Made by a program: the position numbers and the translations under genes
Shown here: piece after piece, positions 1 through 64,000 of the stretch
How positions within the stretch are numbered: the stretch's first letter is position 1
Layout: every line of letters starts with the position of its first letter
Source: Mytilus californianus
Lineage: Eukaryota
Direction of reading: 5' to 3'
DNA: 64,000 nt
NCBI RefSeq assembly: GCF_021869535.1
Contig: NW_026262734.1
Span: 23,870,001-23,934,000 of the forward strand
The notes under the pieces: model-generated
The model's database searches: none
Seen by the model: only the letters and a program-made list of their open reading frames with translations
What the model was told of the DNA's origin: nothing

Positions 1-2
1 AC

Positions 3-545
3 TGTCCTTTCCTCGATCTTGATATCTATATCATTAACGGGAAGCTTAATACAAAAATGTATGATAAAAGAGATGATTTTTCATTTCATATCGTTAATTA
101 TCCATTTTTAGATGGCGACGTTCCCTTGTCGCCATCTTATAGTGTTAATATATCTCAACTTGTACGATTCGCTCGTGTATGTAACAACGTATTAGATTTT
201 AGCGAGAGAAATTTATGTATTACTGAAAAATTATTACACCAGGGTTTTCGATATCATAAACTAGTCAAAACATTTACTAAATTTTATCATCGGTATAAGG
301 ACATCATTCGTAAATATAACTCAACATGCAGACATCTTATACGTTCGGGTATTTCACATCCAATCTTTTATGGTAATATTCTTTACAAAGCACAAAAATG
401 TCAGTATTCACCTCAAAAGCTAACAAAACCTTTAAACAGACTTATTAAGAAGGGATATAGTTACGATACTGTTGTCAGGTCATTAAAGATTGCATATTTT
501 GGCTTTAATATTGATTCACTTATAGGGTCTTTGCATCGGAATTAA
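3..545 (+). mobile_element. C-terminal part of a Penelope-like retroelement reverse transcriptase (RT motif E to thumb), probably Naiad clade; ORF runs off the left edge
   Basis: The frame is open from position 3: CPFLDLDIYIINGKLNTKMYDKRDDFSFHIVNYPFLDGDVP..SYSVNISQLVRFARVC. FLDL and YDKRDDF..S..Y..SQL.R.AR are PLE RT/thumb motifs. The ORF stops at 545 with no C-terminal GIY-YIG, as expected for the permuted N-terminal-EN (Naiad) clade. Confidence 0.8.
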
Positions 546-590
546 ACATATTTATTCTAAAACCAGTTGTTGGCATGACACGGGTTATGT

Positions 591-668
591 TCTTCTCATA
601 TATTTTATGATGGTATAATACTAAACCCCTAACAGGAGGGATTGTGCCTGATATTCATATGATGAAGA
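591..668 (+). promoter_or_regulatory. SECIS element (form II) in the 3' UTR of the PLE
   Basis: Core ATGAT 607-611 / TGAT 649-652. Helix II GGTATAAT 612-619 / ATTGTGCC 641-648 (8 bp). Unpaired AAA 623-625, 12 nt after ATGA. Apical mini-stem CCT/AGG. Helix I TCTTC-TCATAT 591-601 / ATATGA-T-GAAGA 657-668. Confidence 0.8.
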
Positions 669-858
669 CATAATCTTTCAATCAGTTTAATTGAGGTCTG
701 GAGCTGGCATGTCAGTAACTGCTAGTAGTCTGTTGTTATTTATGTATTATTGTCATTTTGTTTATTTTCTTTTGTTTCCTATTCTGACATCGGACTCGGA
801 CTTCTCTTAAACTGAGTTTTACTGTGAGTACTGTTGTACGTTTGTTTTTTTCTATATT

Positions 859-950
859 GGCTAGAGGTATAGGGGGAGGGTTGAGATCTCAAAAAACATG
901 TTTAACCCCGCCGCATTTTTGCGCCTGTCCCAAGTCAGGAGCTTCTGGCC
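859..950 (+). ncRNA. Twister ribozyme-like fold, type-P5 circular permutation; predicted cleavage U903/A904
   Basis: P5 GGCTAGAGG 859-867 / CTTCTGGCC 942-950. P2 GGGG 872-875 / CCCC 906-909. GAGGG 876-880. TAA 903-905. GC 910-911. P3 CGCA 912-915 / TGCG 920-923. P4 CCTG 924-927 / CAGG 936-939. L4 TCCCAAGT. Conserved A940. This matches the recalled O. sativa twister core (UAA-P2-GC-P3-P4-UCCCAAGC-P4-A...P2-GAGGG). Confidence 0.75.
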
Positions 951-1949
951 TTTGTTAGTCTTGTATCATTTTTAATTTTAGTTTCTTGTGTATAATTTGG
1001 AGTTTAGTATGACGTCCATTATCACTGAACTAGTATACATATTTGTTTAGGGGCCAGCTGAAGGACGCCTCCGGGTGCGGGAGTTTCTCGCTGCATTGAA
1101 GACCCATTGGTGGCCTTCGGCTGTTGTCTGCTCTATGGTCGGGTTGTTGTCTCTTTGACACATTCCCCATTTCCATTCTCAATTTTATACATCTACAAAA
1201 TCTACACAGAATGGAAACTGTCAATATAGCCACGGTGCAATTTTGGTACCCTCATATGATTTGCTGTATCATCGAATAGTAATGAGGAATTAACGGTGTT
1301 ACTTGGTGTGTCTCAAATTCTCAATATAATAGCAAAATAATATAATATACAATATTCCAAATCAATGGGCCCATTAGGTGCACAATAAGACGACAAGCCA
1401 ACTTAACACAGCCATGCATGGAAATTTCAGACGAATCGGACAAATATAAATGTGTTTAAATACTTGTTCTTTCCACGAACAAACATCTTATGGAACCAAC
1501 TACCACCACCTGTGATAGGCGTCCCAAAATTGGATGCATTTAAGGTTGCAGCCAAGGGAATATGCTAAACTTCCACATAATTGTACAGGGTAAATACCGG
1601 TTTATTCTTTTAAAAATTTTGAGGCTCTGCTTGCGGATGTTACTAATTAAGTAACCTAATTTAAGTTAAAGTTGAAGTAGACTTCTACACAGTAATTGTC
1701 TCCGGCGTCTTCAATACAAGTTATGATCCGCATTTCTCCTAAAAGATAAAAATTGGTATATTTTGAGAAATTATATATCATGCTAAAGGACTATTAGGAA
1801 CACTCTAAATATTAGCGATTCGAATTATATTTGAGTTTTATATGTACTGTTTGTATACTACATGATGCTTTCCATTCTTTTGCTACCGCGTTTTATTGCG
1901 GTTACTGAAGTAAGATCAGGAAACAAACTATAGTTACTTATAGTTGATT

Positions 1950-3258
1950 TCCAGTACAGGATCCCTTAAGGTTCCTCTTCACCACTCATAATTTAAGTTT
2001 TTTTCTAGTACTGTTTTGTCCGTGACTTCCGGATATTTCTGTTCTGTAGTTATTATAATATAGCTCTTCGTCGGACCAATATTTATCTAGTCGGTTTTTA
2101 AAGGCATTAATGGATGGGGCCTTTGTTATTTTATCTGGTAGTTTGTTTCAGGTTTTAGCAATTCTAACAGAGAATGAGTGTTTACGGATATTAGATTGGA
2201 ATCTTTGGTGAATGACTTTGTTACTGTTTGTCCTGCTACTAAATCTTTGTTGAGAATCATCTGCCATTTTTAAAAATGAGCTTACTTCTTTGTCATAGTA
2301 GCCATTGATTGTTTTGAAGGTTTCAATCATATCCCCTCTTATTCTCCTATAAGATAGTGATGGTAAACCTAGTTTTTTAAGTCTCTCTGGATAGCTCATG
2401 TCTTTGAGACCTGGTAGTTGTTTTGTTACCCTTCTTTGGACTCCTTCTATTTTATCAATATCTTTTTTCTTGTATGGAGACCAAACTGAACTTGCATAGT
2501 CCAAATGAGTTCTAACCATGGTTTTGTATAGTGGTATGAATGTCTCAATTCCCAAGTATTTAAATGTTCTTCTGAGAACTGCAAATATGGAGTTGGCCTT
2601 GTTCACTTTTTCACTTATGTGATTCTCAAAGGTGAGTTCTGAGTCGATAAGGACTCCTATATCTTTTTCCTCTTTAAACTTTGCTATTGGATGATTTAAT
2701 TAGTAGACTATAATTTGGTGATTGATCAGTGCTGTTTGATTTCTTGCATATTATCATGTATTTACATTTTTCAGGGTGACATTTGAGTAACCATTTGTCA
2801 CACCAGGCTTCCATCTTATGTAGATCATCTTGTAGAATTTCTCTGTCATTTTGGGTTTTTATTATTCTGAAGAATTTGGTGTCATCTGCAAATAGGTAGG
2901 CATCAGAATCCACTAGGTCTGGAAGATCATTTATATATAGTACAAATAGTAGTGGTCCTAATACTGATCCTTAGGATATCCCTGATGTAACATTCGCCCA
3001 ATCTGATTCTTCACCATTCACTATGACTTTTTTGTTTCCTGTCTTCTAAGAAGTTTGTGATCCACCCTACTATATCTTCATTAATACCTAGATTTTTAAT
3101 TTTGGCTATCAATCTTCTATGAGGTACCTTATCAAAGGCCTTCATAAAGTCAGTATATACGCAGTCTATGTCAAAACCATGATCTAGTGCCTCGATCTGT
3201 CCACTTATCAATCACTTCTAACAATTGAAGACCAGTTGACCTTCCTGCAATAATTTTT
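1950..3258 (-). mobile_element. CR1-type LINE RT fragment, 5'-truncated and frameshifted
   Basis: ORFs 3011-3211 (VYTDFMKAFDKVPH..L), 2674-2913 (YLFADDTK) and 2148-2606 (LYKTMVRTHLDYASSVWSPY..IEGVQRR.TK...L.RRIRGDMIETFK) are collinear CR1 RT and C-terminal motifs. Boundaries are approximate. Confidence 0.9.
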
Positions 3259-3504
3259 GTAATCTAATTCAATCGTTTGTAGAGTGGAGACAGAAAAAGG
3301 AGAAAGATATAATGGATTCCCGGTTTACCTTTTCTGTAAGTGATTCCGTATTTCCGTGATGGCATGGAATGAATGACTTCCATCTTTTCGTAATGCCTAG
3401 TATCAGGGACGATAACTCTAATCATCACTACTAGATAACAGAAACAGGCAACAAACAGCCCACAAAGCACATAGTTTCTTGCAAAATACACGAGCAGATA
3501 AAAG

Positions 3505-6500
3505 ATGTCATCACAAAGTATACCCGTACAAAAGGCAGATATGCATGTTCCATCAATGGAAGAAGTTGCAAAAGGTGAAATATGATAAAATTGTCCGTTT
3601 TATCTAAGGTCAAAATATAGTACGCGGATTATGTATGCGACAACAACTTGAACAAGTTGAAAACATGTATTTATCTACTTTTAAAATTTTAGAATAAACC
3701 GATCTGAAATTTAGAAAATTCTCTCGATACAAACATATATAAGTTCACCATTTCTTAGGTAACAGGCTTTTGTCATGGACCCCCTTTTTTGGTTTTTACA
3801 AAAAAGTTTAAAATAAAATATAAGGGGTCGTTGTCATAAGATCCTGTGTTGGCTATTGTTCATAAATCGCAAGGCTATTTTTTTTTATTATTAAACAACT
3901 GAAACTAGACTACTTGGGATATAAAAAGCTCTTTACGGTCCCCCCCCCCCCCTCCCCAAAAAAAAGTCTTAGAAAATTCATTTTTTATAAAATCAGTGAG
4001 TCTGAAAATAAATTAATTTTCCCCAAATGTTTTTTTTAATTTTTTTATTCATTTCATTTATGTACCCATACCCATGTTGCATATCCAAGCAACATGACTG
4101 AAATTGGCAAATATATAAATAAAGAGAGAAGCTTGTTCTATATAGCACACTACATATCATCTTAAGTGTTACCAAAAATATTGTGTCCAGGCTAATAATC
4201 ACCATAGGCATGTAAGGAGGGGGGTTCCTCAACATATGATTTTGAATACAGGCATTCAGCTTGGTTTGAAAAACACCCCCAATTATATAGAAGTTTTGTG
4301 AATAACCCACCCAAAAATGTATTTCATGGCAAAATCATTACCCATTCATATATTTCTCAGTTGTAAATATTAAGTCCTGTTACATCTTTATTTAGATGAA
4401 AAAGTTTTTTCTTGACTTCTTATGTCAATACAAGTTTCAGCAGATAAAGATCACATCATTCATACTCACTAGATATAAGGTGTGGTGCACTGTATTTACA
4501 GACATTTAATGGAAAAATGAAACATTTTGACCCATTGATATGTTTCATTGATGAAATTTCACACCATTGACGTTGATATATTTAAAATAAAAGTTACCCA
4601 TTCCAGCGGCATGGCACGTCTGCTTTATACCTTCATATAGGAACAGATTCCCCCATAATGAAAATTTACTTTTTAATTAACACCTGGATGTCACATACTT
4701 TTAAGAACATATCATAGAACATTTCATATTTTGCTGAATATCTTTTGGTAGCATAGTTGATATTAAAAGTAACAAAATATCTTATTTTAATAGGCTTTGT
4801 TTTGTACCGAAAAGGTCAAAGTACAAAGATTTTATTTTAATAGACTTCATTCAATAGTGTATTAGACAAGTAACAATGATTTATATTATATTTTGCTTTT
4901 TTCTCACCTTTTGTACTTGGTGAATAGTTGTATTATTGACATGCATTCACATCTCCTTAATTTTATGTTCACAAAAAACTGGTTTATGCTGTTTTTGAAA
5001 GTAAATATTGTTTTTCTATTTTTTGTAGTATTAAATGGTGGTTTAGAGAAGAATTTTTCAACAGTCAGTGTGAATGTTGTAGATTGTCCTGATCTGACCC
5101 AGAAACCATATGGTCTATCAGCACCAGGTAAATCTTAATGTTAAATATAGGCTCATCCATAACAAACTTAAAATTACATGAAAATAAAAGCAAGCAATAA
5201 AGATTGTTATTGGGATTGACCACTTGAAAATTGTCTTTGCAAAATGTTCCATTGTTAACTTTAAGTAGTGATTAGATAATTCATTAGAAAGAAACAAAGT
5301 GACATGGTGTACTTTCAATTATGTGATTTGAAATGTTTACAGGTCTGCCCAAATTTCAAGCTAACTGGATGTATGCTACTGATTCTGCAATAGTTGAAAC
5401 TGTATAATAGATAAAATTCAAGACGAAAGTTGTAAAATTTTGATTTTCATAATAATTTATTAAAACATTTTTGAACAGGTTTGAATGGAAACCCAAGACT
5501 TGCTGACATTGGTGGACCTCCCTACCTGACACCATTGCCACAGCTTAACAAGGTACAAATATTGTAATACTTAAATTGTTTTCAAAAAGTTCATTCAAAT
5601 CAGCTCATGAGAAATAATGTACTGGTACCTGGACATAACCTACTGAACAGGCCCTACATGAAGAGTTTAAGGTTCATAAGTTTATTCATTACATATATAT
5701 CAACATCAAGACAATTTCACATATATAACCAAATAAAAGAATCTTCATGAAATTGACTGATGACAAAAATATATATGTTTTATAGGTTAGCATATACTGA
5801 AGTCATCAATTAATTACATTGTAAATAAAATAATTGACAATCTTGCAGTCACTGCCATCAGATGATAGACTGTGACATATCTTTTTTAGTCTTTGTGTCC
5901 AAGTTTATGCATTTACGCAGAATGCTGAGTTGGTAAAATTACCTGGGGAATTTTATGTTTTCAGGTCTATACATTTACTCAGAATGCTGAGTTGGTAGAA
6001 TTACCTGGAGCATTTTATGTTTTCAGGTCTATACATTTACCCAGATTGCTGAGTTGGTAGAATTTCCTGGAGCATTTTAAGTTTTCAGGTCTATACATTT
6101 ACTCAGAATGCTGAGTTGGTAGAATTACCTGGAGCATTTTATGTTTTCAGGTCTACATTTACTCATAATGCTGAGTTGGTAGAATTACCTGGAACAGTTT
6201 ATGCTTTCAGGTCTTTACATTTACTCAGATTGCTGAGTTGGTAGAATTACCTGGAGCATTTTTTGTTTGTTTTCAGGTCCATACATTTACTCAGAATGCT
6301 GAGTTGGTAGAATACCTGGAGCATTTTATGTTTTCAGGTCTATACATTTACTCAGATTGCTGAATTGGTAGAATTACCTGGAGCATTTTATGTTTTCAGG
6401 TCTATACATTTACCCAGATTGCTGAGTTGGTAGAATTACCTGGAGCATTTTATGTTTTCAGGTCCATACATTTACTCAGAATGCTGAGTTGGTAGAATAC

Positions 6501-9500
6501 CTGGAGCATTTTATGTTTTCAGGTCTATACATTTACTCAGATTGCTGAATTGGTAGAATTACCTGGAGCATTTTATGTTTTCAGGTCTATACATTTACCC
6601 AGATTGCTGAGTTGGTAGAATTACCTGGAGCATTTTAAGTTTTCAGGTCTATACATTTACTCAGATTGCTGAGTTGGTAGAATTACCTGGAGCATTTTAT
6701 GTTTTCAGGTCTATACATTTACCCAGATTGCTGAGTTGGTAGAATTACCTGGAGCATTTTATGTTTTCAGGTCTATACATTTACTCAGATTGCTGAGTTG
6801 GTAGAATTACCTGGAGCATTTTATGTTTTCAGGTCTATACATTTACCCAGATTGCTGAGTTGGTAGAATTACCTGGAGCATTTTATGTTTTCAGGTCTAT
6901 ACATTTACTCAGATTGCTGAGTTGGTAGAATTACCTGGAGCATTTTATGTTTTCAGGTCTATACATTTACCCAGATTGCTGAGTTGGTAGAATTACCTGG
7001 AGCATTTTAAGTTTTCAGGTCTACATTTACTCATAATGCTGAGTTAGACGAATTACCTGGAACATTTTATGCTTTCAGGTCGATACATTTACTCAGATTG
7101 CTGAGTTGGTAGAATTACCTGGAGCATTTTTTTGTTTTCAGGTCCATACATTTACTCAGAATGCTGAGTGGGTAGAATACCAGGAGCATTTTATGTTTTC
7201 AGGTCTATACATTTACTCAGATTGCTGAGCTGGTAGAATTACCTGGAACATTTTATGTTTTCAGGTCTATACATATACTCAGAATGCTGAGCTGGTAGAA
7301 TAACCTGGAGCATTTTTAGCTCACCTGGCCCGAAGGGCCAAGTGAGCTTTCTCATCACTTGGCGTCCGTCGTCCGTCGTCCGGCGTCGTCCGTCGTCGGC
7401 GTTAACTTTTTACATTTTGAACTTCTTCTAGAGAACCACTGAATGGAATGAAACCAAACATGGCATGAATGTTCCTTATGAGGTGCTGACCAAGTGTTGT
7501 TACTTTGTAGCCAATCCATCATCCAAGATGGCCGCCAGCGGGGGACTTAGTTTAACATAGGACCCTATGGGAAATGCATACAAATGACTTCTTTTAGAGA
7601 ACCACTGAATGGAATGAAACCAAACATGGCATGAATGTTCCTTATGAGGTGCTCACCAAGTGTTGTTACTTTGTAGCCGATCCATCATCCAAGATGGCCG
7701 CCAGCAGGGGACTTAGTTTAACATAGGACCCTATGGGAAATGCATACAAATGACTTCTTTTAGAGAACCACTGAATGGAATAAAACCAAACATGGCATGA
7801 ATGTTCCTTATGAGGTGCTGACCATGTGTTGTTACTTTGTAGCCGATCCATCATCCAAGATGGCCGCCATCGGGGGTTCTTAGTTTAACATAGGACCCTA
7901 TGGGAAATACATACAATTGTCTTCTTTTAGAGAACCACTGAATGGAATGAAACCAAACATTGCATGAATGTTCCTTATGAGGTGCTGACCAAGTGTTGTT
8001 ACTTTGAAGCCGATCCATCATCCAAGATGGCCGCCAGCGGGGGACTTAGTTTAACATAGGACCCTATGGGAAATACATAAAAATGTCTTCTTTTAGAGAA
8101 CCACTGAATGGAATGGAACCAAACATGGCATGAATGTTCCTTATGAGTTGCTGACCAAGTGTTGTTACTTTGCAGTCGGTCCATCATCCAAGATGGCCGC
8201 CAGCGGGGGACTTAGTTTAACATTGGACCTATGGGAAATACATACAAATGTCTTCTTTTAGAGAACCACTGAATGGAATGAAACCAAACATGGCATGAAT
8301 CTACCTTATGAGATGCTGACCAAGTGTTGTTACTTTGTAGCCGATCCATCATCCAAGATGGCCGCCAGCGGGGGACTTAGTTTTACATAGGACCCTTTGG
8401 GAAATACATAAAAATGTCTTCTTTTAGAGAACGAATAAATGGAATGGAACCAAACATGGCATGAATGTTCCTTATGAGATGTTGACTAAGTGTTGTAATT
8501 TTGCAGCCGATCCATGATCCAAGATGGCCGCCAGCGGGGGACTTAGTTTAACATAGGACCCTATGGGAAATACATACAATTGTCTTCTTTTAGAGAACCA
8601 CTGAATGGAATGGAACCAAACATGGCATGAATGTTCCTTATGAGTTGCTGACCAAGTGTTGTTACTTTGCAGTCGGTCCATCATCCAAGATGGCCGCCAG
8701 CGGGGGACTTAGTTTAACATTGGACCTATGGGAAATACATACAAATGTCTTCTTTTAGAGAACCACTGAATGGAATGAAACCAAACATGGCATGAATCTA
8801 CCTTATGAGATGCTGACCAAGTGTTGTTACTTTGTAGCCGATCCATCATCCAAGATGGCCGCCAGCGGGGGACTTAGTTTTACATAGGACCCTTTGGGAA
8901 ATACATAAAAATGTCTTCTTTTAGAGAACAAATAAATGGAATGGAACCAAACATGGCATGAATGTTCCTTATGAGATGTTGACTAAGTGTTGTAATTTTG
9001 CAGCCGATCCATCATCCAAGATGGCCGACAGCGGGGTTCTTAGTTTAACATAGGACCCTATGGGAAATACATACAATTGTCTTCTTTTAGAGAACCAATG
9101 AATGGAATTGAACCAAACATGGCATGAATGTTTCTTATGAGTTGCTGACCAAGTGTTGTTACTTTGCAGTCGATCCATCATCCAAGATGGCTGTTAGGGG
9201 GGGGGGGGGGGGGGCTTAGTTTAACATAGGACCCTATGGGAAATACATACAAATGTCTTCTTTTAGAGTACCACTGAATGGAATGAAACCAAACATGGGA
9301 TAAATGTTCCTTATAAAGTGCTGACCAAGTGTTGCTACTTTGTTGCTGATTTACTGTTCAAGATGGCCACCAGGATATTTAATTAAATAACGGGACCAAT
9401 ATTAATCAAAATTTGGCCTCAATCATTATTTGGGTATCTGTTATGATTTTTATCTATCTTTACATGATTTCTAAAACCAAAGTAGAGTCAGGTGAGCGAC

Positions 9501-12500
9501 ACAGGCTCTTGAGAGCCTCTAGTTATGTTTTCAGGTCTATACATTTACCCAGATTGCTGAGTTGGTAGAATTACCAGGAGCATTTATGATTGGAGCAGGA
9601 GCAGGGCCACATAAACATATTGGGTGTTGTTGTGAGGTGAGCAAGAATTTTAATATTAACCCTGTACTTAGTTTACAGTACATGCAGTTTACATGAAATT
9701 TTTATGTGAGGTTAAATTGCTTGTGCATGTCCAAACCATTTTTTTTCTAGCTGCAGCCATAATATATGCAGCCCTGTTGTCACAATATGTCAAGTAGAAA
9801 GGGTTGACATAAATTGAAATATTGATGCTATAATCCAGAGAGAACTCAAACAAATAGACAAATTTGTGTGTTAAAAATTGCATTGTGTAGAAAGCATGCT
9901 CAGATGGTCGACACATTTTAATCGACAACACATAAAAAATTATGTGTATTAAAAGTTTTAATATTGTAAATTTATAATGGAAGTTTCAGAATGTTTATTT
10001 TCTTTTTTTCTGTTGAAATTGATTGCCATATAAATTGTAAGGTGTTGCTGATATTAATGAAAAATTTCTGTATTAATACAAATAATAATGAAAATATATC
10101 ATGATCATGCTGTCATGTTACAGCATCATTTTGAAAAAAAATGCCAAACAAAAATGAAACAGCAATGGTGAAGATGAATCTAAACAAAGATTCTAATTTA
10201 TACCTTCCCAATTTCCCCGCAATAAAAAACTGGCTGCCATGAAATAGCAAAGTGTGTTAAAAGTGGTGCTAAACACCAAAAATCAATCAATTAATCTAAT
10301 TTATATCTGTTATGAAAATTAAAATTGTATTTTTTAGCTGATTAATGATGTGAAGTTGGACAAGTCTGGAAATGTTGCTGTTATGAATTCACACATTGCA
10401 AAAGTCAGCACAAAAGTATGTATAAAACACATTTTACACTTGTCTTATATAATTAAGCATCATACCTAAATAACAAATAGATACAAGTTTATAGTAGTTG
10501 TCAGTTCAATGAATAAATTTACATTCCTTAGCATTTAGAAAGTCACAACTGGCTCTGACATAAACAATAAAGCAGTATTTCAATATTTGTTTTAAATCCA
10601 CTTATACATCAGCAGAATGTGGTTTGTGGTACAATTTAGAAAAAAAAGATTTTGATTTACATCAAGCCACACATTTTTATTCATACATGACATTTCTTTA
10701 TCAGCACAGTTTGGATGAATTCAAGAAATAAAATTCACAACATATGGGAGATAACTCTACGAAACAATGTTTATAAAATCGAAATCATTTACACACACAT
10801 TTCAGGGTAATCTAAATTTTATTGAAACACGGGAACAGAAAGGGATTTGAAAACTAAAAAAAGAATTGATGTTTTGATGTTTGTGTTGTTGTCTCATTGA
10901 TGTTGACCTTAAGTCTCTTCTTCATTTTAATGATTTTTTTGACAGGATGGAGGATGTATCCAGGAGAAACTGACTAAAAATGAATTTTCTTTGATGGGAA
11001 ATTTTTTATGTTGTGATGGTAACCCAGGAAAGGTTTGTAATTGTTTTATAAGTCATAAAATACACATACATATATTTCTAGATGGTATGGGGCGTTGCCC
11101 ATTGAAGGTAATGTGGTTACATCTAGTTGACCACAATTCATAATTATTTCATGGATAATTCACAATATAAACAGTTTATATTAATTGTTCTTTGATGCAA
11201 TATGAATTTTTATCATTAACTAAATTTAAGAGTTGTCAGATGCACATGATTTCGAACTGAAAATGAAAGATACCAGCAGTTAACAATTGTAAGAAACCAG
11301 TATTGTGAAAGAGGCTAAAAAATGAGAGGAAAAGACAACCAAAACTCATAAGTTAAAGAGAGACAGACAAAAAGAGACATAGCAAAAAAAAATACAATGA
11401 AAAGACAAACAACTGTCTACAAAATGCTATAAAGTATGATAAGGCTACAATTTAAATCAACAAATTTTGTGAACCCAGATATATTTATCAGATTTTGAAT
11501 ACATTGAATGTATTTTACATTAGAATTTTTTGTCATATTGAATTAAAAGTACAGAACAGATGGAATGGTTTTTGTTTATACTGTTTATGTGATGGGTTCA
11601 ACATCACTTACAAAATATTTTTGTAAAATTTCATGCTGATTGTAACAAGTATCTGCCAAATTTTACCACATGATGATAAATAGCATTTTCCCATTTTCCC
11701 AAATGACAAGGGCAACTCTTGAACAAAAACAATTGTGGTGATAGGTTGTAATAAAGGTATAGATGTTAACCAATTGTCCATAACACTTTATTTTATATTG
11801 TGTTATTTTTAGGTGATAGAAGTAAAAGCTAGTAAGAGAACTGGAGAAGAAAATTTTATGTCATGTATCAGGAAAGTCCTAGGCAGTCATTATGGCACCA
11901 AACCTGTGGCACTAGGGGGTGTCTTTCTGGTGGAGAAGGGGAAAGCTAACCTCCACATTATGGTATATATATACAATTGTGCACTTTTTTCAATCTCTGT
12001 CTGAGTTTTCCATATTTTGTATTTAAGCTTTGCCTGTTTTGGTAAAATTTCTAGAGTTATGCCCCTTTACAAATGAAAAATTTGCTAAATTTCTTCACTC
12101 CATTTATTCTTTAAGCATTTAGGCCTACTTGACTATCATTTTGAATTTGCTCCTGACACCTTAAACAGCTATTTTTCATCTTAGGATTTGTAAATCATAT
12201 CTATATGGTTCAGGTACAATTATATAAAATTGAATCATTATTGTTTTTTCAGCCTGATTTTTCTAAAACACCACTGACTACTCAAGAGCAAGTAGGTAAA
12301 TGGCTGAAATTTTATGAAATGGACAGTCCATTAGTTTGTCTTGGAGAACTTGTGTCACATGATCCAGTAAGTATTTGTCATCATAGTCACAGCAATGTTT
12401 TAAGAAAATCATTATCATGTGATCCATTAAGGGATTAAAAAAAAAAAAATAAGAGCCATTTGCTAGAAATTAAGTCACATGAACTTGTAAAAGAGATATC

Positions 12501-13058
12501 ACTAAAATAACAGTTGTGTTCGATAAGCTTACTGTGTTTTAATGATGCATTTAGAATGTTTACCAAAACCATAAAAGTGGTAACTTCTTTTGTCAAAAGA
12601 CTTTAACCTTCAAAATTGTAGCCTTTAACTTTCTTAACACTTAATACAATGTAGTATGATTTACACCTAAATGTTAATGTTCCAGTTAAATATTCTTTTT
12701 CAAAAAGACATTTCAATCTCACAAATGACATAAATTTAACAAACTACAGTTTATCATAAAATAAGAAAGCATGCGCGCAAAAGAAATCAATCAAAGGCTT
12801 GTGAGCATTGAGAGGAAAAGATTGCTTTCATTTTGCATTGTAAACTAAATGTGACTCTTTCAACTTACTTGTAATTTCTCGTTTCAGGGTATGGATTTAC
12901 GAGTTGAACATTTCCATTGTTATAGTGAACATGGTCAGGGTGGCCATTACCATAACGACACAACACCAAATGAAGTGGAATACCGTGGATATTTTATGCT
13001 AGCAGATTATGTGTACAGGGTAGATCAACCTCCTCAGTCAACAGAGTTAGCACGTTAA
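3505..13058 (+). CDS. C11orf54: Ester hydrolase C11orf54 homologue (DUF1907), 9 coding exons, 314 aa
   Basis: Exons 3505-3574, 5029-5127, 5479-5552, 9535-9636, 10338-10415, 10946-11032, 11813-11962, 12253-12366, 12888-13058 (945 nt, all GT-AG, phases consistent). Motifs HVPSMEEVAK, VVDCPDLT, GGPPYL, LPGAFMIGAGAGP, VIEVKASKRTG, EHFHCYSEHGQGGHYHNDTTP. Confidence 0.93.
5903..7314 (+). repeat. 62-bp tandem array (~22-23 units) made of the exon-4 splice acceptor plus the first 50 nt of C11orf54 exon 4
   Basis: Unit gtctatacatttactcagattgctgagttggtagaattacctggagcattttatgttttcag is near-identical to 9523-9585 (ttatgttttcag|gtctatacatttacccagattgctgagttggtagaattaccaggagcattt). Confidence 0.95.
7315..9522 (+). 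mobile_element. Helentron-associated non-autonomous element (HINE/CvA/pearl type) with ~11 internal 166-167 bp repeats
   Basis: 5' ttagctcacctggcccgaagggccaagtgagc palindrome, (CGTC)n microsatellite, internal tandem core, sub-terminal inverted repeat caggtgagc, 3' hairpin aggctcttgagagcct, inserted into a TT. The short ORFs MMDRLQSNN.. are repeat artefacts. Confidence 0.85.
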
Positions 13059-15120
13059 TGCCAATAAAGTTATATTATGTGTTATTTTATAGTGAAACCT
13101 TGTTATAGTACATGTACACTTAAACTTTGTTAAACCATTACTGTCAAGAAGTTTTGTGAAAGGTAGAAGATCCATAAGTTTTATCAGATCTCAATAGCAT
13201 TAAGCATTTCATTGTAATCCTGCATTTTGAAGGGGTGGTATATAGTGATGGAAAGACTGTATACATATCTGTCAGTTCGTTGGTTCGTCAAAATTTTGTA
13301 ACTGTATGGTAGTCAAGGTCGTTAAACACTCCCTAGAAGTAGTAGTATCTGCAAAAGCTCCAGAATTGCATCACAGAATTTTATGAATCTTTCACTGAAC
13401 CTTTAATACTCACATGATTTACTTTCATTTTTCCATTCCAATATTCTTGGGAGGTTTTTTAAACCCTTGTTAGAATTTGTTGAAGCTTTTCTCAGAATCA
13501 GACCCATATAATGCCATTGTGCACCTCTCATTTTGTGTTTTGAACCTTTTTCTTATAGGACTTATTTTTAGCAAATCATGACTTTGCCATTGGTTAATGT
13601 TGGGGCGTTGGGCATAATTTTGTGACCTTTGGTAGCAGTCCTTTTTATTCTTATTAGGATTTATGGATTAGGCCACATTCTTCAAGAATTCTGGCACTGG
13701 AATGAAATATTTATCATAATTTGCATAGGTGCAATACATGTTTTTGTTTTATTGATTTGATAGTCCCTTTACAGTTCAGAGATTTGTACATGAATATGTG
13801 AAATATATGAAATGTTTTGATATTATATTAGGGAGATAGAGCAGGCATAAATTTTCATGTCAGTAGCAAATTTTATTTCATTAGACTTTTTAAAATGTCT
13901 AAAAGCAATGTGATGATAAAATAAGGAGCTTTATAACAAGGCTTTACTGTATTTTGCAATAGTTTGTGGTATAATTTAAGTGATAATCAGGATATAGAAT
14001 TGACAAGTTTTATTTTTTTTAAGACTTCATGTTTATAATTATACAATTGTTAGTTATTGTAATTGTTTATGATTTTGATAAAGATTTTATGATATGTTTT
14101 TCTTCTTTAGTTTTAGCCATAACATGAAGTATGCCACTATTTAAAAACTAAACCTTGGCAGCATTTGATTATATTCCTACTCAATAAACATTAAATTATT
14201 AAACAATTAATTTTTCTTAGGGACTTTCGGTAACATTGGAGACATTTTGTGACCATGATCCTGATTCATTTAATAACTTGCCTGGTGACTAAACATATGT
14301 TTTGAAATATGCACAACCAACTTATTCTCAACATATCTTAATGACAAACTAGAGGCTCTAAAGAGCCTGTGTCGCTCATCTTGGTCTATGTGCATATACA
14401 ACAAAGGACACACTCCAACATTGTAGACGAGAATAGATCCATAAGTTTTATCAGATCTCAATAGCGTTAAGCATTTCATTATAATCCGCATAGTGTATAT
14501 GCAGACATTACCACTGAAAATGTTTCTTTTCCTGACAATTTCCAAGTGTTTAGCTTTTTAAAATCATTTTTACCAAAATTAAAGTTTAATCTTTAAGTAT
14601 ACAACACCATTATCTTTGGTATTCTTTGAGGTTTTTTGTTCTTCACTAGACTTCAGTCAACATCAGAACATTTACATATTGGCCAATGGGGAAAATGTAA
14701 GTTGGAAACTTATATGACAGAAATATTGCTAATGTGACACTTAAAAGAGTGCTTGAACTTTTCTGCTTAATGTACATACCAACATGCATATCCATTAGCC
14801 TTCTTTGGATCTGGAATGTACATGTTAAGAAAATCCTCTTAGAATTGATAACAAAGCAAATAAAACCTTTCAGGAGAATCAGTTGGGTGTTGGTCAGGGT
14901 ATTTCTATTCTTAGAATGTGAACTGTCCCATTGAATAAATACAATACCTATTGGGGTCTGTGGAGTTCATTTAATGGGAACTTTAAAATTTTCTCCTTGA
15001 AAAACAAATCATTCATTGATTTATTTTGCAATACAAAAAAAAATTAGACTCCTAGTGATGAAAATACATGTACCAATAGAATATTGACACACAAAACTGC
15101 ATGTGATGTTGTATTTATTA

Positions 15121-17561
15121 AGTCTCCCAAACGAAGTTTGGGAAGANNNNNNNNNNNNNNNNNNNNNNNNNNNNNNNNNNNNNNNNNNNNNNNNNNNNNN
15201 NNNNNNNNNNNNNNNNNNNNNNNNNNNNNNNNNNNNNNNNNNNNNNNNNNNNNNNNNNNNNNNNNNNNNNNNNNNNNNNNNNNNNNNNNNNNNNNNNNNN
15301 NNNNNNNNNNNNNNNNNNNNNNNNNNNNNNNNNNNNNNNNNNNNNNNNNNNNNNNNNNNNNNNNNNNNNNNNNNNNNNNNNNNNNNNNNNNNNNNNNNNN
15401 NNNNNNNNNNNNNNNNNNNNNNNNTGAACTTGTCCGCACCCGTTCTCCAAAACCGCTTGTCGGATTAACTTAGGGTTTCACAATATGTTAGACTAACATG
15501 TCTAGTGGTGCAATCAGGGTTTTGTTTTTGCAGTGGGGTTTATAAAGGGGTACTTTGAGGGGCAAAAAGAAAAGAGGGTTTTACTATAGAACCCTATGGG
15601 ATTTTATTTTTTAAAATTTTAAAATGATTATAAATTGAAAACCGTTCGTGATAGACACAAACTTTTTAATTGAAAATGTTCTAAATGATAAAGCCCATTA
15701 AATGAAATACAGGGTTAGTCCCCAGGGGTCACCCCCACCCCCTGCCATTTGAGAAAGTTCTAATACCTTGTAAGTGGTCAAGATCCCCACCCCTAAACCA
15801 TATATATTCTGGTTTGTCATGCTAAGATGGTTTGAATGATATACAGGGTTAGTCCCCAGGGGTCATCCCCACCCCCTGTCATTTGAGAAAGTTCTAATAT
15901 CTTGTAAATGGTCGAGATCCCCACCCCTAAACCATATATATTCTGGTTTGTCATGATAAAGCACATCAAATGTAATACAGGGTTAGTCCCCAGGGGTCAC
16001 CCCCACCCCCTGCCATTTAAGAAAGTTCTAATATCTTCTAAGTTGTCAAGATCCCCACCCCTAAACCATATATATTCTGGTTTGTCATGCTAAGATGGTT
16101 TGAATGATATACAGGGTTAGTCCCCAGGGGTCATCCCGACCCCCTGCCATTTTAGAAAGTTCTAATATCTTGTAAATGGTCGAGATCCCCACCCCTAAAC
16201 CATATATATTCTGGTTTGTCATGATAAAGCACATCAAATGTTATACAGGGTAAGTCCCCAGGGGTCACCCCCACCCCCTGCCATTTAAGAAAGTTCTAAT
16301 ATCTTGTAAATGGTTGAGATCCCCACCCCTAAACCATATATATTCTGGTTTGTCATGATAAAGTACATCAAATGAAATACAGGGGTAGTCTCCAGGGGTC
16401 ACCCCCACCCCTTGCCATTTAAGAAAGTTCTAATATCTTGTAAATGGTCGAGATCCCCACCCCTAAACCATATATATTCTGGTTTGTCATGATAAAGCAC
16501 ATCAAATGTTATACAGGGTAAGTCCCCAGGGGTCACCCCCACCCCCTGCCATTTAAGAAAGTTCTAATATCTTCTAAGTGGTCAAGATCCCCACCCCTAA
16601 ACCATATATATTCTGGTTTGTCATGCTGAGATGGTTTGAATGATATACAGGGTAAGTCCCCAGGGGTCATCCCGACCCCCTGCCATTTGAGAAAGTTCTA
16701 ATATCTTGTAAATGGTCGAGATCCCCACCCCTAAACCATATATATTCTGGTTTGTCATGATAAAGCACATCAAATGTTATACAGGGTTAGTCCCCAGCGG
16801 TCACCCCCACCCCTTGCTATTTGAGAAAGTTCTAATATCTTGTAAATGGTCGAGATCCCCACCCCTAAACCATATATATTCTGGTTTGTCATGATAAAGC
16901 ACATCAAATGAAATACAGGGTTAGTCTCCAGGGGTCACCCCCACCCCCTGCCATTTAAGAAAGTTCTAATATCTTCTAAGTGGTCAAGATCCCCACCCCT
17001 AAACCATATATATTCTGGTTTGTCATGCGAAGATGGTTTGAATGATAGACAGGGTTAGTCCCCAGGGGTCATCCCGACCCCCTGTCATTTGAGAAAGTTC
17101 TAATATCTTGTAAATGGTCGAGATCCCCACCCCTAAACCATATATATTCCTATTTGTCATGTCTCGAACATTTGAATGATGTATACGGTCAGTCCCCAGG
17201 GGTTCCCCCCACCCCCAATGTTCTAATATCTTGTAAATGGTTGAGATCGCCACCCCTAAACCATATATATTCCTGTTCGTCATGTAATGAACATTTGAAT
17301 GACGTATAGGGCCAGTCCCCAGGGGTTCCTCCCCACCCCCAATATTCTAGTATCTTGTAAATGGTTGAGATCCCCACCCCTAAACCATATATATTCTTGT
17401 TTGTCATGCCAAGATGATTTGAATGATATACAAGGTTAGTCCCCAGGCATCACTAATGCATATAACTTTACTGGACCAAACCAATTTTCAATGGATGTTG
17501 CCCAATGTCAGGCGACCCTGGGAATTACGAATTATGGGAGCTTCGTTTGGGAGACTTCGTA
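15121..17561. mobile_element. Non-autonomous element with 17-bp inverted ends carrying a 134-bp satellite (~13 units, ~15700-17450); spans the assembly gap
   Basis: aagtctcccaaacgaag at the left end versus cttcgtttgggagactt at ~17545-17561. Unit starts at 15708, 15842 and 15976 give a 134-bp period. Continuity across the N gap is assumed. Confidence 0.6.
15147..15424. other. Assembly gap (278 N)
   Basis: Run of N. Confidence 1.
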
Positions 17562-17829
17562 ACAGCATCCTGTTACATTCATTTCTTGTTCCATATCAGC
17601 TAATTTATTTCTGTAATAGTTGTTTAGTAGAAAGAATGTAAATACCCAACAAAGGACACTATACAAATCCTTGACCCAACCAACACTAACTGATTCTCTT
17701 GAAAACTTTTGCTTCCTTTGCAATACAAGAGTGCACACGCTGAAATGTCTCACCTGCTATACTGACCATTGATTTTATGTTGAAAGTCTTGAAAGACAAA
17801 GGTTAAAATACAAGTATCACATAAACTTA

Positions 17830-18665
17830 ACATTTTTAGATATCCATAACTGTGAGGTCAAGGTCAAATAAATCCTGTAAGACAGACATGTACACCTAAT
17901 AATTATTCCATACACAAAATATAGTTGACTAACTGCTTATAGTATTTGAAAAACAGACCAAAACACAAAAACTAAACATTGACCAATGAACCATTAAAAG
18001 AGGTCAAGGTCAGATGAAACCTGCCAGACTGACATGTACCCCTTACAATCATTCCATACACCACATATAGTTGACCTACTGCTTAAAGTATCTGAGAAAC
18101 AGACCTAATCATGTAACTGTAACTGGAAAGCATGATTCTACATACAAAATCATATTTGTCTCCTCCAGGACTCGAACCCAGGACCTCTGTGTTACCAGGC
18201 AGCGTCTATACCGACTAAGCTAAGAAGTACTTCCTTAGATCAACCGCTTACGGCTGACTAAGTATCTACTAATGAAGGGAAGTAATCCCGTCACATAACT
18301 TTAACCTTGATCACTGATCCATGAAATGAGGTCAAGGTCAAGTGAACTCTGTCTGACAGACATGTAGACGTTGCAAGGAACCCATATACCAAATATAGTT
18401 ATCCTATTACTCATAAGTGAGAAATTCACATGACATAAAAAATAAAATTTTTTTCAAGCAATCACTGATGCATGAATATGAGGTCAAGGACAATGGACAT
18501 ATGACTAGGAAACTTCATAACAAAAGGCATCTGCATACAAGGTAAAGAGCATCAACATCTTCTACCTTCTAAAATATAATGCTTTAAATAAATAGTTACG
18601 CCGCCACTGCCAGATAGTAATCCCTATGTCTCGCATACTGAGACTTAGTCGCAGGCGAGACAAAA
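17830..18665 (-). mobile_element. Degenerate HINE-type element with internal gaggtcaaggtca repeats
   Basis: Three to four diverged repeats beginning gaggtcaaggtca, and a terminal palindrome gtctcgca...gcaggcgagac at ~18627-18661. Confidence 0.55.
18157..18229 (-). pseudogene. tRNA-derived SINE head or tRNA pseudogene (Thr-like, GGT)
   Basis: The reverse strand reads ttcttagcttagtcggtatagacgctgcctggtaacacagaggtcctgggttcgagtcctggaggagaca: A box TAGCTTAGTCGG, B box GGTTCGAGTCC, imperfect anticodon and acceptor stems. It is nested in a repeat. Confidence 0.6.
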
Positions 18666-19022
18666 ACCAAATGTGATATTCATTTTTCTTAGGGACTGTG
18701 GGTAACATTGGAGTCGGTATAAAATATTTTCAAAAAACTTCTTGAGAATATTTAACAAGTTCACACCAAAAACGTGAGGTAGTTTCATGTTTTTTTCCTA
18801 ACTCATGTGGCTGCTGCTGGACTTAAATTTTGTAATTGAAAGTTGGAACCTATGGGAAATGAATAAAAATCCTCTCATGAACCAACTGAAGCTAGATAAG
18901 GTTATTTGTGTGGTACTGACATTTTGTGACTATGATACTGATTCATTTAATAACTTGCATGGCGACTAAACATATGTTTTGAAATATGCAAAACCAACTT
19001 ATTCTGAACATATCTTAATGAC

Positions 19023-19730
19023 AAACTAGAGGCTCTAAAGAGCCTGTGTCACGCACCTTGGTCTATGTGCATATACAACAAAGGACACTCTCCAACATTG
19101 TAGACGAGAATAGAATTCATGACAAAAATCTCTGTTTTGTTGATCTTCTTTTGCTGATCATTTAGTCTGTTTAGTTTCTCTCTATCTTTTTTTAGTTTTT
19201 GCTCAAAACACAAAAGAGGGTAAAAAATATTCTCATTTAAGGGCAATGAGTGACAGTCTACTATCTATATCGGCAAAATTTGACTTGTTAGTAGATCTTT
19301 ACTTGCTGATCCTTTTTGTGATTTAGCTGATCATTTGTGCAATTTAAAGTTTCTCTTTATCTATTATAGTTTTCAAGACAGTAGGCAAAAATTTTAAAAA
19401 ATGGTAAAATTTGTCATTTAGGGGCAATAACTCCTATAGGTTGTCTGACAGTTTCGACATATATGGACAATTGGTAGAGCTCAACATTCTGAACATTTTT
19501 GCATTTTACCTACATGTTCTATTTTTAGCCATGTCGGCCATCTTGCTTGGCAGGCGGGGTCATCAGACACATTTTTTAAACAAGATACCCCAATGATGAT
19601 TGTGGCCAAGTTTGGTTAAATTTGGAAGAGTAGTTTCAGAGGAGAAGATTTACGTAAAAGCTAACAGATGACGACGGACGCCAAGTGATGAGAAAAGCTC
19701 ACTTGGCCCTTTAGGCCAGGTGAGCTAAAA
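19023..19730 (-). mobile_element. HINE-type element, same family ends as 7315-9522
   Basis: aactagaggctctaaagagcctgtgtc at ~19023 and gacgacggacgccaagtgatgagaaaagctcacttggccctttaggccaggtgagctaaaa at ~19670-19730 are reverse complements of the 7315-9522 termini. Confidence 0.85.
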
Positions 19731-21023
19731 AGCAATAACGAAGTAAAACAAGTTTGTTCTTCTTATTTTGTGCTGTTACACCACTGTCCCAATATAATCC
19801 TTATAGAAGTCAGAATATGTAATATTTGACAATTTGTAGCTTTGGAACAAATGTTTTCAGTTTCAATAGAATTTTTGGGAAAAGCATTACCGGTATAAAA
19901 GCTACATTTTGAACAGAGAAAATTCTTCCACTTTGCAATCTCCAATACTACCTCAAAGTGGAATGAATTGAATTGAATACCTTAACATGTTATATCAGTG
20001 ATTTAATCATGTTTGAAATTATTTTTTTGGTCAATACTCCATTATTACAAAAGCAAGCACATTCTGTCCTAAAAGGCAATCAAACATTAACTGTTGCATT
20101 GACTTCAATTTAGAGACATACATAGTGATACAAAGAATTGTTTCCTTGACATTGACGGCAGATGACTTTTCAGTAGACAAAAGCATTTTTGTTCAAAAAG
20201 TTTGTATGTGGCATGTGTGTTTGATTGCAATCTTAATTATCAAGGATTACCAGATTTCCTGCCTATTCATAGTTTTCTCTCAGGGCACTCCTGCTTCCTC
20301 CAATAAAAACTGACCGCCTTAAAATAGCCAACAGTGGTGTTAAACCCCAAAAAGCATTCATTCCTTCATGAATAAACCATATTATCATATGGTGGCTAAA
20401 CTAGGCTTGTCATTTTTGGGCCTTTAATATCACACTATACAGTATAGGTGGTCATTGTTGAAGGCCTTACGGTGATCTATAGTTGCTTACATCTACATCA
20501 TTTGTCCTCTGGTGAATAGTTGTCTCATTCACAATCAAACCTCATCTTATTTTTTTATACTGAAATTGAAGCTTAGATGAAAGATACTCTTGGGAATTGG
20601 TAGCATCAAATGGTTACAAGGTAATTACTTGTCTATATGTCTGAAACTTAACCTAACTTATTTGTAAAGCAACTTAAAATACTGTAAAAGTAATTTTGTT
20701 TTGGATACCAACATTTCTTGGAAGTGTTGATTTAAATTTCATTGTTTGAGAATTGAAACACTGACGCGACTGATAAATGGTTGAATAAGGTATTAAAATT
20801 GAATGTTTAAAGAAAAACCTGAAAATTTGGTATCAGAAGAAATAATTCTCTATCAATATAAATAAACTGGAATATAAATCAATATTCATTTTTTATACTT
20901 CATAACAAAAAATTGGTATATACCCATCAAAATAGCATCGAACTAAATTGTTACCTTTGCTACAATCTACCTAAAATATCTGCAATTGTTAAGTTTATAA
21001 CAAATCAATCTATGTTCTTGCTA

Positions 21024-21096
21024 GAAGTTATACATCTGTTCCAGAAATAAGTAGAGAGTAATCTCCCTTTGTACTTATTCCCTTCATTAAAACTTC
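21024..21096 (-). promoter_or_regulatory. SECIS element (form II) of SELENOH
   Basis: The minus strand reads gaagtt-tta-ATGAA-GGGAATAAGTA-c-AAA-GGGAG-atta-CTCTC-TACTTATTTCT-GGAA-cagatgtat-aacttc: 11-bp helix II, AAA, 5-bp mini-stem, GA quartet and helix I. It lies ~425 nt past the stop codon. Confidence 0.85.
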
Positions 21097-21519
21097 AAAA
21101 ACAAAAAACATCAATCAAGTTGAAACAACAAGGATGTAATATTCTACATTATGTTCATGATGAATGTACATTATGAGGGTCTGGATGGGGTTTACAGAAT
21201 AGAGAATAATGGCAAAAAAAATATAAAGAATAGAGAATAATGAGGATCAATAGTATAGAGAATGACTCGAAAATAAAGGAATTAGGTATTATAATACTGA
21301 TAATGATTAACTGAATAAAGAAATCATCTAACTATAGAACATTTTAATGGTAAAATCATTTTCCTGAGAATTTTACAGAGTAAGCATTATTTTGGAAGAT
21401 AAAGAAAAATGCCCTAAAATTTAAAGAAAACAGAAATAAAGGACCCCATCCATACTCTCCGTTATGTGTTGAGTTCTTGCAAGGATCATGTTCTTCTATT
21501 TATATACAATTTACACAAT

Positions 21520-24500
21520 TTATAGGTTCTTTTTGACTTCCTCAATAATTAGATCTGGTGTTTCCGGGAATTTCATCTTTCTTGGTGGCCCTTTCTTTAC
21601 TCCTGTCCATATCAAAGTTTCTGAGAAAAAAAAACACAAATAAAACAATGCATTGAGGATATTACTGTTGTAATACATAATAGTTTATATTATCCCAAAT
21701 ATTGTTTACATGTGCAAATTTAAAATATCATTCAGAGAATAAAATTCTGACACCAATATCTGTGCAATAACATTATTTTATTGCAAAATGACAAAACACA
21801 ACATCATTTCAATTTTATGATAACATTGTCATTTTGAAGCAATATTGCTGTTACATGGAATACTGTTAAACATTGGTTACTTTTGGTTAAAGTGTTTTTC
21901 ACATGGATATAACATTAATATAGTGACAGTGAAGGTCTGATTCATATGCAGTAAAATGGTTTATATTGCACCGAATGTTTGATTTTTCTGTCATCACTGT
22001 TGAAGCTGCAGACCAAATATAAAGTAATTCTGTTCAGTAGCACTGGAGAAATGTATGATGAAAACATTTAGTACTTTAAAAATGTTAAACAATTCAAAGT
22101 ATTTAAACAGAAAAACAGAAAGTAGGTGTATGACAGATCTGAAAAAACTAACACCTTATAACTCATCGCTGTCAAGCTGCTGACCAAATATGAAGTCATT
22201 CTGTTCATAAATTTTGGAGATATGTGTGACAAAAATATTTGTTGGACAAATGAATGAGCAGAACAAGAGACAAGATGATTACAATAAAGCTCCCATTCAT
22301 AGAGTGGAGATTATATAAGAAAATTAACAATTTGCAATTTTTGTTAAGAAACATACATATTTAAACTTTGAAACAAAAGCAATTACTTATCAATCTACAT
22401 AATGTATCTTCATTTCTAATTACTGAAAAAAGCATCATAATTTCTGAATTTAGATATTATAATAATTCATACAAATTTATACAAATTTTGGAGATAGGAA
22501 CATAGGTCTACAAGTACACGGTATGTAAAAAGGACGTCACTCAGTGATTCTCCTGATTAACCTACCCTTTCCACCCTTAACAAGGGTAAATTCAAAACTT
22601 CCACGGCGAGGTTTGGAAGGATTGAACTCAACTTCCACCTCACCAAAGATCTGGCGCAAGTCTGCTACTACTGTTTCAGCCCTGCGCTTGAATACTTGTC
22701 AGGATTTGCTGAAAAAAAAAAACCCAAAAAATCAAATAAGCATTGCAAACTTTTTTAAAGGATTATGCAACTATAACTATGAGATTCAATTGTTCATCTG
22801 AATTCAATACCTTCAATCACTGTTTCAACAAATGGAACTGTGAGCTAAAGTTCACAAATTAATACCTCCGCTGTAAGTTATCATTAAACAGGAAGTTGAT
22901 CAGAAGTGAATGTGAAAACACATCATACTGTATAGCATGCTCACATGAGTAACACATCATACTGTATAGCATGCTCACACGAGTAACACATCATACTGTA
23001 TAGCATGCTCACATGAGTAACACATCATACTGTATAGCATGCTCACATGAACCTTTCAATACAAGCCCTGATTTATAGTTCCTGAGAAAAATGTGTTAAG
23101 AAACAGTTTACAATTAGCAGTGGGAAAAAACTTGTGTTAAAAGTGTGTAATAATCGGTAATTGGCAAATAGACTATATTAAATTTGTTAAAAATTGTCAC
23201 AAAATTCAGTGAATAGGATATTCATACTACTGTGGATTAATTATTATTCATGGAATACTAATTTTTGTATATTTCCTGAGTACGGTTGAACCATTAATTT
23301 ATATGTTTAATGATGTGGAAATTTAAGGCTTGTATGGCAAGTTGCAAGTTGTATGCAGACTTAATAAAAACCTTGAAATCAAATATCCACGAAAATACAA
23401 TTTTCCCTTAATTCCAAAAAATTTGTACAATGTACACACGAAATTAAATGAATTCCACAGTTATAAATCTCCTCTTTTTTTTGATAGATGATCATGACAT
23501 TGCTTCAAGTTAGTTGGAGTTATGTAAATAATCACGATGATGATGCATTTATCTGACCTGCTAACAAAACAAATTCTCTGTAATACCAAAGTTCACACCC
23601 ATTTACACCCCATCTCATAAAACAAAGAAATATACTTCTACAATAAATGCTACACCAGGTATTTAGTTTAATGAAGTTTTCCTTCATGTATTGTATTAGA
23701 TTTAACTAAAAAATAAAGTAAATTCCGTGTGGTGAACCAACGCCTGTGAAATCGTTTTGGTAGAGTCCCTGAAGTGGATACCTTGGTATGCCGGGTTGTC
23801 AAATCATGCAAATGAATGCAATCCTTAAATAATAATTAAAATTGACAACAACACTTCAAAAGATCTGCAATTTTATTATCTATGTCTACATGTTTCGCCT
23901 GCAAGGCAGGCTTCATCAGGACAATTTTTATACAGAATTTAATCCCTGAAGTACTCAAAGTGGTGCATGAAATTTGACGTCGTCATGGTGAGAGAAACAA
24001 TGAAAAGTGAAAGTAGCAATACAGAGTTATAAATAGATAAGATAAATATAGAAAATTAAAGTTTGTTTACAATGTAACTTGAGTTTGTTTTACTATTATA
24101 TGATACATGAAATTGTTCTAATGGCTTGGTATCTAATTGGACGAACTTCCCATGGTTCCTACCACTTCGCAAGGCTTCTCTTCCAACCTGGCCATTGTTG
24201 GAGGTTACTACTTCCTGGCGCGTCGGCAACACATAGGAAGATTATGGTCGCCGCTATGTAAAATAAAATTGTCAAAAAATGTTCCCTTGTTAATTATTTG
24301 GTGACTCTCTATAATTTTTGGATCGTCTGCAGTAGTTGTTCTGTTTAATAGCATGGTTGTGAATTCCTAGTTCATTTAAGATCGGCGCCCGTGGTACGTT
24401 TTTTCTGCTAACAGTTATATATATATGTTAAGGTGGTATCGGATTTCTTGGTCATCTTGGTTCAGTTGTTATTTCGTCGCAAGTATGGAATATTCCTTGG

Positions 24501-27500
24501 TCCATGTATATGCTGGTGGCCTGTAGATTGGCGCGTGTAGCAAGGCGGTTCCTTCGGATGCAGGGGTATGCTTCGTGAACCCCTGCATCCGAAGGAACCG
24601 CCTTGCTACACGCGCCAATCTACAGGCCACCAGCATATACATGGACCAAGGAATATTCCATACTTGCGACGAAATAACAACTGAACCAAGATGACCAAGA
24701 AATCCGATACCACCTTAACATATATATATAACTGTTAGCAGAAAAAACGTACCACGGGCGCCGATCTTAAATGAACTAGGAATTCACAACCATGCTATTA
24801 AACAGAACAACTACTGCAGACGATCCAAAAATTATAGAGAGTCACCAAATAATTAACAAGGGAACATTTTTTGACAATTTTATTTTACATAGCGGCGACC
24901 ATAATCTTCCTATGTGTTGCCGACGCGCCAGGAAGTAGTAACCTCCAACAATGGCCAGGTTGGAAGAGAAGCCTTGCGAAGTGGTAGGAACCATGGGAAG
25001 TTCGTCCAATTAGATACCAAGCCATTAGAACAATTTCATGTATCATATAATAGTAAAACAAACTCAAGTTACATTGTAAACAAACTTTAATTTTCTATAT
25101 TTATCTTATCTATTTATAACTCTGTATTGCTACTTCCACTTTTCATTGTTTCTCTCACCATGACGACGTCAAATTTCATGCACCACTTTGAGTACTTCAG
25201 GGATTAAATTCTGTATAAAAATTGTCCTGATGAAGCCTGCCTTGCAGGCGAAACATGTAGACATAGATAATAAAATTGCAGATCTTTTGAAGTGTTGTTG
25301 TCAATTTTAATTATTAAAAAATAAAGTATATACAGTGGAATCAAAGAATTGTTTGCAATGGGAATTTCTGTTTATAACTTTAGCATGTTTAGGAAATTAA
25401 CCATCTACTATGAAAAAATGTATGATAGCAACACCAGCATTACTAGTGTGTCTGAGATAGACACCATGACACATGCATGAATTGGCAAACTCTCCAAGAA
25501 TGTCCATCTAAGAACTAGATTAATATTTGTTTCAAGGTAGTCAAGACTAGTGTTGGTTGTTGAAGAAGGGAAAACTTACAAAAAAAGGGGGATTTCGTAA
25601 ATGAGCACCCCTATCACCCCCTCATACACAAATTTCTTGCAAATATTTTGGGGTTTTATTATTAACAATTTTATGAAACAGTATTAGTTTATGGTTACTT
25701 CTTCGATCTGAAAGTTTCTTTATATAAGTTAACATCAAAGTACTTGTGAGTTTAGTCTCCCCCTCTCCGGAAATACATTTCGGTAATTAGTCTCACAAGT
25801 ACTTGAATTAAACAATGAATAAAACAAGAAGAGGGGGTATGACTTGGCTTGAATTGATATAGTGTAATACATTAATATTTTAATTGCTTATAAATCCAAT
25901 GAAAAAATTAAATTAAAGTTTAAAATTATTTTCAGTTAATTCTTAACAATGTCACGATGTGAACATGTTTTGGAAACCGTTAGATTTAAAATATAAAAAA
26001 ATGTCCCCTAAATACTTAAATTCAGCTGAAAAAAAGTTTGTACGCGTTATGACCTGAGATTTTCTTCTTCAATGCAGGTCATGACCTGCATTTTCATAGG
26101 TTGACAGGTATGAGGCATTATGTAATGTGAAATTTATCTAAAGCATCATGAAAATACTGTCACTTATGCATCATTATATGCACACACACATAATGTTGTC
26201 ACGGAATAGAAGTTCCTTTATAATATAAGTTCCAAAAGGAAAAAATGTTCTGGAATATTATTTCCAAAGGAATAAATATTACAGTATATGTTCCTAACGG
26301 AATAAATGGTATAGAATATTTGTTCCAACAGGAATAGATATTATGACATTGTTTATAACAAAGTTTCCAGTGGAACTTCTGTTAGGCGGAACAAATATAC
26401 GTTGACAGTGTAAGTAGACATATCCCTTGGGCATAATTATATACAGGAATTATTGAAAAGAGATTACCCTTGTTATCACGGTTATCAGTAATATAAAGAT
26501 TATGTAAAGATATTTTTCCTGGGCATCATTATATACAGATATTATGTTGAGGAAGATTCCTATGGGCATCAATACCATAAAAAGTATGCAAGATATTTCC
26601 CTGTGCATCATTATATAAAGACATCCCTTTGGCATCAATATTTATACAGATAGTATATCATGGTATATTGAGAACGATTACTCTTTGGCAGATGTATGTA
26701 CAGACAACAAGATGTTGAGTGATTCCAATTTGGTATCATTTTATACAGACATTATGTAAATTGTCATTTCTCTTTTGGGATATCCTTCTTTATAGACAAT
26801 CCCCTGTACATCATTATATACAGACAAAAAAAGAGACGAAAGATACCAAAGGGACATTCAAACTCATAAGTCGAAAACAAACCAACAAAGCCATTGCAAG
26901 ACATGAAAAAAAAATCAAAAGACAAACAACAGTATACATGGTATACAAAAGACATAATAAAAAACTAAAGACTGAGCAAGACGAACCCCACCAAAACGCA
27001 TGCCCCAAAATGATTGGGCAAGACTTCTATCGGTATAAACAACTCAGACATAGACAATTTAAAAGCAATAAGAACAACACTTAAAACTAAAGCAAGAGCA
27101 ACACAAACCCCTTTTAAACAAAACTAGGGGTGATCTAAGGTTCTTTGGAAGGGTAAGCAGATCTGGCTCTACATGTGGCACCCGTCATGTTGCTCATGAA
27201 AGTACAAACTTGGTGATAAGTCTCATTCTGTAGGTCACAATTCAGGAAAAGAGGACAGGATTGTAGTAACGACTATTGGAACATATCCGTCGTCATACGT
27301 GCAACAGATATTCCATAACGGTTAAACAACTCATGATGCCATCATGGCGTCAGTAAAATTTTCAAAAGGATGATTTCATTTCACCACTTGGAACTCTTGT
27401 TTTAATATTTGGACCCTTGGGCATCATTAATAAACAGATATGTTAAAGGGATAATTTCCCCTAGGGCATCATTTCATTATTAAGCAAGCAAATGCACTAC

Positions 27501-27824
27501 ATGTACTTGTCGGTTCCCAAGGGGCACTATCTAAGAGTATATTTATCCACCATTGTCCACGTTCAAGTAACAATAACCATTTCTTATTGCTACTTTTATC
27601 GGGTAACCGTAGCCATGCAGTACCTTTTCAAAGCACTGTCACTGTGTTAAAATGTAAAAATTGAGGATTAGCTGATTTGAGAATGACTATACATCATACC
27701 AATATTCAACAACGAGTTTGAAATCGTGTGTTTCGGTGGCTTTCTTCGATTTTTTCGACGGACTCTTTTTTGCAGTTTCTTTGCTATCAGCAGTCTCTTG
27801 TGGCTTTCTTTTCTTAGCTGGCAT
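21520..27824 (-). CDS. SELENOH: Selenoprotein H, 122 aa, Sec UGA at 22699-22701
   Basis: Exons 27700-27824, 22566-22708 and 21520-21620 give MPAKKRK...VVEYCKSUQVFKRRA...NPSKPRRGSFEFTL...IWTGVKKGPPRKMKFPE. It has the CxxU motif, a Lys-rich N-terminus, SelH signature motifs and a downstream SECIS. Confidence 0.95.
22917..23050. repeat. 34-bp minisatellite, 4 copies, SELENOH intron 1
   Basis: (aacacatcatactgtatagcatgctcacatgagt)x4. Confidence 0.95.
23883..23923 (-). ncRNA. Minimal type I hammerhead ribozyme (mirror copy; sense in SELENOH pre-mRNA)
   Basis: Exact reverse complement of 25223-25263. Confidence 0.85.
25223..25263 (+). ncRNA. Minimal type I hammerhead ribozyme
   Basis: Stem I TGTC/GACA, core CTGATGA 25227-25233, stem II GCCTGC-ctt-GCAGGC, GAAAC 25250-25254, palindromic stem III ACATGT, cleavage triplet GTA 25257-25259. 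Confidence 0.85.
26833..27400 (-). mobile_element. 3' fragment of a second Naiad-like PLE family (decayed thumb C-terminus plus 3' UTR)
   Basis: The minus strand of ~27285-27398 translates, with stops and frameshifts, to about QEFQVVK.KSS.*KFY*RH..HELFNRYGISVARMTTDMF. This is homologous to the QGFRYHKLVKTFTKFYHRY region of the ORF at 3-545. Confidence 0.65.
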
Positions 27825-28004
27825 TTTAGCGTTGTTTTCTTCTTCCTCTACACCTTTCATGAAGTATAAGATGAATCCAAAAGAGTTCCGAGTTGGTGTT
27901 CATAAAAGCGCGGGAGAATGTAATTGCAAAGGAGTGAAAAATAGAGTGGAATATTGGAATGGAACCAACCGATCGGACTAATGTAGTCCATGCTAATACT
28001 GGAT

Positions 28005-28273
28005 TTGATTTTGATTTGATTTTTGGTGTTATAACGCTACTTTTAAGCACCGCTTTTGGTCTATTTCGTGGCGGCCAGTTTTTATTGGTGGAGGAAGCTG
28101 GAGTGCCCGGAGAAAACCACCGACCTTCGATAGGAAAACTGACAATCCTGGTCAATTAAGATTGGAGTCGAGTGCACCCGGACGAGCGGGGTTCGAACTC
28201 ACAACCTCAGTGTTGACTGGCTAGTGATTACAGTAGTTACTACTTAGACCACTGACTCGGCCACCGAGGCCCC
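28005..28273 (-). mobile_element. tRNA-derived SINE with conserved central domain and (AATCA)n-like tail
   Basis: Head gggcctcggtggccgag..tggtctaag (A box) and gagttcgaaccc (B box); core ggttttctccgggcactccagcttcctccaccaataaaac; tail aaatcaaatc. It lies ~180 bp upstream of the SELENOH ATG. Fragments occur at ~10220-10295 and ~20270-20350. Confidence 0.85.
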
Positions 28274-28448
28274 GCTTATACTGGAGGATTGAGATCGATG
28301 AATATAAAAAGAATGGAACCATATATATACAACTCTGATTGAGAGTTCTGAAGTAAACCAGAGACATAAATATGTATATATGTCTCTGAGTAAACCTATT
28401 ATAAAGCAATATCTAAACATGTACTTGATGTCTTTTACGGTGGGTTGA

Positions 28449-28626
28449 GGGGCCTCGGTGGTGGAGTGGTCTAATTAGTAGTCGAACCATTGTATCGCTA
28501 GCCTGTCAACACTAATTTTGTGAGTTAGAATCCCGCATGATATGAAACTCCGAAGTCTCATATTATAGGACTACGTCACTAAATAGCACAATATAGTGCT
28601 AAAGGCGGCGTTAGACACCAATCAAT
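28449..28626 (+). mobile_element. Internally deleted tRNA-SINE, head-to-head with the previous copy
   Basis: ggggcctcggtggtggagtggtctaa head and ggcggcgttagacaccaatcaatc tail. Confidence 0.7.
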
Positions 28627-29348
28627 CTTTTATGGTTGTTTTTTTTTTATCCACCGGGTTGGTGTCGACTCTCGTTGCAGTTTTATACTCCTTGTAGTTT
28701 TCTCGATATACCAGAGTCCCACTGATATGTTGCTTCTATCTTGTTTTTGTCAGTATAATAGACTTTAAAAAATGATACCGTGTAGTTTCTGTACATTTGT
28801 TATTTTTATTCTTTCACCAAAGAAAGAAGATTTTTGTTCCACATGAAATAAATTTTGTTTTGTTCCACATGAAATTAATTTAATGTCTTTGAAATAAATG
28901 TATAAAAAAATAAGGAGATTAATATGAAATTAACATGCATATATAAATGTGTTTTACTATTTTATCATATAACTATTGGGTTGCTGTTTCATAGCAGTAT
29001 ATCCCATATCCCAATTTAATTCGATGTATATAAATTAATTAATAATTAGAAAGAAAGAAAAAACCACGCACCGTATCAACTTACAAACGAATTGTTCAGT
29101 TATTATTGCCAATGGCTAAATATGAACCAAAATGGTATTGTTTAGTTTCAGTGCCCTACATGTATACTATACAGTACAATACATAAATTTTCAAGCACCC
29201 TCTTTATTGTATCAACTCCTTTCGCCGTCTAACTCCAAATACCTAAGCCGCTTTTGATTATCCTTTCAAATGATTTAAATAATGCGTATGTGTTAATTAA
29301 TTAAGACGAATTTGAATACAGATTTGATTTTAATGCACGAGCATTTGC

Positions 29349-32300
29349 TTAGCATGCTCCGTATTTAACAAAATGCAAGTTTCTGTGGGTGCATCTGTCT
29401 TTATCAAATTCACACCTGAAAATAACAATAAAGAATATGCTAGAAATATGAATAAAAAGTTTTATTAAAGTAACATTGATAATAGATATAAGGAGATGTG
29501 GTATGATTGCCAATGAGACAACTATCCACCAAAGTTCAAATTAAGTGGATGTAAGCAATTATAGGCAAGCGTACGGCCTTCAACAATGAGAAAAACCAAT
29601 ACCGCATAGTCGGCTATAAAAGGCCCCGATATGATAAAATATGAAACAATTCAATTGAGAAAACTAACGGAATAATTCATAACGAAACAATTTACGAAAA
29701 ACAAATATGACAGACATGAACCAACAAATACCACTTAACTCCAAGCTCCTGACTTGGGACAGGCACATAAAGAATGTGGCGGGGTTAAACATGTTTTTGA
29801 GCGCTCAACCCGCCCCTAACCTGTTTGTTACTGAAAGTACAGCGATAAAATTTAATGCTATCTAGATCCCGCATCTTTTTACATGCCCCGAACGGCAAAA
29901 TCTGGATATGCCACCGTGGATGTATCCAAATATTATCGAAGACTGTACGGTTGCCTATAATTGCTTACATCCACTTCATTTGAACTTTGGTGGATAGTTG
30001 TCTCATTGGCAATCATACCACATCTCCTTGTATCTATTATCAATGTTACTTTAATAAAACCTTTTATTCATACTTAAAACACTTTAACTTTCAAAAGTTG
30101 GAATGTGATTATATACCAATTAATGATAATTCATTTCACGATTTGAAAGATTGTCCTTTTTTTTACAATCGAATGAGAACTGTTGTTTATGTTAAAAGAA
30201 TGTTTTTCATCTTACAACTTTGCAAATGTAAATATTAATATAATTATGACGTACAAGTTTATGTATGTTGCCCTATTTGATGCACATATTAACTGGAATG
30301 ACCTTTCCGAAAGACAGTTATGGTGAAATAAATCCAGACAGAATATATCATAAGCCACTTGTAATCCATCTTGTGTGGGAACTAATGATGATGGTAGGTC
30401 AGTGATGGTTGAACTTCTTGTACATGGACCAGAGTGAACAGCATGCAGTCTTGGATTAGCACAACTTGCTATATTTAAGGCACACCTGAAAGTAAATCAG
30501 ATGAAAATGTTTTCAAAGTAAAGACACGAAGTTTATAAGCTTTGATATTTGCTGTAAACCACATGACCGTAGACACCCAAAGTTATTGTGTAGTGTTTTG
30601 CGGACGGTTGGTTTTTTTTGCCATGGTGATGAATAGTTTCATTCAATTTGTCTTTTTGGTTTCTTCTCCCTTTTTTGTTAATAGAAAATTGTAAAGTTAT
30701 TATATGTAATAAAAATAATAAATTGTAACTACAAGTAAAACATGAATGTTAAATAACGTAGCGAAATTGTACTTTATAAATCTTCAATCTGAAACATATG
30801 TATTGTAGTTAACATCTCATTGCTATATATATTGGATACCTACATATTGTAGTTTACTTCTTGTTACTATATTTAGTTGATTATATTCATATTTATATAT
30901 GCGTTTCCTTTAACATTGACGTCAATTATTAAAATCATTGTAATAAATTATTTTGCTCTCGGCCCTTGAATTGGAATAAAAATATCTTATCTTATCTTAT
31001 ATAAAAAAAAAAGTATTGAATACACACATATTGTAGTAAACTTCTCGTAACTATTGGATACATACATATTTAAGTAAACTTCTCGTAACTATTGGATACA
31101 TACATATTTAAGTAAACTTCTCGTAACAATTGGATAATTACATACATATTGTAGTTAACTTCTCGTAACTATTGGATACATACATATTGTAGTAAATTTC
31201 TCGTAACTATTGGATACATACATATTGTAGTAAATTTCTCGTAACTATTGGATACATACATATTGTAGTAAACTTCTCGTAACTATTGGATACATACATA
31301 TTGTAGTAAACTTCTCGTAACTATTAGATACATACATATTGTAGTTAACTTCTCGTAACTATTGGATACATACATATTGTAGTAAATTTCTCGTAACTAT
31401 TGGATACATACATATTTAAGTAAACTTCTCGTAACTATTGGATACATACATATTGTAGTAAACTTCTCGTAACTATTAGATACATACATATTGTAGTTAA
31501 CTTCTCGTAACTATTGGATACATACATATTGTAGTAAATTTCTCGTAACTATTGGATACATACATATTGTAGTAAATTTCTCGTAACTATTGGATACATA
31601 CATATTGTAGTAAATTTCTCGTAACTATTGGATTCATGCATATTGTAGTTAACTTAATTCTCGTAACTATTGGATACATAAATATTGTAGTAAATTTCTC
31701 GTAACTATTGGATACATACATATTGTAGTAAACTTCTCGTAACTATTGGATTCATACATATTGTAGTAAACTTATCTTAACTATATTGGATACCTACATA
31801 TTGTAGTATGTTTTGCCGTCTGATCCACATGCTTTGGCCTCATCACGTGCTCTGCAGTTTATTCTGTCTGTAAGCTCACAATAATACCTAGTCAAGGCTC
31901 TGGCATAACAAGGTGATGTAAAAACTGAGAAAAAACGATATCAATTGGACTGTGTTCGTCTATATATGATATTCATGCTTAGTGATGCGGGACACAGGCG
32001 CTATGGGCATGCATCTCCTTTTTTAGTATTTGTTTTGTAAACTTTTTAGTATTTCAACATATTTTCACTTACTTAATGTGTCCTTTAAAATAAAATTAGA
32101 AAACCTGTTGAACGAAATCTATATATTTAAGGAAACTTTGTACTTTTGTTGTGCGTTTTTTTTTGGTTGCATGGCTGGAAGGGTTAAAAAATCAAATTTG
32201 ATACAAACAATTGGTCTTACCATGACTTGATACAAACAAATGGTCTTACCATGACTTGATACAAACAATTGGTCTTACCATGACTTGATACAAAAATGGT

Positions 32301-34928
32301 CTCACCATGACTTGATACAAAACAAATGGTCTTACCATGACTTGATACAAACAAATGGTCTTACCATGACTTGATACAAACAAATGGTCTTACCATGACT
32401 TGATACAAACAAATGGTCTTACCGTGACTTGATACAAACAAATGGTCTTACCATGACTCGATACAAACAAATGGTCTTACCATGACTCGATACCAACAAA
32501 TGGTCATACCATGACTCGATACCAACAAATGGTCTTACCATGACTCGATACCAACAAATGGTCTTACCATGACTCGATACAAAAATGGTCTTACCATGAC
32601 TCGATACAAATACATGGTATTACCATGACTCGATACAAATACATGGTCTTACCATGACTCGATACAAATACATGGTCTTACCATGACTCGATACAAATAC
32701 ATGGTCTTACCATGACTCGATACAAACACATGGTCTTACCATGACTCGATACAAACACATGGTCTTACCATGACTCGATACAAACACATGGTCTTACCAT
32801 GACTTGATAACAAATGGTCTTACCATGACTTGATACAAATAAATGGTCTAACCATGACTTGATACAAATAAATAGTCTTACCACGACTTGATACAAATAA
32901 ATGGTCTTACCATGAATTGATACAAACAAATGGTCTTACCATGACTTGATACAAATAAATGGTCTTACTATGACTTGATACAAATAAATGGTCTTACCAT
33001 GACTTGGTACAAATAAATGGTCTTACCATGACTTGATACAAACACATGGTCTTACCATGACTGGATACAAATAAATGGTCTTACCATGACTTGATACAAA
33101 CACACTGTCTTACCATGACTTGATACAAACACACGGTCTTACCATGACTTGATACAAAAAATGGTCTTACCATGACTTGATACAAACACATGGTCTTACA
33201 ATGACTTGATACAAAAAATGGTCTTACCATGACTTGAAACAAACACATGTTCTTACCATGAGTTGATACAAAAAATGTTCTTACCATGACTTGATACAAA
33301 CACATGGTCTTACCATGACTTGATACAAAAAATGTTCTTACCATGACTTGATACAAACAAATGGTCTTACCATGACTTGATACAAACAAATGGTCTCACC
33401 ATGACTTGATACAGAAAAATGGTCTTACCATGACTTGATACATACAAACAAATGGTCTTACCATGACTTGATACAAACAAATGGTCTTACCATGACTTGA
33501 TACATACAAACAAATGGTCTTACCATGACTTGATACAAACAAATGGTCTTACCATGACTTGATACAAACAAATGGTCTTACCATGACTTGATACATACAA
33601 ACAAATGGTCTTACCATGACTTGATACAAACACATGATCTTACCATGACTTGATACAAACACATGGTCTAACCATGACTTGATACAAACACATGGTCTAA
33701 CCATGACTTGATACAAACACATGGTCATACCATGACTTGATACAAACACATGGTCATACCATGACTTGATACAAACACATGGTCATACCATGACTTGATA
33801 CAAACACATGGTCTTACCATGACTTGATACAAACACATGGTCTTACCATGACTTGATACCAAACACATGGTCTTACCATGACTTGATACCAAACACATGG
33901 TCTTACCATGACTTGATACAAACACATGGTCTTACCATGACTTGATACAAACACATGGTCTTACCATGACTTGATACAAACACATGGTCATACCATGACT
34001 TGATACAAACACATGGTCATACCATGACTTGATACAAACACATGGTCTTACCATGACTTGATACAAACACATGGTCTTACCATGACTTGATACAAATGGT
34101 CTTACCATGACTTGATACAAACAAATGGTCTTACCATGACTTGATACAAATGATCTTACCATGACTTGATACAAATGATCTGACCATGTAGATGATTGTT
34201 TGGTTGTATGTTGTTTGCCTAACGTTTCCCAGAAGGATCAGAATACTATAGTTTATTGTATATAAACATATATTATAATGAATTTGTTGAAAGTTGTTTA
34301 CCATTGTCCAGTGTCAATATTTGCAGGAAATTAAATGCAAAAAATTATTTTTACAGAAATTCAAATACAAATTAAAACTAAAAAAAGCAAAACCGACACA
34401 ACATTTAAACCCTTCAATACTGTTATGTTCATGAATACAGATCCTTAAAATTAGTATTGTGAAACATGCCGAAGATCAGAAATTGTCATTTTTAATAATT
34501 TAATCCTTTGTTGATCTATATCTGTCTGTCATGGAAGTTAAGGACTGTAACATAGGGAATACATAGTTAAATGTTATATGTCACACAAAATGTGTCCGAG
34601 GCCTACTTTGATTCACATGATTCAAACCTACTTTTGTAATGAAGTTGTCTAACAAATTATACATACTTATACTTACATTAAAGATAGTACCCAAAGAAAG
34701 GTAAAATGCAGAATGAGATTAACAGTATTATTGTTTTCGTAAATTGAAGTGGCGCCCTCTCCCTTTGATATGAAAAATGATCATTTTTTTGCTTAAAATC
34801 GTCCCAAAAAATGCCCTATTTTTACTATTTTTAACAATTGGACACTGATTCCGCCGTGAATTGTATAAACTAACCACGTACTACGTACCTTGGAAGATCA
34901 AGACAACTAAAATGGAATCATAATTCAT
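29349..34928 (-). CDS. Secreted two-domain Kazal-type protein (154 aa), not visible in the ORF track
   Basis: Exons 34889-34928, 31798-31924, 30255-30485 and 29349-29415 give MNYDSILVVLIFQVFTSPCYA-RALTRYYCELTDRINCRARDEAKACGSDGKTYYNMCALNIASCANPRLHAVHSGPC...FCLDLFHHNCLSERSFQLICASNRATYINLCEFDKDRCTHRNLHFVKYGAC*. It has a signal peptide, 2x6 Cys and consistent phases. Confidence 0.88.
29482..29823 (-). mobile_element. ~340-bp non-autonomous element: twister-like head, U-rich middle, structured 3' end
   Basis: The twister fold is at 29742-29823(-) and the tail is gttgtctcattggcaatcataccacatct. Related copies or fragments: 20440-20555(+), 29938-30038(+), 35790-35970(+), 41920-41980(-), 45483-45805(+), 49947-50125(-), 60847-60866(-). 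Confidence 0.8.
31025..31807 (-). repeat. 38-bp minisatellite (~20 units) made of the last 10 nt of Kazal exon 2 plus its 5' splice site
   Basis: The minus-strand unit ACTACAATAT|GTATGTATCCAATAGTTACGAGAAGTTT matches the real boundary ACTACAATAT|GTAGGTATCCAATATAGTTAAGATAAGTTT at 31798/31797. Degenerate copies also occur at ~30795-30870. Confidence 0.93.
32192..34190. repeat. 29-bp minisatellite (~65-70 units with 25/27/33-bp variants), Kazal intron 1
   Basis: (atgacttgatacaaacaaatggtcttacc)n. The ORFs MFVSSHGKT.. are repeat artefacts. Confidence 0.97.
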
Positions 34929-36107
34929 TTCAATATAAATTCCGTGCTCAAATATCCTTCTGTTTCAAATGATAAGTTATCATAAAGAGAAGAAAGAACT
35001 CTAGGAATTTGATTTTGTGACCTAGAAAAAGATAACTGGAATGGCATAACATTAGAGGGAACATGTTTTTGAATTCAACAGAATCTATACATGTTCTATA
35101 ATGCACATGCGAACAATTGTTTAATGACTATTTTAACAATACCCTAAACCTAAACGCGTAGACATTGCCAGAATTTTAGAAAAGACTATTGACTACAATT
35201 AGAGAACGAAATTGCCACGCAGACTATCACACAAAGTACGATAATATATGTCGATACAACTTCCAGGGAAAAAATTGGAGACCATTGTTCGTTTCAGTAT
35301 ACCTCGGACTATTTCCTTATTCGATCCATCATAATTGATAAGCACATTTCTTAAATAGTGTTGCAATGACCGCAATAAATTCGTTTATTTTATTGCGGCT
35401 ATAGTAAACATGGTAAATGTGAATAAAAATGTGTAGAATTCGATCCTTCATACACAACATTCCATTAATCTTATGTAAAATCTACAGATATACATTGCTG
35501 AGATAAGGCAGTCGTGATAAATTGTCACAAGTTTTTGACATTGACAGGCAAGAGAGTGCTTGAACACCACTGTGTAAAAATGCTTCGATATATAATCCTT
35601 CTTGTGCCTGCCATTTGTAAGTAAACTATTTCAAAAATATATCAACATTTAATGAATAAAATTTCAAAATAGTATGCAACAATGAAAATCTGACTTGGCT
35701 AAATATTGTACAATTGATACAAAATGAAAATTAGTCAAAATTTGATATCTTTTTGTGACCTTTTAAATTAAAATTAAAAAAAATAATGCATAAGGCCGTT
35801 GATTCTTTTCTTTTGACTTGTTTTACATTATTTCATGCCGAGTCCTTTGAAAGCTGACTATTCGGTATGGATTTTGTTCATTCTTGAAGGTCAAACTGTG
35901 ACCTACAGTTGTCGTATCCTTGTCCTTTTGGTCTTAGCTGGAGAGTCATTGGCAACCATACATTTCATAATTTTTATATAAAATCCTCGTTTTCATTGCC
36001 CGTTTTTATTTTGTATTTGTTGCCAATGCATGCTTTTTATTAATTATTTTCTTTGTTTGTTTAATCACTTTATTTAGGCTTGTAGCGTTTTGTTCTAACT
36101 GTCTAAT

Positions 36108-38579
36108 ATGACGGTAGTACAAAGAAAGTTACTTCAAACAAGTCTAGGTGTATGGGAGTAAAAACAGGCACAATCCCTATGGGAAGTCAAGTTATTACAG
36201 TAGAGTGGCAATCATTTACTGAATATTTTCACTTCATTCGAGCAAGCTCAACATTGTTAATATACCGATTTTCAACATATTTTTGTCCTTCTTGTTTAGT
36301 TTTGATCGTCCTAGCGGAGGAATATGAGAGAGAAAGAAGAGGTTATCGTTGTGCAATGTTTCTAGGACATCACTGTTTTGGTGAACCGTATGACCCACAG
36401 TGTGGATCTAACAACATGACATATTATAATAGGTAAGTTATACAATACGCATTATAAAAGAACAGAATAACAAGTGTATAGTAATCTCTTATATAATTCA
36501 ATGACCACTGGCAATATACAGTACACTAAGGGAACGTTCTATCACTAATGCAATTCCGTTCAAGCTCATCTCTAAACTACCAACGATGTTTGATACTAAG
36601 TTCATTTGAACCAAACAATATCTCACAACTACCAACGTATGTTTGAAGACAATTTCATTTGAACCAAACAAAATCAGTTTGCCTTCTTTTAACTAACCAA
36701 CATCTCGCTGGTCTAACCATGCAACATTATCATACTCATACAGTTTCACAGTTCTATCATTAATCGATCTACAGATTGGTTGTATTTTTTTATATTTTCA
36801 TTATACATGCAAGGTTTCTTCGTATATAATTGGCATTTTATCACAAAAATGTTGTAATTTGAGTTTATGATACAGTTGCCTGGCTTGCAAAATGAAATAT
36901 TTTAAGTAATCTAAGACACATACAATCAGCATTTAAAAGCTCGTTTCCAATCGTTTCTAGAGAAGGGTATATAATAGATGCGTATACATGATTGTTATAC
37001 TTCCCTATATAGTCAATGTTAAAGGAAACTATCGTCTTTAATAGTGCTGATTGGTTTTCTAAGGGGAGTTCGTATGAATCCCTGAGCCCGAGTTGTAGGT
37101 ATGTTACCGAGTTATAAAATTTAACTTGGCCAGCTATATAAATCATAGATACTTAGGGACAGGACACTTTTTTTAGCCCTCCCCCTTTTTCCAAAATCTT
37201 TTATTTTTTGTTTTCTTTTCAAATATTATCGCGTTTTCTGTGATATATATATATATATATATTAACATAAATATACTAGAAATAACATATATTTACCATT
37301 TACTATCAATTCCTAGTTTAATATCCACATTGGTCACTCAAAATATGTATTGTATAATGCATATTGTGTTAAAAAAAACTGTATTTAAAGTAGCATGTAA
37401 AAGTAGGCGTCGAACATTCTACAGAATTTTGTCTCTTTCTTACAGATGCGACTTCGCCAAAAATCACTGCCAAGTAAGAACTATTCATCTAGCCCACAAT
37501 GGCACCTGTCATGGAGAAAGTCAAGAAGGTACTCTCACCCATGGGGAATGGATCGTACTCCAGTATACATGTGAATTGCTGTTGCTGAAAGGCTGTCCTG
37601 ACGATATTGCTGAGATCTGTGCTTCAAACGGAAAAACATACCTGAATGAGTATGTTTAAAAACATTATTTACACTGCACTTTAAAATACCATTGATACTC
37701 AAAAACATTAAAGAACTATGTTTTACTCTTGGACATTCTACTGCGCGAGTTTTAAATGTCCGTACAAGTGATTGTCAAGCAGTCGATCGAACCATGTGAA
37801 GTCGAGCTCGACAGCTACCTATTAATCTTTTGTGTTGGGCTATAATTTGTTTTATCGATCTGCGACAAATATTAAATTATAGATAAAAAAGAACAGAATA
37901 CAATCTGCTCCAATCGTACATGTATACACATGTTTTGAAAATATATTTAAACTTTAGAAAATTACTTGGAGATTCCTGAAAACCAAAAGTCAAGTGGCAA
38001 ATATTACACATTAGATAAAACCGTTTATAAACTACGAAAAATAAACTTATTGATTACATTGTTTGTTTTCATGAGTTTTCTTTACGGTGAAATTTTTTTT
38101 ATAAATCAGATCAAATAAGGTAATGAAACCCCAGTTGAATTGTCCTTTAAAAACATGGAAATAAACCGGTATAAAGCAAGGACATTTCTACTCATGACAA
38201 TTCTTTTTATGCCCGCTTTATACGATAAAACAAGGGATTTTTTGGGGGGTCTGACCGTCAGGCCGCCCGTCCCGTTCACGGTTAATGTTTTGGTTTAAAA
38301 TACGTTAAAGTTTTTATTTAAAGTGGTTTGTGGTCATCAACTTGAAACTCAGTACACATGACCATTATGAAGTGACGCGTTTAATATGTATGCCAAATTA
38401 GATTTTTTTTCAACCAAATTTCCATTTATAGAACTACATTAAACATGTTAAAGGTTGTTTTTTTCTGAAGTTAGATGGAATAATTATTTTTGTGTATACA
38501 TTGCAGATGTGAATATGAACTACAAAGATGTATGCACCCAGAGCTTACCATTCTTAAGCGAGAGGCTTGTGTAGCTTAA
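36108..38579 (+). CDS. Secreted two-domain Kazal-type protein (149 aa)
   Basis: Exons 36108-36147 (less certain), 36300-36432, 37446-37649 and 38507-38579 give ...CAMFLGHHCFGEPYDPQCGSNNMTYYNRCDFAKNHC...GTC...CELLLLKGCPDDIAEICASNGKTYLNECEYELQRC...EACVA*. AATAAA is at 38594. Confidence 0.88.
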
Positions 38580-38961
38580 GTTTCATCGAACATAATAAAA
38601 TGTATAAACATTGTTTAAATGTATTCATATATCTTAATACTTTCATCGTCACTGACGTAGAGATGAATCATGTCCTCTTTAGGGGGAAAATTCAAGTGTT
38701 CTATAAAATTTATCAAATATTGCATGCATGTGACATCTCTATATATACAAGAGAACTGGCACATAGGCTAAGTTTGGGACATAATAATTATGATTAAAGT
38801 TTTTACACTGATCACATTTTTTATTGTCAAATGATATTATGTACATTAAAAGCTTTTTGTAGTTCCCCCTGTAAGCTCTTTACACCGGTTAAATGTCATA
38901 GTCCTTCAACTGTACAAAGCATCTCACAACAACGACGCTCTAGGCTTGTTCTTTAAAGAGT

Positions 38962-41900
38962 CTATGATTCGACTTTCAAATATTTTCTTGTGCATGTAAC
39001 TTCTTTGTCGCCATCATATGCAACTAGTTTCTAAAATTAATTATAAAATAAAAGAAACATAAGACATAAACAAGATTAATGGAAGTTTAATGTATTTGTG
39101 TTTTGTCATACAAACATATGGACAAATTAGAGGGTACAATTCAAAAGTTATCAACTACATCATGGTTTTCCACGAAGCTACAACCCAACTATCGTATATA
39201 TATATCTATATATATATATGCCGATACTTTAACATCAAAGAATACGTGTTACATTTTTCTCTTATACGTGAGTTCTTTCGAGCACATTGATTTTGAAAGT
39301 AGTAAATCTTTATAGAATGTTCTTGAATTATGAACAAAAGGACATGCGTGCTAAACATTAATGAGACAACAGCCTTTAATCTATTGGTATCTCTATTGTA
39401 ACATCTATTATAACATGCACGACATAGTCAATACTTGAAGAAACTATCCTTGCGCTTCAGTTTTTGTTTATCGCAAATATACAACAACAAAAGGCTTATA
39501 ATAAAAGTCAGTCCTGCCTTTATACCTTATATCTTATAAGTGAGAAACCGCAAACAATCATACTGTTTGGTCTATCTGTCCTTTACAGTACATTACCCAA
39601 TAACTTTTAAAAACTGTTATCACTAAACTATAACCGACAAATAACCTACCAGAGTCATGGTGTTGCCTTCAAATTCTCGTGATATAAGAGAATTGCAGTC
39701 TCCCTTTTGGTCAATATCTAATCTGTTACCCTCCAAGCGTGCTGTACTCTGTAACACAATATACAATGATATGATTCAAATAAAAAAGCCTGCTAAGGCC
39801 AAAGTTGTTTTGAAACTGCCAATACTTCCGATTGGACCTGGTGCATTATTTGTACCGATTATTAGGTTGTCTGCATATGGATATCGTAAAATATCAGCTG
39901 CGAGTCACATCACAATATGAAGCTTTTTGTCGAGTGAGCGCAGCGAACGAGATCAAAAAAGCTTCATATTGTGTCGAGCAGCTGAATATCAATATCAATA
40001 TGCAGACATCCAGATAATCGATTTATCGGATTGTATATGCGTATTTTGCATGATAGAAACATGTGTTTTCTTTGTTTCACCAGAAAACGGGAAGATGACG
40101 TGATAAGTTCGGGGCAAACTTATCAACGTCGGTTCATATATTATGACGTCGGTGATATGTCCAGGTCAACGTTATTAAGGCCAGGTCAACGTATTTGACG
40201 CCACAAAGCCATGATATACAATTTTATTAAGAGCTGGGCAGAGTGATATAGGCAGTGGGACGACCGATAAAACAACTTATATTCCGGAACCATTTCATGC
40301 GTTATGCTATTTTTCTCATAGTTGAAGACGATATTACGATCATTGGTGTTAAAATGTCGGTTAAAAGCTCATTAGAGTTTATGTTATGTCTTTATTTGTC
40401 AGTATACTATGCCGACTCTGAATAAAGATTATTTATTAGTACTTTATTTTGATGTATGCTTTACTCCGTCACTGGGTCATTAATGCGACACAGTGTCTTT
40501 ATATTCAAGCATAATGAGTCCATTAAATGGTTTTGTCTGATCTTAGATCGATCTGGTTTTGTCCTATTTTCTATTTGTTACTTTTCTATAGCTATCCAAA
40601 CTTGTCTATGAGAGTTCTTGGTGAAGGTTTATTTATTGAATACTAGAAAACACGCGATTAAAAAGATTTTAACGTTCTAAGTCAGTGGCTTTCTTTTTTT
40701 CTTTCTGTCCTATTTGCTTTTTTTGTTTCCATGCCAATGTGCGACTCCTTCCTTTATTTTCTATAACTGTCGCTATATTATGTATGTGTTTGCTGTCATC
40801 ATATATGTGTATTGTATGTGTAAGGAGAGGACTTTATATAAGTTGTTATAACTTGTGTCCAATCCTTTTGCTTGATCAATGCAATAAAATATTATTAAAT
40901 TAACGCGATTATATCTATTTTCAATTTTCACATTGCCAACACACACAATAAGTGAACACTAACATTAAAAGAGATAAGTGAACGAATTTCGTCAAAGGCT
41001 TTTTGTTCCGTTTGTTGTATTTCATGCATTGTTGTTGTGGTGCATTACTTTTCTACACCTTTTATTGGTTTTAATCCAGTTTTCTTTCGTTTAAGTACTA
41101 CACTGTACTGCCTTTTAACACTGCTTAGAAATTTGGCTGGATTTACTCCATTTTGAATACCGTTGTCGTGTGACGCGATAATGTTTTGATTTTTTTGTTT
41201 GATTTTTATACCATTTTATTGAGATACATAATGGTGCTGTGCTCTTTGAAAATTTCAGTTGGTTTTTAGTCATAAAGTATTCTATGTAATGAATTGCAAT
41301 AACTCTTCATCCCGGGACTGGGGTTATTTCCTACATAATTCTTAGTGTGCCAAAATATATGGTGACTTTTCGGAAACATGCCAAGAAATCCTCGCTCAAA
41401 CCTCCGGTGGACCTCCTACGGCACCCATTTAGATAAAGATTTGATTTCATACAATAAATTAATTTATGACCTGCATATACGTGTCGCTTAGAACACGGCA
41501 ATGTACCAAATGGTCAATATTAATCATCCGTGTAATTTGCTCTATGTGATGTTTGCAAACTTTCAACGGAGGCAATTTCTTGGCATGAATAAATTAAATG
41601 AAATAATGTCTGAAAATTTAGATGAACTTGATTAAAACACAATCTAGAATGATATTTGAACATTGTTTTATTACATTTTTCAAAATTAATGTGGTTATTT
41701 TGTTGCCTGTTGCCCTAGATTTAAAAGATAATTTTGATTAATAACAGGTCAGAGGTAATGGAAAATTTTGGCAGAGTAAGTCGACAGTCAATATCCGATC
41801 ACGCAACAGTTTTGGTGGCAGTGTATGTAATGTTAACTGTACTACACTGTCTGCTGAAATAATATGATGTTCGAAGGTGGCACTGTATGTATATACTTAA

Positions 41901-44178
41901 AATTTGATACTGTATATATAAATAAGAAGATGTGGTATGAGTGCCAATGAGACAACTCTCCATCCAAGTCACAATGTGTAAAAAGTTAAATTTGATATTG
42001 TGTCTAGTTTATTAGCAAAAGTACAAAATTTGCTATTCTACGCTTTTGGGATTTGGGATGTAGGGGATAACAAAGTGGGGATGTGGGATATATGGGGTAA
42101 AAAAAGTGGGATATAGTGGGTAAAAGGAGGGGATATGGGATAGAGTGGGTAAAAAGTGGGACGGAGAAAAAAAGAAAGGAAAAAGGAAGAGGTTGGGAAG
42201 CGGGATTATGGAAATGAGCGCCCCCGTGTCAACCCCTCTTAGATACAGGATTCACTATCAGCCTTTCATTTGTCTGTTATGTACCTTCACTTTTCGCCCA
42301 TCTGCTGTAGTTTCATTGAATTCTTCATTAAGTTTGAAATTGATTTCTGTTGTTTTTATAGTAGTTATAGTTTTTATGGTCCAGTGGTCACCATCCACAG
42401 ATATTTCTATTGTTGGCTTGGCCATGTTTGCCATCTTTCTCATTACTAACCCAACACCTAAAAAGGACCAGTAGCATTTTAATTGATATAATCATGTATA
42501 GTTAATGATTGATCGTTATTTGCTTCAAGTTCAGCGGCCAATATTTCATGCATATTTTGGACGAGAACAAATTTATAAATAAATGAACTAAGATGGTTCT
42601 GCAAAATATCGGGATAAAAAAAGAATGTATGTTAAGTTGACCGGGATTTAAAAAAAAAGACAATTTTACTGAAAAAAGAAAGTCTGTTTGGTGGGCACGA
42701 TTTTTTGTCTTGTAAAAGGTTGGCACAACGCGGCAAAATTCGTTTGTTTATCACAAACGAGCGTATCTGTTTAAAATGCGACTACATACAAAAAACTAAA
42801 AGAAAGTGACGAAAATTTAATTGAAAAATGTCTACCGTGTGTTGATTTCTGTGTGTCTTTAGTGTGTGTGGGTGTCTTGTTGGGTTGCTGTCGCATTGAA
42901 GTATACCACATATCACTTTTTATTTATACCTGAAATAATACGCCGTTGTAAAAGAGAGGCGACAGATACCAAAGGGACATGTAATATACACGATTTTGGA
43001 TACTAATGTTACCCTTTATTTTTTTAAAAAGAAAAAAGAGGGACTGCATAACAAATGATAATACTGGACATCATATTAAATCAAATTTATTGAATCGTCA
43101 GTTTTCAATGGATGAACGTACATTTTTTTTTAAATATATCAATTGTTTATATTACTGCTTTGGAAAACTGTTTACTGACATATCATCGTACCCATATATC
43201 TGAAGCATTTTTTCTTTCTCTTTATCGTTTTAATTGAATTTCTCTATATGGAAAGTGGGCGTTGAAGGAGGTCTGCATCTTTCATTACTTTTAACTTTCA
43301 GATCAAGCTGACCGTGTGTCTATTATCTAATAGTGTAATTGTTAGAAGGGTCGTGCCCTACATTAATTACATTTTTGTCCATTTTATTTGACAGGTCAGG
43401 TGAAAAGTCACCGGCCTATCCTCTGTAAAGGAAGATAAATGATTTATATTATAATGGTCATCGGTTATCAGTTAACTATTGTAGCAAAACAAAATATTGT
43501 AGTAAACTTTTACAAATAAAATACGACTGCATTGCTTAAACACGTTCGAGTAAAATATGGTGTATTGCATTAAAACGAAAACAAAAATTAATCAAGTTCC
43601 ATAATATGAGAAACAATAAGCTTTCTGTCAAATTTGTCGATACAATATAGAATTAAAATTGTTGCATTAGTTTTAATGAATTAATAAATTTGTTTACATC
43701 CTTTTGCAGAATTGCATTCTTAATTCTGCTCAATGTAATTCCGTCAATTTGTTTTTGGTTGGTTTCGATCCTAAAATATGCATAAGAATTAAGATCATCC
43801 ACGTGTACAATAGTCATCTTCATATATAAAAACCTTTGATCTCCACTCAAGTAGTCGTCAACTTTGAAACACGTATACTGACTGAAAACATTAATAATTT
43901 TAAGTGACTAGAAATATATTCATAATAATCAGTTTATCTTCCAGATTCAAGGATATGCAAATAGATATCCAGGTGATAAATGCAGTTTTGATTATAAGTA
44001 CACAATGAAAACATACAGTCCATAATATTATTACTACATTATCTGAAATATTACATTATTTACATATTATCTGAAATACTACATTATATCTACCCAATAT
44101 CTTACCCAATGCTTTCATATAATCATCAAAATTATGAGATTCTGCCATTCTCCATGTTCCCAAGGCTAAGTCTGCCAT
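38962..44178 (-). CDS. Fatty acid-binding protein (iLBP family), 137 aa
   Basis: Exons 44106-44178 (73 nt), 42285-42457 (173 nt), 39650-39748 and 38962-39030 show the canonical FABP four-exon layout. Motifs [40 protein letters not shown] and VTCTRKY. Confidence 0.95.
39855..40030. mobile_element. Small foldback MITE-like element in FABP intron 2
   Basis: Nested inverted repeats ttgtctgcatat/atatgcagaca, cagctgc/gcagctg and cacaatatgaagctttttg/caaaaaagcttcatattgtg around a gagcgcagcgaacgag spacer. Confidence 0.7.
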
Positions 44179-45482
44179 TGTAATTACTATTTTATAGGAA
44201 TAGTAGAGTTGATGTCTATAATATATCGATTGAAGGTGCAGTAAAGAAAACATAACTCATGACAGTAATCTTTTTAAATTGGCGGGAAATTCGGTACACG
44301 GTCTTTGATTACTATTTTCTTTGATTCAAAATGTTTGATTCTATATTATCGTAAGGGTTTTCGATTGCTTCAATATATGCAAACAAATTTCGTCTTTATA
44401 TTGTTATGTTTTTGTTGGTTTGAGGTTTCAAAGATTTCATCAAAAAATAAATAAAAAATGAAGGAATATATTTTAGATAGATGGACAAAAAAAACTATTC
44501 GCCAATCAATGAATAATTATGCTTAGTGCAAATCTCCATTTGATTTACAAATAAATCTAGGTACCCAGACTTCATCAAATAAGAAATGTACAATTCATGT
44601 AAAAATTGTTCTTAAAAATTCGTTAATATTTTCGGCCAAATGAAATCAGGACAAGGGTTTATATACTCTATAAATCCTCGAGGAAAACGATAAAACTTTA
44701 ACTTGCATTTGAAGACGATGCAAGTGGAGTGGAATAGTTTTTGACAGAAATGAAAAGGAATAGCGGGTTCGATAGACCCAAATATGACCACTATTTCTAG
44801 ATAAAATTTCAAATCAGCATGTAAAGCCGTTTATCATAATCTATCATAGTTAAAACAAAAATAGATGTATAGAAAATAGGCCTTTTAGAGTTTCCGTACC
44901 CAGAGTCGGATTACGCCCCCTTTTAATTGGATTTTTTTTATCGCAAAAATTAATGGTTAAAAAAACATTTTTTTCAATGTTCAGCGTTTTTTTTTTACCA
45001 TATCTGCCATTCACGCACACCCTTTCTTCGAATCTTAAATATGCGTATCGACATTCTTTTTATAGCATTAAAACAATATTATCAAAGACGTTAATTTTAC
45101 ACCCAATTCAATGAAAATAAACCAATCTCCATCTGTTTTAGGACCGGAAACATATAGCACAGGAATCACAGATGCTTATAACAAATAACCTATCATTCAA
45201 CAAAACATTTATAAATATATTTAAGGTGGTATGGGTGTCTTCCGCCATCTTGGATTCTAAAATAGTAGAACACAACAGGTCTAGAATTTTAATTAGGTCA
45301 GCAAATTTCGATGTAGGAGTGCAACTAATAAAAAAAAAGTTTCCATTTAAATGTACAGAGTAATGTGATCCTAGGTTATCATCACTCATATTTTTACAAA
45401 AATAGAATATTTTTTCTTGATTTCCATTTTGTGAATCTTGGAGTATTAAGGGGAGGTAACTTAGAAAAAGTATACTTTGGCG

Positions 45483-45805
45483 CCCGCTTACATGTTTAAC
45501 CCCGCTACATTCTGTATTTGCCTGTCCCAAGTCAGGAGCCTGTATTTCAGTGGTTGTCGTGTGTTGCTGTATATCATATTTGTATCTCGTTCATCAAGTT
45601 GTTTTTAACATAAATCTGCTCGTTAGTTTTCTCGTTTGAATAGCTTTACATTTGTCATGTCGGGGCCTTTTATAGCTGAGTATGCAGTATCGTATAGTTT
45701 TTGCTCATTGTTGAAGGCCGTACGGTAACCTATAGTTATTAACGTCTATGTCATTTGGTCTCTGGTGGAGAATTGTCACATTGGCAATTAACCACATCTT
45801 TTTAG
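45483..45805 (+). mobile_element. 5'-truncated copy of the twister-headed non-autonomous element
   Basis: catgtt-TAA-CCCC-GC-tacattctgtatttg-CCTG-TCCCAAGT-CAGG-AG-cctg at 45491-45542. The GGGGGAGGG half is missing; the 3' tail is intact. Confidence 0.8.
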
Positions 45806-47412
45806 TTTAATACCTATAAATAGATCTTCAGAATTTTTCTATTTTTTTGTTATAGTTGGAAAAAACGTATAGTGACCCCATTTTTTTTCTGATATTCCAA
45901 AAGTATTTTATAAGGGCTATCTTTTTTATTTTCAAATTCTGTCAATTAGTTTACCCTTTGTCCCCATTATGATGCTTTTTTATCTATACAAAATGTGTAA
46001 TTTTTTCACAAGCTGTAAACAAAAGCTCGGAGACCTATCATTTTATTACATTTTTGAACATATAACAACTTGATAATTATATACTACATTTTGGCTTATT
46101 TTTTTATACTCTCATACCATCTTAAGAATTAAAATAATTTTAATCGTTTTCTTCAGAATTGTTTACTAATATTTAAGGTCGTACAGTGACAAGTGAAAGT
46201 TCACATCTTAGTTCTGTTTTTTATGGACAATCTTCACAATGACAACTCATCATCGTATTACCACAATTCTTGCTATATAAAAAAGTAAAAATAAAAACCC
46301 AACTTGAAAGTATCATGAATGGTAGAAGGGTCGGTTTGGTTCTAAATTATACTTTGGTCCCAAAAACATGGCGGATATACGACTTATTTCACAAAGACAA
46401 ACAACATTTTAAAAAAATATTACATAGGAAACTATAAAGACTGAGCAACACAAATTTAACCAAACAAGGGTGGGTGGGGTGGGGCTTGATTTCAGGTGCA
46501 TCCTGTTCCACATGTGACACCAGTCTTTTTACTCTGGTAAGTGAAATGCTTTAACCTGGGAACAGTATATCTATATATATATCAATTTATATGTTCCTGC
46601 TTTAACTTAACTGGAAGATTGTGCCGTATTATTGGAATAAAACTATCATTTTAAGATTAACTTTTTAATCGCTCTCAACATATGTTTTGCCTATTAACAT
46701 AATATTTCTGCTTGACAATACAAACCACAATTTTAAATCGACGGATCATAAATTTTCCCTTTAAGTAATCAGGGCTGTTATTTCTATACCAAAAATTAGT
46801 ACATGTAGATCACACAGTAAGTTGGTTATTAGATGAATTTATAATTGGTTATTGGATGAAGCATGAAAAAGTCACATGACAATAAAATGGATGTAGTGCG
46901 GCAGATTTTGAAATTTTTTTTCAAATATTCACCACTATAATCCGTAATGGCTTCGTATGCTGATTATTTATACGGACAGGATTTTTAACATTACCATTTG
47001 TCTGACATCGACACTTAAATTTCGGACTCATCAACAGAGGTAAAAAGACACAGGCACTTGTTTTATGTTTATATTCTTTATTATCATGATATAAATGGAT
47101 AGTAGACATTCCCAATCCCATGGATAGAAACACGCGCCTGTGTAAAAAGACGGTTATGGCCAACCATTTTTCCAAGGATTCTGTAAAAACATCCAAATCA
47201 GAAAAAAACTGCCCTGGACTCAAAATATGTAAAGCCTAAAGGGATAAGCTATAAACCCCTGGTCGTGTCTTGCGAACACCTTAATAATAGACTAAATATG
47301 AGATTGAATAACAAAACCTGTTTTTAATGCATAGTGATACATGAATATATAATGGACGACTTTCAAAATCGTGCACTTTTCTGTACATTTCCTATGTCAT
47401 GTATGTCACAAT

Positions 47413-48332
47413 CAGGCCTGGGGTAATGGTAATTTGTAATTACAATGCATTGTAATATTACATTTTTTTGATGTAATGCAAAGTAATTTGTAATGCACAT
47501 TTTCTGCATTACAATTACATGTAATGTAATGATTACTTTAGTTAAAAATCAATGTAATGCCTCCATTACTGTACATTACTTTTCATTACAAATTGGTAAA
47601 ATACATAAAATTGAAGAATATAGTAAAATAAAAATATTAACAAAAACAAAAGAAAATATTGAATAACATTATTGTCACAGTTAATTACTGTATTAAATCA
47701 TTATAGATAGTTTGCCCTTAAAAAATCTTCTAAAAATAATTATTAAACAAAACTATATAGATGAATGGACAAAATATGAAGATGAAATTTTCATAATTCT
47801 ATACACACCTTACATGTATTTCAATGAAAGGTTGAATATGTCAATCAACATTTTTACACCAAACTGTGGTTGTTATTTTACCTAATTAATATCAAAATGT
47901 TTTTATTGCAATCAAATCTTCTCAACTTATGTTTGTCCTCTCAGAGCCCTTTGGCATTTAACAAGATAATCCTTTAATTGCACATTTATTATATCCCTTT
48001 GAAATCCCTTTATGATGTCTTAATGATTAAGTGATCAATGTTAGAAACAAAATTATATGATAATTTATTTATTTTTCAAGTATTTGAAGCAAATGTCACT
48101 AACACTGTATATATATGTACATATACCCCGGTAATATTTATCAATTTCTTATAAAAATCTGTTTTTTAAATGTTTTTATATTGAAAAAGTAATGTGTAAT
48201 GTAATGCATTACACAGGCAAAGTAATTGTAATGTAATGCATTATATGTGAGAAAAAATGTAATTGTAATGGAAGAATCACAAAGTAATTGTAATGTAATG
48301 CATTACATTGCAATGTAATGGCCCCAGGCCTG
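47413..48332. mobile_element. hAT-type MITE
   Basis: 11-bp TIR caggcctgggg/ccccaggcctg, (GTAAT)n subterminal repeats, and a perfect 8-bp TSD gtcacaat (47405-47412 and 48333-48340). Confidence 0.9.
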
Positions 48333-48896
48333 GTCACAATGCTTGTGTTATTACATTTCAATAAGAACTGATTGTTTAATTAAGGCAATTACACAGACTG
48401 ACCGTGGGTCAACCAGTGTAACTCATTCATAAAAAACAACAAGAGATTAGTGTATTTTAATTAGCTTTAATTAATTCTGGATTTACAAAGAAAAATATTA
48501 AAAAGTGCAGATACATTGCGGGCTAGCATTATTACCCTTTGTTTGCTGGTTACCATGGTTCAAGGACTCTGCAAGATAACTAGCAATGTAGCAAAAATGA
48601 ATTGTTGTTTTTTAAATACATGTAACATACATACATGTACAAAAGTAATGCTGTTTTCCCATAAAACATAGTGACAATAAAGAATGTATATTGTCCTCAT
48701 TCAAATCAATTTAAAATGCTTTTCTCTTTAACATGTTTAAGGGGCAATCTTGAATTTATCAAACATGTCCAAATAAGTTGTTGGTTACACCAGGAACATA
48801 ACCTAAATCTTTCAGCTTCTTTCATGTCTTTAATTCTGAAGTTTCCATTCACAAATGACCAACAAAGTGGGGGAGGACAAACAGTATATTGAACAA

Positions 48897-49031
48897 ATAT
48901 ATCATGTTATGGAGGGTTATTTGCGAAAAATACCAGTTGAGGGACTGTTAAATTTCCCGAGCCGCTAGTCAAGGGAAATTTGGTCCCAAGACTGGTATTT
49001 TTCGCAAATGCCCCTCCATAACATGATATAT
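48897..49031. mobile_element. Short MITE with long TIRs
   Basis: atatatcatgttatggaggg..atttgcgaaaaataccagt versus actggtatttttcgcaaat.ccctccataacatgatatat. Confidence 0.75.
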
Positions 49032-49242
49032 CTGTTTAATTACACCGAATAGATTTTGATTGAAACTCTCTGTACTGGTGAAATGATATATTATTTTACT
49101 AGTAAGATGTAATTCATAAACATGTTTATGTATAATTTTGAGGATAAGTAGAGACTATCATTATACCTTGGGAATTATACATGTACTTATACCATGTTAT
49201 ACGCGTTAGCGCTGTCTTTATTTCACGTCATATTCGAATAAT

Positions 49243-49379
49243 TTTGGCGGGAATAGGCTCGCGAGGATAAAAAAGGAATATCTTTAGTATAATTATTTGT
49301 GATATGCAGTCACTGACCATATATCGCCTTGTTTATTACGTTGACAATGCGTTTCCGTAGAGTTTTATTTATGACGTCA
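49243..49379 (+). promoter_or_regulatory. Putative SLX1 promoter motifs: E2F-like site and CRE
   Basis: TTTGGCGGGAA at 49243-49253 and TGACGTCA at 49372-49379, ~300-440 bp upstream of the ATG in a locally CpG-richer patch. These are motif matches only. Confidence 0.4.
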
Positions 49380-49685
49380 TTAAAAAGTACAGGTTCCCGA
49401 AATTTTTTACTTCGTTCGCTCCAAATTAAAAAATGATGGTTTTTACCCGAAATATTTCATTTGGAACAGTTGTAGGAGTTGCAGTATATACAGAATAACC
49501 AAAGCCTTGCTTCCTACCTGTGTCTAAGCCTTGTACAAATAAAATTTATATTTCGAGACAATGTATGGTTATTCTATATTTATTATAAACAATAAAATCA
49601 ATATTGTGAATTTGTAAACAATGGGTTTGATTTTTTTGTATAATATTTCAACACATTCAAGGTGTTTTTTACAGAAAATACAAAG

Positions 49686-52600
49686 ATGGTGCAAGAAATT
49701 GAAAACTTTTATGGAGTTTATTTACTTTACAATGTAAATCCAAAGTTCAAAGGTCGTACATACATAGGATTCACAGTAAATCCAAATAGGAGAATTCAAC
49801 AACACAATAAAGGTCGACATGCAGGAGGGGCATGGAGAACACATGGAAGGGGTCCATGGTAAGTAATAGCTGGATCAGGGACTACATGCCTTTGATCCCG
49901 GAGGGTCATAGAAAACACATGGCAGGGTTCCATGGTAAGTCATAGCATAGATATAAGAAGATGTGGTATGAGTGCCAATGAGACAACTCTCCATCCAAGT
50001 CAAAATTTATAAAAGTAAAGCATTATAGGTCACAGTACGGTCTTCAACACGGAGCCTTGGCTCACACCGAACAGTAAGCTATAAAGGGCCCCATAAATTA
50101 CTAGTGTAAAACCATTCAAACGGGAATAACTATTCTAAATATTCTTAGATTGAGACAAAGGAAATAAGTAGTTATCTTAGTACTTGACTTTCATTGTTAC
50201 ATGTACATTATGTCTTGATGAATTTTAATTTTTTTTTTTAAAAGTGTTTTTCTTATTTTCATGGGATAAATCTTAATACTATAAAAGTTGTCTCCACTTT
50301 GTAAAATAGTTGACTATGTCATAACTGATAAATCATATACAGGATATATAAAATTGAAAGAACAATTATACTGCAAAAAACTATTGTTTTGACATTAATT
50401 TAATAAAAAATGTCTGCCATCTTGATGCTAAATTTTTGTTTTTATCTCTATCTTTTTCTTTCCAGTCCTTTATTCTTTTTATTAATTATTGCATTTCTGC
50501 AATATCATTCCATTACATTTTGTTTTGGTTTAGTTTATGGTGAGTTTCCTACTTATCATTTTTTATGCTTCTATATGTTGGTGAAATGTTTTTCTTTAGT
50601 ATTTTTTATACATATGGAGAATAATCAGATATTACTATTACATTTTTTTACGGTCATGTTATGTGCTAGTGTATTTATCGACATCATATCATGTGTGCTA
50701 TGGAGGAATTAACTGTTAATTGCCAAGGTTTGGGAGATCAAGTTAAAAGAAGAGATGTTTTTAACTATTTAAGAACAAAGAATTACAATATTTACTGTTT
50801 ACAAGATACTCATTTCTTATGTGAAAATGAAAATAATATAAGAGCTATGTGGGGATATGATAGTTTTTTTTCATCATATAGTTCAAATTCAAGAGGTGTA
50901 GCAGTTATGTTTAATAACAACTTTGAGTTTAAGGTCCTAAAAGAAAAAAAACATGTTGGTGGCAATTATTTAGTATTAGACTTAGTTGTTGATACTTTAC
51001 ATTTTACACTTGTAACTATTTATGGACCAAATATAGATAATCCAATTGTTTATGATCAAATTATGTCAATTATAGATGATTTTGGTAATGATAGCTATAT
51101 GATATGTGGTGATTTTAATCTTGTTCTCAACCCTGATATAGTTATTTTAACTATTTACATGTAAATAACCCAAATGCTCGGGGAAAAGTTTTAGAAATCA
51201 TTGAGGAAAGGTGTCTCATTGACCCTTTCCGAGAACTTTACCCAGATTTGAAACGTTTCACATGGAGAAAAAGAACCCCCTTTAAACAAGCAAGGCTAGA
51301 TTTTTTTCTTGTGTCTGAAAATTTATTATGCTGTTTGAATAATTGTAATATTGAGCCTAGCTATCGCTCTGATCATTCTATGGTTATATTAAATCTAGAA
51401 TTTAATCCATTTGATCGAGGTAGAGGATTGTGGAAATTTAATAATTCATTATTGTATGATCCAGAATATATAAAGATTGTTAAAGAAAAAATAGTAGAAG
51501 TTAAAAAACAATATGTAAGGCCTGTTTATGATATAGATAGAATTGAAGACATAAATAATGAAGATCTCCATTTTAATATTAACAGTCACTTATTTCTTGA
51601 GACAATGTTGATGGAAATTAGAGGCAAAACTATATCTTATTCAAGTTATAAGAAAAAAGTAAAAGAAAAACAAGAGAAAGATCTTAGGAATGAAATCCTA
51701 ATTTTGGAAGAAAAGGTAGATGAAGGTTCAATAAAGATTTTGGAAAATAGAAAATATGAATTAGAAAATATAAGAAAAGAAAAAATTAAAGGGAAAATAA
51801 TTCGATCAAGAATACAATGGGTAGAAGAGGGTGAAAAACCTACTAGCTATTTTTGTGGGCTAGAATCAAAAAATTTTACAAATAAGATAATACCAAAAGT
51901 AGAAAAAGAAAATGGAGATGTAATTTCAAAACAAAAAGATATTTTGAAAGAAGTGAAATCTTTTTATGAAAATTTATATAAAAATAAAGATCAGTCAAAG
52001 GGAGATAAATTCAGTAAACTTGAAGAAGGATTGAAAGATATAAAGTTTAAAAAAATTAACTGATGATGAGAAAAATAATCTTGAAGGCAAAATAACAATT
52101 GAAGAAGCTGGTTTGATATTGAAAAATATGAAAAATAATAAAACACCAGGATCTGATGGTTTCTCCACAGAGTTCTTTAAATTTTTTTGGAAAGATTTGA
52201 AAATTTTTGTTGTAGACTCCTTGAACTACAGTACTGAGATTGGTGAACTATCTGTTACGCAAAACAAGGAATCATTACATGCCTGCCGAAAGGAAATAAA
52301 CCTAGACATTTCTTAAAAAATTGGTGACCTATATCTTTATTAAATACAGTTTATAAAATTGGCTCTGGAGTAATAGCAAAACGCTTTAAAACAGTTTTAG
52401 ATAAACTGATAGATTTCGATCAAACTGGATTTATTAGTGGGAGATATATCGGAGAAAATCTTCGTTTAATTTATGATATTATGCAATTTACTGAGGAAAA
52501 AGACATTCCAGGACTTTTATTGCTCATAGATTTCGAAAAGGCATTTGATTCAATTTCTTGGGAATTTTTAACCAGTGTCTTGAAGTTGTTCAATTTTGGA

Positions 52601-55600
52601 GAATCAATAATTAATTGGGTTAAAATTTTTTATAACAATATTAAATCAGCTGTTAATCAGGGAGGACATCTATCAGAATTTTTTTCGTTAGAACGAGGCT
52701 GTAGACAAGGTGATCCCTTGTCGCCTTATATTTTTATTCTCTGTGCTGAGATATTAGCACTAAAAATACGAAATAATGATAAAATAAATGGCATTACAGT
52801 TACTCAAGCTGAGCAAAAACTTTCACAATTTGCTGATGACACATCTCTTATTTTAGATGGTAAAGAAGAATCTTTGAATGAAGCATTAAATGAATTAGAT
52901 TGGTTTGGAAATATATCTGGTTTAAATATTAATTTTTCTAAAACACAAGTTATTTGGATAGGAAATAAAAAGTATAGTAATTAGGTATTATGCCAAAATA
53001 GAAACCTTACATGGGGAGAAACATGTTTTAAGTTATTAGGTATAAGCTTTGATGTTAATCTTGATAGAATTGTAAAAATTAATTATGATGAAAATATTGT
53101 AAAAATAAAATGTGTAATTAAACAATGGTCAAAACGAAATCTTACTGTTATTGGTAGAATAACTGTTGTAAAGACATTGATATTGCCTATTTTAAATCAT
53201 TTGTTTATATCCTTACCAAATCCAAGTGATGATATTTTAAAAAATGTTATTGAACTTATGTACAATTTTATATGGAGTTCACCAATTGATAGAATAAAGA
53301 GAGATGTTTTACAAAATGGTATTGAAGATGGTGGACTCAAAGCGATAAATCTTAGTGCATTTATTTTAGCACTGAAGTGTACATGGATAAGGAGATTATT
53401 CAAAACAGACAACAAATGGTAGAATGTTTTTTTGTCAAATGTTCATGTAGAACTTGAAAAATTTTATGGTTGTGGAAGTGTTTATATACAAAAATTACAA
53501 CAAAATATCAAAAATAAATTTTGGCAAGATGTTCTGAAAGCATGGCAACTTCTCAGAGAAAAAGATGAATATGACAGTTGGGAATGCTTTCTTGCTAGTC
53601 CAATCTGGCTTAACAATAATATAAAGGTAGCAAATAAACCTATTTTTTATAAAGATTGGTTTGAAAATGGTATAAGATTTATTAATGATATTGTAAATGA
53701 AGATGGGACTTTTTTCTCTCATCAAAAATTAGAAGAAATGTATCAGATAAATGTGAATTTCATGAGATATAATAGTATTATATCTGCTATACATCAAGAA
53801 TCAAAATCATTTGTGGGAAAAAATCACAAAGTAGAACTACCTTTAATTTCATCTGCTATTAAAAGACTTGTTCAAAGTTCAAAAGGATCTAAAGATATGT
53901 ATATTGTTTTAAATAAAAATAAAAGTGTTCCCACTAGTCAGTTAAGATGGACTGAAATTTTTGGCTTTGATCAAAATCATTGAAAAAAAATTTATAAAAT
54001 GCCTTTTGTTGTCACAAATAAAACTAAGTTACAGTGGCTACAGTATAGATTCAATCATCGAATCTTAGCTACAAACAAATTTCTTCATAAAATTAAGATT
54101 TATGATACCGGTAATCCAAATTGTACATTTTGTAATAGAGAAATTGAAACATTAGAACATTTATTTTGGGAATGTGAACATACACAATTATTATTAGAAC
54201 AGATTGAAAATTGGTTTCTGACCAATGGGATTAGTGTACCATTTACAAAAGAAGTTTTTTTGTTTGGTAACATTGCAAAAATATCAAAAGGCAATGCAGA
54301 AAATACTCTTTTTCTTACCATAAAGCAATATGTTTATAATACCAGATTCTTTAAAAAAGAAACTGTCAATAAACTCAATAAAGGGGAAGATGAAATATGT
54401 TTATGCAATTGACAAAAATATTGCTATGAAAAACAAATGTGAACATCAGTTTCTCAGAGAATGGAATATTTTTGATAGATTACTTAGTTAAGTACAAAAA
54501 TGTATATACTTTACATTTAATATTATACATGTTACAAATGAAAATGCTGTATTTACTATACTAAAATAGAATTCAATGTCTAGATGAATTGTATTGAAAA
54601 CTCACCACACTATTCTCTCTCACTCTCTTTCTCTCTCTATTTCTCTCTCTCTCTCCGGTGTTCAGACTGCTTTACTCTTTATCTTATATTTGTATATTGG
54701 AAAAAAAAAAAAAAAATTGCTTCCTAATAAAAAGATGTATTTGATTAGATAATATCAATAGATTTATATATTATATATTGTTGTTATTTGTGTATATTAT
54801 GTTGTAAATTGGAAGTTATAAATAATAAAAATAAAAAAAAAAAAGTCATAGCATAATCAGGGACTACATGTAGGAAGGGTATGGAGAACACATTAAAGGG
54901 GTCCATGGTACATGTAAGTAATTACAGGATTAGGGACTACATGTAGGAAGAGCATGGAGAACACGTTAAAGGGATCCATGGTATATATAAGTAATTACAG
55001 GATCAGGACTACATGCAGGGATGGCATGGGGAACAAATGAAAGGGGTCCATGGTAAGTCATATCAGGATCAGGGACTACATGTAGGAGGGGCATGAAAAT
55101 CACATTGAAGCACAGTGGTGTACTACTGAAATGAAGGTAGGACCCATGGTAAGGTGTAACTCAATAAAAGTTAAAATACAGGAGGGGTGTGGGGAACACA
55201 TAGAAATGGTTTATGGAAAGACATGATAAAATTTATTATTAAGTTCAGTATGCAGAATGGGCATGGGTAATACCTGTAAAGGTTCAGGGTAAGATATTAC
55301 ACCATACAATTAGTAAATATTTTGGTTTCTGTTTTGTCAATATGAATAAAAAGAGGGGTCGACTAAGGTATATACACTAATGAGACAGAAACCCTACTTC
55401 ACAACAACAACAAAATAAATCTCAAGGTTAATAGGTGGTATATCAACACAAGAAACTTGAAATTTACATTTGAAAGGAACTCTATTGGATAGACTTACAT
55501 CATTCAAGGTATATCTGTGGATATGCACATCTTAAGGGTAATTTACATTTAATTTTGACTAATTTTTGAGACTTCCAGTATTGCTGTTACAAAACATTTC

Positions 55601-58375
55601 CATTTTAAATTTATTAAGCAGAAGTTTTTTTACAGTTACAGTAAAGAGGACACAGAAGGGATAATTGTATGTGCAAATCAAACCAGGTTTTAAATTGTGT
55701 ATTGAAAATGTAAAAAATTTATGCATTCATAATCTACATATATGATTAATAACTTATCACAAAAATACGATATATTAATTGTCTTTCTATTTTGAATTTT
55801 ATAAAAGTTCTTTTTCTCGTTTTGTAGGGAAATGGTTTTGATTATCCATGGTTTTCCGAATGAAATATCTGCTCTTAGAGTAAGTACTTTAAAATGGATG
55901 AACTCTATTTTTTTTCATATGTTTCAAAATATTTTGTTACACATATCATGCACATATATATTTGTTTAATTTTTCTTTTTAGTCAATATACTGTCCTTTG
56001 ATAGTTCTTTATTAGAAAATCAAGAGTGTGATCATGAATTTTTCCTGTGCATATTGTAGATATTTGACAAAGTTATTTTGCAAAGTGGTAATTTAACATT
56101 TTCTTTTCAAAGTTTGAATGGGCCTGGCAACATCCTGACAAATCAAGAAGACTCCGACATCTTCCTGGAAAAAAGAAAAAGGAAACCCCATTCCTTTTTC
56201 GGTTCAGAATAGTATCAGAAATGTTAAGAAGTGGACCGTGGAATAGACTTGCACTAACAATCAGATGGTTAAAACAGGAATATATTACAGATTTTGCACC
56301 TGACATTAAACCACCAGTTCATATGCCAATAGCTTATGGTTTAGTGAAGGTGAAAAAGGTTGGATCTGATACAGGCAGGAGTAAGAAGGGAGACAATTCA
56401 GAAAAAGAAGCAGTAGATGATGATTTAGTTAATCTTTCACAATGTGGTAACAAGTATCCAAGATGTAGTGTTTGTAATAAAAGAATACAGGTATATGGAG
56501 CACTTGTTTTAAAAGATATGTATAATATAATATATTGGGTGTGTTCTTATGAGACGGCAATCCTATAACACAAAAACCAAGACATTTATATTTGTTATAT
56601 ACTAGTATTTCATGGGATTTTTTTTGTCTCGTGTACATTCATGGCATCATACTTTGGCATGAATGATTTCAAATTGTAAATAAATGAATCAGTGAAAGCC
56701 ATAAAATATAAATGCAAAGTAGATGTAAAAGTAATGTTTTAAGGAATGCATCTGATTAATTGCCTTCACCATGTTCACCCGAACACAATTTATTGCATTT
56801 TTGAGTTATATTATTTTCAGATGTTCAAATAACAGTGGTGTCTTATAATGCTTTCTATTTCAATTCTTAAAATTAGGTAAAGATTGAAGATTAATGATTG
56901 ATTCCTATTTCAGGCAGAAGATCATACATTAAAATGTGTTCATCCAAAATGTCAGATGGTATCCCATACATTATGTTTAGCCAATAAATTTCTGTCAGAC
57001 AAAGGAACAAAGAATGAAGTTTTACCAGTTGATGGTACCTGTCCCAAGTGTAAGGGTGCTGTGTTGTGGGGTGATTTAGTGAGACTCAAGACAGGATGTT
57101 ATCAGAATCTGGAAGAGGTAAGAAGAAATTAAGACTCAAATTGCCAGGGTAATGGATATCTTGTTTTGAGAATTTAATTGCAGAATGTTTAATTTAATTA
57201 TTGATTCACAAGATTTATGATTATAAATGTCTCGCCTGCAAAAAGTTTTGTCACAAGCAAGACATCGTGATCCTGCATTCTGTCATCATTGTATCATCAA
57301 CACTTAGCTTCAGACTGTTACAGTTAGAAGTTGTTGTTTTAGACATCAATAACTTTGATAAACCCTCATGGAATGTTATGAAATTTAGACAGAACCTCCT
57401 TCCAGATCAAGCATTTAGAGCAAAATTTTAAAATGACTATGTAGTGATACCAGCTCATATGAGCCTTTAATTTACTTATGTTCTACTTTTCATGTATATA
57501 TTGTATGTACAGTACACACAAGGGCATTCAATCAAAAATCGCTCTTTGTTGTGAATTTTCACTGTGAATGCTGGTAATGTTTGATGGTTCACTTAGAAAT
57601 ATACCAACCCTGCTAAGGTATAGAAATATGGTTATCAATTGGTCTTCTTCTGACCAACAGTAAAACAATTGCTAAAATGGGGTATCTGATTTTTGGAGTG
57701 CAGGGTGTATAAATTTGCAGCAACTTCACATCAGAATGGGGATGTTAAATCTGACAGACTGCCACACTGTCTGCAGGTTAAGAACCCTTTCAAAAACTCT
57801 CTGAGGGGTCATTAGGTGACCTGTTGCAAGGCCACATTTCTGCGTAATTTATTCTCATCCTGAATCTGCATGAAATATTTGTCGCTGGATGTAAACCAAA
57901 CAACAATCAACCAATTTTATTTGTTTTACATGAAAGGGTCATAAATCAGAATGTTGTCTCATAATTAAAGTGATTCATTTTAAACCAACAAGAGATCATT
58001 ATCAGGGTAATATGAACAAACTATAGACTATAACAGGCAATGAAATCTAACATGTACTGTCATAATATGTATAAATGTATAAATTTGGTAAATGCTGTGT
58101 TGTTGAAGTCTTAAAGTCAAATATTATATATATGCATACATGAATTAACTAGAAAAAATTATTATGAATGTGAGAAGAATTTAGGACAGTTTGTAGAAGT
58201 TGATGCCAGTGGACTTGAATTTGCTGGTTTGTGTAAAGCTTCTTGTAACATAAAAGTTACTAGATAATATAATAGTACAAAAAAACCACTAAATGTTTTT
58301 TTTTAGTGTGGAAGCTCTGATGATGAAGAAAATGAAGATCATTGGGCCAATGAACTACAAACTCAAATCCCATGA
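49686..58375 (+). CDS. SLX1: Structure-specific endonuclease subunit SLX1 (GIY-YIG plus RING-like), 291 aa
   Basis: Exons 49686-49858, 55828-55879, 56113-56490, 56914-57117 and 58307-58375 give [75 protein letters not shown]...LWGDL. Confidence 0.95.
50126..54844 (+). mobile_element. L1/Tx1-clade LINE, ORF2 nearly complete but broken by stops and frameshifts, in SLX1 intron 1
   Basis: APE endonuclease ([32 protein letters not shown]), RT ([28 protein letters not shown]), a C-terminal CCHC (CTFC..HLFWEC), an A-rich tail, and a 13-bp TSD aagtcatagcata. Confidence 0.92.
54856..55300 (+). repeat. Degenerate ~70-bp tandem array made of the SLX1 exon-1 3' end plus 5' splice site (continues from 49880-49949, split by the LINE)
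   Basis: Units like gggactacatgtaggaagggtatggagaacacattaaaggggtccatg|gta.. echo the real gtcgacatgcaggaggggcatggagaacacatggaaggggtccatg|gtaagt. Copied GT donors lie at 49935, 54908, 54981, 55053 and 55149. Confidence 0.88.
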
Positions 58376-60059
58376 CTGCCTTAAATTCATGTCACATGCT
58401 CCTAACAGGATTAAGATCAATGGAGTTAAATGAAACACATTCCTTCACAGTACAATCTACTGGAACATGTGTGAGTAAAAAAGAGGAATTATATGGATTA
58501 ATAGTTGTGCTTTAAGTACCACATGAAAACATTTCAATGTTAGAATTAAGGACATTAGAAGATATTTTACAAAGGATATTAGATATTGATTTGAAACACC
58601 AACATATGTTGTTAGAATATTGTTCATCCACATATTTGCAGTAACATGTTTTACCATTACAAAATTAATGAAAAATCCATTGAACAACAGTTAGTGTAAG
58701 TCTTAAGGATATATGTAGACTTTGCAGAAGTTCTTAAGAAATAAATGTTATGTTTTAAGAATGCTAGGAGTCTAACTGTATTAAAAGTTAAGTCATATGC
58801 TGTTCAGCGATCATTTAGTTCATTTCTTTATTTAGAGAATAAACATACATTATGTGACAGCTACAAGCTAGGTGACTGAATTTTAAGAGGCTCAAATTAT
58901 CTTTTAATCACTTTTAATGAGCTGTAGTTACATTTTTTAACTTAAAAAAGACAATGTAGTGTATTAGAGCTTTACATATTGTAAATATAGACACATGTCT
59001 GTTGTTGTCTGAGACTATATGTTGTCAGCTAGTTGTCTTATTGTTATTTTTGTCTTTGGGTTGCTGTCTCATTGAGGTTCACCTTAACTCAAATAGAATT
59101 CTTCAAGCAAGAAATGCATTCAATACTCTTTAGTTAATTAACCTGTGGAAATTGGTCCCTTGACACAGTGTTAAATTTGTTCAGTCAGAACTTGCAGTTC
59201 TCAGAATGACATTATGGGAAACAGTCCTTGGTATGGTAGAACTGGTGAGTTTTGAGTTATGTGTTTTACCTTTATATAACATGGTGACATAATAAACCAT
59301 ATACTGTTCCCAGGTACGCTTCAAAGGAAAATTATCAATGTTCACATAAAGAAAAAGAAATCTTGTAGTTCATTAAAGACTGCAATTTTTTTTAGAGTTC
59401 AGCCATAATTTTTTCGAGATTTGTTAGCTTAAGTTAATGTGACAAATCCTAACTGGTTCATGGTCCAAAGTCATATAACCTATGCAAAATTAAAAATAAA
59501 CTAAGGGGGCTATACAAAATCCATCAATGGAAAAAGACATGACATAATGGCCAAAAGAAAGAAGATGAAATAACAAACAACAGTCCCCAAAAAATTACAC
59601 AGAAAACTTACTAAAGGCTCCCAGTGGCCTGAATCACTCAATTGGAAAAAGTATGCAACAATGGTAACCATCCTGTGAAGAACCAATTGACGATTTCTGA
59701 CTGAGGGGCGTAGCTAGACTAGTATTTGAGTGTAGGCGCCCTTCGCCGAGCGGAGCGAGTCGAAACATTTTTGGACCATTTTATGTAGAAAATAATTTTC
59801 GATGTATACGCAACCTCGTTTTTGCGTACGGGTTCCAAATATGACCTTTTCAAAACACCACGATTACCCTGAGCAATTACTATTTTCTTGGGAAAAACAT
59901 TTATATCCAAATTGAAAGTCACTCAGAAGGAATATATATTTGTAGATCACTCTTTTAGTGTATATATATATATATATTATACCAGTGACCGCTAGTAAAG
60001 TTCTTTAAAAGGCGTCAGACTAAATGGCCAAGTTCGATAACTAATGCAAGACAAGCAAT

Positions 60060-60775
60060 TTGCAAGTTCGAGGTACGATGTTTAATTATTACATCGCCCG
60101 AAGCATCATACAATTCTCTTTGAAGTCGGCCGCGTTTCCATTCCCTTTAAATATGCAATTCCTTGGTTATATGTGTGGAACTCTGAACCGCGACGATCAA
60201 GCTGAAGTGCGATGGTGGCATTGTGACGATATTCTGTTGATAGCTACGCCGAAGTGCGATGGTGGTAACGCTGAAGTGCGATGCACTGCATAAAATATAT
60301 TTTTAATGTTTGTCATTGTCATGTCGATGTAGAAGTCAATGTGTATGTTGAAAGCAGTTTTTCTTGTTTTTAAGTTGATAAGGGGCAGCGGATTTTTTTT
60401 TTCGAAATCTGCAAAAGGTTCTTTTTACGTACGATGGAGCTTGGCATTCTCTAAATACATACGGGTCTGCAGACAGCATCGAACTCTCCGTATCATAATA
60501 TCGTAAATGAGGAACTCATGAGGAACCAAGTAAAGATAAAATGTTAACGCAGAATTATGTACACAAGCAGAAAAACAAAGAGGACGATCTTTCATTTAGT
60601 ATGCAAATTTATTTACCAACTATTGAAAATATCTACTTCTCATAATAATTGCACATCTGCAGATTTTAACTAGCCTTCACGCGTCATATAGACCATCGCA
60701 CATCAGCGAACGAACTTTCGCACTTCGGTGGAGACCATCGCACTTCAGCGTAGCTATCGCACCTCCCGAGTACTA
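60060..60775. mobile_element. Putative non-autonomous DNA transposon with inward-facing subterminal repeats
   Basis: gaagtgcgatg x3 at ~60200-60285 versus catcgcac(a/t)tc and atcgcacc repeats at ~60690-60765. Confidence 0.45.
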
Positions 60776-62820
60776 CATATGTATACCCGACATTAAATAA
60801 ATCTTAAATTATTTATTATTAATTATTTTTGGCAGGTATATGAGTAATGTGGCGGGGTTAAACAAGTTTTGTATACGTTTATTAGACTACACGCATGCAC
60901 ACAAGCTTGTCTGTTGGACAGTTGAAATGGTCACATATATATAACAACAGTGGACAAATGCTTGAAGACGTAAAAGGCCCTAGACATTCTTCAAATTAAT
61001 TTTATTTTGTTATCATGATAATGGTTGTTTAAGAAAGATGTGAAACTAAATGGATTTCTAAAGTAAATAACAAGCAGAGTTTAACAACACATTAATTGAG
61101 ACAGAAAAAAATAATTTTAATCGACGTAATTCATGTTGTATTATATTGTTATAATGTGTTAAAACCTCTGATAATTTATTGACCAAATTAATAAAATATA
61201 TGACTAATACTAACATTGTTTACAAAAAAGTGCCCATCATATTGACAAATTATGGTCTGTCTTCTGTGAAGAATGTTAGAGTGTTAGATCGGGAACCCCT
61301 AATTGGCAAATTTATGTATAGGCACGTGCCTAGTCGAGCTTTAGGTAGCTACGCCACTGTCTGTCATGCTATATTACGTGTTCATCATTTTTGCTGGTAA
61401 CTGTTTCTCTCTATCTTTAATATATCTCAAGAGAATTGCCTATAACGTTAAAAAACAATCAAGGAGTCCCCTTAATGATTTTAGTCATGTTTTTGAGATG
61501 CAATCAACAAGAAGATATGTCCATGGGACACCATGCACTGTTCACACTACCATATGTCAATGTTCAGTTAACCATGTAATAGGGGTCAAAATTGTAATCT
61601 ATCATATAATTTCAAATGGTCATCCTTGGACATCTCCTGTACCGGCAGTTAAACACTTAAAGTGGGTTGTACATTTGGCTGTGCGGAATAATAAATACGC
61701 AGCCACGGTCGGAACGATACTTTAAATGGGAGAGTGCCATGCTCTCTACATTTTCAAGAACTCTGAGGGATCCATAAATGGTTTATTGCAAGGCAAAATT
61801 TCTGCCGCTATTAAACATTCCATCATTTTCACAGGTGCTTAATCAGGATTTAGAAAGGGTGCCATTGGCAAGACAACATAAAGACTGAGTGGGACATAAA
61901 AAGTACATGCATTAACCATATATGTAGCTCCATAAGTGGCCCCAAACCCCCGGTCCGCCCCTTATATAACCGCCTCTTGGTCATCGCTATATTTTCCACT
62001 GGACGTTAAGTAACCTGGCACCACTTACTCAATTACTAGTACTACAAAAAACGCAAAAATGGTAAAATTAGACTTGACGATTTTGAATCAATAAAATGAA
62101 AGATAGATCATGACGTGCTGGTCCTTTTGAAGTTCCTTTATTTTGACTTATTTCAAGGATTTGTATACAAATCCTTGCTTATTTCAAATTAAAACAGGAT
62201 TTGGCTTGTGGGCTGTTACGACGGTATTCCGACCAGCCCAGTAGTCAGTACTTCGGTACTGGCATGAAAATACGGACCTTGTGTTATTAGAATTTGCTGT
62301 TACGATTTTTTTTTAAATATATATCTCCCACATATAAAGATCTGATTCCTTGTCCGGCTTCGGCTATACATTTTGTTTGGTCTTATCAGCTCTTCAATAT
62401 TTTTTTATTAAGTTTTGGTTTTGAAATATTTTGGTCTCGGTGCATCACTGAAGAGACTCTATCAAGGAAATTGTGATAGGAAAAGCAAGCCTATGAATAC
62501 TGTATCAACCGAAAGGTTTATACTCCATATCCATGTGCTGCTGAACTCTTTCTGCAAAAAAATGGAAAGTTTAAAAAAAAAAGAAACGAAATATCTTATA
62601 GGTAAACTCTTTTTTAAACTTGATGCAACGAGTGTTTATGGTTGAATAAACTATGAAAACAAGCGTCAATGGGTCATTTGTTCGGAGACATTTCTGCACC
62701 AAATGGACAATACTTAATCAGAAACTAGGGATGAACATATATGTATGCTCTTTATGCCTCTTGTGGGTCTTAAATAAGTTACTATTTTAAGGTAAAATCA
62801 TATCAGGAGCAATCCTTGAT

Positions 62821-63018
62821 CAGGGGCGGGTCCAGGTGAGGGCGTAATGGGCGTACGCCCCCCCCCCCCCCCCCTTTAAAAAAAACAACTATCGTAATCT
62901 GCTTATATTGTATTGAATAGTGCATTTCACAATTATTTTATGTTTTTTAGCAAAAAAAAGGTCAAACAAATTTTTGATTGTACCCTCTTTCAAATATCCT
63001 AGAAACGCCCCTGTAATG
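62821..63018. mobile_element. MITE with CAGGGGCG termini; a related left end starts at ~63191
   Basis: caggggcgggtccagg at the left and cctagaaacgcccctg at the right; ccaggggcggatccagg at ~63190. No clear TSD. Confidence 0.55.
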
Positions 63019-64000
63019 ACTGAGAATACGCCCATACGATATGAACATGAAACATCCAAAGAGAAAGAAAGGAAGCTAGCCTACAATTTTTATCATTGTA
63101 TGGTTTAGCAGTTTATATGCAGGCGGAAACCCAGTTGAAATAGAACAAAAGAATCGAAGCTCTTTGTTAGAGAAGGCGATAAATGCTTACCAGGGGCGGA
63201 TCCAGGATTTTGGAAAGGGGGGGCGTAGTATTAAAAATTTTTGGACCTTTTTTTGGCTAAAAAACATAAAATAAGTGGAAAATGCATTTTATAGTTAAGT
63301 GTAGGGGTTGGACATTTTTGGTGCCGTATTCTCTCCATTAATTGTCTATTATAAAATGATTGGATGGATCCAAAGCTATGTACTAATTAATCATATATTT
63401 GATGTGGGATTTGTCAGTAAAAAATGGACTTGGAAAATTCTCGTTTGTTGTATGGTTAGTTAGCATAACCTCACAGATTTCTTGTTGTAAACAAGATATA
63501 CGGCTATTCAATGAAATTTGGTTGAAATGTTTCAACCAACAAGGGAAGTGAGGGGTTCCAAATCAACCAAAGGCTACGAATGAGTCGGAAATGACAATGA
63601 AGTTGTGAATGACGGTCGACACATGGAGACATATAGGCCACACCCAGTAGGCAGGTTGCAGTCGGGCCTTGAAAAAAGTATTCAGTATATCAGTTCGGCG
63701 AAACAGACATTCCGGTCAGATATGGGATTCACATGCAACCCCCTCCAAAAAAAAATTACGCCCGTTTTTTATTCATCATGTTCATTTAATGCTAAATAAT
63801 TTTGTTGAAAATATTTTTTTCTAATAGCAAAAAAGTGGATAAGATTATTGTTTTCAATCCAGATACGGCCAGAATTTTTGTTTAAGGCAAAAATCAGGGT
63901 CAGAATTTAAAATATCTCAGACTGCCCCCTCAAATCAAATGGTCCGTACCTTAGACTTTAAATCTATATCTAGAGCTTACTGACTGGGGATCACTATTCA

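What the first reader, a model, noticed from the sequence alone, without database searches (positions are those of the whole stretch)
859..950. Type-P5 twister ribozyme fold in the 3' region of a Naiad-type PLE
Seen: every twister core element in permuted order (P5, P2', GAGGG, UAA, P2, GC, P3, P4 with UCCCAAGU loop, conserved A, P5'). The copy at 29742-29823(-) covaries in P3 (CGCA/TGCG becomes CACAT/ATGTG) and P5 (GGCTAGAGG/CTTCTGGCC becomes CAGG/CTTG), while the core stays fixed. Established (recalled): canonical PLEs carry hammerheads in their pseudo-LTRs, whereas Naiads were reported to lack them. Inference: this lineage processes its RNA with a twister instead, which would fill that gap. 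I could not check whether this is already described.
Basis: partly seen in the sequence, partly recalled or inferred. Interest (0 to 1): 0.9.

Follow-up and report, generated by a model that had tools for sequence, protein, structure and literature searches.

The report
Twister-fold RNA in Naiad retroelement tails
The flagged 92 bases carry the full core of a twister self-cutting RNA, and this motif is a fixed, co-varying part of the tail of Naiad-type Penelope-like jumping genes, a group published as lacking a ribozyme; actual cutting has not been shown.

Summary
Window 859-950(+) has every twister core element in type-P5 order: P5, P2', GAGGG, UAA, P2, GC, P3, P4 with loop GUCCCAAGUC, A, P5'. 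It lies 314 nt after the stop codon of a 5'-truncated Naiad ORF and 238 nt before the element's sharp 3' end at 1188.

A full-length 4,020-bp copy elsewhere has an N-terminal GIY-YIG domain, a CxC motif, a DKA motif, an RT domain, four in-frame TGA codons and a SECIS. The core pattern occurs 17,460 times in this 1.65-Gb genome, against 9 for the control.

A variant with GAAGG plus loop GUCCUAAG occurs 7,562 times. The two mixed forms occur only 1,427 and 615 times, which is family-level covariation in pseudoknot T1.

A covariance model built from mussel copies finds the motif after Naiad-like ORFs in four other assemblies. Across these, 28 of 32 pairs, including T1 and T2, change on both sides.

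- **Non-canonical P1:** it is replaced by two segments that stay palindromic in every lineage. This suggests dimer action, as in Penelope hammerheads.
- **Rfam:** no Rfam twister model reaches its gathering score.
- **RNA-seq:** four runs show no pile-up of ends at U903/A904, so cleavage is unproven.
- **Literature:** no paper in the library links twisters to Naiads.
- **Earlier notes:** the scan had already noted this motif on at least 14 other pieces of this genome.

The parts
3..545 (+). C-terminal part of the RT ORF of a 5'-truncated Naiad-type Penelope-like element. The stop is TAA at 543-545.
   Evidence: tblastn of the RT piece from the full-length copy L047 gives 93% identity over residues 301-478. 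ORF list and translation. The copy's 5' end lies about 200 nt before the window start.
597..661 (+). SECIS-like element in the 3' UTR.
   Evidence: Rfam SECIS_1 scores 29.8 bits (gathering score 35), E=4e-4, with the AUGA...AAA...UGAU core. The full-length copy has four in-frame TGA codons and a TAA stop.
859..950 (+). Twister-fold motif in type-P5 order. G876 is the candidate catalytic guanine. The predicted scissile bond is U903/A904. T1 pairs 878-880 with 929-931; T2 pairs 910-911 with 934-935.
   Evidence: Sequence. Model R1: 65.3 bits. Covariation. Genome-wide counts.
881..903 (+). Two self-complementary segments in place of P1: UUGAGAUCUCAA (881-892) and AAACAUGUUU (894-903).
   Evidence: Both stay palindromic with different letters in nearly every lineage. 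The pairs in pal1 co-vary.
951..1188 (+). Remaining 3' tail of the element, up to its sharp 3' end.
   Evidence: Similarity to 29 other copies ends at window position ~1188, while the 5' ends vary. RNA reads run on from 1187-1189 into flanks with no consensus.
29482..29830 (-). 5'-truncated tail of a second Naiad family. Its motif lies at 29729-29830 and reads GCGGG instead of GAGGG.
   Evidence: 95.2 bits.
45457..45812 (+). 5'-truncated tail of a third Naiad family. Only the 3' half of the motif remains, from about 45476.
   Evidence: 56.4 bits.

Best explanation
The 92 bases are a twister-class ribozyme motif. It is circularly permuted so that the ends meet in P5. It is an inherited module of the 3' region of Naiad-type (N-terminal GIY-YIG) Penelope-like retroelements, lying about 240-290 nt before the unit's 3' end.

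**Inferred mechanism.**
- In the head-to-tail partial tandems these elements form, a transcript carries the motif upstream and downstream of a full unit.
- Cleavage at U903/A904 would give unit-length RNA with 5'-OH and 2',3'-cyclic phosphate ends. This is the role proposed for the hammerhead in other Penelope-like elements.
- The canonical P1 is replaced by two segments that are kept self-complementary. Two motifs therefore probably have to pair, as a dimer or in cis between tandem copies, for efficient cutting. That would keep the thousands of dispersed single copies inert.

**Shown:** the fold, its covariation, and its fixed place in Naiad tails.
**Inferred:** catalysis, dimer action, and the processing role.
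For: **1. Core.** Every conserved twister block is present. It matches the block table of canonical Schistosoma twisters in PMC8501958 except for one C-to-U change in L4. The positions kept in at least 95% of 25 distinct sequences are GA.G of L1, UUUAA, two Cs of P2 plus the L2 C, and GU..AAG.C of L4.

**2. Abundance.** The pattern GAGGG...UAA-N4-GC...GUCCCAAG occurs 17,460 times, against 9 for the reversed control.

**3. T1 pseudoknot.**
- GAGGG with GUCCCAAG: 17,460 copies.
- GAAGG with GUCCUAAG: 7,562 copies.
- Mixed forms: 1,427 and 615 copies.

**4. Cross-lineage covariation.**
- On A5 (26 distinct rows), 91.7% of cells are paired, against 68.5% in shuffles.
- 28 of 32 pairs change on both sides.
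- The covariation score is 0.589, against 0.201 for shuffles (0 of 500 reach it) and 0.06-0.08 for slid partners. A4 gives similar values.
- T1 and T2 were not in the model used to align. One T2 pair still shows GU 17, AU 3, CG 3 and UG 1.

**5. Context.**
- Three window copies and further families all sit between a Naiad RT ORF and a sharp 3' end.
- The full-length 4,020-bp unit, with an upstream partial tandem copy, carries the motif in both copies.
- Its ORF has YVGETGR...EH, CxC, DKAANN, FDFSTLY and RYLDD motifs.

**6. Other assemblies.** R1 hits at E 1e-6 to 1e-11 lie after Naiad-like ORFs with 48-54% RT identity in four other assemblies.

**7. Palindromes.**
- pal1 variants: GAGAUCUC, GAGCGCUC, GGGCGCCC, GGGAUCCC, UGGUACCA, AUGGCCAU, AGGUACCU, GGCUAGCC.
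- pal2 variants: AAACAUGUUU, AAACUAGUUU, AAACGUUU, AAACCGGUUU.
- Penelope hammerheads likewise have a palindromic stem-III loop and act as dimers (PMC6765202).
Against: - No Rfam twister model reaches its gathering score. There are partial P1 hits of 13-20 bits against 67.2. Twister-P5 was not reported on the region, and gave nothing among the 79 genome candidates scored. Nothing was found on the L077 version.
- No canonical P1 exists. The literature says cleavage without P1 is inefficient (PMC8501958).
- One T2 position is a G·U wobble in all mussel copies.
- One T1 position is U/U in two foreign lineages.
- Four raw RNA-seq runs cover the motif at 200-750x on both strands. None shows starts or ends at 903/904 at a fifth of local depth, and there is no dip in depth.
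- No motif was found in L076, nor in a 34%-identity Naiad-like element, though its flank is only 650-770 nt.
- Many counts come from copies related by descent, so the number of independent events is far below the number of copies.
Confidence: 0.7

Rival explanations
1. A conserved structured RNA that keeps the twister fold but no longer cuts. It would serve as a recognition, dimerisation or packaging signal for the Naiad RT at the 3' region, and the palindromes would act as an RNA dimer-linkage site.
For: - No cut-site signal in RNA-seq.
- P1 is missing.
- Two strictly kept palindromes.
- A fixed distance from the 3' end in all families.
Against: - The nucleotides kept invariant are those of the twister active site and pseudoknots: the scissile UA, GA.G, and AAG.C.
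- A mere binding scaffold would not need the scissile UAA or the candidate catalytic G.
- Dimer-dependent hammerheads in other Penelope-like elements also cut poorly in vitro.
Confidence: 0.2
2. The motif belongs to a different element, an RTE-type LINE or SINE with a 5' twister as in Schistosoma Perere-3, that merely lies next to Naiad copies.
For: - Twister variants at the 5' end of RTE elements are published (PMC8501958; PMC7761336).
- Window copies 2 and 3 at first looked like ~340-bp units that start at the motif.
Against: - Longer copies of those two families continue upstream into Naiad RT ORFs.
- 5' ends vary while the 3' end is fixed.
- In the tandem L047 the motif lies inside the 4,020-bp unit, 240 nt before its end.
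- The same arrangement holds in four other assemblies.
Confidence: 0.03
3. Chance resemblance within a high-copy repeat, with no RNA structure under selection.
For: Rfam thresholds are not met. Most mussel copies are 90-100% alike, so conservation alone says little.
Against: - Double-sided changes in 28 of 32 pairs across lineages, including pseudoknot pairs that were not used for the alignment.
- The 2x2 counts for T1.
Confidence: 0.02

Closest known systems
Twister ribozyme, type P5 (Rfam RF02684; Roth et al. 2014)
   Same: - The same order of elements.
- The same conserved L1 (UAA and GAGGG), L2 (GC) and L4 (GUCCCAAG.C).
- P2, P3, P4 and P5 helices and both pseudoknots, all with covariation.
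   Different: - No canonical P1. A hairpin-capable palindrome follows GAGGG, and a second palindrome separates it from the scissile U.
- L4 ends in U-C, which gives a G·U pair in T2.
- It scores below every Rfam twister threshold.
- Activity has not been tested.
Minimal type-I hammerheads in the pseudo-LTRs of canonical Penelope-like elements (Cervera and de la Peña 2014; Lünse et al. 2017)
   Same: - A self-cleaving-ribozyme motif within the terminal repeat region of a Penelope-like element that forms partial tandems.
- A shortened closing helix with palindromic letters, which points to action as a dimer.
- Very high copy number.
   Different: - A different ribozyme class.
- It is found in the Naiad clade, which was published as lacking canonical hammerheads (PMC8557442).
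[quoted passage not shown] 2021, PMC8501958)
   Same: A twister core tied to a retrotransposon. P1 is weak or absent. The letters after GAGGG (UUG...) are alike.
   Different: - Those are in type-P1 order, at the element's 5' end, with the cut defining the 5' terminus.
- This one is in P5 order, lies in the 3' region about 285 nt before the end, and belongs to a Penelope-like element.

Membership tests
Twister ribozyme class | L1 5' side UAA with the scissile U-A step | tested here: met
   UUUAA is kept in at least 95% of 25 distinct sequences from five assemblies. In the window it is U903/A904-A905.
Twister ribozyme class | L1 3' side GAGGG, including the catalytic guanine | tested here: met
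   G876-G880 in the window. G, A and the fourth G are kept in at least 95% of sequences. The variants GAAGG and GAGGU occur together with matching changes in L4.
Twister ribozyme class | P2 and P4 helices and the L4 loop GUCCCAAGC(C) | tested here: met
   P2 is 95.7% paired and P4 96.1% paired, with double-sided changes in two of four P2 pairs and all three P4 pairs. The L4 positions G, U, A, A, G and C are invariant. One C is U throughout.
Twister ribozyme class | Pseudoknots T1 (L1-L4) and T2 (L2-L4) | tested here: met
   - T1: counts of 17,460 and 7,562 for the matched forms against 1,427 and 615 for the mixed forms.
- T2: one pair shows GU 17, AU 3, CG 3, UG 1.
- One T1 pair is unpaired in 10 of 26 rows.
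Twister ribozyme class | P1 helix of at least 2 bp flanking the cleavage site | tested here: not met
   The letters after GAGGG are not complementary to those before UAA in any lineage. Two palindromes stand there instead.
Twister ribozyme class | Score at or above the Rfam gathering threshold (RF02684, RF03160) | tested here: not met
Twister ribozyme class | Site-specific self-cleavage | tested here: inconclusive
   RNA-seq shows no pile-up of ends at 903/904. These libraries mostly sample read-through of dispersed copies on both strands. An in vitro assay is not possible with these tools.
Naiad clade of Penelope-like elements (Craig et al. 2021) | GIY-YIG endonuclease N-terminal to the RT, in one ORF | tested here: met
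   L047 ORF: IIY...YVGETGR...EH...LN lies upstream of FDFSTLY, IPMGTNCAP and RYLDD. Pfam itself gave no hit, so this rests on motifs and on homology to Naiad-like proteins.
Naiad clade of Penelope-like elements (Craig et al. 2021) | CxC linker motif, and DKG changed to DKA | tested here: met
   TSCNCS and PADKAANN in L047. DKAANN is also present in L072 and L077.
Naiad clade of Penelope-like elements (Craig et al. 2021) | Partial tandems (pseudo-LTRs), frequent 5' truncation, and AT-rich or microsatellite targets | tested here: met
   - A truncated copy followed by a full copy in L047, and arrays with a 4,020-bp period.
- Variable 5' ends with a fixed 3' end.
- AT-rich flanks without a consensus.
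Naiad clade of Penelope-like elements (Craig et al. 2021) | Insertion-in-fingers domain between RT motifs A and B; placement in the Naiad clade on a tree | not tested
   No tree with reference Naiad, Chlamys and canonical Penelope-like sequences was built.

The most novel reading that the evidence does not exclude
Naiad elements use a twister that works only when two copies pair through the two palindromes that replace P1. This would be the first dimer-gated twister, convergent with the dimeric hammerheads of other Penelope-like elements. It would mean that the replication of Penelope-like elements in general needs a self-cleaving ribozyme that fires only on tandem or concentrated element RNA, whatever its class.
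Probability: 0.4. Interest if true: 0.85.

Novelty: new variant of a known kind. Interest (0 to 1): 0.8.

Why it matters
Craig et al. 2021 took the absence of hammerheads from Naiads to mean that a ribozyme may be dispensable for Penelope-like elements, or merely parasitic on them. Naiads are the most abundant retroelements in many marine invertebrates. If they carry a twister at the equivalent place, the opposite follows: the whole class keeps some self-cleaving RNA.

Swapping one ribozyme class for another, with the same dimer-prone design, would be a natural experiment on what the ribozyme is for. It would also add tens of thousands of animal twisters that current Rfam models miss, and a possible first case of a twister that needs to dimerise.

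The open question becomes directly testable with a 100-nt transcript.

Tried and rejected
- **Rfam on the window, at gathering threshold:** nothing.
- **Rfam Twister-P5 over the whole genome:** nothing among the 79 of 35,978 candidates that were scored, so this is uninformative.
- **Rfam on the foreign version L077:** no twister hit.
- **Pfam on both ORF pieces:** no RVT or GIY-YIG hit.
- **Window copies 2 and 3 as SINE-like units starting at the motif:** rejected once longer family members showed Naiad RT ORFs upstream.
- **A CUGAUGAG string upstream of the motif in two families, as a possible hammerhead:** no Rfam hammerhead hit.
- **MAFFT alignments A1 and A2:** they put P5 and long P3 stems out of register. 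They were replaced by model-based alignments A4 and A5.
- **Naming the foreign assemblies:** cluster look-up gave no names or accessions, so their taxa are unknown.
- **RNA-seq for a cut-site signal:** none found.
- **Nested-only folding:** it predicts P5, P3 and P4, but pairs GGGUUGAG with UUUAACCC instead of forming P2. The z-score is only -2.1. The homodimer minimum free energy is 8.4 kcal/mol below that of two monomers, which is suggestive only.

Full report
**What is at the coordinates.**
Window 859-950(+) reads, in order:
- P5 5' strand GGCUAGAGG.
- UAUA.
- P2' GGGG.
- GAGGG.
- UUGAGAUCUCAA, then A, then AAACAUGUUU. The last U of that segment is U903.
- A904-A905.
- P2 CCCC.
- GC.
- P3 CGCA-UUUU-UGCG.
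- P4 CCU/AGG closing the loop GUCCCAAGUC.
- AG.
- P5 3' strand CUUCUGGCC.

Block by block this matches the published table of canonical twisters, P1|UAA|P2|GC|P3|P4|GUCCCAAGC|P4|GUAAA|P2|GAGGG|P1 (PMC8501958), but permuted so that the ends meet in P5. There are two differences. L4 has U where canonical twisters have C, which makes one T2 pair G·U. And there is no canonical P1.

Rfam does not recognise the motif. Nothing reaches a gathering score. There are only partial twister-P1 hits of 13.3 and 19.8 bits, against a gathering score of 67.2.

**What element it belongs to.**
The window starts inside a 5'-truncated retroelement. An RT ORF tail runs from 3 to 545. A SECIS-like element lies at 597-661 (SECIS_1, 29.8 bits, E=4e-4). 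The motif is at 859-950. The element ends sharply at about 1188; 29 other copies share that 3' end, while their 5' ends vary.

A full-length unit, L047:5021-9040, is 4,020 bp long and is preceded by a partial tandem copy. It carries the motif in both copies, 240 nt before each unit's end. Its ORF has these features:
- a CX5-x-xxC finger;
- IIY...YVGETGR...EH (GIY-YIG);
- CxC (TSCNCS);
- DKAANN;
- FDFSTLY, IPMGTNCAP and RYLDD;
- four in-frame TGA codons at cysteine positions, and a TAA stop.

These are the diagnostic features of Naiads, including the selenoprotein-coding kind, as described by Craig et al. 2021 (PMC8557442). That paper states that Naiads lack canonical hammerheads and never mentions twister.

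The RT has at least 76,342 first-look matches in this 1.65-Gb genome. More than 100 copies have an intact 480-residue frame, and there are arrays with a 4,020-bp period.

**The other two window copies.**
The copies at 29729-29830(-) and 45457-45555(+) at first looked like ~340-bp units that begin at the motif. Longer members of their families continue upstream into Naiad RT ORFs, with 40-73% identity to the first family. So they are truncated tails of two further Naiad families.

The first of these reads GCGGG instead of GAGGG. The second lacks the whole 5' half.

**More than chance: genome-wide counts.**
| Pattern | Copies | Control |
|---|---|---|
| GAGGG-N12-32-UAA-N4-GC-N8-30-GUCCCAAG | 17,460 | 9 |
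| GAAGG with GUCCUAAG | 7,562 | 6 |
| GAAGG with GUCCCAAG | 1,427 | 6 |
| GAGGG with GUCCUAAG | 615 | 1 |

Many of the 1,427 are really GGGAAGGG register shifts.

The two changed letters are the partners of one T1 pseudoknot pair, G-C becoming A-U. The GAAGG families also change the P2 pair next to the active site (C-G to A-U) and the closing pair of P3 (C-G to U-A).

**Other genomes.**
The RT piece has thousands of homologues. I built a covariance model, R1, from 20 mussel sequences, using only the nested helices. Searching DNA around RT homologues of 48-54% identity gave these hits:

| Assembly | Loci | Score or E-value |
|---|---|---|
| ERZ26168041 | L077, L079 | 46 bits, E ~1e-10 |
| ERZ25069870 | L072, L074 | 42 bits |
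| ERZ25073293 | L073, L078, L080 | 35-40 bits |
| GCA_002832875.1 / SRR3928944 | L082, L083 | 29 bits |
| ERZ26168041, ERZ25073293 | L075, L081 | weak: 17.1 and 18 bits (decayed or partial copies) |
| ERZ25074796 | L076 | none |

Most hits lie a few hundred nt after the ORF stop called for that locus. The L077 hit overlaps the end of its called gene, and L072 and L074 each carry extra copies further downstream.

In L072 the motif recurs 4,574 bp upstream, which is a tandem arrangement. L072 and L077 have the N-terminal endonuclease followed by the RT. The taxa of these assemblies could not be named.

A 34%-identity Naiad-like ORF on a TARA scaffold showed nothing in 650-770 nt of 3' flank. The association is therefore shown for one sub-clade, not for all Naiads.

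**Covariation.**
On the model-based alignment A5 (26 distinct rows from five assemblies), I counted the nested helices plus T1, T2 and the inner pal1 pairs:
- 91.7% of cells are paired, against 68.5% in shuffles.
- 28 of 32 pairs change on both sides.
- The covariation score is 0.589, against 0.201 in shuffles (0 of 500 reach it) and 0.06-0.08 when partners are slid.

A4 gives the same picture.

The alignment was fitted to the nested helices, so it leans towards them. T1 and T2 were not in the model, yet one T2 pair shows GU 17, AU 3, CG 3 and UG 1, and one T1 pair shows GC 20 and AU 4.

P3 and P4 are rebuilt from entirely different letters in the foreign lineages. For example, P4 is CCU/AGG, AUC/GAU or ACC/GGU.

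The positions kept in at least 95% of sequences are GA.G, UUUAA, two Cs of P2 plus the L2 C, and GU..AAG.C. These are the twister active-site and pseudoknot letters.

A caveat: rows are related by descent, so the number of independent events is much smaller than the number of cells. One T1 pair is U/U in two lineages.

**The P1 region.**
In no lineage are the letters after GAGGG complementary to those before UAA. Two segments stand there instead. Both are self-complementary in almost every lineage, although their letters differ.

- pal1: GAGAUCUC, GAGCGCUC, GGGCGCCC, GGGAUCCC, UGGCGCCA, UGGUACCA, AUGGCCAU, AGGUACCU, AGGAUCCU, GGCUAGCC.
- pal2: AAACAUGUUU, AAACUAGUUU, AAACGUUU, AAACCGGUUU.

The outer pairs could form small hairpins. 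But the central four letters, which would be the loop, are also always palindromic: GAUC, GCGC, GUAC, GGCC, CUAG; and CAUG, CUAG, CCGG. A hairpin does not require this. Pairing between two copies does.

This is the design described for Penelope hammerheads: a very short stem III, a palindromic loop, and activity as dimers (PMC6765202; PMC7229834). Co-folding puts the homodimer 8.4 kcal/mol below two monomers, which is suggestive only.

**Does it cut?**
This is not shown. Four raw RNA-seq runs of a species that holds the element cover the motif at about 200-750x, equally on both strands. There is no dip in depth. No position at 903/904 has molecule starts or ends reaching a fifth of the local depth.

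Reads run past 1188 into unrelated AT-rich flanks. So these libraries mainly sample read-through of dispersed, mostly truncated copies.

This argues against efficient cleavage of single copies. It is what a dimer-gated ribozyme would give, but it is equally what an inactive fold would give.

**Literature and earlier notes.**
Published links between twisters and retroelements concern the 5' end of RTE/Perere-3 elements (PMC8501958; PMC7761336). No paper in the library joins twister with Naiad, and none that mentions both twister and Penelope-like elements describes such a motif. Subscription journals are not covered.

The scan itself had already noted the same motif on at least 14 other pieces of this genome, with the same reading, including the palindromes and the SECIS. 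I re-derived these points independently here.

**Verdict.**
This is a real, selected, twister-fold RNA that is a standard part of Naiad tails in a sub-clade of these elements. It is very probably a ribozyme, possibly dimer-dependent. Catalysis and its role in RNA processing remain to be shown.

Noticed in passing
L047:5386-8397 (G000:C165); window 597-661: The full-length Naiad ORF has four in-frame TGA codons (L047 5551, 5644, 5677, 6952), all at conserved cysteine positions, and ends in TAA. A SECIS-like element follows the stop. So this is a multi-selenocysteine Naiad of the kind reported for clams and spiders. The last of these sites is TGT in L072 and TGA in L077.
   Followed up: partly
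G000:C13:18889667-18898720; C165:87239069-87244102; C106:1000751-1005784: Head-to-tail arrays of the element with an exact 4,020-bp period.
   Followed up: partly
window 1125-1188: RNA-seq depth rises 4-5 fold over the last ~60 nt of the tail. Loose read ends at 1132 and 1136 show another upstream consensus. The extreme 3' end is therefore shared by more families than the rest of the tail.
   Followed up: no
window about 29930-30075: An inverted, truncated piece of the same tail lies about 110 nt upstream of window copy 2. This is the inverted-repeat arrangement described for Penelope-like insertions.
   Followed up: no
L064:1405-1440 and L056 (same place in the tail): A CUGAUGAG string, the first half of a hammerhead core, lies about 60 nt upstream of the twister motif in two families. 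Rfam finds no hammerhead there.
   Followed up: partly
L033:5595-7433: A 612-residue ORF with an nSTAND3 NTPase domain and ankyrin repeats lies near one Naiad copy. It is unrelated to the finding.
   Followed up: no
window (whole): The window holds 278 N letters.
   Followed up: no
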